Shown here: positions 1 to 64,000 of the stretch, one piece after another
Position numbering within the stretch: the first letter of the stretch is position 1
Layout: every line of letters begins with the position of its first letter
Source: Octopus vulgaris
Lineage: Eukaryota
NCBI GenBank assembly: GCA_951406725.2
Contig: OX597833.1
Span: forward strand, 62,806,001-62,870,000
DNA: 64,000 nt
Direction of reading: 5' to 3'
Program-made: the position numbers and the translations under genes
The notes under the pieces: generated by a model
The model's input: only the letters and a program-made list of their open reading frames with translations
Told to the model about the DNA's origin: nothing
Database searches by the model: none

Positions 1-35
<35 letters not shown>

Positions 36-302
36 CCATCATCATCACCATCATCATCATCATCATCATCACCATCATCATCATTATCATCATCAGCGTC
101 GTCATCATCATCATCATCATCATCATCATCACCATCATCATTACCACCACCATCATACTGCTGCTGCCACCATCGCTCTCAACATCACCCCCCCACCACT
201 ACACCCCCACCAGAATCATAATTGGCACCATAATGATGGTGCTGTAGTTGATAATGATGAAAACGCGTATATATTGATGACGATGATAATAAGGATGCTG
301 CT

Positions 303-333
<31 letters not shown>

Positions 334-355
334 ATGCTAATGATGATGATGATTA
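1..355. repeat. (CAT)n/(GAT)n trinucleotide microsatellite region
   Basis: Direct reading: catcatcat... and gatgatgat arrays with variants. Confidence 0.95.
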
Positions 356-411
356 CTGTTATTATTTAACAACTGTTCTTGGCAATTAAGAAATTTACCT
401 TGGCACTCATT

Positions 412-606
412 CATTCTCTCTCTCTCTCTCCTCTTTCCCTCTTATCCCCCCTTTTCTTAGTTTTTCTCCTTCTCTCTCTCTCTCTCTCTCTCACTCTTTC
501 TGTGTCTCTCTCTCTTACTCCCTTTCTCAGACTTTTTCTTTCTTTCTCTCTCTCTCTCTCTCTCTCTCTTTCTGTGTCTCTCTCCCTTACTCCCTTTCTC
601 AGTTTG

Positions 607-641
<35 letters not shown>

Positions 642-845
642 GTCTCCTTCTCTCTTACTCCCTTTCTCAGTTTTTCTCTTTCTCTCTGTCTCTCTCACTC
701 TCTTTCTGTATCTCCTTCTCTCTCCCTTTCAGTGTCTCCTTCTCTCTCTCTTTCTGTGTGTGTCTCTCTCTCTTTCTCTCTCCCTCTCTCACTCTTACTC
801 TTACTCTCTCTTTGCCCCCCCCTCTCTCCGTCCCACCCCTCTCCC
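412..845. repeat. (CT)n-rich low-complexity tract
   Basis: Degenerate CT dinucleotide repeats. Confidence 0.95.
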
Positions 846-1202
846 TATTTCAAAACCTATAAACCCAAAGTCATCTGTTTATCTAATGAATGGACCTGAC
901 AGCTGGAGTCAGGGGATCAGACAATTTATATAGAAATAACCCCTTAAAGCCTCCCTCTTGATTGGCTTTAGTAAAACAATCTTTGTTCAAGGGGACAGAT
1001 CCTTTAACAACTAACATGATGGATGTTATTGTATTTACATTCTGTGTGTGTGTGTGCATGTGTGCGTGTGTATGTGTGCATGTGTATGTGTGCGTGTGTA
1101 TGTGTGTATATATGCATGCATGTATGTGTGTGTGTGTGTGTGTGCGCATGTGTATGTATGCATGTATGCATGTGTGTGAGTGTGTGTGTAGGGGTTTATT
1201 AT

Positions 1203-1935
1203 CCTTTACTTGTTTTAGTCATTGGATTACAGCCATGCTGGAGCACTGCCTTGCAGGGTTTTGTTGAATAAATCAACCCCAGTATGTTTTCCCTTTAAAA
1301 TCAGGTCCTTATTCTATCAGTCTTTTTGGCTGAACTGCTAAGTTATGGGAATGTGAACAAACTAACATAAGTTATCGAATAGTAGTGGGGGACAAACACA
1401 AAGACACACACACAGATGCGCACACACACACACAGATGCACACACACACACACACACACAGACACACACACACACACACACAGAGGCACACACACACACA
1501 GAGGCACACACACACACAGAGGCACACACACACAGGCACACACACACACAGAGGCACACACACACGCACACAGAAGCACAGACACGCACACAGAGGCACA
1601 CACACGCACACAGAGGCTCACACACACGCACACAGAAGCACAGACACGCACACAGAGGCACACACACGCACACAGAGGCACACACACACACAGAGGCACA
1701 CACACACACACACAGAGGCACACACACACACAGAGACACACACACAGAGGCACACACACACACACACACACAGGCACTCACACACACAGAGGCACTCACA
1801 CAGACACATGCATGATGGGCTTCTACACAGTTTCTGTCCATGAAATTCACTCACGAGGCATTCATCACATCAACCCAGAGCTATAGAAGATGGCGCTTGC
1901 CCAAGTTGCCACGCTATGGAACTCAACCAAAAGCC
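1203..1935 (-). mobile_element. Degraded SINE family A copy whose internal microsatellite has expanded into a (CACACACAGAGG)-type minisatellite (about 1395-1808)
   Basis: Flanks match family A tail (cagccatgctggagcac) and core (cttgcccaag) on either side of the array. Confidence 0.75.
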
Positions 1936-2044
1936 ATGTGTGTGTGTGTGTGTGTTTATATGTCACAAGCGTGGCTATGTTAAGCAGCTCCCTCCCTAAC
2001 TACTTGACCCTGGATTGAGTCCCACTGTGTGGCACCTTGGGCAC

Positions 2045-2370
2045 CCCGGGACTTATTCTTTGTAAGCCCAGTACTTATTCTATCGGTCTCTTTTGCCGAA
2101 CTGCTAAGTGACGGGGACATAAACACACCAGCATCGGTTGTCAAGCAATGCTAGGAGGACAAACACAGACACACAAACATACACACACATATATACATAC
2201 ATATATACGACGGGCTTCTTTCAGTTTCCGTCTACCAAATCCACTGACAAGGCTTTGGTCGGCCCGAGGCTATAGTAGAAGACACTTGCTCAAGGTGCCA
2301 CACAGTGGGACTGAACCCGGAACCATGTGGTTGGTAAACAAGCTACTTACCACACAGCCACTCCTGCGCC
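2045..2370 (-). mobile_element. SINE family A (tRNA-derived head, CORE-like segment), 3'-truncated
   Basis: Near-identical reverse complement of 7873-8268. Confidence 0.9.
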
Positions 2371-2939
2371 TTGTGTGTAATTTTGGTAAACAGAAACTGA
2401 AAGAATCTTACAAAAGTAGTGTCAATATTCGTAAAGAATTTTCTTACCAAAAATAATTGTCCCGTTTGATTTGGTCTATCACCTTGGTGAGTTCCTATCC
2501 TCTGTCCACCCTTGGGTATCGTTGGGAGTGTCCACCCTTGGGTATCATTGGGAGTGTCCACTCTCAGGTAAGTATTCAGACCATTTGTGCAATCTGACCA
2601 TGGTTCAGTACCTTGATCTCTGAACCCTTCTGAATCAGCCCTTCAGTTGAGGTTTCTTCTTACCTTTACTCATATCCCCTTATCACAGGCTTCCAGAATG
2701 TTCCCTTCCTTCTTAGACTAAGCCTTGAAAAATATATAAAAAGAAATAAAAATAAAGTTTTGTAAATTTTTATTGTTGCTTTTTTTTTTTTTAAATGTTT
2801 CTTCATCCAGATTTTTCTACCGAATCATTGGTGCTTCTCTTCCAACATTGAGAATGGAAATAAAATATATTCCTCACTTTTGGTTGTTTCTGTCTTCTTA
2901 AGCATTTAACTTTTTTAGTATTCCGATCACCCTGTCAAA

Positions 2940-3270
2940 CCATCATCATCATCATTATCATTTAATGTCTGCTTTCCATGCTGGCATGGGTTGGATGGTT
3001 TGACAGGAGCTGGCTAGGAAGAAGGCTGCACCATGCTTCGCTGTCTGTTTTCGTATGGTGTTTACAGTTGGATGCCTTTCCTAACACCAACCACCCAGCA
3101 GGGTGGACAGAGTACTTTTTACATGGCACCAGCAAAGGTGAGGTCAGTTTTGGCAGGGTTTTCACTGCTGGATGCCCTTCCAAATGCCAACCACTTTACA
3201 TTGTGGACTGGATGCATTTTATGTGGCACCAGCACTGGCAGGGTCACCAAGTAACTTGCAAAACAAAGAC
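2940..3270 (-). mobile_element. Interspersed repeat with two internal copies of ggatgcc(c/t)ttcc.aa.gccaaccac, ending in a (ATG)n tail; probably SINE or RTE-related
   Basis: Internal duplication at about 3070 and 3170; abuts (CAT)n; family assignment is recollection only. Confidence 0.45.
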
Positions 3271-5202
3271 CCTTTGTGAGGGGAGAAAGGGCATTGAAGG
3301 AAATGATCTTGTGCCGAATGATGAAAGGTTAGAGTGTGACAGAGAGATATAAATGGAGTGTCTTGCTGTAGAGGAAGTACAGGGTTACCTGATGAGAGAG
3401 AGAGCAAAAGAGAGAGAAAAAGAAAGAGAGAATGGCATATATAATGTTTATTTGTTCACATTGTTTACAATTAATGCATAATTCTTTTTGTAGCTTCAAG
3501 ATTTCGACGTGATTCTATATTTTTAGGAGAACACTGTCAGGTAGGTACGAGAGGTCAGATCCGGCCAGGTTGAATGTAAGACAAGTGGAATATTTGTGCT
3601 GTAGCGAAGTGCTGCTCCGTGGTTTTAAAAACTTCTTTTCCAGGTTATTTCTCATGCTTTCAACGAATGTGACATCGAAATCATGCGTAAACGGCTTCTT
3701 TCCCTGGAAAAGGAGATTTGACTGATATTTCTTGCACGTCCTGCTACCACGTAGCAGCTATTTCGGATCCTTTATCGCAACTAACTGTTACGTGCTAGAA
3801 ATAGGAGCCAAATCTTTGGAGGTGAGATACATTGAATGCACTCGAAAAAAACTTATAGAAAAAAGTTATTTCACACCAAGGTTACGAACGGGTCTATTAC
3901 GAAATATTTACCGTATTTTTAAAGTCATTTTTATTTTAAAATATTTTTTAACTATGCCAAAAGAAATTTTTGTAATGCTATTCACTTGAAAATAATTTTA
4001 AAAAAACATAAAAATATTGTCTATTTAAAGAAAGCTAAAACATAAAGAACTTACTGAAAAAAAAACAACTTACATTTTTGAAATCACATTCACTTAGAAA
4101 TATTTCTAAATGATTAAAATATTGGGTTTAACAAAAGTGAAAATAGAAGCATTTGCTGTAAAAAGCAAATCGTATTCTTTCGTTGACAGGTCACTGTATC
4201 TAATCGAAAGGTAAGAGTTTCTTCTCTTTTAGGGTTAAGTTATTCTCGGAATATTTTCCCATTACGCACCGTTTTGGGTATTTATAGTTCGAAAACCCCT
4301 AATATCTCAACAACCACTTGTCCGATTTACGCGAAACTTGTTTTTGTTCTGTTCGTATTCACATTTCAGAGGAAACTTAATTCATAGTATTTTGCCATAT
4401 GTTTCAGTTTGGCTGAGTAACATTGCAAGCAAGCAAGCAATATTCAAGCTCACTTTTAATGTATTATAGATATTATCAGGAATTGTATGAAAAAAAAAAC
4501 CCTGTTAAAATGTTTTGTGTATTGCAGAAGTATAACTAATTTGCTGCACATAAACTTCAACAATAAAATCTTATACGGACCCCCAAAGGTCATGTGGCCC
4601 CCAGTCGAGAACCGTTGCTATAGTGTTACTCTGCCTACGCCTGTACTTTGAAAGACCTTTGCCAGTTAATAAAAATGTTATATTCGCTTTTGCATTACTT
4701 TAGGGACATCCCACGTCTATGTGTATATGTATATATATATATGTGTGTTTGAGTATATATCCATAATATACGTATATATACTCGTGTATATATATATATG
4801 TATGTATGTATACACATATATACACACATATATACTTACACATACGCTTACATATGTAATTTGTTCACCCACGTAGACCACACATTTATGCTATACATTC
4901 CTTCACATTGGTAATTGAAATAAGATCTTTCTGCCGTTGAGAAAATACGAAACATAAGAATTTGGTACTAAATGTTTGGTGCCAAAGGTCAAACTATAAT
5001 GGAAATATAAATGGTTTAACATCGCCATTTAAAGAGATTAAATTAATGTTTTTTTTCTGTCTTTTTCTAAACACTGTAATAATATTTTATTGTCGTCTTA
5101 ACAAAACTACTCGTGTATATAAACATAGATATATATAGACAGAGAGGTTTGTGGGAGGTAGAGAGGGAACGATACACAAATAGTAATATATATATTTATA
5201 TG

Positions 5203-5240
<38 letters not shown>

Positions 5241-5305
5241 CATATATACATATATATACATATACATACATACACATAACATAAATTTGTATGCAGGTAT
5301 ATATG

Positions 5306-5364
<59 letters not shown>

Positions 5365-5824
5365 CATGCACACATACGTTTATAGATCTATATACACGCA
5401 TACACTCTCACATATGTCATTTATAAAACATGCCAACATACGTACATACACATACATACATACATACATACATTCATAATACATACATACATACACGCAT
5501 ACATACATAATACATACATACATTCATAATACATACATACATACATTCATAATACATACATGCATACATACATACATACATACATACATACATACATACA
5601 TACATACATACATACATACATACATACATACATACATACATACATACGTACACACACAGTGCAAAAATAAACAAAAATAAAGTCGAAGACGAGACAAAAC
5701 CAGAATACGTTAGGTTTAAGTTGAAAGGAAATGATTTGAACTCAGGGAGTCGGAAGGTCAGAGCGAATTTCTCTAAACAACCAAACACGGTAACTGCCGT
5801 GAATTTGCCTTCAGACTTTTAAAT

Positions 5825-5950
5825 GTTTAAGTTGGTGAATGCAGCCATAATCCTTGCCGTCAGTTCATCTTTGGTGTTACAAGGAGTTTTGTTGGTCTCT
5901 CGCTCAACTGCGCCCCACACATAATAGTCAAGGGGGTTGCAGTCTGGGGG
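5825..5950 (-). pseudogene. Tc1/mariner-superfamily transposase C-terminal fragment
   Basis: Minus-strand translation PPDCNPLDYYVWGAVERETNKTPCNTKDELTARIMAAFTNLN resembles the SPDLNPLD..W motif around the third catalytic residue. Confidence 0.8.
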
Positions 5951-5956
5951 CGGGGG

Positions 5957-6075
5957 GAGCTTTAGGTGATTTTGCTCAATAAACACTCACAACCCCTCCC
6001 TCCGGTCTGGGAATCGAAACCGCGATCCTACGATCGTAAGTCCGCTGCCCTAACCACTGGGCCATTGCGCCTCCA
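5957..6075 (-). mobile_element. SINE family C head fragment
   Basis: Matches the head of 56223-56602, with A-box and B-box (ggtttcgattcc) on the minus strand. Confidence 0.85.
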
Positions 6076-6098
6076 CACACACACACACACACATATAT

Positions 6099-6406
6099 AT
6101 CACGTGATCACTGTGCCCAACCAGGCTATCAGATGTTGCTACACACCGCTGGTCACAATGCGCTTCACATTGTTTTAGCCTTCAAATGACGCTACCCCGC
6201 TGGCTAAGCGAGCAGGTCAACTGAAGAAAGAGTGAGAGAAAGTTGCGGCGAAAGAGTACAGCAGGGATCGACACCACCCCGTGCCGGAGCCCCGTGGAGC
6301 TTTAGGTGTTTTCGCTCAATAAACACTCACAACGCCCGGTCTTGGAATTGAAACCGCGATCCTACGACCGCGAGTCCGCTGCCCTAACCACTGGGTCATT
6401 GCGCCT

Positions 6407-6408
<2 letters not shown>
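6099..6408 (-). mobile_element. SINE with head C and an alternative tail (tail F)
   Basis: Head and body match 56223 onward up to ctttctctcactctt, then the sequence diverges. Confidence 0.85.
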
Positions 6409-6444
<36 letters not shown>

Positions 6445-6589
6445 AGGTAACCAGTAGCTACTCATCAGGCCAAAAATACCTTAATTACATGAAGGGTACA
6501 TTGAGGTATAATTTGAGAGGAGATCCTTTGGGATTCTTTACCGACAATGTAACCTTCGTATGATCAATGAAGACCTAGTAGAGTACCCC

Positions 6590-7130
6590 TCGTTGAATAA
6601 ATATTTACTTCTGAGTACCTGTTAGCCTAGATTTTACCAGCTCCACTCCTTCAATTTGAATTTTTATTCGTATTCATAGCAACCTTAGTTGTCAATCGTG
6701 AAGTATAAATAAACTTCTTTCATAAAATCGAATTTCGATATGGGAAAAGCCGACAACTGTCGACGTCAATAAATTAATATTGTTCCTGAAAGCTGTTTGT
6801 TTCTTTATACCTATCACGGATATATAATTGTGATTGTAAGGTCCGAGGATCGAAGCGTAGGAAGCTAGTAACCTTGAGCAGTCCGTGGTAGATATATATA
6901 AAACAAAAACAACTTTCCGGAACAATATTGATTGAGATCGATGGTTGTTGGCTTTTCCCATATCGAAACTCGATTTGATAAAAGAAGTTTATTTTTATAG
7001 TTCACAATTGACAACTGGGGTTGCTATGAATGCGAATAAAATTTCAAATCGAGCGAGTGGAGCTGGTTAAAATGCAAGCTACATATGTTTCGTAGCTAAC
7101 AGATCTTCGGAAATAATTATTATTCAACGA
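6590..7130. mobile_element. MITE or foldback element with ~230-250 bp imperfect inverted arms (6590-6820 and 6882-7130)
   Basis: Arms align by eye, e.g. tttcgatatgggaaaagcc / ggcttttcccatatcgaaa and ccagctccactc / gagtggagctgg. Confidence 0.85.
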
Positions 7131-7133
7131 AAA

Positions 7134-7385
7134 GCGGCGAGCTGGCAGAACCGTTAGCACGCCGGGCGAAATGCGTAGCCATATTTCGCCTGCCGTTACG
7201 TTCTGAGTTCAAATTCCGCCGAGGTCGACTTTGCCTCTCATCCTTTCGGGGTCGATTAAATAAGTACCAGTTACGTACTGGGGTCGATGTAATCGACTTA
7301 ATCCGTTTGTCTGTCCTTGTTTGTCCTCTCTGTGTTTAGCCCCTTGTGGGTAGTAAAGAAATAGGTATTTCGTCTGTCTTTACGT
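7134..7385 (+). mobile_element. SINE family B (tRNA-like head, conserved central domain, Tx1-like tail) plus the start of a second unit
   Basis: B-box gagttcaaattcc; central gcct.tcatcctttcggggtcgat..aataagtaccag; tail agccccttgtgggtagtaaagaaa. Confidence 0.9.
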
Positions 7386-7432
7386 ATTCCCCTTCTTCAG
7401 TTGTCCCTGTGTCATCTACTTCACGTTTCGAA

Positions 7433-7475
<43 letters not shown>

Positions 7476-7479
7476 TGTA

Positions 7480-7527
<48 letters not shown>

Positions 7528-7528
<1 letters not shown>

Positions 7529-7713
7529 CTAATCCAAACATGAAAACACAGCAACGCGAGGACGTGGAACAAATATAGTATTATTAGACGCTCAGGAAAG
7601 AAGGGAAGGAGGGTTTAACGTTTCGAGCGGAGCTCTTCGTCAGAAACATAGGAAAAGGAAAGATCCAGACAAGGGAAGACGGAGGAAAAAAACCGCCAAC
7701 GGTACACACGCGG

Positions 7714-7716
<3 letters not shown>
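7528..7716 (-). mobile_element. Short Penelope-pLTR-like element carrying a minimal hammerhead (7613-7647)
   Basis: Minus strand GTTT-CTGACGA-A-GAGC-TCC-GCTC-GAAAC-GTT-AAAC; second copy at 18730-18912. Confidence 0.75.
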
Positions 7717-7805
<89 letters not shown>

Positions 7806-7872
7806 CATCTGTTTGTTGTTTACACACCCGTCTTCGTCTTATGTTTTTTTTTTTGTAAATTCTCACTATATA

Positions 7873-8268
7873 GGCGCAGGAGTGGCTGTGTGGTAAGTAG
7901 CTTGCTAACCAACCACATGGTTCCGGGTTCAGTCCCACTGCGTGGCACCTTGGGCAAGTGTCTTCTGCTATAGCCCTGGGCCGACCAATGCCTTGTGAGT
8001 GGATTTGGTAGACGGGAACTGAAAGAAGCCTGTCGTATATATATGTATGTGTGTGTGTTTGTGTGTCTGTGTTTGTCCCCCTAGCATTGCTTGACAACCG
8101 ATGCTGGTGTGTTTACGTCCCGGTAACTTAGCGGTTCGGCAAAAGAGACCGATAGAATAAGTACTGGCCTTACAAAGAATAAGTCCCGGGGTCGATTTGC
8201 TCGATTAAAAGCGGTGCTCCAGCATGGCCGCAGTCAAATGACTGAAACAAATGAAAGAGAGTAAAAGA
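7873..8268 (+). mobile_element. SINE family A, full length
   Basis: A-box tggctgtgtgg, B-box ggttcagtccc, CORE-like ccttgggcaagtg, internal (TA)(TG) tract, tail hairpin cagtca-aa-tgactg, gtaaaaga end. Confidence 0.92.
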
Positions 8269-8461
8269 TATATATATATATATATATATATATGTATTGC
8301 ATACACATCTTTCTATATCCATACATGGATTATCATTGATACATACTTATCTATTATCTGTGCATGTGTGTCTATGTGCGTGTGTGTGTGGAGAGGCTGT
8401 GCTCGTACGCATGCGTATATCGATTGCTGAATCAGACCAGAGAGCATTCGATGCCAGCACA

Positions 8462-8608
8462 TTTCTTGAATAATTTATTCCGTAAGAAGTCTGAAATCCT
8501 AAAAGTCCATGTGTGATGATAACCTTTTATCACGCATCAATTATTTACGAAGTTTCACTGAACAACGATACACAAGATAAAACTACAATTCTGCATTCAT
8601 TTATAGAC
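8462..8608. repeat. ~145 bp unique-looking segment duplicated at 15024-15168
   Basis: Near-identical by direct comparison. Confidence 0.9.
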
Positions 8609-8786
8609 ATATATGTACACACACACACGACATATGTATACAATATATGCGTGAGTGTGCCTGTGTGTATGCATGTATATATATATATGTATATATATAA
8701 ATATATATATATATATACATACATACATACACATATGCATACATGAATATATTTTTAGTTTATGTCAATATATCTATGTATGTATG

Positions 8787-8818
<32 letters not shown>

Positions 8819-8841
8819 CATACACATACATACATACTTAC

Positions 8842-8877
<36 letters not shown>

Positions 8878-8970
8878 CTGTAGGCATGTGTATGTTTGCG
8901 AGTGTATGCAAACGTACGTGTTTATATATATACATTGTATGTATGAGTGCACACACACACACACACACAG

Positions 8971-9017
<47 letters not shown>

Positions 9018-9036
9018 CACACACACACATATATAT

Positions 9037-9186
9037 ATTTCTTTATTGCCTACAGTGGGCTAAATATAGAAGGGATAAGCAAGGAGAAACAAAGGGATTA
9101 AATCGATTACATCAACCCCAGTGCGTAACTGGTACTAATTTAATCGGTCCCGAAAGGATGAAAGGCAAAGTCGACCTCGGCGGAAC
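9037..9186 (-). mobile_element. SINE family B, 5'-truncated, between (TA)n tracts
   Basis: Reverse complement of family B body and tail. Confidence 0.8.
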
Positions 9187-9555
9187 GTATATATATATAT
9201 ATATATACATACACACACACACAAATATTCATTCATACATATATATACACACATACGTATATAGAAGAACAGAGTGAGAGTAAGACACACACACACACAC
9301 ACACACATACATATACGTGTGCGCGCGTGTAAGACCCTTCTTTCCACGGTACTTAAAGCTGTTTTTAATTGTTTCGTAGCTTAACGTTGTTTACCTTCTG
9401 GTAGAAAATCAAGAAGTCGGTTTTATAAAGTCTTTGGTCAATGAGTGAAATTGGTGTCGGCCAACAGAGGGCGTGGTGAGATTAACAGGAGGTCAATTGT
9501 TTAGTAATCCAAAAGGTTTAGCGGAAAGATAGAGAGAACGACAGAAAGAACCATT

Positions 9556-9611
<56 letters not shown>

Positions 9612-9978
9612 CAATAGAAAGACAGAAGGTGTTTGATTGTTTGGCTATCAAAAGAAAAGATACGATTGAGTTCTGACCAGCGGCTATGTGCATCGATCTG
9701 GTTTTTCAAAGAGCAGACGATACAAAGAAAATAACAACAAAACCACTAAACAAAACAAAAAAAAAGACAGACAGACAGACAAACAGACAAGCGTTGAAGA
9801 ATTTGGTCGTTAGGAAGGAGAGGAAGAAGGAAGAATGGAGAAATGAAACGTCTTTGGAAAAATGCTGTGAAGGTTATTTGAAAGAACACCGAGTTCTGTC
9901 CAAGAAAACGAAAGTTTCGCAGGAAAGAGACTTGTGAACGTACCATTATTGGCTCGACCATAAAGCAACATGAACACA

Positions 9979-10030
<52 letters not shown>

Positions 10031-10107
10031 CACACATATACACACACACACACTCAGACGCGTGTGTATACGATGTATATATGTGTGTATACGATGTATA
10101 TATATAA

Positions 10108-10336
10108 GGCGGCGAGCTGGTAGAAACGTTAGCACGCCGGGCGAAATTCGTAGCCGTATTTCGTCTGTCGTTACGTTCCGAGTTCAAATTCCGCCGAGGT
10201 CGACTTTGCCTTTCATCCATTCGGGGTCGATAAATTAAGTACCAGTTACGCACTGGGGTCGATGTAGTCGACTTAATCCCTTTGTCTGTCCTTGTTTGTC
10301 CCCTCTGTGTTTAGCCCCTTGTGGGTAGTAAAGAAA
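10108..10336 (+). mobile_element. SINE family B monomer inserted in (TA)n
   Basis: Full head, body and tail; tatata on both sides. Confidence 0.92.
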
Positions 10337-10469
10337 TATATATATGTATGTGTGTGCGTATTTGTGTGAGTGTGTGTATGTGCGTGTGTATATATATATA
10401 TACACACACACACAAACACAGACACACACACACACTCTTTCACATTCGCTTGCTTTCTCCCCCAAAATT

Positions 10470-10685
10470 TAATGCTCTTAGCTTAGAGTTTTGGGGCCAG
10501 TCAGATTTGAACAGTCTCAAGTGTAACCGGCCAAAACTGTAAGGATAATTTGGCAACTTGACTGATGAGATGAAGCTACGAATGACCCGTTCTTGTTTTT
10601 TCCTATCCGTCTTTTTTTATTGTTTTTCCTGTCCGTGTTTGTATCGTCTATCTGTCCAGATGTTTTATTGTCGTCCATTTTATGT
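10470..10685 (+). mobile_element. Short interspersed element family J with a CTGANGA...CGAAT motif; related copies at about 38955-39190, 42098-42230, 43915-44060
   Basis: Shared acttgactga.ga and T-rich tail; 10480-10600 aligns with 38960-39090. Confidence 0.65.
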
Positions 10686-10770
10686 ATATATATATATATA
10701 TATATAAATCTATAACTATTTATCAATTTGTGTATATATGTATGTAGGTATCTATCTATCCATCTGTCTG

Positions 10771-10911
<141 letters not shown>

Positions 10912-11121
10912 ATGTCTGTCTGTCTGTCTGTCTGTCTCTCTATATATTCTGTAGAGTAAGAATAAAAGTTATATATATATATATATATATATATATCCAT
11001 CTTTTGAGTTCTATTTTCCTGTTTCTGCCTTTGTATCATTAAACCTCTCTATGTATGTATGTATGTATGTATGTATGTATGTATGTATGTATGTATGTAT
11101 GTATGTATGCATGTATGTATG

Positions 11122-11155
<34 letters not shown>

Positions 11156-11559
11156 TGTATGTATGTATCTATAAATATATATATATAGAGAGAGAGAGAG
11201 AAAAAGAAACAGAGAGAGAGAGTGGTGGGGGAAAGAAAGGGAAACACGAGATGGCGGGAGGGAGGAGTGAAAGATATTGTAATATTAACTCATTGAGAAA
11301 GAAATAGTTCAACAGTACTTAATCTCTGGATTAAGTATTAATCCTAATCCGAGACAATTTACTGTATTCAGATATCACTGACATAATCTTATCTCCTACT
11401 AGTCCAATTCTATTATAATCTTCTTCCTGATCTTTCTTTATTAAAAAAAAGCTCAGATGATTAATTCCGCGTGTTTTCCTATGTTTCAAGGTTAAAGGTT
11501 GAGGTCTGTTATTAAAGAATTACTTATTTTACTTCAGTGTCAGACACAGTTTCCAAAAT

Positions 11560-12190
11560 TTAAATCCATTTGAACAAAAGCTTGCAGTTTCGACGATGTT
11601 CAAGCTTTCAAGAAGGTTTGTAATTTAGTTATCCTTCAATTTCTATATATACCGAGGCAAAGTGGTAGAGTTGATTCTATCCCTAGTTCTGGAGGTGTGA
11701 GTAGAGTCGGAGACCATGGGATTGCACCTAGAAAGTTACCTTCCTAGACACAAGTCCGGGCGAGGTTGTTTATGGAAGACCAGCAGTCGCCCATGCATAC
11801 CGGCCTCCCCTCTCCACGCCACCAGTGTTATCCAAGGGAAAGACAAAGGTCGATACAGCTTGGCACCAGTGACGTCGCAACTCATTTCTACAGCTGAATG
11901 AACTGGAGCAACGTGAAATAAAGTGCCTTGCTCAAGAACACAACACGCAGCCCGGTCCGGGATTCGAGCTCACAACCTCACGATCGTAAGCTCGACGCTC
12001 TAACCACTGAGCCATGTGAGTAGAGTGTTCCCTGTGTATCCAGTTAATTTAATTAATTCGAACAAGTGATTGCAGTTTCGATAATCTTCAAGCTTATAGG
12101 GATGAGTGTAATTTCGTTATCCTTCAATTTCCAGACATATCAAGACAAAGACTTGGAGTTGATTTTATCTCTACTTCTGAAAGTTTAAGT
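11560..12190 (-). pseudogene. Decayed tandem duplication (~170 bp period once the SINE is removed) with LRR-like residue pattern
   Basis: 11565-11700 aligns with 12055-12190; minus-strand pieces LCLDMSGN and LKDNEITLIP; many stops. Confidence 0.3.
11708..12014 (-). mobile_element. SINE head D + tail E with 12-bp target-site duplication
   Basis: tgtgagtagagt at 11696-11707 and 12015-12026; tRNA-like boxes and CORE-like tgtgttcttgagcaaggcacttt on the minus strand. Confidence 0.9.
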
Positions 12191-12539
12191 GTGTCATGTA
12201 TATTCAACTTTAAACGTATTTTGCATTAATGCTGTGTAGCTCTTCGCAGTTTGACCCGCTCTGAAATCAATACCGTCCCTGCGGCCCTGCAGCGTCATCG
12301 AATTTAATGCCGTATTCAAATGGATCAAAGGGAATCAATACTTCAATACGATGAATAGAGAAAAAACCAAACAACTAGAAATATCAAATATGTGCCGGCA
12401 TATGAACGAATTCCTCTTTAACAATCTCTTCAATAGCTTTAAAGATTTTTTTGTCTAACTAAAACTAACTTGGCAATATTACATGGTAATTTCTCAGGAA
12501 ATTTTTCTTACAATTAGAAGAACTTCCTGATACGATGAA

Positions 12540-12960
12540 ATTCAGTAAGGTTGGATTTCTTCGGGGGTGTATAGACAGCATTCGTCTCTATGGAGTCGAT
12601 GTCTGGTCTATAAAGAAACTGCTTCAATATCACCTTGATGGTACGTACACCAAACTTCACATGAAGACTTAGAACATCTTACAGTGTGGGCACAAAGCCA
12701 AACAGGAGATTTTCGTACACATTCCACTCATTTCTGCTATTGTTGATCCGCTTTTGTTAGGTTTCGCCGGTCATAGCTCCCGTACTAAACAACAGACCAT
12801 ATCGGAGGTTATGTTTTGGAGATAATTGCACCCTCGTAGAAGACAAAGGTCAGTCAGCTACGTTGATATTATTGATTGAGAAACAGAGTATGCAAATGAG
12901 GACCGACCTAGCTTTAATAGAGTACAGGTTCCTGGAAAAGCGCTATGGGCCACATCTTAG
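12540..12960 (+). pseudogene. Degenerate RTE-clade LINE, C-terminal ORF region
   Basis: Translation LYGVDVW...LDGTYTKL...LGFAGHSSR...EVMFW with stops resembles RTE LYGSETW/LDG.YTR/RFAGH motifs. Confidence 0.7.
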
Positions 12961-13207
12961 TTATGGCTTTTTGAAGACAAAATGAAAAACCTTCTCTGTA
13001 CAGCTCTACACTGAATACTTAAAAAACACCAAATAGTTCAAAGTTACCACCACCGTCACTATCATCCTCACCATCACCACACCGCCACAAAGACTACCAC
13101 GTCGACCATGATGACCACGACCACTACAGCAACCATCACCACTACCATCCTCGCCGACCCCTCCTGAACGAATAAATATCTATTGAATATCTTTCCCTCC
13201 CGTTTCA

Positions 13208-13620
13208 TATTTCTTTACTACCCACAAGGGGCTACACACAGAGGGGACAAACAAGGACAGACAAACGGATTAAGTCGATTATATCGATCCCAATGCGTAA
13301 CTGGTACTTATTTAATTGACCCCGAAAGGTTGAAAGGCAAAATCGACCTCGGCGGAATTTGAACTCAGAACGTAGCGGCAGACGAAAGACCTATTTCTTT
13401 ACTACCCACAAGGAGCTAAACACAGAGGGGACAAACAAGGACAGACAAATGGATTAAGTCGATTATATCGATCCCAATGCGTAACTGGTACTTATTTAAT
13501 CGACCCCGAAAGGATGAAAGGCAAAGTCGACCTCGGCGGAATTTGAACTCAGAACGTAACGGCAGACGAAATACCGCTATGCATTTCGCCCATGCGTGCT
13601 AACGATTCTCCAAGCTCGCC
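13208..13620 (-). mobile_element. SINE family B dimer (long + short unit)
   Basis: Same unit junction as in the 16473 array. Confidence 0.9.
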
Positions 13621-13912
13621 TCCAGTTTCTACACTCGACCCACACACATACGTGCACACAAATATATCTATGCATACACGTACACATACACATATATATG
13701 CACATACACACGTACACACACAAACACACATGCACGTACATACAAACACACTCATGTAAATATGCACACGCATACACTTACACACAAATGTATACGCTAC
13801 TCAGAATATTATTCTTTGTGAAACAAGAATAGAAATTATGTGAACGAGTTACAAGGGGGAGAATCATTGGTTGTACATGTTCGCTATGTAGGCGTGTATG
13901 ATTGCACGCATC

Positions 13913-13952
<40 letters not shown>

Positions 13953-14252
13953 AGATAATGGTGTCATTGAGACCCAAAGGTGTCAGGTAATGCTGAGTAA
14001 GTGCTATAGACAGACCATAATTAAGTTCCAGATTCGGTAATATTGCGAATAAGGGGTTCAACGTTGGTTCTATGTCAGCGTGTGTATATAAGAATATTTT
14101 GCGTAATAAGATAAAAAAACCAAGGGTGTATAGATATTAGAGCATTTAAAATGCGCTAATATCTATACAGTCTTGGTTTTTTCATCTTATTACGCAAAAA
14201 TTCTTATATATATACATATATGAATATATATATATATATAATAAATAAATAA

Positions 14253-14296
<44 letters not shown>

Positions 14297-14568
14297 TTGC
14301 GTATATGCGTGTACCTATTACTGTGTACGTATGTGTGTATCTATGTATATGTACGTTTCTCTGTATATACATATACATACATATATATATATGTGTGTTT
14401 TTGTATGTGTCTGTATGTATGTATATATGTATAGGTATGCATGAATGAACGTATATATAAATGTACACATGTATATATTTATGCATGCATTAATGTATAC
14501 ATATTTATGTGTATCTCTGCTTTTACTTATATATGTATGCCTTCACACGAATATGTATATATATACAT

Positions 14569-14629
<61 letters not shown>

Positions 14630-14698
14630 CATACATATTTATATATATATATACTCACTTAGATACATGCAAGTATACATACACATACACAACGCACG

Positions 14699-14730
<32 letters not shown>

Positions 14731-14864
14731 CACACATATATACGTACGTACTTGTGTAAGCACGTATTTGTAAATGTATGTGCGAATGTATTTTATGCAT
14801 CTATGTACATATGGAAGAATGCATTTGAAAATATAGATGTGCGTGCGTGAATGTGTATGTGGAT

Positions 14865-14966
<102 letters not shown>

Positions 14967-15023
14967 TAATCGATTGTGAGAAAAAAATAATAGAAACAGT
15001 ACCGTGAATAGAATTTGAGAGGA

Positions 15024-15168
15024 TTTCTTGAATAATTTATTCCGTAAGAAGTCTGAAATCCTAAAAGTCCATGTGTGATGATAACCTTTTATCACGCATC
15101 AATTATTTACGAAGTTTCACTGAACAACACACACAAGATAAAACTACAATTCTACAATCATTTATAGA
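15024..15168. repeat. Second copy of the 8462-8608 segment
   Basis: Direct comparison. Confidence 0.9.
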
Positions 15169-15210
15169 TATATATACAATTGTATGTGTGTAGGTATGCA
15201 TATATATATA

Positions 15211-15408
15211 TAGGGAGAATTTACGAAAAAACAACATAAGACGAAGACAGGTGGTGTACCAAGCAAACAGATGTATTGGTATAATGCTTAGGAATAGAAA
15301 AAAGTCTTTTACGTTTCGAGCCTACGCTCTTCTACAGAAAAGGACACAGAAAAAGCAAGGAGAGAAAATAAAATGTGTGTAGTGACTAACGATCTATCAT
15401 GGCGATTT
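15211..15408 (-). mobile_element. Penelope-pLTR-like short element with hammerhead variant (15306-15342)
   Basis: TTT-CTGTAGA-A-GAGC-GTAG-GCTC-GAAAC-GTA-AAA; homologous to 38200-38397 and 39720-39908. Confidence 0.7.
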
Positions 15409-15417
15409 ATATATAAA

Positions 15418-15678
15418 CGGGGACGTAAACACACGGTTGTCAAGCAATGCTAGGGGGACAAATACAGACACACAAACAAACACACATACATATATATATA
15501 TATATACATATATACGATAAGCTTCTTTCAGTTTCCGTCTACCAAATCCACTCACAAGGCATTGGTCGGCCCAGGGCTATAGCAGAAGACACTTGCCCAA
15601 GATGCCACGCAGTGGGACTGAACCCGGAACCATGTGGTTGGTTAGCAAGCTACTTACCACACAGCCACTCCTGCGCCT
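15418..15678 (-). mobile_element. SINE family A, 3'-truncated
   Basis: Matches family A. Confidence 0.9.
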
Positions 15679-16378
15679 GTTCCATTGTACGATGGGCACA
15701 AAGCCTGGAATTTTGTGGGAGGGGGTTAAGTTAATTACATCAACCCCAGGACCCAGCTTATTTCATCGACCCCCGAATGTAGATATGTATTCAAATACAT
15801 AAATACATATCTACAAATACGTATAGGTACATATGTGTATGTGTATGCGCAGATATGAACATTTGCAAGTAAACCAGTCTTTTTACGTTCAACGTCCCAC
15901 GACATATTTGTTCCGCATCGAGTGACACACACTCCCCTCGCACTCTCATTTCTCACTCTAGCCCGCTTGGCACTCAATTACTGATTGTTAGGCCGTCAGT
16001 AAATCCATTACCAACGACCGCTATCGTTCACTAATTGCTATAAAAAAAAACCCAACAATAATAAAACAAACAATAAAATATTCGACAATACAATAAAATG
16101 GTAATGCCATTGTTTGACATTAATCTTTAGCGCAGATCAAAACGATATCTGGTTTAAGAGGCTGGTGTCAGCATATTTCTAAAGTTAACCATCGGACTTC
16201 AGTCGAGGAACAATTTCACATTTAGATTGCTACCAACCGGAGGGGGAGGGAGGCGGGGGTAATACCATCACAAAACACACCCAGCTATTAGAGTCGTCGC
16301 CACCGCCGTCGTCGTCATAACAGGCAGTATTGTTGTTACTGCTGTTGTTGTTCTTATTTGTTGTCGTTATTATTATTA

Positions 16379-16468
<90 letters not shown>

Positions 16469-16472
16469 ATTG

Positions 16473-17885
16473 AGGCAGCTAGCTGGCAAGAATCGTTAGC
16501 ACGCCGGGCGAAATGCTTAGCGGTATTTCGTCTGCCGTTACGTTCTGAGTTCAAATTCCGCCGAGGTCGATTTTGCCTTTCATCCCTTCGGGGTCAATTA
16601 AATAAGTACCAGTTACGCACTGGGGTCGATATAATCGACTTAATCCGTTTGTCTGTCCTTATTTGTCCTCTCTGTGTTTAGCCCCTTGTGGGTAGTAAAG
16701 AAATAGGTATTTCGTCTGCCGTTATGTTCTGAGTTCAAGTTCCGCCGAGGTCGACTTTGCCTTCCATCCTTTTGGGGTCGACTAAATAAGTACCAGTTAC
16801 ACACTGGGGTCAATGTAATCGACTGTTTGTCTGTCCTTGTTTGTCCCCTCTATGTTCAGCCCTTGTAAGCAATAAAGAAATAAGAATCGTTAGCACGCCG
16901 GGCAAAATGCTTAGCAGAATTTTGTACGTCTTTGCGTTCTGAGTTCAAATTCCGCCGAGGTCGACTTTGCCTTTCATCCTTTCGGGGTCGATTAAATAAG
17001 TACCAGTTACGCACTGGTGTCGATATAATCGACTTAATCCGCTTGTCTGTCTTTGTTTGTCCTCTCTGTGTTTAGCCCCTTGTGGGTAATAAAGAAACAG
17101 GTATTTCGTCTGCCGTTATTCTGAGTTCAAATTCTGCCGAGGTCGACTTTGCCTTTCATCCATTCGGATCGATTAAATAAGTACCAGTTACGCACCGGGG
17201 TCGAATAATCGACTTGATCCCTTTGTCTATCCTTGTTTGTCCCCTCTATGTTCAGCCCTTGTGGGCTATAAAGAAATAAGAAACGTTAGCACGCCGGGCG
17301 AAATGCTTAGCGGTATTTCCTCTGCCGCTACGTTCTGAGTTCAAATTCCGCCGCGTTCGACTTTGCCTTTCATCCTTTTGGGGTCGATTAAATAAGTACC
17401 AGTTACGCACTGGGGTCGATATAATCGACTTAATCCGCTTGTCTGTCTTTGTTTGTCCTCTCTGTGTTTAGCCCCGTGTGAGTAATAAAGAAACAGGTAT
17501 TTTGTCTGCCGTTATTCTGAGTTCAAATTCTGCCGAGTTCGACTTTGCCTTTCATCCTTTTGGGGTCGATAAATTAAGTACCAGTTACGCACTGGGGTCA
17601 ATGTAATCGACTTGATTCCTTTGTCTGTCCTTGTTTGTCACCTCTATGTTCAGCCCCCTGTGGGCAATAAAGAAATAAGAATCGTTAGCACGCCGGGCGA
17701 AATGCTTAGCGGTATTTCGTCTGCCGTTACGTTCTGAGTTCAAATTCCACCGAGTTCGACTTTGCCTTTCATCCTTTCAGGGTCGATAAATTCAGTACCG
17801 GTTGCATACTGGTGTCGATCTAATCGACTGGCTCCCTCCCACAAAATTTCTGGCCTTGTGCCTAGAGTAGAAAAGAATATTATTA
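16473..17885 (+). mobile_element. Tandem array of 7 SINE family B units, alternating long and short; last unit has an alternative tail ending in (ATT)n
   Basis: Unit starts at about 16473, 16706, 16883, 17100, 17280, 17496, 17679. Confidence 0.92.
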
Positions 17886-18729
17886 TTGTCGACTCTTAAC
17901 ACTGAAAGAGCGAGTCGTATACACGTGGCTGGGAATTTTTCCAAATTTTCCTTTTGTCATTCATTTTATTTCAAAAACCCTTAGACACGGAGCTGTTAGT
18001 AATATTCCCGTCTTTTGAAGAAGTTCCATTACGTATCTCAATCCCAAATTTCCGTAATTGATAATTTTTTTATTTTCGTAATTACGGACGCCATTGCTAT
18101 GGCTGTGGCTTCTACCACTGTCATGCTCCTCTCCTCTTTAGTTGCCACCCTCTCGAAGCTTCTCGTGTGGTTTCAACTTTTGGCGGGCCCACATTTTAGT
18201 TGTTACTGCTCCCAAGATACTCGCTGTTATTGGGGTCACTTCAACCCTTTCCCTGCCCCATATTTTACTTGTTACGTCCCCCAAGGGACTCACTGTTAAT
18301 TCGGTTTTACGCGCCTAGTTACAATGTATGTATGTATGTATGTATGTATGTATGTATGTATGTATGCGTGTATGTATATATGTATACATGCACATATAAT
18401 GTATGTATGTATGTATGCATGTATGTATGTATGTATGTATATATATATACACACACACACTCGTACAAATACACACACACACATATATATACATATATAT
18501 ATATATCTATATACACATACATATACGTACATACAAATATATATATATATATGTATATACACATACAAATATACACACACAAGTATGTAGGTACATATAT
18601 ACATATATGCATGTATGTATGCACACGCACACACAAAATGTGTAATGTGTTGATAAATATATACATACATATATGTGTATATATATGTATGTGTGAGTAT
18701 ACACACACACACACGCGCACACATACAGT

Positions 18730-18908
18730 TACTCCAAACATGAACAAAGAGAAAACACAACAACGCGAGGACGTGGAACAAGTATAGTATTATTGGACGC
18801 TCAGGAAAGGAAAGAAAGAAGGAGGAATTAACGTTTCGAGCGTAGCTCTTCGTCAGAAACATAGAAAAAAGAGAAAGAAAATCGCCACCGATACACACGC
18901 GGTCACAT

Positions 18909-18912
<4 letters not shown>
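18730..18912 (-). mobile_element. Penelope-pLTR-like short element with hammerhead (18828-18860)
   Basis: CTGACGA-A-GAGC-TAC-GCTC-GAAAC-GTT on the minus strand; homologous to 7528-7716. Confidence 0.75.
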
Positions 18913-18958
<46 letters not shown>

Positions 18959-19131
18959 ACTATGAGAGAGAATCCACTATATGGACGCTCTTACGCTAGA
19001 TATAGATTCGCAAAGGGACTCCACCACGAAGAATTGTTCTCAAGAAATAATTCAACACACCAAGAACGTAAGCGAGCAGGACAAATGAATAATAACGAAA
19101 ATAAAGATTAACCCCATACAATTGTTTCACC

Positions 19132-19698
<567 letters not shown>

Positions 19699-20432
19699 TA
19701 TACATCTTTAGAAATCTGCTCGTCAGTACATAACTATGTGAAACAATTATCAAAAGCATGATGCACATTTTTTGAAACCAAACTCGTTTGCGAGTGACAT
19801 CTTGCTGTAATTTTTTCCTATTCCACGTCTCCCATTCTTAACTTAAAACTATTCTTCTTAATCTGTAAAATGTCGCATTGTTTTAGTTCCATCAGCCAAG
19901 GTTCACCACTGTCATTTGCCAACCAACCAACCGACCCACCAACCGACCGACGGACCAAGGTTGTTTCGCTCACATTCAATACGGGGGCCCTCCATCTATG
20001 TCATTCTCTTTCATCTTTCGAAAAACCATCCTCTTTATTCATTTAATAATCCAATTTCTGTACCACATCATCATAACAACCCACATGTTAATTGCTATAA
20101 TTTTGTTTTATTTTTCTCCCTATTTAATTTGCTTAAAAAAAAAACGTTTCGACCTTCTAAAATATTCTTTTTTTTTTTCAAATGCCCTTTTCATTTAATT
20201 TTCCTTGATCTTCTGTTCTAAATCTAGTAAAAAAATATTTTCTATCCATGGTATCTGGTTTAAGAGGTTGGTGTCGACATATTTCTAAAGTTAACTGGTA
20301 GACATCAGACGAGGAACAATTTCACATTTACTTAGTTATCAACTGGGGCGGGGACCGCTACACACCCAACTATTAGAACCGTTGCTGCTGATGGTGCAGT
20401 TGCTGTCATTGATGTGACTGTTAAAAAATATA

Positions 20433-20484
<52 letters not shown>

Positions 20485-20517
20485 TTACTACTACTACTGT
20501 TGTTGTTGTTGCTATTA

Positions 20518-21197
20518 AGACGGCGAGTTGGCAGCATCGTTAGCTCGCTGGGCAAAATGATTAGTGGCATGTTCTCTGTCTTTATGCTCTGAGTTCAAAT
20601 TCCGCAGAGGTCGACTTAGCTTTTTATCCTTTCGGGCCCGATGAAATAAGTACCAGTTGAGTACCAGTTGGGATCGATGTTATCGACTAGCTCCCTCCCA
20701 AAAAAACTTCAGGCTTTGTACCTATAGTCCTTGTTTATCCCTTCTATGTTTAGCCCCTTGTGGGCAGTAAAGAAATAAGAAACGTTAGCATGCCGGGCGA
20801 AATGCCGTATTTCGTCTGCCGCTACGTTCTCAGTTCAAATTCCGCCGAGGTCGACTTTGCCTTTCATCCTTTCGGCGTCAATAAATTAAGTGCCAGTTAC
20901 GCACTGGGATCGATATAATTGACTTAATCCATTTGTCTCTCCTTCTTTGTCCTCTTTGTGTTTAGCCCCTTGTGGGTAGTAAAGAGATGGGTATTTCGTC
21001 TGCCTTTACGTTCTGAGTTCAAATTCCGCCGAGGTCGACTTTGCCTTTCATCCTTTTGGGGTCGGTAAATTGAGAACAAGTTGCGTACTGGGGTCGATCT
21101 AACTGACTGGTTCTTTCGGGGTCAATAAAGTAAAAGCCAGTTGAATATTGGGGGTCGATATAATCGAATGTCCTCCCCTAAAGTTTCTATCCTTGTA
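20518..21197 (+). mobile_element. Degenerate SINE family B array (3-4 units)
   Basis: Same units and junctions as the 16473 array. Confidence 0.85.
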
Positions 21198-21431
21198 CTT
21201 CTTACTCTTTAGCTGTTTAAGTTATATGACTGTGGCAATGCTGGAGCACCGCCTTCAGTCGAGCAAATCGACCCCAGGACTTATTCTTTGTAAGCCTTAG
21301 TACTTATTCTATCGGTCTCCTTTGCCGAACCGTTAAGTTACGGGGACGTAAACACACCAGCATCGGTTGTCAAGCGATGTTGGGGCGACAAACACAGACA
21401 CACAAACACATACACACACATACATACATAT

Positions 21432-21520
<89 letters not shown>

Positions 21521-21701
21521 ATATATGCACATATATACGACGAGCTTCTTTCAGTTTCCGTCTACCAAATCCACTCACAAGGCTTTGGTCGACCCGAGGC
21601 TATAGTAGAAGACACTTGCCCAACGTGCCGCGCAGTGGGACTGAACCCGGAACCATGTGGTTGGTAAACAAGCTGCTTACCACACAGCCACTCCTACGCC
21701 T
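21198..21701 (-). mobile_element. SINE family A with expanded internal (TA)n
   Basis: Matches family A. Confidence 0.9.
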
Positions 21702-21905
21702 ATAGCAAAAACGATTGATTTTCTTGGTTTCCTTTTGATCGATGTAAGCCCATGCTTTTTGTGAATTGCATTTCGTCCTCAATGTCTTGGACCGTCGTGG
21801 CCAATGGGATGGCCATGGTCGGGATCATCATCATCATCATCGTCATTATCAACATATCATGGTAATGATAATGATCATTAGCAAAAACTACCACCCCTGC
21901 TACTA

Positions 21906-21993
<88 letters not shown>

Positions 21994-22466
21994 ACTGCTA
22001 CTGCTACTGTTGCTGCCGCTGCTGCTGCTGCTGCATTACTGCTTTGATCAGACCCACCCCCATCATATTGTGCCCTTTAAAATCTGGCATATCTCTTATA
22101 TGTCACGGTCAAAAACTGATTTTATCGTGAAAATGTTTAAACGTGACACAAATGGCAAAGCGTGACAGTTTTCAGTTACAGATTCTCCATCAGAAATTCT
22201 TAATCAAAGATTCCTAACCAATGAATGTCATGAAAAGCTTGTTAATTAACCACGATGAGCCAAAGATTTTTAATTAATTAATATATATATGTAATCAATG
22301 AACATGTATGTAAGTATGTATGTATATATATATAGGCGCAGGAGTGGGCGTGTGGTAAGAAGCTTGCTTCCCAACCACATGGTTCCGGGTTCAGTCCCAC
22401 AGCGTGGCACCTTGGGCACATGTCCAGACTGTTAGTTAGACATTTACTGTATGTATGTATGTATGT

Positions 22467-22876
22467 GGAGTGGCTGTATGGTAAGTAGCTTGCTTACCAA
22501 CCACATGGTTCCAGGTTCAGTCCCACTGCGTGGCTCCTTGGGCAAGTGTCCTCAACTATGGCCTCGGGCCGACCAAAGCCTTGTGAGTTGATATGGTAGA
22601 CGGAAACTGAAAGAAACCCGTCGTATATATGTATATATATATATATGTGTGTGTGCGTGTATGTTCGTGTGTCTGTATTTGTCTCCCTAGCATTGCTTGA
22701 CAACCGATGCTGGTGTGTTTATGTCCCCGTCACTTACCGTTTCTGCAAAGGAGACCGATAGAATAAGTACTGGGCTTGCAAAAAAGAATAAGTCCCGGGG
22801 TCGAGTTGCTCGACTAAAGGCGGTGCTCCAGCATGGCCGCAGTCAACTGACTGAAACAAGTAAAAGAGTAAAAGAG
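22467..22876 (+). mobile_element. SINE family A (an extra head fragment lies at 22334-22420)
   Basis: Matches family A. Confidence 0.9.
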
Positions 22877-22909
22877 CATGTATGTATGTATTACGTATGT
22901 ATGTATGTA

Positions 22910-23240
22910 TTCAGTTTATTTCAAGATTTCTTGCCAATGCAGAAAGATCCGGTTTCTAACCTAGATTCAAGGCCCCTTCAGTGGAACTTCAACATCAACA
23001 ACATGGTAATTTTGTTTGTATGCATGTATACGTGCAGATTTGTATGTCTTGTTCCATATATGTATTCCCATGCGTATAGCTACATATCTAGACTTGCTCA
23101 TATATATTTAAATGATAAACTTCTGGAAAGTTTTACAGATTTTTACAGTTCCAGTAATAGATTAGATCTGTAGTCTTCGAATTAGCTTTCTCCTTTTTGG
23201 TTCTGAGAAGCCTAATTCCTCAAGATTGGTATTTAGGCAG
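22910..23240 (-). mobile_element. 3' end of a non-LTR retrotransposon (probably RLE type) inserted in (TACA)n
   Basis: Minus translation CLNTNLEELGFSEPKRRKLIRRLQI*SITGTVKICKTFQKFII*, then UTR with AATAAA running into (TACA)n; (TATG)n on both flanks. Confidence 0.55.
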
Positions 23241-23641
23241 TGTATGTATGTATGTATGTATGTATGTATGTATGTATGTATGTATGTATGTATGTATGCA
23301 TGCATGTATGTATGTATGTATGTATGTATGTATGTATGTATGTATGTATGCCTGCATGTATGTATGTAAGTATGTGTGTGTATGTATGTATGTATGCATG
23401 TATGTATGTATGTATGTATGTATGTAAGTATGTGTGTGTATGTATGTATGTATGCATGTATGTATGTATGTATGTATGTATGTGTGTATGTGTGCGTGTG
23501 TGTATATACTATTTACAGCGTTCCAATTCTCTAAAATGGAGACCTCAAAATGATCCTCCCGTGGGGACATTATAACCCAGTAGAGGTCTATAAGTGGTGT
23601 CGTTCTTTATGTTCTTCTTCTTATCCTCCTCTTCCTTCATA

Positions 23642-24205
23642 ACTACCACCACCACCACCACCGCCACCACCGTCACCACCACCACCATCACCACCACCAC
23701 CACCACCACCACCACCACCACCACCACCACCACCACACCACCACCACCACCACCACCACCACCACCACCACCACCACCACCACCACCACCACCACCACCA
23801 CCACCACCACCACCACCACCACCACCACCGTCACCACCACCACCATCACCACCACCACCACCACCATCACCACCACCACCACTACCACCACCACCACACC
23901 ACCACCACCACCACCACACTACCACCACCACCACCACCACCGCCACCGCCACCACCGTCACCACCACCACCATCACCACCACCACCACCATCACCACCAC
24001 CACCACTACCACCACATCCACACCACTACCACCACCACCACCAACACCACACCACCACCACCACCACCACCACATCCACCACCACCACCACACCACCACA
24101 CTACTACTACCACCACCACCTTCATCATGATCTTCATGTTCGTTCGTTCCTTCCTCTACCACCACCACCACCACCACCACCACCACCACCACCACCACCA
24201 CCACC

Positions 24206-24247
<42 letters not shown>

Positions 24248-24330
24248 GCTACTGCTGCTGCTGCTGCTACTGCTGCTGCTGCTGCTGCCTCCGTTTCTGC
24301 CGCTGTTGTTGTTGTTACTGTTGTTGTATT
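23642..24330. repeat. (CAC)n/(TAC)n/(TGC)n compound microsatellite
   Basis: Direct reading. Confidence 0.95.
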
Positions 24331-24445
24331 AGTGTCATTAACAACCAAAGACGCCGTTAACATGATTGGCTCGTAGGATATATATTACCATTTCAGCCTT
24401 TCCTGTTATCCCGGCCTCCTGCATGCATACACACACATATACCTG

Positions 24446-24493
<48 letters not shown>

Positions 24494-24560
24494 TGTATTA
24501 ACAGAACGAGATAAAAAAAATCCAAGGCTGAGAAAGTTTTCAGAACATTTATAAAAGAAG

Positions 24561-24608
24561 GCCTTACAGCTGTTTCCGGGGTATTTTATACATCCCTTCA
24601 TCAGAGAC
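24561..24608 (-). ncRNA. Minimal hammerhead ribozyme-like motif
   Basis: GTCT-CTGATGA-A-GGG..CCC-cg-GAAA-CAGCTG-TA-AGGC; stem I pairs, palindromic stem III, imperfect stem II. Confidence 0.55.
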
Positions 24609-24885
24609 GGTGCAAGAATATGTTTAAGGAATCGTTATTATAGAAAAGATATGAAACACAGAGTGATGTGGAGGAAAGAAAACAAACTTAAGATACGTAA
24701 GGATATTGTATCTGCAGTTTCATTATTTAAGCAGACAACCGATGTTGATGTCTTTACGTCGCCGTAACCTAGCGGTTCGGCAAAGGCACCGACAGAATAG
24801 GTACTAGGCTTAGAAAGAATAAGTCCTGGGGTCGATTCGTTCGACAAAAAGCATGGTTGCAGTTAAATGACTGAAACAAATAAAA

Positions 24886-24920
<35 letters not shown>

Positions 24921-25000
24921 TTTGTATATATGTATATATATATGTTTGATATTACGTTTAGATCTGCATATGTACACACACACGCACTCACACTCACACA

Positions 25001-25094
<94 letters not shown>

Positions 25095-25344
25095 AAACAT
25101 TGTTTGTTTATTTGTACAAGTCGGAAGCGAGGGGAACTCTAAAAATGCTTCATTCGTTGCAAAGAGCATTCCTTTTGGCATTTCTCTGTCTGTTAGTCTG
25201 CGACATGATTTGTGAGTTCCTTGTCGTTGTTTACCGTTTTTCTGCCTCTCAGACCTTTTAACGGAACTGCCACATCTATTATCTTATTCCCTCATTTTCT
25301 CTAATTTCAGCCCGAGACATTGGTCGTTCTTAAATACCTCCGTT

Positions 25345-25833
25345 TCCACCGCCACCGACGCCACCACCACCACCACATCCACCACCACCACCATCAACAT
25401 TATCACCAAAGTTTCCACCCCACTTATAAGCTCAAAACCCCCACCACTACTACCACCACCACTACAACGAACACCACCACGAAAACCATGATAAACACCG
25501 CCACCACAACCGCCTCTACCCCCAATACGAGCACTACCACCCTCGGAGACCCCCCTTCACCCCACCACCCCACCACCCTACTGCCCTTCTACCACCACCA
25601 CCACCACTACCACCACTACCACTAACACCACCATTACCACCATTACCACCACCACCACCACCACCACCACCACCACCACCACTACCATCACCACAACTAC
25701 CACCACCACTACCACAACCATCACGACGACGACCACCAGCACCACTACCACCACCACTGCTGCCGCCGCCTCTTCTACCACCGGAACTGTTGCCTCAACT
25801 ACCACCCCCGGCAACAGCACCACAACCACGTGG

Positions 25834-25887
<54 letters not shown>

Positions 25888-26190
25888 ACCACCACTGCCA
25901 CCGCCGCCTCTACCACCATTACCGGCATTACCGCATTCGTCGCCGTCTCCACCCTACACCACCACCACCACCACCACCACCACCACCACCACCATCATCA
26001 CTTCCACCACGGAAACGACGATGATCACCGCCAGCATCCCTCTCGCCAACTCCATCACTACCATCAATGAACATGACCACCACCACCACCATCGCCAGCA
26101 TCTCTCACATCACTACTACTACCACCGCCACCGCCGCCACCACCACCACAAGCTACAACAACAACAACAACAGTAACAACAACATCATCA
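25345..26190. repeat. CAC-rich low-complexity region
   Basis: Direct reading. Confidence 0.9.
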
Positions 26191-26277
26191 CAAATACCAC
26201 AAACAGCTCAACCTTGAACCCCGCCCACGAATATTGACATCACGGCGACGATCACAACAACCTCTCGTCACTACTAC

Positions 26278-26322
<45 letters not shown>

Positions 26323-26533
26323 AAATGGCTGACGGTTAGTAAGGAGAGACACAAGTAAGTGAGAAGAAAACAAAGGACCACTGATGCGGTCACAGGAGTG
26401 TGACGAAAGAACTTTGGCCGAAATAAGATTAAGATTAATGTAAAAAATAAATATCACTGAAGCAAAATAACACCAAATATATAGTGCGTGTGTTTTTATT
26501 GGCTAAACTGGCAATATGACCATTCCGAAATAT

Positions 26534-26588
<55 letters not shown>

Positions 26589-26590
<2 letters not shown>

Positions 26591-26777
26591 GCGGAGAAAA
26601 TCCCTGGAGAAGGACATCATGCTCGGAATGGTCAGTGGCAAGAGAGGAAGAGGCCGACCTAGAACCCGCTGGCTTGACACTATCAAGAGTAATACCGGAA
26701 TGGACATAGCCAATCTGAAAGAAGCGGCCTAGGATAGAACTGACTGAAGGACACTGATCCAACGAGTGACCGAGCCG
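26589..26777 (+). pseudogene. RTE/BovB-like LINE extreme 3' fragment in (TA)n
   Basis: Translation RKSLEKDIMLGMVSGKRGRGRPRTRWLD...LKEAA*DRTD*R resembles the RTE C-terminal LEK..MLG..EG.R.RGR...RW.D motif. Confidence 0.85.
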
Positions 26778-26957
26778 ATATACATATATATATATACATA
26801 TATATACATATATATATATACAAGTTATTAAACCACTACATGGCTATGTTCACATCGAGTTTCATTTAAATCCTACGAAAAAATATAGTTGTAAGAAGTA
26901 AAAAATTTAAAAAATCGTTGTGTGTACTAACTTATTGTAGATACTGTATATATATAT

Positions 26958-27280
26958 GAGGAGCACTCCGTCGGTTACGACGACAAAGGTTCCCACCTGA
27001 TCTGATCAACGGAACAGCCTGGTCGTAAAATTAACGTGCAAGTGACTGAGCAATCCACAGACATGTGTACCCCTAATGTAGTTCTCAGGGAGACTCGGCG
27101 TGACATAGAGCGTGACGAGGCCGGCCCTTTGAAATACAGGTACAACTCATTTTTTGCCAGCTGAGTGGATTGGAGCAACGTGAAAATAAAGTGCCTTGCT
27201 CAAGGACACAACGCGTCGCCGAGAATTGAACTCACGACTTTACGATCGTGAGCCGAATGCCCCTAACCACTTAGCCACGC
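26958..27280 (-). mobile_element. SINE head D + tail G
   Basis: Head matches 11880-12014; tail matches 56412-56600. Confidence 0.9.
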
Positions 27281-27519
27281 TTATATATATATATATGTGC
27301 ACACACACATACATCTATTTCATATTTTATAGTCAAGATTCCTCATTTCCGTTTTTCACAGGAATTTGTCATTGTTTTCAATATTTTTTATTTTCTCGCT
27401 TGTCGAGAATTGTTTTGAATAAATTCGTAGTTTCGCCAATGATTTAAGTGGAACTTCTGTCTGTCTATCTATCTATCTATCTATCTATCCATCTATCTAT
27501 CTGTCTATCTATCTTTCTT

Positions 27520-27636
<117 letters not shown>

Positions 27637-27740
27637 TTATCTACCTGTCTGATTGTCTGTCTCTACTTACCTACGTACGTACGTACGTACCTACCTGCCT
27701 ACCTGCCTACCTACCAGTCTGTTTCTGTGTCTGTCCGTCC

Positions 27741-27773
<33 letters not shown>

Positions 27774-27774
27774 C

Positions 27775-27818
<44 letters not shown>

Positions 27819-27859
27819 ATGTCTGTCTGTCTGTCTCTTTATCTGTCTATCTATCTACC

Positions 27860-27892
<33 letters not shown>

Positions 27893-28088
27893 GACTGCCT
27901 GTCTATTTGTCTGTCTGTCTGTCTGTCTGTCTACTTATGTTTATCGATCTATCTGTCAATGTATTTATCTCTCTGATTCTGACACACTATGTAAGTATAT
28001 ACACACACACATACATATATATACATATACATACATCAACCTTCATACGCATATATACGCACAATACACATACTATTATACAGAACTC

Positions 28089-28124
<36 letters not shown>

Positions 28125-28426
28125 GAGAAAATTCCTTTGTCTTTTACCTTCTTCCTGTTGCACATGTGTTCATTTTTCTCCTTTCCAAACCATTTAACAC
28201 CCTCATCGTACTAAACGATGGAAAGTAGAACAAAGAAACCCTCAAAAAACCAAAGACAAAAAAATAGGAAAAGAAAACGCGACTTCCTCCAATTCTTGCT
28301 TTTAAATTTGATCTTATCCAGTTTTGTGTTCTTTCATTCGGTTCGTATTTCTTTCCTCACTATCTTTCTCTCTCTGTCTGTCTGTCTGTCTCTCTCTCTC
28401 TCGTTCTTTCTCAGTCTGTCGATTAA

Positions 28427-28692
<266 letters not shown>

Positions 28693-28911
28693 GACTGACG
28701 GATGTGATGTCGTTTCGGCTCCGAAGGTAATCATTTATTTTGACTATTTAAAAGTGTATATTGACAAACATTTTTTGCTTAAAAGTTGTACAACAACATC
28801 CACTGTAAACCTTTGATAAATATCGACACAAAATTTTGCCCCTTGTGGGCAAAATTTAAAAGAAAAATTCTCATAGCCTTCGTGGTTTCATTTAGCCATT
28901 TTATTTCCAAA

Positions 28912-30675
28912 ATGGCCACTGACCACCACGAGGCTGAGTTGCAAGTCAAGCGTGACGGAGAAACAGAAAAACAGGATGCTCTGTTAGCATACGCCGAACC
29001 TGACAACTCCACCACCACCAACAGCAACAAATACAAAACAAAGGTCGCAAGGCCAAGCACCGTCAACACCATCAGTGAGTCCACCACCACCACCAACACC
29101 ATGGCAGAATCTGCTACTAAAACTGCTATCCCTACTAAAGATATTGCCACCAATAACAACACCAACATCACCATCACCGCCACCAAAGACCGTGCCGTCA
29201 ATGCTACAAATACTACCAACACCACAGCCGTCACCAAGAACGACAATAACAACAACAACAACGACGACAACAACAACTCCCTTCAACCACTGCTCACTCC
29301 ATCACCAACAAGTGAAAAAATAACGACGACAAGCAAACGAAATGTCGAATTTTGCCCTAGTGCAGGACTAAAGTACGCAGGCAATTTTCCACCCCTTCCT
29401 ACTTGCACGATCGAACCTAACACACCAATTTTACAAACTGCAGCCAACAACAACATCACCACAAGCAACAACAATAACAAAACAACAACAAATTTCGCTG
29501 AGGCGATTAAAGAAAAAAAAACAACAATATACTTTACGGCTCAACAATTACAGGACACGAACATCAAAATAACAGAATCAGAAGGTATCGTAAAAATTAA
29601 CATACCAGAAGATATTTTGGAAAATGAAAAAAGACGAACAATCATTTATAAAATAGTTAACAAAAAAACAAAAATCCCAGAGAAGGCCAACACAGGCAAA
29701 ATAGAGAAGTGCCTGAAACCCATCTGGGATCACAAAGAATATGTAACCTGGTGGAACAAATTTGCCCACATACAAGTCGTTTTCTACACCGAAGAGTTAG
29801 CTAGACATTTCTCAACGCTAACTCTTCACTCAGATGAACTCCAACTTACACCAAGCTATCGGGGACAGAAAGTGACTAAGATCACTCTAAACAATGTCCC
29901 CAAAATAGCCAATAGTCTATGGCTTGTAAAGGCTTTATGCATAAAAATGGCGAATTATACTATTTTGGAAACCACAGTCACAGAGCATAAAAACTGGGTG
30001 GGAAAGAAAATAGAATTTCTTCTACATATACATCATGAAGATATAAAAAAAATACCCACCCAGATATGTGTATCAGACGACCACAAGTTATATGTGGTCG
30101 TCGATGGCAGAAGACCACGTTGCTACATATGCGGCAGTGAGCAACATCTCAAAAAAGACTGCAAATCTGCCGCAAGAAAACAACAGCAGCCGGAAACAAA
30201 AACAAATAAACAAGGTCTACTACCCACACCACTTTTTGCAGGAACAAACCTCACCAAACAAACAACCACACCAACTGCAGCACCAAGAACAGAAGCAGCA
30301 TCACCAACAACAACAACCAAGAATATACCAACTCCCAAACCAAGGACATCTGCCAAAAAGACACCCAGCATAAATGAAGAAACAATTACAACTCCAAATC
30401 CCCACAAAATTGAGACCCTAAACAACACAACAATACCCACAATCACTCAAACACAAAATACCCAAACCCCACATCCAAAACCGCATACACCACAACCAAA
30501 CGCTCACCAACCAACACCAACAACAAAACCAACACAGTCGACAATAGACCCCAATACTTTCCCTCTTCCAGACTCCGATTCGTCTGATCTGTCATTAGAC
30601 GAAGAAGACACGGAAGATTGGCAAATAGCCACAGGGGGGAGAAGAAAAAGGGGAAAAAAAGAAAAGAAAAAATAA
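28912..30675 (+). CDS. Tx1-type ORF1 (gag-like nucleic-acid-binding protein), 587 aa from the first ATG
   Basis: AAAATGG start (MATDHH...), CCHC knuckle CYICGSEQHLKKDC, T/N/P-rich low-complexity flanks. Confidence 0.85.
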   Translation: MATDHHEAELQVKRDGETEKQDALLAYAEPDNSTTTNSNKYKTKVARPSTVNTISESTTTTNTMAESATKTAIPTKDIATNNNTNITITATKDRAVNATNTTNTTAVTKNDNNNNNNDDNNNSLQPLLTPSPTSEKITTTSKRNVEFCPSAGLKYAGNFPPLPTCTIEPNTPILQTAANNNITTSNNNNKTTTNFAEAIKEKKTTIYFTAQQLQDTNIKITESEGIVKINIPEDILENEKRRTIIYKIVNKKTKIPEKANTGKIEKCLKPIWDHKEYVTWWNKFAHIQVVFYTEELARHFSTLTLHSDELQLTPSYRGQKVTKITLNNVPKIANSLWLVKALCIKMANYTILETTVTEHKNWVGKKIEFLLHIHHEDIKKIPTQICVSDDHKLYVVVDGRRPRCYICGSEQHLKKDCKSAARKQQQPETKTNKQGLLPTPLFAGTNLTKQTTTPTAAPRTEAASPTTTTKNIPTPKPRTSAKKTPSINEETITTPNPHKIETLNNTTIPTITQTQNTQTPHPKPHTPQPNAHQPTPTTKPTQSTIDPNTFPLPDSDSSDLSLDEEDTEDWQIATGGRRKRGKKEKKK

Positions 30676-31052
30676 CAAACAAAGCGGGAAGATACACCAC
30701 TCCCGAAACAAAAACATCCACAGAAAACACACACATCAACACAAACACACCATCATCAAACCCCCCAAAAATGTTGACAGCCATAAACACAAACAACCAC
30801 GACCTAATGGAACACATTAGGTCAAACACTAACATTACTGAAAACGACATAAAAACAAGTAACCACCCACACACAACACCACCACAACACATTAAAATAA
30901 TACACGTGACACAGAACACATACAGCACCCTGAAATCTCTTTACCCTGATGCAGTAGGGAGATTTCAAAAGTACTCATCAAAAAAACTGTATAAAAGCCT
31001 CATAGAAGAAGACCGTGAGGTGAAAGACAAAGAACTTTCGAAAAACAAGTAA
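30618..31052 (+). CDS. Probable C-terminal continuation of ORF1 in the -1 frame
   Basis: Same A/C-rich composition as ORF1, overlaps the ORF1 end at an A-rich run, stops 42 nt before the ORF2 ATG. Confidence 0.55.
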   Translation: MANSHRGEKKKGKKRKEKITNKAGRYTTPETKTSTENTHINTNTPSSNPPKMLTAINTNNHDLMEHIRSNTNITENDIKTSNHPHTTPPQHIKIIHVTQNTYSTLKSLYPDAVGRFQKYSSKKLYKSLIEEDREVKDKELSKNK

Positions 31053-31094
31053 CCTTTTCTCTCTCCTTTTCCTTTTTTGCACTTTTATCGGAAC

Positions 31095-34000
31095 ATGCTC
31101 AGAATAGGTAGTATAAATGTACGTGGCTTGGGGTCGCCTTGGAAACAAGGCTACCTGTTAAATGACATCAAGTCACTAAATCTGAATATCATAGCCATCA
31201 GTGAGACCAGACTCCACAGCTTGCGGGCACTCCAGCACATTTTCGGTACACATTTCAACATTTATTTTTCTCCGTGTCTACCGAGAATGGGCGGAGGTGG
31301 CACCGCGGTGCTTATCCGGAAGAGTCTGGATCTCAAAGTAAGAGCAAATTTCCTAGACCCGGAGGGTAGGCTGGTCGTTTTGGATGTCGATGGCAGCAAT
31401 GAGTGTGCTTTTCGACTGATAGCAGTTTATGCTCCGTCCTTAACAGGCCGACCAGATTTCTTTCGACGTCTAGAGTCTTTCATGGGAACGTCTCGTCCTT
31501 TACTTTTAGTGGGGGATTGGAATGCCACCCTGGACACGCATCTAGACTACGTGGGCAGAGATAGCAATAGAAGGGGATGCAAATGCCTCAAAGACCTGCT
31601 CAGACGTTTCCAACTGTCTGACAGGTACCGACTGGACCACCCGAATGTGCCAATGTGGACATGGAGTAACCGCATCGGGTCGTCCAGATCATACTTAGAT
31701 AGAGTATTCTGTAGGACAATAGATAAAAATAGTGTAGGTTGTCCACAATTTCATATAGTCAGTTACACAGACCACAAGTTTGTGACTTGTACACTTGACT
31801 TAGATAAGACACATAGGCAGGGTCCTGGTTACTGGAAACTGAACGCGTCTTTTACAGCACGACAGGTTTACAGGGACCGGATCAGCACATTAGTTAAGAG
31901 AGCTTTGACGGGTACCATCATCAACAACAGATGGTGGTATGCCCTAAAAAAAGCGATTAAAGCAGAATCAGTCAGATACAGTAGAGCCCTAGCATTAGAC
32001 CGAAATAGAGTAGAGGGAGAATTAGTTAAGGTTTTAGAAGAGGCACTTAGAACTGGCATCGCGTCCAACGTACTGGCGGCGAGATTGGCCCTCGACCAAC
32101 ACCTCAACGCCAAACACGAGGGATGCGTTGTCAGAGCTAGGATGCGTGCTCTGAGGAACGAAGGAGTTGGAGCCGCCCAAGAGGCCCGAGTGGTGGAGAC
32201 GCAACGAGGCAACAGAGCCACCATCAAGTCTCTTATAGATGAACAGGGGCGCGAATTACTCGAGCCCAAAAGGATGTGTGGGGTTTTTCAACAACACTTC
32301 ACCCAACTGTTTGGGACAAGTGGTGAGTCAGAAAGCAGAGTGGACTTTAGTGCCTACCTGCATGCCTTGCCACGACTCTCAGCAAGGGAGGTGGAGTCTT
32401 GTGAAAAGCCTATCACAGCTGCGGACGTACAGGATGCGATGGTAGGCTGCGCGAGAGACAAGTCACCAGGCTTGGATGGTCTGCCCTACGAATTTTATTT
32501 TCATATGCCAGACTTGTTTGGAGGCGTCTTGGCAGCTGTCTACTGCAACTGGCAGCAGAACGGGAGTATTCCTGCTTTTGTAAAGCGAGGAGCAGTGGCA
32601 CTGATCAAGAAAGACCCAAACAAGGGGGACGTCATAGATAATTTCAGGCCCATCACTCTGCTCAACGCAGATTTGAAAATTTTGGCCAAGGTGTTAGCCG
32701 AGAGGTTGGCGCTTGTCATCAAGAAACTAATCGACAAGGCGCAAACATGCGCCGTGCCGGGTAGAAGTATTCATGACAACCTCCATCTGATGCGCTACAT
32801 CATAGACAGGGTAGTTAAAAATCCTGGCATGGGTGGGGCGCTGATCAATTTGGATCAATCAAAAGCCTTCGATAGGGTAGACCATCACTACTTGGAGGCT
32901 GTCCTCAAAGCGGCTGGTTTCGGTCCAGTTTTCCGCGGTTGGATCGCTGCCTTATACAGCGGCATCCGCTCAGTAGTTCGCGTAAATGGTCATCTATCCA
33001 GACCTTTTAACATCATGCGTTCGGTTCGTCAGGGATGCCCCCTCTCATCGCTGCTGTATGTACTGACTCTTGAGCCACTACTGCGGAAACTGGCGACGCT
33101 GAGGGGCATCCCACGAGAGCTGGGATGCGGGAGGAGCGTGTCTGCATACGCGGATGACGTCACCGTCATAGTGTCGAGCTACGAGCACATCGAGCTGGTC
33201 GGCGAGACACTGAAAGAATACGAAGCGGTAACGGGAGCAAAAATTAACCGGGAAAAGTCAGTGGGCTTGCGGCTCGGCACCTGGAGAAGCAAGCCCATGC
33301 CGTCCAACAGCGTCTCCATCGTGGGACGCTGGACGGACGGACCGGTTAAATTGCTCGGGGTCTGGTTCGGTCCGGACCTCCAAATGGAGAAGAACTGGGG
33401 CGAGATAACGACTAGGGTGGCTACTCTCACCCAGAAATGGACTGAGAGAAAGCTATCCCTAAAAGGTCGGGCGGAGGTGGCGAACGCGTACATCGCATCC
33501 GTCATCGAGTACCGTCTGACCGTCGTGCCTTGTCCCGACCCTACCATCACCAAACTGGAACGCATACTCTTCCGCTTCTTGTGGAAGGGAAACGTTCCGA
33601 TGGTTAGGCGATCCATTTGCTGCCAACACCCGCTAAATGGAGGGCTGGGCATGCCGTGGTTGATGATGCGCAGACATGCGCTGAGACTGCGACATCTCCG
33701 GCGCTTCATAGACAACGGTGAACAGGGGTGGTCGCCTTTTGTGCGGCGCGCTTTCCCGCAGCTCGTCTCCTTGGACGAACTACAGTCATGGATCAAGCAG
33801 AGACCGAGGCTAGGCGAATGGCACCGTGAGTGTCGCGTTGCTCTCAAGCAACTCTGCCGTCCGGGATCGAACTTGTGCGACTCCATCACAACAAAGGCAT
33901 TCTATAGAGGATTAGTGGAGGGGAGGTGCGACGACGAACTCGGGCAGAGTCTGGGCGTCGACGAGGAACACCTGACCCGCCTGTTCAGGACAACTTTCGG

Positions 34001-34532
34001 GCCGGGACCTATGAACAATCACCAAAGATCCCTGGCCTGGCAGTGCTATCGAGAAGCATTACCTGTTCGGGATAAGCTCTACAGACACGGTTCCAGACAC
34101 ACTGGACCGACTTGCCCGAGATGCGGTCAGAGCGACGAAACCGTTCTGCACGCACTCGTGCAATGTCCAACCATTTCCGACCTGTGGGCTTATGCCGAAC
34201 GGCTGCTGTCACGTGTGGGACGAATCCGCCTATCGGCCGAGTCTATCGTGAGAATTGCTCCGCCCCCTTCCCTCAACCGGGAAGGCAAGGCAGTTTTCAT
34301 CGTACTGGTGGCCATGGTGAAAGAATGTGTGTGGTGGACTCGAGCGAAAGGATTAGAGACAAACACTTACCTCTCTGGCCATTCGCTCATCAACTTTTTC
34401 AAGTACCACTTGAAAAGGAAGGTGAGAATGGAGAGGGAAGTTTTGTCTCGCGAAAGATTCAATAAAAGATGGGTGAATGTTGCAAAGATGGTGCGTGCTA
34501 GTAACGAAACCATTTTGAGCATGATCCTGTAG
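31095..34532 (+). CDS. ORF2: AP-endonuclease + reverse transcriptase + C-terminal zinc finger, 1145 aa from ATG
   Basis: APE motifs SINVRG, SETR, VYAP, GDWN, YLDRV, TDH; RT motifs KSPGLDG, FRPITLLN.D.KILAK, LDQSKAFDRV, RQGCPLS, YADD; CPRC...H...C; uninterrupted. Confidence 0.96.
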   Translation: MLRIGSINVRGLGSPWKQGYLLNDIKSLNLNIIAISETRLHSLRALQHIFGTHFNIYFSPCLPRMGGGGTAVLIRKSLDLKVRANFLDPEGRLVVLDVDGSNECAFRLIAVYAPSLTGRPDFFRRLESFMGTSRPLLLVGDWNATLDTHLDYVGRDSNRRGCKCLKDLLRRFQLSDRYRLDHPNVPMWTWSNRIGSSRSYLDRVFCRTIDKNSVGCPQFHIVSYTDHKFVTCTLDLDKTHRQGPGYWKLNASFTARQVYRDRISTLVKRALTGTIINNRWWYALKKAIKAESVRYSRALALDRNRVEGELVKVLEEALRTGIASNVLAARLALDQHLNAKHEGCVVRARMRALRNEGVGAAQEARVVETQRGNRATIKSLIDEQGRELLEPKRMCGVFQQHFTQLFGTSGESESRVDFSAYLHALPRLSAREVESCEKPITAADVQDAMVGCARDKSPGLDGLPYEFYFHMPDLFGGVLAAVYCNWQQNGSIPAFVKRGAVALIKKDPNKGDVIDNFRPITLLNADLKILAKVLAERLALVIKKLIDKAQTCAVPGRSIHDNLHLMRYIIDRVVKNPGMGGALINLDQSKAFDRVDHHYLEAVLKAAGFGPVFRGWIAALYSGIRSVVRVNGHLSRPFNIMRSVRQGCPLSSLLYVLTLEPLLRKLATLRGIPRELGCGRSVSAYADDVTVIVSSYEHIELVGETLKEYEAVTGAKINREKSVGLRLGTWRSKPMPSNSVSIVGRWTDGPVKLLGVWFGPDLQMEKNWGEITTRVATLTQKWTERKLSLKGRAEVANAYIASVIEYRLTVVPCPDPTITKLERILFRFLWKGNVPMVRRSICCQHPLNGGLGMPWLMMRRHALRLRHLRRFIDNGEQGWSPFVRRAFPQLVSLDELQSWIKQRPRLGEWHRECRVALKQLCRPGSNLCDSITTKAFYRGLVEGRCDDELGQSLGVDEEHLTRLFRTTFGPGPMNNHQRSLAWQCYREALPVRDKLYRHGSRHTGPTCPRCGQSDETVLHALVQCPTISDLWAYAERLLSRVGRIRLSAESIVRIAPPPSLNREGKAVFIVLVAMVKECVWWTRAKGLETNTYLSGHSLINFFKYHLKRKVRMEREVLSRERFNKRWVNVAKMVRASNETILSMIL

Positions 34533-34845
34533 ATCGTAAAAAAGAAAGAAAGGAAAAAAAAAAGAGAGCATTTTTGACCTCATGTGTTTTATTTCCTCCC
34601 TGACTGGGGTTCCCGTGGTCTTTTCTGTAGGCTTTTCTTCCCACGGATGAACCCAATCTTGTTATATCAATGTTTACACCATTATTTCTGTGATACACGA
34701 TTTTCTTTTTTTCCTTTTTTTCCTCCTCTCGATCCCTTTTGATCGCAATCTTACATTTTTATTTTTTTCCACCCTCGAAAAGAAAAGCTCTGCATTTGTA
34801 ATTGTCTCCTCTGTATTCAGCCCTGTGTGGCTAATAAAAGAAAGT

Positions 34846-35065
<220 letters not shown>

Positions 35066-35157
35066 GCTTCCCTCCCTCCCACCCCTCTCTCCTCAGATCA
35101 ATTACTGTCTTTCTTTATGGAGACACGAATGTATGTGTCCATGTATATATATACGCA

Positions 35158-35201
<44 letters not shown>

Positions 35202-35218
35202 CTATATATACATATATA

Positions 35219-35254
<36 letters not shown>

Positions 35255-35266
35255 TATATACATATG

Positions 35267-35310
<44 letters not shown>

Positions 35311-37612
35311 TATATACATACATACATATATACATACATACATATATACATACATATGTACATACAATTCCATTTCTGACTATATGGATGCACATATATA
35401 TGTGTGTGTGTGTGTGTATGTGTGTGTGTGTATACATATATATAGACCCAACCATATATACATACATACATGCATACATGCATTCACACATACATACACA
35501 CAAACAAACAAAGACGCACGCGCGCGCGCACATTTCTTTCGCTCACACATGCACACACACACACACACACATACACACACACACACACGCATACCATCAC
35601 AATCAAATACACGTGCATATATACGCACACACTCATGTCTTCTATTATAAATAACATCCACTTCTGCCACGGTCGAAATCTGCCAGGAATTTGTGGGGGA
35701 CGGGAAAAGTCTATTATATCGCCCCCCCCCACCAGTACATGACTGTTACTTTGCCTTGTCAGTCAATCTCCGAGAAGATGGAAGGCAAAGGGCTAACCTC
35801 GGCGAGATTTGAACCTACAATATAAAGAGTTGGAACAAACATCACAAAGTATTTTGTCGGACCCTTTAACGATTTTGCCAAACCAGCGCTCAAATAAAAA
35901 AAGACCCAAGCAACAAAAAACAACAACAATGTGTAGGAAAAATGTATAAGTTTATAGTTGTGTGTGTGTATATATATATGTATACACATATATACATATA
36001 TACACAATATATACATATATATATATATGTATATGCACACACGTATATGTATACACACTTACATGTGCATATATGTACTTTTTTATACATACATATATAT
36101 ATATACATGTGTGTGTGTGTGTGTGCATATACATGTGCACAAATATATATACGATTATCTGTGTGTATTTGCATTTATATATAATGACATAATATATATA
36201 TATATATACATATACATACGGTATATAACCTGTTGTATTTGTTCTTCTGCTACTTATCCATTTTTTTGTGGAATTATTTCCTTTATAGAATCTTTTCCAT
36301 GTTTTCTATTTTCTTTGTTCATTCTTTCTAGAGTTTCTCTATTTTCTCTGCTGAAATGGTAATTCCTCATGTGTAAAGACTATATTTCATCTCAACAGAG
36401 CTCTTAACTGTCCAGATATTCCATTTGATACATACAACTGTATACTTATGCAAACGCTCGTATATAAACACACACACACACACACACACACATACACACA
36501 CATATGCACTCGCTGAGTTACATACTCTTTTGCACACACATGCACACACGTGCTCACTCATTCACATACACACTTGTACACACAATCACTTATTCAAACA
36601 CACACACACACGTATGCGGGCGCACATATATACTTTATTGTTCAGTTTCGTATTTTTTTCACCAACTGCAACTATTACAGGATATTCAACGAACATAACC
36701 TCAAAGTTAGTTATAGTTGTGCAGAAAATTTGGCCTCTTTAATGTCTCCAGAAAGCAACAATACGAGCAAGAACGAAGAAAACACTGCGTATAAATGCAA
36801 TTAAAACTGCTACGTTTACTGACTAACCTGTTCAGGGCAATGGTCTTTGAGCAAGTTATCCTCTGTACTGGGAAAACGGGAAAGAGTGAGAGAGAGACAG
36901 AGAGGGAGAGACAGAGAGGGAGAGAAAGGGAGAAAGGGAAAGAAGAAGAGGGAGAAAGAGAGATGGGGAGAGAGAGGGAGAGAGAGAAAGAGAGCAAATG
37001 ACTTATAGAGAATAGGATTGCAGACACCAAGCCAGGGAGTACATCTTTTCAAGTTAAGACTTCGGTAGTGCCATATTGCGATGAAGGTATGCAGTTTGTT
37101 ATTTCAAAGTAGCAGAGGAATTTTTAGCATCATATATATATATATATACATACATAGAAATATACAGTGGTGTGTATGTGTGTGTGTGTGTGTATATAGA
37201 CACACACATATGTACACTATCCGGACTATAAATTGAAATCTCAATCGCTAGAGCAACACCCTAACTCCTGACCCATGCACTCATTCTCACACACATGCAC
37301 GCACACGTGCACCCCACCACACATTTGTCGCTTCTACTGGAGACATGCTAGAACAACTGCTGTGCTGATAACGTCAATTGAGGCAGAAACATGTGTTTTC
37401 AGTTGTAGTTCTGTTTCCATAAATCCTTTTCCCCCATTTGTACTGCAAAGTTTTTGGTGCACTTTCTGTGGAAGTATGTCTTTGATCTTAATACGATTCC
37501 TTGTTCTAAATGTTCGACCTATTCCACTAATAACATCTCTAAGAATTCTATAAGTCGTATAATTTTTTTTTATTCCAACGTCTGCTAATGATGATCCAGT
37601 CACCTAATAGCC

Positions 37613-37680
37613 TGCTCGCTTGATCGCATGATCGTTTCATCGCATGATCGTTTCATCGCTTGATCGCCTGATCGCCTTAT
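37613..37680. repeat. 8-bp tandem repeat (TGATCGCN-like), about 8 units
   Basis: tgatcgca tgatcgtt tcatcgca tgatcgtt tcatcgct tgatcgcc tgatcgcc. Confidence 0.85.
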
Positions 37681-37846
37681 GATGCATATCGTTGATCACG
37701 AAAGGTTAAGTAAATCAGCTTGATTAAGAGACATTGGTAAGGTTTCTTTTAATTACCCATAATCTATGACATGTATATATATAGCTAATTAGTTATGCAT
37801 ATAAACATAAAAGTATGCGTACCTACCTACCTACCTACCTACCTAC

Positions 37847-37911
<65 letters not shown>

Positions 37912-38151
37912 CATCTATCTATATGTATTATGTTTATGTTTTCCAGTTTCAGCTCTTGAGCTGTGGCCATGCTGGGGCACCGCCATTTATATATATATAT
38001 ATATATCGTGAAAAGGTTGGATAAAAATTCAAATCGGACCATGTTAACACCAAAAATTATTTACATCAAAAAGGTGCCTTTTTTTCTATGAAAATCCCTA
38101 TTTGTTTACGATTTTTTGACTGCTGTGCTTTCCACGTGGTGAATACGTTAT

Positions 38152-38185
<34 letters not shown>

Positions 38186-38199
38186 TGCGTGTATATATG

Positions 38200-38397
38200 T
38201 ATGTCCAGGTTGGACCGCAAAAATCTACAAGTTGTTTTTCATTCTCTCTCTGTTTATTTCCTCTTATTCCTTTCTGTTGAAGAGCGTAGGCTCGAAACGT
38301 AAAAGATACTTTCATTTTCCCGAGCGTTAAACTAATACACCTGCTTGTTGTTCCTACACCTGTCTTCGTCTTTAGCTTTTCTTTAAATTTCTACTAT
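38200..38397 (+). mobile_element. Penelope-pLTR-like short element with hammerhead variant (38270-38305)
   Basis: CTTT-CTGTTGA-A-GAGC-GTAG-GCTC-GAAAC-GTA-AAAG. Confidence 0.7.
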
Positions 38398-39378
38398 ATA
38401 TATATATATATATATATGTTTATTTTATATTTGTATGCGTGTATACATGTGTATGACTATTGTATATGTATGTATTTATGTGTGCGTTTCAAGGCTTATA
38501 CAGAAGGGTTTTTGTATCTTATTGTTTGATACATAAGAACGCTATTTTCAAATCATTTTCTCTCTCTCTTTCTATTTTCTCTCTCCCTATTTTTCCTCTT
38601 CCTCATACCATTTCTTTTCTTCCTCCCACCTCTTCTTTTTCTGATTCCTTTTTTAAGGAATCAGATTAAGAGCAACAAAGTTGTGCGCGTAGAATATACG
38701 TACGGAGAATATGATGTATATATTTATGTTTGTAGCATCTCTTACATTCCTGTCTCATGACTTTCATCTCTTATGTTCATCTCCTATATTCCTGCCTCAA
38801 AGCTTTCACTCTACACATGCCAGCTCAACTTGATTCGTCTTTATTAGTCGAAAGACACCTGTTCTTATTTTCTTGTTTGTATTTGTAATTGTGTAACATT
38901 TTCTCTGTTTTGTTTTGTCTTTCTTGTCGTACACATTCACTGGCTTTGTCCTAAAAATTTAATGCAGTTAGCTAAGATTTTTGGGGCCTGCAAGATTTGA
39001 AGAGTCTCAAGTGTAACCTGCCGAAACTGTAAGAATAATTTGGCAACTTGACTGATGAGAGGATGCTACGAATAACTCGTCATTGTTTTTTCCTGTCCGT
39101 CTTTTTATTGTTTTTCCTGTCCGTGTTTGTATCGTCTCTCTCTCTCTCTCTCTGGATGCTTTATTGGCGTTCTTGTTCCATCTTTTGGATTTATATATAT
39201 ATAGCGGCGTACGTACACATTTACTTACCTATATATTTACTAATGTATATATATATATCCACATTTATATTTTGCCTGTATATGTTTGTATATATGTATG
39301 CATGTATCAACCTTTGTATGTTTCGATATTATTATTATTATTATTATTGTTGTTATTGTTATTATTATTATTATCATT

Positions 39379-39456
39379 ATTCAGGTCCCTGCCTGGAATC
39401 GAACTCGGAATCTTGGGGTTAGTAGCCCGCGCTCTTAACCACTACGCCATATGCCC
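39379..39456 (-). mobile_element. SINE family G head (tRNA-like) followed by (AAT)n
   Basis: tggcgtagtgg A-box and gagttcgattcc B-box; matches 48867-48947. Confidence 0.85.
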
Positions 39457-39719
39457 GGCAGGCTTCTTTCAGTTTCCGTCTACCAAATCCACTCACAAAG
39501 CTTTGTTCGGCTTGAGAATATAGTAGAAGAGATTCGCCCAAGGTACCACGCAGTGGAGCTGAACCCGAAACCATCTGCTTGGGATGCAAGCTTCTTACCA
39601 CACAGCCATGACTGCGACTCTATTCATTTAAAAAAAATTATTCTACAATCCCACGAGGATGAAAGGTAAAGTTGATCTCGGCATAATTTGAAGCCAGAAT
39701 GTAAAAAATCTTGAAAAAA

Positions 39720-39903
39720 GAACGCCATCATGTATGTATATATCACTACACACATTTTTTTTCTCTCCTTGTTTTTTCTGTGTCCCTTTCTGTAGAAGAG
39801 CGTAGGCTCGAAACGTAAAATACTTTTTCTATACCTGAGCGTTATACTAATACGTCTGTTTGTTTTGTACACCATCTGTCTTCGTCTTTTTTTCGTGAAC
39901 TCT

Positions 39904-39908
<5 letters not shown>
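39720..39908 (+). mobile_element. Penelope-pLTR-like short element with hammerhead variant (39786-39820)
   Basis: TTT-CTGTAGA-A-GAGC-GTAG-GCTC-GAAAC-GTA-AAA; ends in (TA)n. Confidence 0.7.
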
Positions 39909-39966
<58 letters not shown>

Positions 39967-40696
39967 GGTCCCGGGTTGAGTCGGGTTAACCACAGTAAAT
40001 AAGGTACTCAATACATAGCAGAGTAAAGTAATTTATTTTATAGAAGGAGCTTCTACAGGGCTAGAACTGTTTCATTCAGATGAAATCTTCATATATATAT
40101 TTTTGTCCCACTTGCTAACGATTCCACCAGCTCGCCGCCATTTTGCTTTTGGCGATAACAACATACAGAAATACACCGACCTATAACAATAACTTGGTTT
40201 ATCGGTCGTTTCTGCTTTGATTTAGAATTTAACAAAAAAAGAAAAATTCTAACAAAAAAACCCCAAAAAGAAACAATAAAATGAAAGAAAAGGAAGCAAA
40301 AATTCTTTGTGTATTTTTTTTTTTACCGCATTTTTTAAAAGCAATTTTCCTTCCTATTATAATTCGAAGAAGCAAAAATACAAAAGAAAAAAAATGAATA
40401 GTAAAAGTAGCATTACCTACGAAAGAGATAAACACAATATTATTTACAGGATATACATACATTACATACATACACACCTACATAAATACATACATACATG
40501 CATACATTATGTATATATATATATACGTATAGCCATACACGCACGTATAGTTAATTGTTATTTCATATATACATATATACACACACACACAGGTATATAC
40601 ATGTGTATGTATGTATGTATATATATATATATATATATACACACACATGTGTATATCTATCAATATATAAGATACATTTATGTATGTATGTATGTA

Positions 40697-40729
<33 letters not shown>

Positions 40730-41229
40730 ATGTATGTATGCATGTATGTATGTATGTATGTATGTATGTTTGTATGTGTGTATGCATGTATGTATGCATG
40801 TATGACTAAATGTATGTATGTATGCGTGTTTGGTGAGAGACTTATTTCGCACAAGTGTTATTTATTTTGTGTCGCTAATTCTGTACGGTTTTATTTTGTT
40901 ATTGCGGTTCCATTACCTAATTTAGGCAGTCAATGGTTAGCAGCAGTTGTGACATTCTTAATTTGAGGCCATCCAAAGTAATTCTGTGACCAATTTTTGA
41001 AGAGATGAGAAGGAAAAACAGAAAGCGGAATAAATTAGGCAGTCATTAGTAGAGAGAAGGAGAGAGAGAGAGAGGGGGGAGGGAGAGAGAGAATAGAGAG
41101 AGAGAAGGAGAGAGAGAGAAAGGGAGAGAAAGGGTTTATTAAAAGAGAGAGAGAGAGAGAGAAGCAACAGTGAGGGAGAAAGCGTGAGAGAGAATATGAG
41201 AGAGAGAGAGAGACTGAGGGACAACGTAT

Positions 41230-41271
<42 letters not shown>

Positions 41272-41571
41272 AATAGTAAGGGAGAAAGCGGGAGAGAGAA
41301 TATGAGAGAGTGAGAGACTGAGGGACAAGGTGTGAGAGAGAAAGAGAGAGAGGGGGAGAGGGAGAGAAAGGGGAGGGTCAAGGAGAGAAAGGGTTTATTA
41401 AAAGAGAGAGAGAGGGTGAGGGAGAGAGAGAAAAAGCAACAGTGAGGTAGAGAGCGTCAGAGAGAGAATATGAGAGAGAGAGAGAGAGACTGAGGGACAA
41501 CGTATGAGAGAGAAAGATAGAGAGATTGAGATAGAAAGATAGAGAGAGAAAGTAAGAGAGAGAGAAAGAGA

Positions 41572-41605
<34 letters not shown>

Positions 41606-41716
41606 TTGGTCCATTAGCGTAAAATGATTTCAATTATGTTACGATAGTGTTCAAGTCAACAAGAATTTACAGCAGAGTTTACAGACTCCATTCTTTCTCT
41701 CTGCGCGCATACACAC

Positions 41717-41747
<31 letters not shown>

Positions 41748-41794
41748 CGCGCGTGTGTGTCCCCTCATGAACCCCCACCCACGTTCACATATAT

Positions 41795-42778
<984 letters not shown>

Positions 42779-43330
42779 TATTTCATTTTATTTGCCATAA
42801 AGTCAGTATAAAGTGTAGCTGCGGGCTGGACAAACACATTAATGAATGAAAATGAAATAAAATGAATAAATGAGAGACGAAATGTGTTTTTCTTGGTCGT
42901 ACATACGGGATGCGTGACCTCAAACATCTATGGTATATTTCTGTTGTCCCCTACTGCAGTGTGCCACTGGTAAGGTTGATTAATTGTACAACGGGAATAT
43001 ATATTGAGAATTTAGCAAAAGTCATTGCATGTCTTGCCAAACACTGAAGAAGTGATTATGCAAGATTATATTATGTTTCAAAAGGATTATTTAATCACGA
43101 CAGTAATTTAGCGATACGCGTGTATGTTCATTGTCCTTGAAAGCATTGAATACAATATCTGTTTTCTGCATGTTATAAATACTATATGTTCTTATACACA
43201 CGCATACATTCGTACACATGTGTATGTATATACTCACACGTATATGTATGAATGTGAATGTGTGTATGTATATGTGTATATATGTACATATGTGTGCATG
43301 TGTGTGGTATATATATTTATATATATATAT

Positions 43331-43474
43331 ATTGGGGGTAGTCAGGATTTGGAAATATAATTATTAATTTAGCGCTTTCGTCCCTTTTAGGGATTCAGCA
43401 CGATGAATCTCCAAAAGGGACGAAAGCGCTAATATATATATAACTTTCCCCTCCAAATCCTGAGTACCCCCATT
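43331..43474. repeat. Nested inverted repeat (foldback) with hammerhead-like halves
   Basis: ttagcgctttcgtccctttt / aaaagggacgaaagcgctaa (20/20) and gggggtagtcaggatttgga / tccaaatcctgagtaccccc (19/20). Confidence 0.85.
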
Positions 43475-43721
43475 TTCTTTATATATAAAATTCGTACACC
43501 ACTTCAAAAGAATCTATATATACATATATACATACATACGTACATACATACATACATATGTTCATACAGACATACGTTCATACATACATACATACATACA
43601 TACATACATACATACATACATACATACATACATACATACATTCATACATACATACACACATATACAGGTATGTATGTGTGTGTATATATGTATATATATA
43701 TATTTACATATCTGTATGTTT

Positions 43722-43753
<32 letters not shown>

Positions 43754-43823
43754 ACACATATATATGATACAAAAGTGCAAGTGTATATATGTTTTTGCGT
43801 AACCATGTAGATATACGTGTATG

Positions 43824-43873
<50 letters not shown>

Positions 43874-44058
43874 GCGCGCGTGCGTATCTATTTACCTATC
43901 TATGTATATATAAGGACTTCTGGTAACTTGACTGAGGAATGAAGGCCACGAATGACCTGCCTGTTTCTACCTGTCCTTCTAATTATTGTTTCTCCTGACC
44001 GCCTTTGTATCGTCTGTCTCTCCGAATGTTTTATTGTCCTCTACTGCGTTCATGTTCC

Positions 44059-44099
<41 letters not shown>

Positions 44100-44104
<5 letters not shown>

Positions 44105-44512
44105 CTTTACTACACAGAAGGGGCTAAACATAGAGGGGACAGACAAGGACAGACAAACGGATTAAGTCGATTATATCGACTCCAGTGCGTAACTGGTACT
44201 TATTTAATCGACCCCGAAAGGATGAAAGGCAAAGTCGACCTCGGCGAAATTTGAACTCAGAACGTAACGGCAAATGAAACACCTATTTCTTTATTACTCA
44301 CAAGGGGCTAAACACAGAGAGGACAAACAAGGACAGACATAGGTATTAAGTCGATTATATCGACCCCAGTGCGTAACTTAACTGGTACTTATTTAATCGA
44401 CCCCGAAAGGATGAAAGGCAAAGTCGACCTCGGCGTAATTTGAACTCATCTAACGTAACGGCAGACGAAATACCGCTAAGCATTTCGCCCGGCGCGCTAA
44501 CGATTCTGCTAA
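44100..44512 (-). mobile_element. SINE family B dimer, tail abutting (TA)n
   Basis: Matches family B long + short arrangement. Confidence 0.9.
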
Positions 44513-44545
44513 TCACACGCAGATACACGCACATACGCACACGCA

Positions 44546-44585
<40 letters not shown>

Positions 44586-44920
44586 TATATATATATACGC
44601 ACACACAAATGCATACCTACCTATCATGCAATTTGGTATTGTGACAACATGACCGAGTGCTACAGCTTGTATTGTGCCGTGTCACTCATTTCGTTGGCTT
44701 TTGTTCTGACCGACATTTCTCTGTCGACAGTGTCCCCCTCTGGGAGAGAAGACAACTCCTGTCACATGTCATCGCTGAGAGAAACACGTAAAGTAAAAAG
44801 AAGAAAAATTAAAAAGATAGAAAGAAAAGCTTTACATAAAAATATATAAATCTAATAAAACAATATATAATGAATTTATTGCTGGCTTCAGTGTCTGTCT
44901 GTCTGTCCGTCCGTCCGTCC

Positions 44921-44956
<36 letters not shown>

Positions 44957-44957
44957 G

Positions 44958-45021
<64 letters not shown>

Positions 45022-45101
45022 GTTATCTATCTACCTGTCTGTCTGTCTGTCTGTCTGTCTCTCTGTCTTTCTATCTCTTTGTCTGTCTGTGTATCTGTCT
45101 T

Positions 45102-45137
<36 letters not shown>

Positions 45138-45155
45138 AGCTTCTCTGTCTGCCTA

Positions 45156-45194
<39 letters not shown>

Positions 45195-45311
45195 ACCTGT
45201 CTGTCTCTCTGTCTGTCTGTCTGTCTCTCTGTCTTTCTATCTCTTTGTCTGTCTGTGTATCTGTCTTTCTTTCTCTCTCTCTCTCTCTCTGTCAGCTTCT
45301 CTGTCTGCCTA

Positions 45312-45347
<36 letters not shown>

Positions 45348-45488
45348 CCTGTCTGTCTGTCTGTCTGTCTGTCTTTCTATCTCTTTGTCTGTCTGTGTAT
45401 CTGCCTTTCTTTCTCTCTCTCTCTCTCTTGTCTGCTTGTCTGTTTGCCTGTCTGTCTGTCAGCTTCTCTGTCTGCCTCTCTCTCTCTG

Positions 45489-45520
<32 letters not shown>

Positions 45521-45706
45521 GTCCGTTTGTTTGTCTGTCTTACTCTTTTACTCTTTTACTCTTTTACTTGTTTCAGTCATTTGACTGCGGCCATGCTGGA
45601 GCACCACCTTTTTAGTCGAGCAAATCGACCCCGGGAATTATTCTTTGTAAGCCCAGTACTTATTCTATCGGTCTCTTTTGCCGAACCGCTTAGTGACGGG
45701 GACGTG

Positions 45707-45771
<65 letters not shown>

Positions 45772-46089
45772 CTATCTGCCTGTCTGCCAGTCCGTCCGTC
45801 CGTCTCTCTGTCTCCCAATATCCGCACGAAGCAGTATTTCTATATCTCTTTTCTCATTTACTGTTTTTCTCCGTGCATATACGCGTGTGTGTGTGTATAC
45901 GCATGTAGATGTGTATGTTTGTAGGAATGCATGAATGCGTTTATGAGTCTATGAGTACGCGAACGTGATCTGTGTCCTCAAATACACACATATACACACA
46001 CTTACACGCCCACCACACATTCATTCAGGTATACGCGCTGACATAGAAAAACATATATACATACAAGCATACACACACGCACACACAGA

Positions 46090-46135
<46 letters not shown>

Positions 46136-46209
46136 TATATATATATAATATATATATACATACATATATATAATATATATACATACATACATACATATAT
46201 ATATATAAT

Positions 46210-46241
<32 letters not shown>

Positions 46242-46305
46242 CACTATATATACATACATGCATATATATATAATATATATACATACATATATATATATGA
46301 TATAT

Positions 46306-46336
<31 letters not shown>

Positions 46337-46356
46337 ATATATACATACATACATAC

Positions 46357-46389
<33 letters not shown>

Positions 46390-46403
46390 TGTATGTATGT
46401 ATG

Positions 46404-46479
<76 letters not shown>

Positions 46480-46824
46480 TAGACAAACAGTTGGTGTAAT
46501 CTAAACGAATATCTAATGTTATGTGTGTGAGATTTAAATGGGAAATCAAGGTTGCCGAAATTTGGTTCAGAAAGGTCAAAGATCAGATGGCATATATTTT
46601 GCTTTTTGTTTTTTTTTTTTGGGGGGGGAGAAGGTGGTGAAATTTGTGATATATATATATATATATATGTATATATATGTATATATGAATTTCATGTCAA
46701 ACAATATTAGAAAATAAAAACGAAAGAAAGAAATATTAAGCCCAAAAAAAAAATAAATATTTGAAACGACAGCTTGGAGAAAGGAAAAAAAAAAATTATG
46801 ACAAAATTGTTTTGTAAAATGAAT

Positions 46825-46870
<46 letters not shown>

Positions 46871-47259
46871 GCAGACAGACAGAAACAAAAAAAAATTAAT
46901 ATGAAATTGTTCTATTTTTGTTCATTTTTTTTTTTTGTTAATGAAAGGAAAAAGAAGCGGCTGAAAATATAGAGAGAATGTGGGAAAGAATGATAGAAAG
47001 AGAGCGAGAGGTTGTGCGAAAAATATCTTTAGCGTTTTGAAAAAAATGCTTTTCAATCAACGGTAGATTCGCAGACAAGGTATTTCGTTGTTACAGTTTG
47101 ACCCCCGCCATTAAAAGGCAAACCTAATTCCTAACACCGTTGAATACCCCCGCTTGTTATTGAGTTGTTAAAAGATAAACCACATTTAGTAGTAGACCTA
47201 ATCTGTCGCCTTGTGTAACACCACCGTCTAGTATTTTGTTGCTATTGTACAAAATCGTA

Positions 47260-47717
47260 GGATCTTTTCCGTTTGAACGGCAGTTTTTAACATAACTTCT
47301 AGGTACCTAAAAAATTTTAAACTTCCTATACTGGTAGAAAGTGTTTATAAAACATCTTTTTCTCTTGGCTTTATTGAGAAAATTCTATAGTTTGTAAGAT
47401 ATTTGTTTTTTTTTCTTCAATTTCTGCAACTTCTACCAACCACTGACGTCTATTGAGGTGAAAACCATTCTGTGCCGTATGAATATGTCCCTTGTTTAAG
47501 AAACAGATTGGGTTTATTTACATTAGTGAAGAAAAAAAGATGCCCTTCCCCCACCCCTAACCCTAACTAACCCTAACCCTAACCCTAAAGATAACCCTAA
47601 CTAACCCTAACCCTTAAAGAGATTGAAATGCTGTAGATCGATTCTAGGGTCATCATTATGGGTGACAATTTCATATGACACCGCTAGAAAAAACTGCCGT
47701 TGAAACCGAAAAGATCC
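47260..47717 (+). mobile_element. Non-autonomous TIR element (~29-bp TIRs) with internal (CCCTAA)n-like repeats, copy 1
   Basis: GGATCTTTTCCGTTTGAACGGCAGTTTTT ... AAAAACTGCCGTTGAAACCGAAAAGATCC. Confidence 0.88.
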
Positions 47718-47907
47718 GCGCCGTTGAATACCCCCACTTGTTATTGAGTTGTTAAAAGATAAACCACATTTAGTAGTAGACCTAATCTGTCGCCCTGTTT
47801 AACACCACCGCCTAGAATTCTGTTGATATTGTACAAAATCGTAGAATACTTTTTATACACCAATTTCAAATCCGTGCAGAGTAGTGGTTCTTAACCACCC
47901 ATTTTTT

Positions 47908-48322
47908 GGATCTTTTCGGTTTGAACAGCCGTTTTTTCTAGCGGTGTCATATGAAATTGTCACCCATAATTATAACCCTAGTATCGATCTATTGCATTTC
48001 AATCTGTTTTAGGGTTAGGTTAGGGGTGGGGGAAAGGGTATCTTTTTTTTCTTCACAAATGTAAATAAACCCAATCGGTTTCTTAATCGAGGGACATATT
48101 CATACGGCACAAAATGTTTTTTTTTCTCAATAGACGTCATTGATTGGTTGAAATTGCAGAGATTGAAAAAAACCCCCAAATATCTTACAAACTATAGAAT
48201 TTTCTCAATAAAGCCAAGAGAAAAAGATGTTTTATAAACACATTCTACAAGTATACGAAGTTTAAAATTTTTTAGTTACCTAGAAATTATGTTAAAAACT
48301 GCCGTTCAAACCGAAAAGATCC
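47908..48322 (-). mobile_element. Same TIR element, copy 2, inverted
   Basis: Reverse complement of copy 1 with a shorter TTAGGG tract. Confidence 0.88.
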
Positions 48323-48440
48323 TACTTTTTTAATGCTCCCCCTTTTCGTTCAACAGCGAAATGGTTGAAACATTGGTAAGTAGCTTGCTTACCAACCACA
48401 AGAGATGAGGAATTATGTACATTTTTTGCATTATTTACAC

Positions 48441-48852
48441 TCTTTTACTCTTTTACTCTTTTACTTGTTTCAGTCATTTGACTGCGGCCATGCTGGAGCA
48501 CCGCCTTTAATCGAGCAACTCGACCCCGGGATTTATTCTTTTGTAAGCCCAGTACTTATTCTATCGGTCTCTTTTGCCGAACCGCTAAGTAACGGGGACA
48601 TAAACACACCAGCATCAGTTGTCAAGCAATGCTAGGGGGACAAACACAGACACACAAACACAGACGCACACATATATATATACATATATACGATGGGCTT
48701 CTTTCAGTTTCCGTCTACCAAATCCACTCACAAAGCTTTGGTCGGCCCGAGGCTATAGTAGAAGACACTTGCCCAAGGTGCCACGCAGTGGGACTGAACC
48801 CGGAACCATGTGGTTGGTAAACAAGCTACTTACCACACAGCCACTCCTACAC
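48441..48852 (-). mobile_element. SINE family A with probable TATTTACA target duplication
   Basis: Matches family A; tatttaca on both sides. Confidence 0.9.
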
Positions 48853-49101
48853 TATTTACATTCGACGGATATATGGCGTAGTGGTTAAGAGCGTGGGCTA
48901 CTAAGTAACCCCAAGATTCCGAGTTCGATTCCAAGCAGTGACCTGAACAACAACAACAACAACATCGAAAAATACCTTAAGAATGAGAACCCAGGTTCGA
49001 AATTTTCCCAAGACACCTGAAGAAGGCTGTGGGTATATCAGCCGAAACGTTGTGTTAACAACAAAGAAGATGAGGACAAATATCCGTCACATGTAAATAA
49101 T
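48853..49101 (+). mobile_element. SINE family G: tRNA-like head + (AAC)n + hammerhead-containing tail, bounded by 20-bp inverted repeats
   Basis: A-box 48874-48884, B-box 48921-48932, HHR 49013-49055, inverted repeats 48853-48872 / 49080-49099. Confidence 0.75.
49013..49055 (+). ncRNA. Minimal type I hammerhead ribozyme motif
   Basis: ACAC-CTGAAGA-A-GGCTG-(9 nt)-CAGCC-GAAAC-GTT-GTGT; stems I and II pair perfectly, palindromic AACGTT stem III. Confidence 0.72.
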
Positions 49102-49559
49102 CTATGAAATAAAGTGTCTTGCTCAAGGACACAACGCGTCGCCAGGAATCGAACTCATGATATTACGATCGTGAGTTGAGAAATTTTAGCTTCTAAAACG
49201 CTAAAAAAGTGTTCAGCTCGTAATTAGTGTCAGGAGCGGATCGAAGGTTGGGGTGACCGCGGGAAAAGGGAATTTCTTCAAACCGGACCCAGGTAAAAAA
49301 AATTAAAAAATTGCTCGCAACAGAGTGGACCCTACTAATGGAACCTAAGGGTGAACTGGTGGTGTTAAACCAGCTAAGGGATTAAATTTGCTATCCAAGA
49401 ACTCAGAATATAAAGAGAAGACATTTTAACAACTCCATTCTGGATCGGTTGTTTATGTTATCGATCTTGAAAGGATGGGGTGGGAAAAAAAGATCCATGA
49501 CGTTGATTGGATTTGAACGTGGAACAAATAGTACAAGACGTTTTTTTTTTATTCCACTG

Positions 49560-49690
49560 GCCCTCTGAAATACAGGTACAACTCATTTTTGCCAGCTGAG
49601 TGGACTGGAGCAACATGAAATAAAGTGTCTTGCTCAAGGACACAACGCGTCGCCAGGAATCGAACTCACGGCCTTACGATTGTGAGCTGC
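49560..49690 (-). mobile_element. SINE head D fragment with start of tail G (partial duplicate at 49103-49220)
   Basis: Matches 27125-27255. Confidence 0.8.
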
Positions 49691-49734
49691 GAAATTTTAG
49701 CTTCTAAAACGCTAAAAAAAGTGGTCAGCTTGCA

Positions 49735-50150
49735 CTCTTTTACTCTTTTACTTGTTTCAGTCATTTGACTGCGGCCATGCTGGAGCACCGCCTTTAATCG
49801 AGCAACTCGACCCCGGGACTTATTCTTTGTAAGCCCAGTACTTATTCTATCGGTGTCTTTTTGCCGAACCGCTAAGTAACGGGGACATACACACACCAGC
49901 ATCGGTTGTCAAGCAATGCTAGGGGAACAAACACAGACACACAAACACACACACATACATATATATATAAATATACATATATACGACAGGCTTCTTTCAG
50001 TTTCCGTCTACCAAATCCACTCACAAGGCATTGGTCGGCCCGGGGCTATAGCAGAAAACACTTGCCCAAGATGCCACGCAGTGGGACTGAACCCGGAACC
50101 ATGTGGTTTGTTAGCAAGCTACTTACCACCACACAGCCACTCCTGCGCCT
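49735..50150 (-). mobile_element. SINE family A, full length
   Basis: Matches family A. Confidence 0.92.
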
Positions 50151-50544
50151 ATTGCCACTCCTGCCACTCCTGCACTGGTTGTTTATTTTATCGATCTTGA
50201 AAGGATGGGATGGAAAAAAAAACAACCCATAACGTTGATCGGATTTGAACGTGGAACAAATAGTACAAGACAGTTTTTATCCCACTGGTTAACGTCTCTG
50301 CCACTCCGCCACCAACGCTGAATGAACATTTCTTTTTATAACAAAATTTGTTGATGCCTTTTATGAATGGCCTGGCCGTGATAATTTAGAATCTCACTCA
50401 CCTCCTAATTTTACAAATAAAAGATTTATTTATCCTTCAGTTGTGCGATTACCTTCAATTTGTTAATCGCGACTTAATCCTTTCCTCTGCCGCTTACGTC
50501 ACTAATCCAAGATCCAGTCTTAAAAAGAGATTTTTAATTAGCAG

Positions 50545-50617
<73 letters not shown>

Positions 50618-51172
50618 TCTCTATTGCTGCTGCTGCTGCTACTACTACTACTACGACTACTACTACGACTACTGCTGCTGCTGCTGCTACTACTACTGTT
50701 GCTGCTGCTGCTGCTGCAATAAGGCCTACGCCTACAATAATTGGTGTCTTTGCAAAAACCATTGCGTACGTGATCCATTGTTGCGGGCGAATTTATGCCT
50801 GGCTGCTCAGCACGGTCGTGAAATCTAAGCTTACTCGGGTTACAAGCCTACTGTCCTGGATTCAGGCCTCACCCTGGCTACCCGGTTTTGCCTTTTGTCC
50901 TTCTGTGGGGGTCGATGAGATGAAACCCCTGTCAAATGATTTATCTTTTCCTCCCATTGTTTGATAAAAAGAATCTGTAAGTATTCTTGAGGTTATATTA
51001 AGTATCAGGATTGTATGTGTGTGTGTGCGTGTGTGCGTGTATATGTCTATGTATGTGTGTGTGTGCGTGTATGCATGTGTGTATGTGTGTATGTGTGTGT
51101 GTGTGTGCGTGTGTATGTGTGTGTATGTATATATGCATACGTACAGATACACACGCATATATATATATATAT

Positions 51173-51345
51173 CTTTTCTACTCTAGGCACAAGGCCTGAA
51201 ATTTTCTTGGGGTGGGGGAAGTCGATTAGATCGGCCCCAGTACGCATCTGGTACTTAATTTATCGACCCCGAAAAGCAAAGTCGACCGCGGCGGAATTTG
51301 AACTCAGAACGTAAGGACAGACCGCTAAGCTTTTCTGCCAGCTCG
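51173..51345 (-). mobile_element. SINE family B with the alternative tail
   Basis: Tail matches 17820-17880. Confidence 0.8.
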
Positions 51346-51364
51346 ACTTATTTATGTTTATACA

Positions 51365-51413
<49 letters not shown>

Positions 51414-51549
51414 GTGTATATATATATACACACATACAAACATATGTATATGCATATACATATATACATACACACATATATATATATTGTATTTGCTATA
51501 TATACATATATATAAATATATACATATACATATATACATATATATACAT

Positions 51550-51613
<64 letters not shown>

Positions 51614-51894
51614 ATATATATATGCAAGATACAGATAGGGAAATAATTTTATTCTGAAACGCAAGATAATGGTAATAACATAGCATGAAGAGGTTAAGCT
51701 ATCCGTATCTTTCAGAAAAATCTGTCGGCTGCCAGTCGATGCTTTATCTTTTTCATGCTATATCATTACCATTATCCTCGCTTTGAGAATAAGATTATCT
51801 GTTTATTCGTATCTTTCAATACATCTCAACGATTCTAAAGCAAACTTTGTTGACTTTCAACGGAAGTTGAATTTATATACACATGTATATATTT

Positions 51895-52610
<716 letters not shown>

Positions 52611-52616
<6 letters not shown>

Positions 52617-52721
52617 GCCAACATAACATGGCACTCCTGGTTTAGGACGAATGCTGCTGTAATTTAGCCTCAGGCGACATCGTCTCCAGCTGGCTATACG
52701 GCACGATCTGTTGGCAAATAA
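52611..52721. mobile_element. Possible 111-bp MITE
   Basis: Perfect 13-bp inverted ends ttatttgccaaca / tgttggcaaataa. Confidence 0.45.
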
Positions 52722-52802
52722 CCTTTACTCCAAAGAACTGTTGCTGAATATCTGTCGTTATGAGATTTATAAATAGGATGAAAGAATATGCATACATAGA
52801 TT

Positions 52803-53209
52803 AGGCGCAGGAGTGGCTGTGTGGTAAGTAGCTTGCTAACCAACTACATGGTTCCGGGTTCAGTCCCACTGCGTGGCATCTTGGGCAAGTGTCTTCTGCT
52901 ATAGCCCCGGGCCGACCAATGCCTTGTGAGTGGATTTGGTAGACGGAAACTGAAAGAAGCCTGTCGTATATATGTATATTTAGATATATATGTATGTGTG
53001 TGTGTTTGTGTGTCTGTGTTTGTTCCCCTAGCATTGCTTGGCAACCGATGCTGGTGTGTTTACATCCCCGTCAGTTAGCGGTTCGGCAAAAAGAGACCGA
53101 TAGAATAAGTACTGGGCTTACAAAAAGAATAAGTCCCGGGGTCGAGTTGCTCGACTAAAGGAGGTGCTCCAGCATGGCCGCAGTCAAATGACTGAAACAA
53201 GTAAAGAGT
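52803..53209 (+). mobile_element. SINE family A, full length
   Basis: Matches family A. Confidence 0.92.
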
Positions 53210-53554
53210 ACTGTTTCGTTAGAAGTATGATCAACAAAAAATGTACTCCAGTGAGAGATAAATATTTAATGTCTGTACTATTTAAAATAAGAGTTACTAA
53301 TGGTTTCTCGCCATAAAACACTGAGATTATGCAGAATTATATAATGCACTCTTGTGTCGCCAAGCAATCTTCAGGCTTAGGGTACGTGGTTTTAAAATAG
53401 ATGTAATCATGGGCCCTGAGCTTGAAGATTGCTTGGAGACACAAGACATTAGATACATTAGATACATTCATTTGTGACATAAACATACGGCGACATAAAC
53501 ATACCAGCATCGGTTGTCAAGCGATGTTGGGGGGGACAAACACAGACACACAAC

Positions 53555-53599
<45 letters not shown>

Positions 53600-53696
53600 G
53601 TATATATATATATACATATATACGACGAGCTTCTTTTCAGTTTCCGTCTACCAACTCCATTCACAAGGCTTTATATATATATAAGAAAGCTTCTTT

Positions 53697-53735
<39 letters not shown>

Positions 53736-53758
53736 GTCATCGTCACCATCATCATCAC

Positions 53759-53796
<38 letters not shown>

Positions 53797-54164
53797 CCAC
53801 CACCACCACCACCACCACCACCACCACCACCTCACCACCACCACCATCACCATCATCATCATCATCATCACTATCATCATCATCGTCATAATCGTCGTCG
53901 TCGTCGTCGTCGTCGTCGTCATCATCATCATCATCATCATCATCATCAGTAGCAACAGTAGCAGCTAATTGCACAGCGTGAGCTCGCTAAAGGTGTCCAT
54001 GCCCCACGGCGCGCTGAAAACTTTTGCTACGCCCCTGCTCTATCAGCTTATTTTATTCCTGCTGGAGTCGGAGTCGTAAGGACGTCTGTCGTGCCATACG
54101 GCATGTGTTGGGCACTTTTAACCGGGTGGGATCCAACCTTTTCCGGATCTGATTTCTTGCATAC

Positions 54165-54243
<79 letters not shown>

Positions 54244-54529
54244 AAAAACCAAGCACTGTTAGATTTTTATCGACCCAGCAAAGATGAAAGGTACGGTTGA
54301 CCTTGGTCGCTTTCGAAGTTAGTGTGCAGAGAACCGGAAGAAATACAGTCTGTCCGCCGCCATAACCACTCTGTCAGATTACCGCCATCTAGATTAGCCT
54401 AATTCAAAAGATGTCTTTATCTTAGCTTTTCTTCCCCAATCCAGATAAACAGTTAGATTATCCAAAAATCAGTTTCATGATTCATAATCACTGAAACACC
54501 GATTTAACTCCTGTATTATTAACTCCTCT

Positions 54530-55200
54530 ATTATTATATTTTTATGTTTGACTTTTGATTTACATTTGTACAAGCTGGCTCCAAGTCTCACCCAGAGACC
54601 TCAAGAGACAACAAGTTGGAAATTCATGTTGGTGTTATGCCTAGTGTGCCATATATTTGGTTTTGTACATAGTGTTGTCCTAGAGAATGTTTAAGAAACC
54701 ATAAGAGAATTGTGTTTGTTTAGAAATTTGAAATTACCTAGACAGTATTTTACGTAGGATATGGGCAATTCCCACGAGCACTATCCTTTGAATTACTGCT
54801 ATTTTGGGGTTTCCTGGTATCTGAGCTAGGTAGCAATCAGCCCGTTTTGCTATCACTCCTAGGGCACCTATGACAACAGGTATTGTTTTAGTCTTCTGGT
54901 TCCACATTTTGCTAATTTCTCTTTCAAGTTCTTTATACTTGCACAGTTTTTGGTAGGTCTTGACAGATACGTTTATATCGATTGGGACAGTCAAATCAAT
55001 GAGGAGGCATGATTTTTGTCTGAAGTCTTTCAATATGATGTCTGGCCTATTCGCATCTAACTTTCTGTCAGTTTGAATAGTGAAGTTCCAGAGGAGTGAG
55101 ATGTGATCATTTTCAAGCACTGTTTTTATCATAGGCAAATCCAATGAATATAAAGTGCAGCTCTATCATGCCTGTTGAAATACCCTGTAGGCGCAAGAAG
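54530..55200 (-). pseudogene. R4/Dong-clade non-LTR retrotransposon 3' fragment (restriction-like endonuclease + 3' UTR)
   Basis: RHDRAALYIHW (frameshifted), then LLWNFTIQTDR...RPDII...LID.TVP...K..KY..L...IPVVIGALG...ILRKIL; next to a (TAA)n array. Confidence 0.88.
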
Positions 55201-55214
55201 ACTGTACTTGGTCA

Positions 55215-55278
<64 letters not shown>

Positions 55279-55289
55279 GTTATTATTAT

Positions 55290-55805
55290 TGAGTGAGAGA
55301 GCGGTGCAGTATACCCGTCGTGACTACCCGTCTGATAAGGGTACACCAGGCACATGCATCACAACCATATGTGCGCGACATGGTGATCTCATATCAAGAT
55401 AAACAGCACATGACCTTGCAGGTGGGGCCCAGTTAGAATTTTCTTCTGATCGAGTAACCCATCCTGTTCAAAAGGTCCTTGAATAAGGGTTGTTTAAGGA
55501 TGTTGAACGAACCACCCATGTTTCCAAAGGGGAATTATCCAAACCCCAAAGAATTCCTTTCAACACACGGCTATCTTGCTCCCCCACTACTTCCGCTCGT
55601 GATCAGAGAGGCACATATCATCAGCCACTAAGGGACATGCTCAACTGGCTAAGGTCAAGCAACCGACAAGAAATTCTGTGGTATTGAGCAGAATATTTGC
55701 TGTAGCCCATCTTTTATACCAAGACAAAACAATGTGCATGATAACACTTCCAATCAGTTAAGATCAGGAGCCATCAGAGCCACTGTCTGGTACTACATCA
55801 GGGCT
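55290..55805. mobile_element. Non-coding ~515-bp element (family I) associated with (TTA)n; partial copies at 55900-56062 and 58964-59201
   Basis: Copies align by eye; ends abut ttatta repeats. Confidence 0.75.
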
Positions 55806-56065
55806 CTTCTTCTTCTTCTTCTTCTTCTTCTTCTTCTCCTCCCCCCCTCCTCCTCCTCATCATCATCAGCAGCAGCATCATCATTATTATTATTATTATT
55901 GAGTGAGAGAGCAGTGCATGCCATGAAAGTGACAATCGGGTACAAATATCAGAAGCTCGATATACTCATCATGAGGCCCGTCTGATAAGGGCACACCAGG
56001 CGCATGCAAAACAACCATATGTGCAAGACGTGGTGAGCTCATGTCAAGATAAACAGCACACGACC

Positions 56066-56200
56066 ATCGGTGGCGTGGAGACGGAAGGCCGGTATTCATG
56101 GACGACTGCTGGTCTTCCATAAACAACCTTGTCCGGACTTGTGCCCCAGATGTGAACCTTCTGGGTGCAATCCCATGATCATTCGTGACCGAAGGGTTTC
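56066..56200 (+). mobile_element. Isolated SINE tail E
   Basis: Reverse complement of 11713-11825. Confidence 0.75.
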
Positions 56201-56222
56201 TTATACATTTTAGGGCTCACGA

Positions 56223-56602
56223 GGGGGCGCAATGGTGGTTAGGGCAGCGGACTCGCGGTCATAGGATCGCGGTTTCGATTCCCAGACCGGGCGTTGTGAG
56301 TGTTTATTGAGCGAAAACACCTAAAGTTCCACGAGGCTCCGGCAGGGGATGGTGGTGATCCCTGCTGTACTCTTTCACCACAACTTTCTCTCACTCTTAC
56401 TTCCTGTTTCTGTTGTACCTGTATTTCAAAGGGGCCGGCCTTGTCACTCTCTGTGTCACGCTGAATATCCCCGAGAACTACGTTAAGGGTACACGTGTCT
56501 GTGGAGTGCTCAGCCACTTACACGTTAATTTCACGAGCAGGCTGTTCCGTTGATTCGGATCAACCGGAACCCTCGTCGTCGTAATCGACGGAGTGCTTCC
56601 AC
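56223..56602 (+). mobile_element. SINE head C + tail G with 11-bp target-site duplication
   Basis: agggctcacga at 56212-56222 and 56603-56613; A-box and B-box present. Confidence 0.92.
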
Positions 56603-56929
56603 AGGGCTCACGAAAAAAAGAAAAAAAGAAAAGAGGTCTTAAGAGGCACTTTATTTTCATCAACCATGAAGATAATGCCGGAATTAACTAGATTTGAACT
56701 CGGGACGTAAGAGGGAAGAACGAATAGCAAACAGGGAAGATATTTTTCCCTGCGAAACCAAAACTCGTTTTGTGCGAATGTTTGAACAACATTTGAACAA
56801 AGAGTTCTTAGTGTCACTGTTTTCAGGAACGTGCAGGAACGATTGTGTGTGTGTGCGTGTACGTGTGTGTGTGTGTGTGTACGTGTGTGTGAAAGAGAGA
56901 GAGAGAGAGAGAGTGTGTGTGTGTGTGTG

Positions 56930-56965
<36 letters not shown>

Positions 56966-57032
56966 TGTGTGTAAGAGAGAGAGTGTGTGTGTGAGTGTGT
57001 GTGAGAGAGAGAGAGAGTGTGTATGTAAGAAA

Positions 57033-57069
<37 letters not shown>

Positions 57070-57309
57070 TGTGTGTAAGAATGTGTGTGTGTATGAGAGA
57101 GAGAGAGGACGTGTGTGTGTGAGTGTGCGCGTGTGTGTGTGTGTATGTGTGTGTGAAAGTGAGAGAGGGTGTGTGTAAGAATTTGTGTATGTGTGTGTGT
57201 ACGCGTGTGTGTCAGAGAGTTTTTGTGTAAGAGTATGTGTGTGAGAGAGAGAAAGAAAGAGAGAGAGAGAGAATATGCGTGAGTGAGTGTGTCAGTATTG
57301 TGTAAGACA

Positions 57310-57344
57310 GATAGATAGATATGTTTCTTTATTAGCCACACAGT
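57310..57344 (-). mobile_element. Minute 3'-end remnant of the Tx1 family joined to (TATC)n
   Basis: Minus strand ctgtgtggctaataaagaaacatatctatctatc versus ctgtgtggctaataaaagaaagttatctatctatc at 34823-34857. Confidence 0.7.
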
Positions 57345-57538
57345 GCGCGTGTACGATAGAACAAATTAGAAGAGAGAGTGTGTGTGTGTGTGTGTGAGAG
57401 GTTTAAAAAAAAAAAAAAAAGGAAGGGTGTGTAGTTTGTGAGTGTGCGTGTGTCTGTGTGTGTGTGAAAGAGTGAGAGAGGGGGTGTGTAAGAAAAAAGG
57501 TGTGTGAGAGTCTTTGTGTAAAAGTGTATATGTGTGAA

Positions 57539-57584
<46 letters not shown>

Positions 57585-57588
57585 TGAT

Positions 57589-57696
<108 letters not shown>

Positions 57697-57706
57697 GAGT
57701 AGATAG

Positions 57707-57803
<97 letters not shown>

Positions 57804-57810
57804 CAGACAG

Positions 57811-57890
<80 letters not shown>

Positions 57891-58313
57891 AGAGAGAGAA
57901 AGTGAAAATGAGAGAGAGTCCTGTGGTTGTTAGTAATTTATTCTCAATGAAGTAATAGACACACGTCTCTGCCACGTCGTCTCTTCCGCCGCCGCCGCCA
58001 TTGCATGCCACAATGTTTATCTGTTCAATAACCAAAGGCGGTTTTAATTCCTTAGCTTTTCTCAGATCATGTCAAGAGCTAAAAGCAGCTTTTGAAAAAC
58101 TGCAACTAAACCTGCACGTTAATGACAAACAATCAGTCATTCGGTACATGTATACCTACCCGCATACACGTATACCCGTATACACACCTACATGCCATAC
58201 GTATATGTATATATATATATAAGTCTGTCTGTATGTATGTAATACGAATATGCCTGTATATAGCTCTGGTTCATATATTACTGTTTGTCGCATGAAAAAT
58301 TATGCCAGACTTC

Positions 58314-58962
<649 letters not shown>

Positions 58963-59255
58963 TGGTTATGATGCTCCTCCACTACTTCTGCTCATGATCA
59001 GAGATGCACATATCGTCAGCCACTAAGGGACATGCTCAACTGGTTGAGTCTAAACAACCGACGAGAAAATCTGTGGTATTGAGCAGAATATTTGCTGTAG
59101 CCCATCTTTTATACCAAGACAAAACAATGTACATGATAACACTTCCAATCAGTTAAGATCAGGAGCCACAAGAGCCACTGCCTAGTACTGCATCAGGGCA
59201 TTTATTATTATTATTATTATTATTATCATCATCATCATCATCATCGTCGTCGTCG

Positions 59256-59340
<85 letters not shown>

Positions 59341-59355
59341 CATCATCATCACCAC

Positions 59356-59505
<150 letters not shown>

Positions 59506-59509
59506 TGTT

Positions 59510-59725
59510 AAGGTGATCTAGCAGAATCGTTACTACGCTGGACCTCGTGCTCGACGGCATTTCTTCCAGCTTGACGTTCCGAGTTCAAATTCCGCCGAGA
59601 CCGAACTTTGCCTTTCATCCTTTTGGGACTCATTGAAATATGTGCCTGTTAAACATTGGGGGGCTGATGTAACCGACGTACCCACCCTTCAAATTTGCAG
59701 GCCTTGTGCCAAAATAAGAAAAGGA
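59510..59725 (+). mobile_element. Old SINE family B copy with the alternative tail
   Basis: gagttcaaattccgccgag and gcctttcatcc; tail ggccttgtgcc. Confidence 0.75.
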
Positions 59726-59739
59726 CCGTTATCAGAAAT

Positions 59740-60080
59740 CTATTACTGGCAAGCTTAAACCTGTAGTAATATCTCCCTGAAGTTCTGGGACAAATCTCTT
59801 CAAATCTCAAGAATCTTTCTTAGGATTCGAACAGAGTACAGAATAGTACTGTTTGATAGTCAACGGTCCCTGTTTCAATTCCAATATCCTTTAGCTTCTG
59901 GTAGCAGTTTGTGCATTGTACAAAGTACATCAAATACAACAGATACATTTACCGGCTTTGTCTTCGACAATATCGCCATCTCTCTGGCCAAGTTCTGACA
60001 TTTCTCAATTCCTTTGATTATCCACTCTAGCCTCATTTGTTAAACATTTGTGCTCTCCAATCAGATCTTGTCAATTCACT
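59740..60080 (-). pseudogene. Second, more decayed R4/Dong-type 3' fragment
   Basis: Minus translation pieces IEKCQNLAREMAILSKTKPVNVSVV, LKDIGIE and RILRKILEI*. Confidence 0.6.
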
Positions 60081-60082
60081 TC

Positions 60083-60189
<107 letters not shown>

Positions 60190-60452
60190 CTCTTATATGT
60201 TCGGGTATACGAGCGGGTATGTAAGTATGCGTACGTGTGTGAATATACATGTATATCATATATATATATATACATACATTCATTCACACACATATTCGTA
60301 CTTATATATAAACACATACACACTTAGTCATTTATACAAACACACATTCATATATATGTACACATATACATACACAAATATGTATGTATATACGGGTATA
60401 CATGTGTATAAACGCATATCTATATGCATATATTTGTGTACACACTAATATA

Positions 60453-60496
<44 letters not shown>

Positions 60497-60849
60497 TATA
60501 AGTATATATATATATATATGTACACACACACATGAACATTTATACATATACACTCACAGACACACACATACATGTACAGACATACGCTCGCACACACAGA
60601 CACAGATACGCCTGCACACACACAGACACTCACACACACACACACACACACATACACACATATATATATATAACTTTAATCGGATTTGTGGTAGATTAAA
60701 GTAGCTAATCTGCTTATCTCTTCTCATTTAACAGTTCCTCCCTTTACAAACGCCCCTTCATAGTTTCTTTCGTTCTTTCTCTCTCTTTTTTTTTCTACCT
60801 CTCTTGTGTATGCATATGTGCGTGTGTTTCTGTATGTGCGTATGCTGGT

Positions 60850-60908
<59 letters not shown>

Positions 60909-61485
60909 TACACTCACATACATCCTTCATGTCATAATGTACTTTAGAACAAAGCTAAGATTTTAGTCGGCAGTGACATACAGACGTAGAGGTACAACAT
61001 CGATTTTCCAGAAAGTTGGGTACCGATGCCTTTCCGGATGACAGATTTTTACGAACTAAGGGTGCTCTATCTCTAAAATACTAAATTTTACTCAAATGAT
61101 TGTAGGAGATACAGACACTTGTACATTAAGATAAATGGTGCAAGTTTGATACTACTGTCCTGTGCAAGGTACTGTGAAACGAGACCTGCCAGGAAATTAA
61201 TCTGGTTACAGTGGCAATTTGAAGTTCCTATCCGTAAATTGTTGTCGATTCGAGGAAATTCCGGATCATCAGTGTCCCCCCAAATTTAACATAATTTGAG
61301 ATGTCCCTATCGGAGTGACTACATGGTCAAGAGATATGAAATTTAATGGGCTTAATTTTGAATGTAACAAGTTTTATTCTACTGATTTCCAACGAAAAAT
61401 TCTCTGAAATGATAATTTTATAATGTTCCAAAGTTATCACGGTTCTTTGAAATGCCTCAGAACACATTCACTTTTGGCGAGCCCC

Positions 61486-61649
<164 letters not shown>

Positions 61650-61659
61650 TGTATATATA

Positions 61660-61710
<51 letters not shown>

Positions 61711-61711
<1 letters not shown>

Positions 61712-62086
61712 GGCGCAGGAGTGGTTGTGTGGTAAGTAGCTTGCTTACCAACCACATGGTTCCGGGCAAGTGTCTTCTACTATAGCCTCGGGCCGACCAA
61801 TGCCTTGTGAGTGGATTTGGTAGACGGAAACTGAAAGAAGCCTGTCGTATATATGTATATATATATATGCATGCGTGTATGTTTGTGTGTCTGTGTATGT
61901 CCCCCTAGCATTGCTTGACGACCGATGCTGGTGTGTTTATGTCCCCGTCACTTAGCGGTTCGGCAAAAGAGACCGATAGAATAAGTACTGGGCTTACAAA
62001 GAATAAGTCCCGGGGTCGAGTTGCTCGACTAAAGGCGGTGTTCCAGCATGGCCGCAGTCAAATGACTGAAACAATTAAAAAAAAAA

Positions 62087-62087
<1 letters not shown>
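61711..62087 (+). mobile_element. SINE family A with a short deletion across the B-box
   Basis: ggttccgggcaagtg junction, consistent with deletion between ggg microhomologies. Confidence 0.9.
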
Positions 62088-62117
<30 letters not shown>

Positions 62118-62439
62118 TGTAGATAGATAGACAGACAGATAGCTAGATACATACATACATACATACATACATACATACATACATACATACATACATACAT
62201 GCATGCATAAATACACAGATAGACAGACTGACACACACTCACATGTATATACTCGCACGTGAGCACATAAGTTCAAAACAAAATGGAGAAAATAAGACTC
62301 GGACATGAAAAGTAGAGTAAAATACCATCTTATTAAAACCGAAATAAAGTTCACAAACTGTTACTCAAAAGTTTCACATTAACCGTTCGTCAGAAAGTCG
62401 TTTAGCAACGCATGACATGGGTCCCATGTGCTTTTCTCT

Positions 62440-62663
62440 TGACTATTCGTTCTTTCCTCTTTTTCCTTCTCTCTGGAATTTCTTCCTCGGTGCGACGAAG
62501 AGCCAATGCTCGAAACGTCATAATAACTGTTGCTTTCATTTTCCATGTGAACTTTCACCGAGCGTCGAACTAATGCATTCGCTGTGTACGAGTGTCCATT
62601 TGTCGTCTGCTGTTTTCGTTTTTTGTTCTTGAATTCGCTGTTCGTCACCGATTTACTTTTATA

Positions 62664-62665
<2 letters not shown>
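62440..62665 (+). mobile_element. Diverged Penelope-pLTR-like element with degenerate hammerhead (62492-62520)
   Basis: gcGACGA-A-GAGC-CAAT-GCTC-GAAAC-GTC, plus ccgagcgt..actaat shared with 38320-38336. Confidence 0.55.
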
Positions 62666-62715
<50 letters not shown>

Positions 62716-62993
62716 GAGAGAAAGAGAGAAAGAGAGAGAGAGAGGAGGGAAGCAGCGAGCGAAAAAAAGATGCGAACCTATGGAGAGATAAACGTGCAAA
62801 GGTAGGGGCAGATACAAGCGCACGCACACATACATATACACATATACAGAGTGAGGGGTAGTAAGAGACAGACGGAGCAAGAGAAATGCAGAGAGGTAGT
62901 GTCATACGGAGAGGTAGATATACAAAGAGAAATAGAGACAGACGCAGACGATCAAAAATAGAGGTAGATAGATAGATAGATAGATAGATAGAG

Positions 62994-63048
<55 letters not shown>

Positions 63049-63344
63049 GAGAGATGTAGAAATGAAAAAAAATTCAGTCAATATCAACACTATCAGACAG
63101 AAATTTCACGGTGTTTAACCTTTTCTTTTAGTAATTAACTTAACAAACGTTCTCTTCTCTTCCAAACTGTTTTGTCGTCGTTTGACATTTTGCAAAAAAC
63201 TGAATCTGGAATGTTGTGCCAAAGTCACTTTGTCCAATGCTTACTTACATGCACGCGCGTACCCCCTCCCCTTTAAAGACACACACACACACACACACAC
63301 ACTTACACACACGCACACACGCATATACGCACACACACGTAAAA

Positions 63345-64000
63345 CTCTCTCTTTCTTTATGTCTGTCTTTCTTTGTCGCTCTCTCTCTGTATTTATTTGT
63401 CTCTCTCTCTTTGTCTTTCTTTCTCTCTCTCTCTCTCTCTATGTCTTTCTTTGTCTCTCTCCCTCAGCTTCTCATCTCCATCACCCTCTCACTTCGTCTC
63501 TCCTTTCTTTTCTCTGTCTTTCTCTCTCTTCCTCTCTCCTCGTCTCTGCCACTATATGTCTCTCTTTCCACAATCTGTAATCCCTCATTTCCCCCTCTCT
63601 CCATCTCTCTCTTTCTCTGCCTCTCTTCTCTATCTCCCGCCTTCCCTCCCTGTCTTTCCCTCTCTCTTTCTCCCTGTCTCTCTTCTCCCTTCCTCTCTCT
63701 CTCTGCCCGTCTCCCAAACTCTCTCCCTGTCTCTTTCTCTCTCCCCGTCCCTATCATTGTTTGTCTCTCTAATCCCTGATTCTGTCTCTGTCACGCTCTC
63801 TCTCCCCTAATGTCTCTCCCTCTTCCTCTCTCCATTTCTCTCCCTCCCTCTCTCGGTCTTTTCTCTCTCTCTCTCCTCCCAATACCTCTTCCTCTCTCTC
63901 TCTTTCTCTCTCCGACTCTGTCATACTTTTTCTCTTGTCCCCATGTCTCTAACCTCACATTCCGTCTCTCTCTCACCTTTCTTTCTCTCTCTCCTTCTCT
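63345..64000. repeat. CT-rich low-complexity tract
   Basis: Direct reading. Confidence 0.9.

Follow-up and report, generated by a model that had tools for sequence, protein, structure and literature searches.

The 64,000-nt stretch of Octopus vulgaris DNA that we analysed, hereafter the window, contains on its forward strand a 6154-nt (6.15 kb) LINE of the L1 group and apparently of Tx1 type, at 28692-34845. Because the T at 28691 continues the phase of the TATC repeat lying 5' of it, we take 28692 as the first sure base of the element. The features on which the analysis depends are as follows.

28442-28690, plus strand: 5' flanking (TATC)n array, interrupted, 249 nt
28522-28577, plus strand: left copy of an exact 56-nt repeat, interrupted twice, a candidate target-site duplication lying 114 nt upstream of the element
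28692-28911, plus strand: 5' UTR, 220 nt, with one A fewer at 28862 than in most family contigs
28912-30675, plus strand: N-terminal part of ORF1, 587 aa from the ATG at 28912, stopping early at an A/G-rich run
30588-31052, plus strand: continuation of ORF1 in a different frame, following a frameshift in the window copy
31095-34532, plus strand: ORF2 from ATG to stop, 1145 aa, a single open frame
34533-34845, plus strand: 3' UTR, 313 nt, with AATAAA at 34833-34838 and no poly(A)
34846-35040, plus strand: 3' flanking (TATC)n array, 195 nt, starting with the right 56-nt copy
34846-34901, plus strand: right copy of the exact 56-nt repeat, with which the 3' array opens
57310-57343, minus strand: second copy of the 3'-terminal motif of the element, 16 nt exact and about 22 nt alike, then one base and (TATC)3

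A preliminary description of this DNA had proposed a near-intact Tx1-type LINE with an uninterrupted ORF2. For ORF2 this is correct: the frame is open throughout and encodes an APE endonuclease (aa 6-222), a reverse transcriptase (RT) with YADD at 685 and a C-terminal zinc knuckle, recognised in Pfam as Exo_endo_phos, RVT_1 and zf-RVT, and the endonuclease and RT catalytic motifs are present when the protein is aligned to human L1 ORF2p. For ORF1 it is not, since the frameshift there had gone unremarked. The break may be a real mutation or an assembly slip in the A/G run; contigs from DNA sequencing runs skip this A/G repeat, and a contig from run X13 spanning 30420-30768 has 347 letters for 349 positions, a difference equal to the offset between both ORF1 frames. 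An intact ORF1 from a sister lineage, described below, has 665 aa and reaches up to ORF2; the two ORF1s are homologous (E about 1e-13). ORF1 of the window copy has a CCHC zinc knuckle at aa 403-419, matching zf-CCHC at an E value of 0.0023 that falls under the Pfam curated cut-off, and Pfam found no Transposase_22 in it. A search for ORF1 relatives passed none of 496 candidates, and no other ORF1 or ORF2 remnants were found in the 64-kb window. At the 3' end AATAAA is followed by 7 nt and then directly by the TATC array from 34846, poly(A) being absent just as had been observed; no stable 3' stem-loop was found in the element (z 0.67).

By its APE, RT and zinc knuckle the element is a non-LTR retrotransposon of the L1 group (L1/Tx1), with an RT closer to that of L1 than to that of R2. 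The best PDB match of ORF2 was human L1 ORF2p (E 5e-61 over aa 4-856), R2 proteins following at 3e-20 or weaker. The nearest named protein comes from Argonauta hians (65%, ORF2), and cuttlefish proteins are next at 38-48%. A quick RT tree had 76 rows, drawn from 59 chosen proteins, 21 loci and the window, with rows covering under 220 aa dropped. In it the element, P0001 and the Argonauta protein formed one group (support 99); its sister group comprised 26 rows including a cuttlefish protein, and all 29 stood together with support 100. The rows of this tree carry no labelled Tx1 families, and the Tx1 assignment, which draws on the zf-CCHC anatomy of ORF1 and the affinity to the L1 group, is suggestive and not diagnostic. 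ORF1s with zf-CCHC are called consistent with Tx1 in PMC5203782.

The exact 3'-end pattern had no match in genome_contigs, in viral_contigs or in any of 102 loci, nor did these 102 loci contain a (TATC)3 run; neither genome_contigs nor viral_contigs yielded close C-terminal relatives, and a search with the full ORF2 found none in viral_contigs. A metagenome scan returned 56 loci of distant relatives. Further eukaryotic LINE ORF2s (27-32%; L095-L098, L100 and L101) lie in other bacterial bins and are likely to represent host DNA.

Both ends of the element join TATC of identical orientation, as the preliminary description stated. The outer edges of the two flanking arrays are degenerate, like those of other arrays in the window. 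Shuffling the parts (tokens) of the left array gave a probability of about 0.013 for the exact 56-nt repeat that the flanks share, and seven other array regions in the window match it over at most 15 nt. Because this repeat is interrupted, it points to an array that pre-dated the insertion. From the sequence, the 56-nt repeat is a candidate target-site duplication, in which case the 5' join would have gained a further 114 nt of repeat, perhaps from the flank of the donor; that it is long, and that 114 nt of other repeat lie between it and the 5' end, count against our main explanation. The intervening segment itself (28578-28691) is TATC interrupted in a different manner and is a possible 5'-transduced donor flank.

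Perfect TATC/GATA runs make up 1348 of the 64,000 bases of the window (2.1%), and about 1.0% of strand-positions show a TATC-like 15-mer in a given orientation. The earlier caution that a single insertion is merely suggestive was thus well placed: landing within an array is unlikely by chance yet not decisive. Rfam returned no match in the window or in 8 loci, and therefore no RNA-gene target is indicated. Elsewhere in the window, at 13208-13575 and 16488-17829, are tandem copies of 182-184-nt and 396-nt units resembling the abundant octopus SINE.

Other copies of the family were sampled by aligning contigs of four sequencing runs, X1, X12 and X5 (DNA) and X13 (RNA by guess), to a reference consisting of the element with 15-16 flank bases per end. 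Six of the 12 indel rows listed (10 further rows exist) fall at 28691-28694, and the indels there have depths of 4800 and 1032 in X1, of 1054, 843, 562, 252 and 212 in X12 and of 312 in X5; diverged low-copy pieces have depths of 35-215, against which most of the 212-4800 at the junction forms stand well above. In the rebuilt junctions the repeat breaks off in phase T, TA or TAT, with slight variation in the 5' start of the element; the letters were reconstructed from the indels, with the number of TATC bases matched per record deduced in the same way. Six other 5' junction forms cross the TATC boundary, making at least seven with that of the window, and one form is common to all three DNA runs. 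Records reaching past the 15-16 flank bases at either end numbered 62 of 25940, 53 of 21021 and 28 of 13696 in these runs; they are distinct from pure-repeat contigs, because none in the DNA runs fits two places. Depth at 28691 relative to that at 29695 in ORF1 was 9575/4569, 3197/8374 and 367/1536, so that 5'-junction depth amounted to more than 100%, 38% and 24% of ORF1 depth against a TATC background of about 1%, although depth is not a copy count. Kojima's rule calls a family target-specific when one sequence type occurs in more than 20% of flanks. As a caveat on depth, deep shared junctions could also come from a handful of master copies carrying a TATC leader. At 34845 no poly(A) loose end occurred among the 24 loose ends listed (3080 others exist), which is weak evidence.

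A young TATC-associated LINE family is therefore well supported. It probably targets TATC, and a preference of the family for TATC is likely, with good though not overwhelming confidence. The idea of a GATA-specific family thus survives in part: TATC repeatedly adjoins the 5' ends of full-length copies. The APE domain may be responsible for this, with RNA read-through pairing as a strong rival or partner, and the family may still be mobile.

The youth of the family agrees with the recent insertion that had been proposed, ORF2 being intact and near-identical copies many. Twenty of the 24 runs listed, representing 10 studies and three organisms, contain 0.69-0.78 of the sampled element words, as expected for a family about 1% diverged. 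Eight X13 pieces listed differ from the window copy at 22 positions in 3739 nt, and X5 contigs of the ORF1 region reach depths of 1243-1752 with 0-2 differences, X5 diverged pieces having 35-71. These figures suggest tens of near-identical full-length copies, depth again not giving the true copy number. Contig depth increases toward the 3' half of the element, as expected from truncated and older copies. In X13 two records cross an end of the element and one contig runs 28 letters beyond 34845, a weak hint of RNA read-through past the element end.

The second 3'-terminal motif reproduces the terminal 16-mer exactly (57328-57343, minus strand), after which come an A-rich stretch like that of the element and (TATC)3; exact 16-mers are expected by chance at 5e-5, and 1.0% of sites would be so followed by a TATC repeat. 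It has just three TATC units, and no TATC directly adjoins its 5' side, the nearest array being 202 nt off. It could be a short relic or a related element. Because its 5' side does not adjoin TATC and its upstream homology is unclear, the motif links the 3' end to TATC and cannot separate target from tail. The surrounding block is CA/TC-rich and minisatellite-like, and the motif within it could also be a SINE tail or garbled assembly. We rejected the reading of 57310-57343 as a 225-nt truncated copy, since its local alignment was equalled by 337 of 500 shuffles and an anchored alignment by 43-93 of 1000.

A sister lineage was found in G001, a bin labelled uncultured Arenicella with microsatellite-rich animal-type DNA that appears to contaminate a reference bacterial genome. 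Contigs C3-C19 of this bin (loci L057-L094, L099 and L102-L116) carry long head-to-tail trains of intact LINEs; the bin has 86 ORF2 matches at 41-43% identity, most of them in such trains of about 6.5-kb units. Among 47 unit ends read, from overlapping loci, none has poly(A) and none has TATC, and it follows from the latter that the TATC target is not ancestral to the clade. The trains have their own spacers of 12-30 nt, which match the host flank in G001: in all four trains whose 3' edge was read, the flank agrees with the inter-unit spacer at 12-17 of 18 nt, whereas pairs across trains agree at 0-6 of 18 nt in five of six cases, two trains of one subfamily sharing 13. One train has its spacer at both outer edges. 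The trains thus apparently arose by re-insertion at the lineage's own sites, and subfamilies with close RTs use different spacers. Matching spacers and the absence of poly(A) therefore mark a clade that is target-selective and tail-less, with targets differing among subfamilies, and re-insertion of a tail-less sister at its own sites suggests a part in target choice for RNA that has read through into the flank.

LINEs insert by target-primed reverse transcription. For the window element this would take place in existing (TATC)n/(GATA)n arrays: ORF2p would nick the GATA strand, while the RNA, instead of being cut and tailed at AATAAA, would run on into the downstream repeat, where its UAUC end could pair with the GATA primer released by the nick. 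A second, staggered nick would then duplicate part of the array, and the 5' end would join imprecisely, in varying repeat phases. Because poly(A) is absent, RNA reading into the flank is the simplest partner for the primer. Pairing of the RNA end with the target has been reported for SART1Bm and R1Bm (PMC7265360), and specificity is said to gain from co-transcription with the target (PMC4494074). Target choice would most likely reflect a moderate endonuclease preference reinforced by RNA-DNA pairing. On balance the evidence tips slightly towards a recently amplified autonomous LINE family that prefers existing (TATC)n/(GATA)n through both means.

The mechanism originally put forward, in which the endonuclease alone sets TATC targeting, as in Tx1L, and the RNA end has no role, seems unlikely to us without being far-fetched. 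Target choice is said to be set mainly by the endonuclease (PMC4494074), the Tx1L endonuclease nicks almost only its own target (PMC1950540), and the endonuclease of the window element is more diverged from the sister clade (35-42% identity) than the RT (52-55%). Against it, the lack of poly(A) here and in the sister lineage means that the RNA end needs another way of priming, and sister subfamilies with close RTs nevertheless differ in their spacers. Furthermore, the endonuclease hairpin loop linked to selectivity (ORF2 aa 190-198) is 9 residues long, like that of L1, compared with 11 in Tx1L and TRAS1, although length alone proves little. The Argonauta protein also has 9 residues in this loop, and 15 of 16 sister-clade proteins checked have 11-13.

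A more far-reaching version of RNA guidance, to which we assign a comparably low probability, would have a cephalopod L1/Tx1 lineage abandon the poly(A) tail, with the flank that the RNA reads into setting the next target. Once in TATC, a family would be locked onto TATC arrays genome-wide, whereas sisters in unique DNA would re-insert at their own site, giving trains in which up to about ten 6.5-kb units stand head to tail, every train having a spacer of its own. If so, target specificity would pass on through the RNA, and a change of tail could reprogram it.

Somewhat less probable again is that TATC travels in the RNA at both ends, transcription starting in and running out into the array of a master copy whose progeny bring arrays to unrelated sites. 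The additional 114 nt of repeat that separate the left 56-mer from the element would suit this reading, as would the short (TATC)3 of the second 3' motif within CA/TC-rich sequence, and repeat tails are common in octopus RTE elements (PMC9115989). The 28-letter extension in X13 is also a weak hint in its favour; depth at the 5' junction is zero in that run, which speaks against a TATC leader and is no proof. Separate integrations account better for seven junction forms in different phases than does the copying of a single leader, and the flanks, 249 and 195 nt long, have outer edges as degenerate as other arrays in the window. TATC carried in the element RNA, which the preliminary description had set against its own proposal, is accordingly weakened and keeps a small probability. 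RTE-like element-encoded tails leave the repeat only 3' with random 5' flanks, unlike the TATC found here also at the 5' end and at six other full-length junction forms. That there is no preference at all, by chance landing, duplication of one locus or passive accumulation in a microsatellite-rich genome (as proposed for Drosophila Waldo-A/B; PMC3812793), is very improbable even with TATC/GATA runs at 2.1% of the window, given six further junction forms at depths far above low-copy pieces, a second 3' end beside TATC within the same 64 kb, and the single junction that duplication would preserve.

With its youth, intact ORF2 and simple target, the family lends itself to separating cleanly the control exerted by the endonuclease from that of the RNA tail. 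Octopus repeat annotation is affected too, as are GATA markers, since insertions of this kind would disrupt them.

Among Tx1-type elements, Mutsu targets 5S rRNA genes and Dewa tRNA arrays. Tx1L of Xenopus, Keno in U2 snRNA genes and Tx1-1_ACar in telomere repeats likewise prefer particular targets (PMC4494074; PMC1950540; PMC10088271), all different from that of the window element, and Tx1L differs also in the 11-residue loop noted above. SART1Bm and R1Bm set a precedent in that the 3' end of their RNA pairs with nicked target DNA (PMC7265360); unlike the window element they belong to the R1 clade, and SART1Bm, which inserts into telomeric repeats, carries a poly(A) tail. In Octopus vulgaris, 80 'L1-Tx1' families have been described, 13 of them recently active, with 421 insertions (PMC13282606). 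They are probably of the same broad group as our element; that report discusses no target preference, its main text having no match for 'target' and its supplement none for TATC or GATA. A TATC/GATA-specific Tx1 family was not described in the open-licence papers that our searches listed, although Repbase or Fig. 3 and the supplements of PMC4494074 may list one. The closest parallels are Kibi in (TC)n and Koshi in (TTC)n of teleosts, and the crocodilian Tx1-1_Crp, Tx1-5_Crp, Tx1-6_Crp, Tx1-1_Gav and Tx1-2/3/5/8_AMi in (TTCC)n or (TTTC)n (PMC4494074; PMC3812793). Likened by target and anatomy alone, these are, as is the window element, APE-type L1-group LINEs with two ORFs in T/C-rich microsatellites; the window element differs in its TATC unit and its cephalopod host. 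It works like Kibi and Koshi, yet by target is neither, being flanked by (TATC)n and not by (TC)n or (TTC)n. The targeting mechanism of microsatellite-seeking LINEs has been called not well understood (PMC3812793), and to the short list of such APE LINEs the present family adds the repeat unit TATC/GATA and the cephalopods as a host group.

What the first reader, a model, noticed from the sequence alone, without database searches (positions are those of the whole stretch)
34790..34845. Tx1 3' tail is shared with SINE family B, including a terminal stem-loop
Seen: LINE ttgtctcctctgtattcagccctgtgtggctaataaaagaaa (34802-34843) versus SINE ttgtcccctctatgttcagcccttgtgggctataaagaaa (17237-17276). 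Both can form an AGCC(C)/(G)GGCT hairpin before the A-rich end. Established: stringent LINEs recognise a 3' stem-loop that partner SINEs copy, whereas mammalian L1 needs only poly(A). Inference: an L1/Tx1-clade element of stringent type with its parasite SINE in the same window. SINE B tails here mostly run into (TA)n (9037, 10336, 44100), so the true partner may be a sister Tx1 lineage with TA specificity.
Basis: partly seen in the sequence, partly recalled or inferred. Interest (0 to 1): 0.75.

Follow-up and report, generated by a model that had tools for sequence, protein, structure and literature searches.

The report
Octopus LINE and SINE share tails
A full-length L1/Tx1-type jumping gene in what is likely octopus DNA ends in the same 42-base tail and small predicted hairpin as an abundant short parasitic repeat (SINE), so this branch of L1-like elements likely picks its RNA by a tail structure and not by poly(A) as human L1 does, and sister families likely copy the SINE.

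Summary
Observation confirmed and extended. The LINE (intact 1145-aa APE-RT ORF2, (TATC)n on both sides) matches SINE B tails at 34802-34843: 71-82% identity to 14 tails, profile E=1e-6, 0 of 1000 shuffles. The tail is not private to this copy: a second TATC-flanked remnant (57322-57545) ends in it, and contigs of public runs bridge the unique UTR into it. New here: SINE B has a further tail type (T3), and models built only from 3' ends of a sister LINE lineage (41% ORF2 identity, other record) rank these T3 tails first in the window. All share a 4-bp stem with a CUNGU-type loop, with swapped pairs between types, and no poly(A). Against: the hairpin is weak, RNAalifold found no consensus on the LINE+SINE alignment, the LINE loop has one extra base, 0 of 9 terminal SINE ends lie in TATC, and non-Tx1 octopus LINEs could not be screened. 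Best reading: a likely stringent-type L1/Tx1 lineage whose sister families, not this TATC family, mobilise SINE B. Ten literature searches showed no animal L1/Tx1 pair with a shared tail; Repbase was not searchable. Function is inferred, not assayed.

The parts
28427..28691 (+). (TATC)n array on the 5' side of the LINE (likely target)
28692..34845 (+). L1/Tx1-type LINE, apparently full length; exact 5' end uncertain (28692-28868 may be the end of a preceding element)
28831..28857 (+). perfect 11-bp hairpin with the SINE tail's 5-nt loop and inner stem, followed by an A-rich run, 55 nt upstream of the ORF1 ATG
   Evidence: E=0.02; 1 of 1000 shuffles; z=-3.2
28912..30675 (+). ORF1, 587 aa from the first ATG, CCHC knuckle and RRM-like region
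   Evidence: (zf-CCHC E=0.0024, below cut-off)
30588..31052 (+). 154-aa open frame between ORF1 and ORF2; possibly the ORF1 end after a frameshift (untested)
31095..34532 (+). ORF2, 1145 aa, intact: APE endonuclease, reverse transcriptase, zf-RVT
34533..34845 (+). 3' UTR, ends without poly(A)
34802..34843 (+). tail shared with SINE B types 1 and 2
34814..34836 (+). predicted stem-loop: upper stem 34819-34822 / 34829-34832, 6-nt loop 34823-34828, lower stem 34814-34817 / 34833-34836
34846..35065 (+). (TATC)n array on the 3' side
57322..57545 (-). second, decayed 5'-truncated copy of a related 3' UTR ending in the LINE-type tail; TATC on both sides; two of four stem pairs broken
   Evidence: (global score 102 vs shuffles max 89, 0 of 300)
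16472..17885 (+). SINE B head-to-tail array: tRNA-like head, alternating type-1 and type-2 tails (396-bp unit), last unit with a T3 tail; TTA/ATT repeats on both sides
10107..10338 (+). full-length single SINE B, type-1 tail, TA runs on both sides
9036..9187 (-). 5'-truncated SINE B, type-2 tail, TA runs on both sides
44100..44510 (-). SINE B dimer ending in (TA)n
13201..13625 (-). SINE B dimer, no simple repeat behind the tail
7132..7382 (+). SINE B with type-1 tail and start of a second monomer
20516..21200 (+). SINE B cluster in which a type-2 tail (20735-20775) is joined directly behind a T3 tail (20691-20727): a tail switch
51172..51350 (-). SINE B with T3 tail, followed by (TA)n; best window hit of the sister-LINE tail models
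   Evidence: E=1e-5; E=3e-6
59509..59725 (+). diverged SINE B with T3 tail
15690..15780 (-). decayed SINE B fragment with T3 tail
35677..35890 (-). decayed SINE B with a T3-like tail start

Best explanation
The LINE and SINE B share a homologous 3' tail, and this L1/Tx1-type lineage likely recognises a small tail stem-loop and not poly(A), with sister families of this LINE, more than this TATC-flanked family itself, being the likely mobilisers of SINE B. Shown: the shared sequence; its presence in further copies; the absence of poly(A); a conserved hairpin core at the 3' end of a sister LINE lineage; a second SINE tail type (T3) matching that sister lineage. Inferred: ORF2p binds the hairpin (in L2 LINEs the region between endonuclease and RT binds the stem and reads the loop), nicks a simple-repeat target and primes reverse transcription about 12 nt downstream; SINE B, a likely Pol III transcript, took such tails from the lineage at least twice (T3 from the sister branch, types 1/2 from the branch of the window LINE); the family-specific endonuclease would explain TATC flanks for this LINE and TA or TTA flanks for the SINEs.
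For: Tail match above chance with and without the A-rich end. Second TATC-flanked remnant with the same end. Contigs of four public runs from three organism labels cover UTR and tail; one 223-nt contig with 13 mismatches and 9 gaps spans 34730-34832; a variant at 34792 lies 40-42 letters from the contig end in two runs; one contig each in two runs matches ORF2 to 34448 and again from 34801; no loose-end row near 34800 among the 24 shown of 711. 62 of 67 loci of a related lineage (ORF2 40.5-41.7% identical; 8 UTR clusters) carry the hairpin core before AATAAA and no poly(A); 11 of 12 core positions are invariant in 10 aligned ends, including two families with 48% ORF2 identity and no alignable UTR. 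HMM and covariance model built from those ends alone rank SINE B T3 tails as the top 5 and top 6 window hits. That lineage is sister to the window LINE's clade and includes two cuttlefish proteins (quick tree). Loop-anchored stems keep pairing through swapped pairs: 91% of 56 cells paired, 13 with both sides changed, 0 of 500 shuffles; the LINE hairpin differs from T3 copy 51193 by one swapped pair plus one loop base. In L2 LINEs the loop sets specificity (PMC4176376, passages), and the loops differ here.
Against: No assay. Hairpins are weak (z -0.8 to -1.6) and RNAalifold predicts no pair on the 16-row LINE+SINE alignment. The pair counts use a structure and rows that I chose after seeing the sequences, the rows are related, and the window LINE is not in the alignment (in one search, where it is, it breaks one pair and 4 of 500 shuffles reach the score). 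The sister-LINE models do not find the window LINE's own tail or the 5' hairpin, and the only type-1/2 hit has E=29; the type-1/2 profile finds nothing in the sister loci (best E=18): the link between the two tail groups rests on a 13-14 nt core. The remnant at 57k breaks two of four pairs. At 80% likeness some contigs laid on the tail may be SINEs, and the tool skipped 34833-34872, so flanks of other copies were not seen. No TA- or TTA-targeting sister family was found. Other octopus LINE clades were not screened.
Confidence: 0.65

Rival explanations
1. This very TATC-flanked LINE family mobilises SINE B types 1/2; the flank difference is a small-sample effect, or TA runs are made by slippage on the SINE's own terminal TA.
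For: It is the LINE with the longest tail match (42 nt), has an intact ORF2 and many copies. SINE ends carry TA themselves.
Against: 0 of 9 terminal SINE ends lie in TATC, while 2 of 2 LINE-type tails do; several SINEs have TA or TTA runs on the 5' side too; tail identity LINE-SINE (71-82%) is below the SINE-SINE mean (86%); loop lengths differ.
Confidence: 0.12
2. The tail moved the other way: an ancestor of this LINE family captured a SINE B end by template switching, and the SINE's real driver is another clade (RTE, CR1, Dong-R4).
For: SINE B is abundant and switches tails (20691-20775); a SINE-like hairpin also sits upstream of ORF1, so capture of such pieces may happen; the 17 nt upstream of the hairpin in types 1/2 are not seen in the sister LINEs; RTE, CR1 and Dong-R4 are active in O. 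vulgaris (PMC13282606).
Against: A like hairpin ends 62 of 67 sister-lineage loci from another record, which makes it old in the LINE lineage; similarity stops about 55 nt from the end and no SINE body follows into the UTR.
Confidence: 0.13
3. The shared end is a 3'-processing or stability signal (hairpin plus AATAAA/AGTAAA) kept by descent, and the RT is of relaxed type.
For: AATAAA or AGTAAA lies at every intact end; the hairpin is thermodynamically weak.
Against: No poly(A) follows any LINE or terminal SINE end examined; copies stop at a fixed place a few bases after the signal, which fits priming at a defined end; loop sequence is conserved across stems.
Confidence: 0.08
4. Chance likeness of low-complexity T/G/C-rich and A-rich sequence, or a SINE piece fused to this one copy.
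For: The region is short and pyrimidine-rich; the window is full of simple repeats.
Against: 0 of 1000 dinucleotide shuffles, also without the A-rich end; bridging contigs and a second copy.
Confidence: 0.02

Closest known systems
Maize LINE1-1_ZM with ZmSINE2/ZmSINE3, and Chlamydomonas L1-1_CR with SINEX-3_CR (Ohshima 2012, PMC3472496, first third of the text read; Ohshima 2013, PMC3747384, passages and section 1.4)
   Same: L1-clade LINE sharing a short 3' end (about 50 and 80 nt) with SINEs; in the monocot lineage a hairpin with conserved loop and compensated stem; conserved end in an otherwise diverged UTR.
   Different: Those are green plants and algae, and the algal pair ends in poly(A); only 3 of 58 surveyed SINEs had L1 tails. 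Here the host is an animal, the element is Tx1-like, there is no poly(A), and the SINE carries two tail types pointing to two branches of one lineage.
Crocodilian SINEU and Tx1-Mar (Kojima 2015, PMC4494074, main text read)
   Same: SINEs ascribed to Tx1 machinery; tandem insertions around a duplicated target; other crocodilian Tx1 families prefer (TTCC)n/(TTTC)n.
   Different: That link rests on shared targets; no LINE with a matching 3' end was found and SINEU ends in poly(A). Here the link is tail sequence and the targets differ.
Kibi and Koshi, Tx1-clade elements of fish in (TC)n and (TTC)n (as described in PMC4494074)
   Same: Two-ORF APE-type element with a microsatellite on both sides.
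   Different: Target here is (TATC)n (2 of 2 copies in the window only); kinship to Kibi/Koshi not tested.
Stringent L2 LINEs ZfL2-1, ZfL2-2, UnaL2 (Hayashi 2014, PMC4176376, abstract and passages)
   Same: Works-like model: short 3' stem-loop near the end, loop as specificity element, partner SINEs.
   Different: Other clade; requirement shown by assay there, untested here.
Mollusc tRNA SINEs with conserved domains and their LINE partners (PMC11481361, PMC4824008, PMC4758252, passages)
   Same: Mosaic tails, several partners per SINE superfamily, tandem SINE arrays.
   Different: Partners reported are CR1, CR1-Zenon, L2 and Nimb; 'Tx1' does not occur in PMC11481361.

Membership tests
L1 clade in the wide sense (L1/Tx1) | ORF2 with N-terminal APE endonuclease, RT and C-terminal zinc motif, closer to L1 than to other clades | tested here: met
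   Pfam Exo_endo_phos, RVT_1, zf-RVT; best solved relative human L1 ORF2p E=3e-61 over residues 16-871, R2 proteins E=3e-20 (the PDB holds few clades)
Tx1 clade | ORF1 of RRM/CCHC type, not Transposase_22 | tested here: inconclusive
   zf-CCHC E=0.0024 below cut-off, no Transposase_22; Atlas look-alikes CCHC/ZCCHC3-type 0.88-0.92; PMC5203782 calls such ORF1 consistent with Tx1
Tx1 clade | RT phylogeny groups with named Tx1 elements | not testable with these tools
   No named Tx1 reference among the hits; tree holds unnamed relatives only
Tx1 clade | Target preference | tested here: inconclusive
   2 of 2 LINE-type ends have TATC on both sides; TATC/GATA arrays cover 2.0% of the window; flanks of other copies not visible
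Stringent-type LINE/SINE pair | Shared 3'-terminal sequence above chance | tested here: met
Stringent-type LINE/SINE pair | Tail belongs to the LINE family, not to one copy | tested here: met
   second remnant; bridging contigs; no full family consensus available
Stringent-type LINE/SINE pair | Conserved stem-loop with compensatory changes | tested here: inconclusive
   for; against; structure chosen post hoc
Stringent-type LINE/SINE pair | Same insertion signature in LINE and SINE (this family as partner) | tested here: not met
   0 of 9 terminal SINE ends in TATC
Stringent-type LINE/SINE pair | No LINE of another clade matches the tail better | not testable with these tools
   no genome held; no other RT remnant of this type in the window
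Stringent-type LINE/SINE pair | Tail required for retrotransposition; SINE mobilised in trans | not testable with these tools
   needs an assay
tRNA-derived SINE | tRNA-related head with A and B boxes | tested here: inconclusive
   A- and B-box-like words by eye (box consensus recalled) and an acceptor-like end stem; ARAGORN and Rfam find no tRNA
Deu/Nin SINE superfamily | Deu or Nin central domain | not tested
   resemblance recalled only; no reference sequence from a call

The most novel reading that the evidence does not exclude
A whole animal branch of L1/Tx1 retrotransposons has kept stringent recognition of a CUNGU-loop hairpin, makes head-to-tail arrays, and drove one of the large octopus SINE expansions, with the SINE hopping between sister branches by tail switching; the hairpin upstream of ORF1 is a functional second binding site or the trace of such arrays. 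This would be the first animal L1-clade system with tail-specific SINE parasites and direct support for stringent recognition as the ancestral state that mammalian L1 lost.
Probability: 0.4. Interest if true: 0.75.

Novelty: new variant of a known kind. Interest (0 to 1): 0.58.

Why it matters
SINE/LINE pairs with shared tails are common, but the L1 clade is the known exception: 3 of 58 surveyed SINEs had L1 tails, all in green plants or algae (PMC3472496, PMC3747384), and the one Tx1-SINE link that I read has no tail homology (PMC4494074). An animal case bears on whether poly(A) recognition by human L1 is a derived relaxation. It also names a candidate driver for octopus SINEs, which make up 11.6% of the O. 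vulgaris assembly beside 80 L1-Tx1 families (PMC13282606) and for which I saw no partner named. The system is testable: an intact ORF2, a 14-nt core, and natural loop and stem variants.

Tried and rejected
No own genome is held, so family consensuses and flank counts could not be made. ORF2 scans of viral contigs and the first scan of prokaryote genomes gave no locus; a SINE core pattern found nothing in either. The metagenome scan gave 80 mostly distant loci (24-36% best-segment identity, two at 44-46%) without the tail: best E=1.7 and 0.81 for the two profiles. ORF1 has no hit in the protein search. Rfam: nothing at gathering score in the window or in three sister regions, only chance-level hits for the SINE head and the LINE 5' region. 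RNAalifold on the LINE+SINE alignment: no structure. The start of one sister array lies about 100 nt from an (AT)n run, not in it, so it is no evidence of TA targeting. The O. vulgaris transcriptome file of PMC9115989 is not held as text; 4 of 8 supplements were searched without a motif hit. Four tail and core motifs are printed in no held paper. Earlier scan notes: none returned. The careful tree did not finish; only the quick tree is quoted.

Full report
Setting. The window is animal DNA rich in simple repeats. The best named relative of the long ORF is from the octopod Argonauta hians (65% identity), so an octopus genome is likely. No whole genome is held.

The LINE. ORF2 (31095-34532, 1145 aa) is intact and has APE, RT and zf-RVT domains; its closest solved relative is human L1 ORF2p (E=3e-61, against 3e-20 for R2). 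ORF1 (28912-30675) has a weak CCHC hit and look-alikes of RRM/CCHC type, which PMC5203782 (passages) calls consistent with Tx1. (TATC)n lies on both sides. 'L1/Tx1-type' is therefore supported; Tx1 membership by tree is untested. The element ends without poly(A).

The observation. The quoted strings are right. SINE tails are the four best non-self BLASTN hits of the 3' UTR. Against 14 SINE tails the LINE end is 71-82% identical; 0 of 1000 dinucleotide shuffles reach the score, with or without the A-rich end. A profile of these tails gives the LINE tail E=1e-6, directly after the 15 SINE tails; controls give 2.9 (reversed window) and 1.7 (80 distant LINE loci).

Is the tail private to this copy? 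No. A 224-nt decayed remnant at 57322-57545 (minus strand) sits between TATC runs, ends in 22 of 24 aligned letters like the LINE, and aligns to the last 246 nt of the UTR better than 300 of 300 shuffles; without its A-rich end it does not match SINE tails above chance (259 of 1000). Contigs of four public runs (4385, 3550, 1998 and 47 laid; three organism labels) cover the unique UTR and the tail; one contig with 13 mismatches and 9 gaps spans 34730-34832; one contig each in two runs matches ORF2 up to 34448 and resumes at 34801, as a sister family with another UTR but the same tail would; no loose end near 34800 is among the 24 rows shown of 711. Limits: contigs only, tables cut, 34833-34872 skipped, and SINE contigs may add depth on the tail.

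SINE B. It has a head with A/B-box-like words (box consensus recalled) and an acceptor-like stem (ARAGORN and Rfam silent). Of 23 core hits, 14 are followed by tail type 1 or 2, 4 by a different tail (T3), 5 are unclassified. Types 1 and 2 alternate in a 396-bp unit. At 20691-20775 a type-2 tail is joined behind a T3 tail. Of 9 terminal ends, 4 run into TA, 1 into ATT, 4 into no simple repeat and none into TATC. The Deu/Nin label is recalled, not tested.

Sister lineage. A 77% relative of ORF2 retrieved 67 loci, 65 of them on contigs of one record labelled as a bacterial bin that hold eukaryotic LINE arrays, host unknown. Their ORF2 is 40.5-41.7% identical to the window's, ORF1 aligns at 21% (E=6e-11), and they form 8 UTR clusters. 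62 of 67 loci carry the same hairpin core, a second variable hairpin and AATAAA, without poly(A); the five without are three loci cut before the tail and two from other records. Eleven of 12 core positions are invariant in 10 ends, also between families with 48% ORF2 identity and unalignable UTRs, and RNAalifold recovers the stem. An HMM and a covariance model made from these ends alone rank SINE B T3 tails as the top five (E 1e-5 to 0.004; next 0.52) and top six (E 3e-6 to 0.03; next 0.23) window hits. A quick tree of 39 RT regions puts this lineage, with two cuttlefish proteins, as sister to the window LINE's clade (SH-aLRT 98, 99, joint 100; careful search unfinished). So both SINE tail groups point to the same LINE lineage. 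Against: these models do not find the window LINE's own tail (the HMM's only type-1/2 hit has E=29), and the reverse search is blank (best E=18).

The hairpin. Read from the loop outwards, types 1/2 pair C-G, C-G, C-G, G-Y; T3 and the sister LINEs C-G, G-C, G-C, A-U; the window LINE C-G, C-G, G-C, A-U with a 6-nt loop. On 14 hand-picked, loop-anchored rows 91% of cells pair and 13 change on both sides (0 of 500 shuffles, above all slid controls); on 13 window rows including the LINE, 4 of 500. These counts are post hoc and the rows are related. Each hairpin alone is weak, 9 of 15 type-1/2 copies keep all four pairs in the common register, and RNAalifold finds nothing on the plain LINE+SINE alignment. 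The structure is likely, not shown.

Mechanism. By analogy with zebrafish L2 LINEs, where the stem-loop is essential and the loop sets specificity (PMC4176376, passages), ORF2p would bind the hairpin, nick its simple-repeat target and prime near the fixed A-rich end. Direction of transfer for the 17 nt upstream of the type-1/2 hairpin is open.

Literature. Ten searches showed no animal L1/Tx1-SINE pair with a shared tail and no (TATC)n-targeting Tx1. Seen: PMC3472496 (first third) and PMC3747384 (passages, section 1.4): 3 of 58 SINEs with L1 tails, maize and Chlamydomonas; PMC4494074 (main text): SINEU tied to Tx1-Mar by targets, no tail match; PMC11481361, PMC4824008, PMC4758252, PMC5786205 (passages): mollusc SINE partners from other clades; PMC13282606 (first third, two supplement rows) and PMC8967140 (passages): octopus SINE and L1-Tx1 abundance, no partner named in what I read; PMC9115989 (passages, 4 of 8 supplements searched) and PMC9004415 (passages): nothing on this. 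Repbase, Dfam, subscription papers (the 1994 octopus SINE paper, the 2004 Tx1 survey) and unseen supplements may hold a prior note.

Verdict. Real and family-wide; a likely stringent-type L1/Tx1 lineage with tail-matched SINEs, new variant of a known kind. Interest 0.58.

Noticed in passing
window 28831-28868 (+): A perfect 11-bp hairpin with the SINE tail's loop and inner stem, then an A-rich run, lies just upstream of ORF1. It may be the tail of a separate element inserted in the same TATC array, a relic of a head-to-tail array, or a second ORF2p site.
   Followed up: partly
L081-L144, L146 (handle G001, contigs other than C1): A record labelled as a bacterial bin contains many contigs made of head-to-tail arrays of intact-looking LINEs (about 6.4-6.9 kb period, 8 UTR clusters); copies are separated by 10-17 nt that are kept at array ends too, like a re-used duplicated target. 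Likely host DNA in the bin.
   Followed up: partly
L149:2521-3889: Non-coding tandem units of 286 and 388 nt, structured, each ending in a hairpin with the same 5-nt loop (one with a compensated stem), a second hairpin and an A-rich end: candidate non-autonomous passengers of the sister lineage; no Rfam hit. Further tandem units of 45, 173 and 31 nt follow.
   Followed up: partly
window 16488-17829: SINE B forms a higher-order 396-bp unit in which a long monomer with type-1 tail alternates with a short monomer with type-2 tail; the same junctions recur at 7.3, 13.4, 20.8 and 44.3 kb, so the multimer itself likely spreads.
   Followed up: partly
window 20691-20775 (+): A type-2 tail joined directly behind a T3 tail: a snapshot of tail switching.
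   Followed up: partly
window 30588-31094: A 154-aa frame follows the ORF1 stop and ends 42 nt before the ORF2 ATG; ORF1 may be frameshifted in the A-rich run near 30650-30675.
   Followed up: no
window 2120-2200 (-), 52350-52420 (+), 56500-56612 (-), 15560-15680 (-): Pieces of other interspersed repeats, apparently further SINE families; one starts directly behind the T3 tail at 15690.
   Followed up: no
window 47555-47614: About ten degenerate CCCTAA (telomere-like) units inside the window.
   Followed up: no
P0221, P0222, P0343, P0254: Proteins 76-81% identical to the ORF2 RT region occur in metagenome-derived collections on short contigs, so close sister families exist whose 3' UTRs could not be fetched.
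   Followed up: partly
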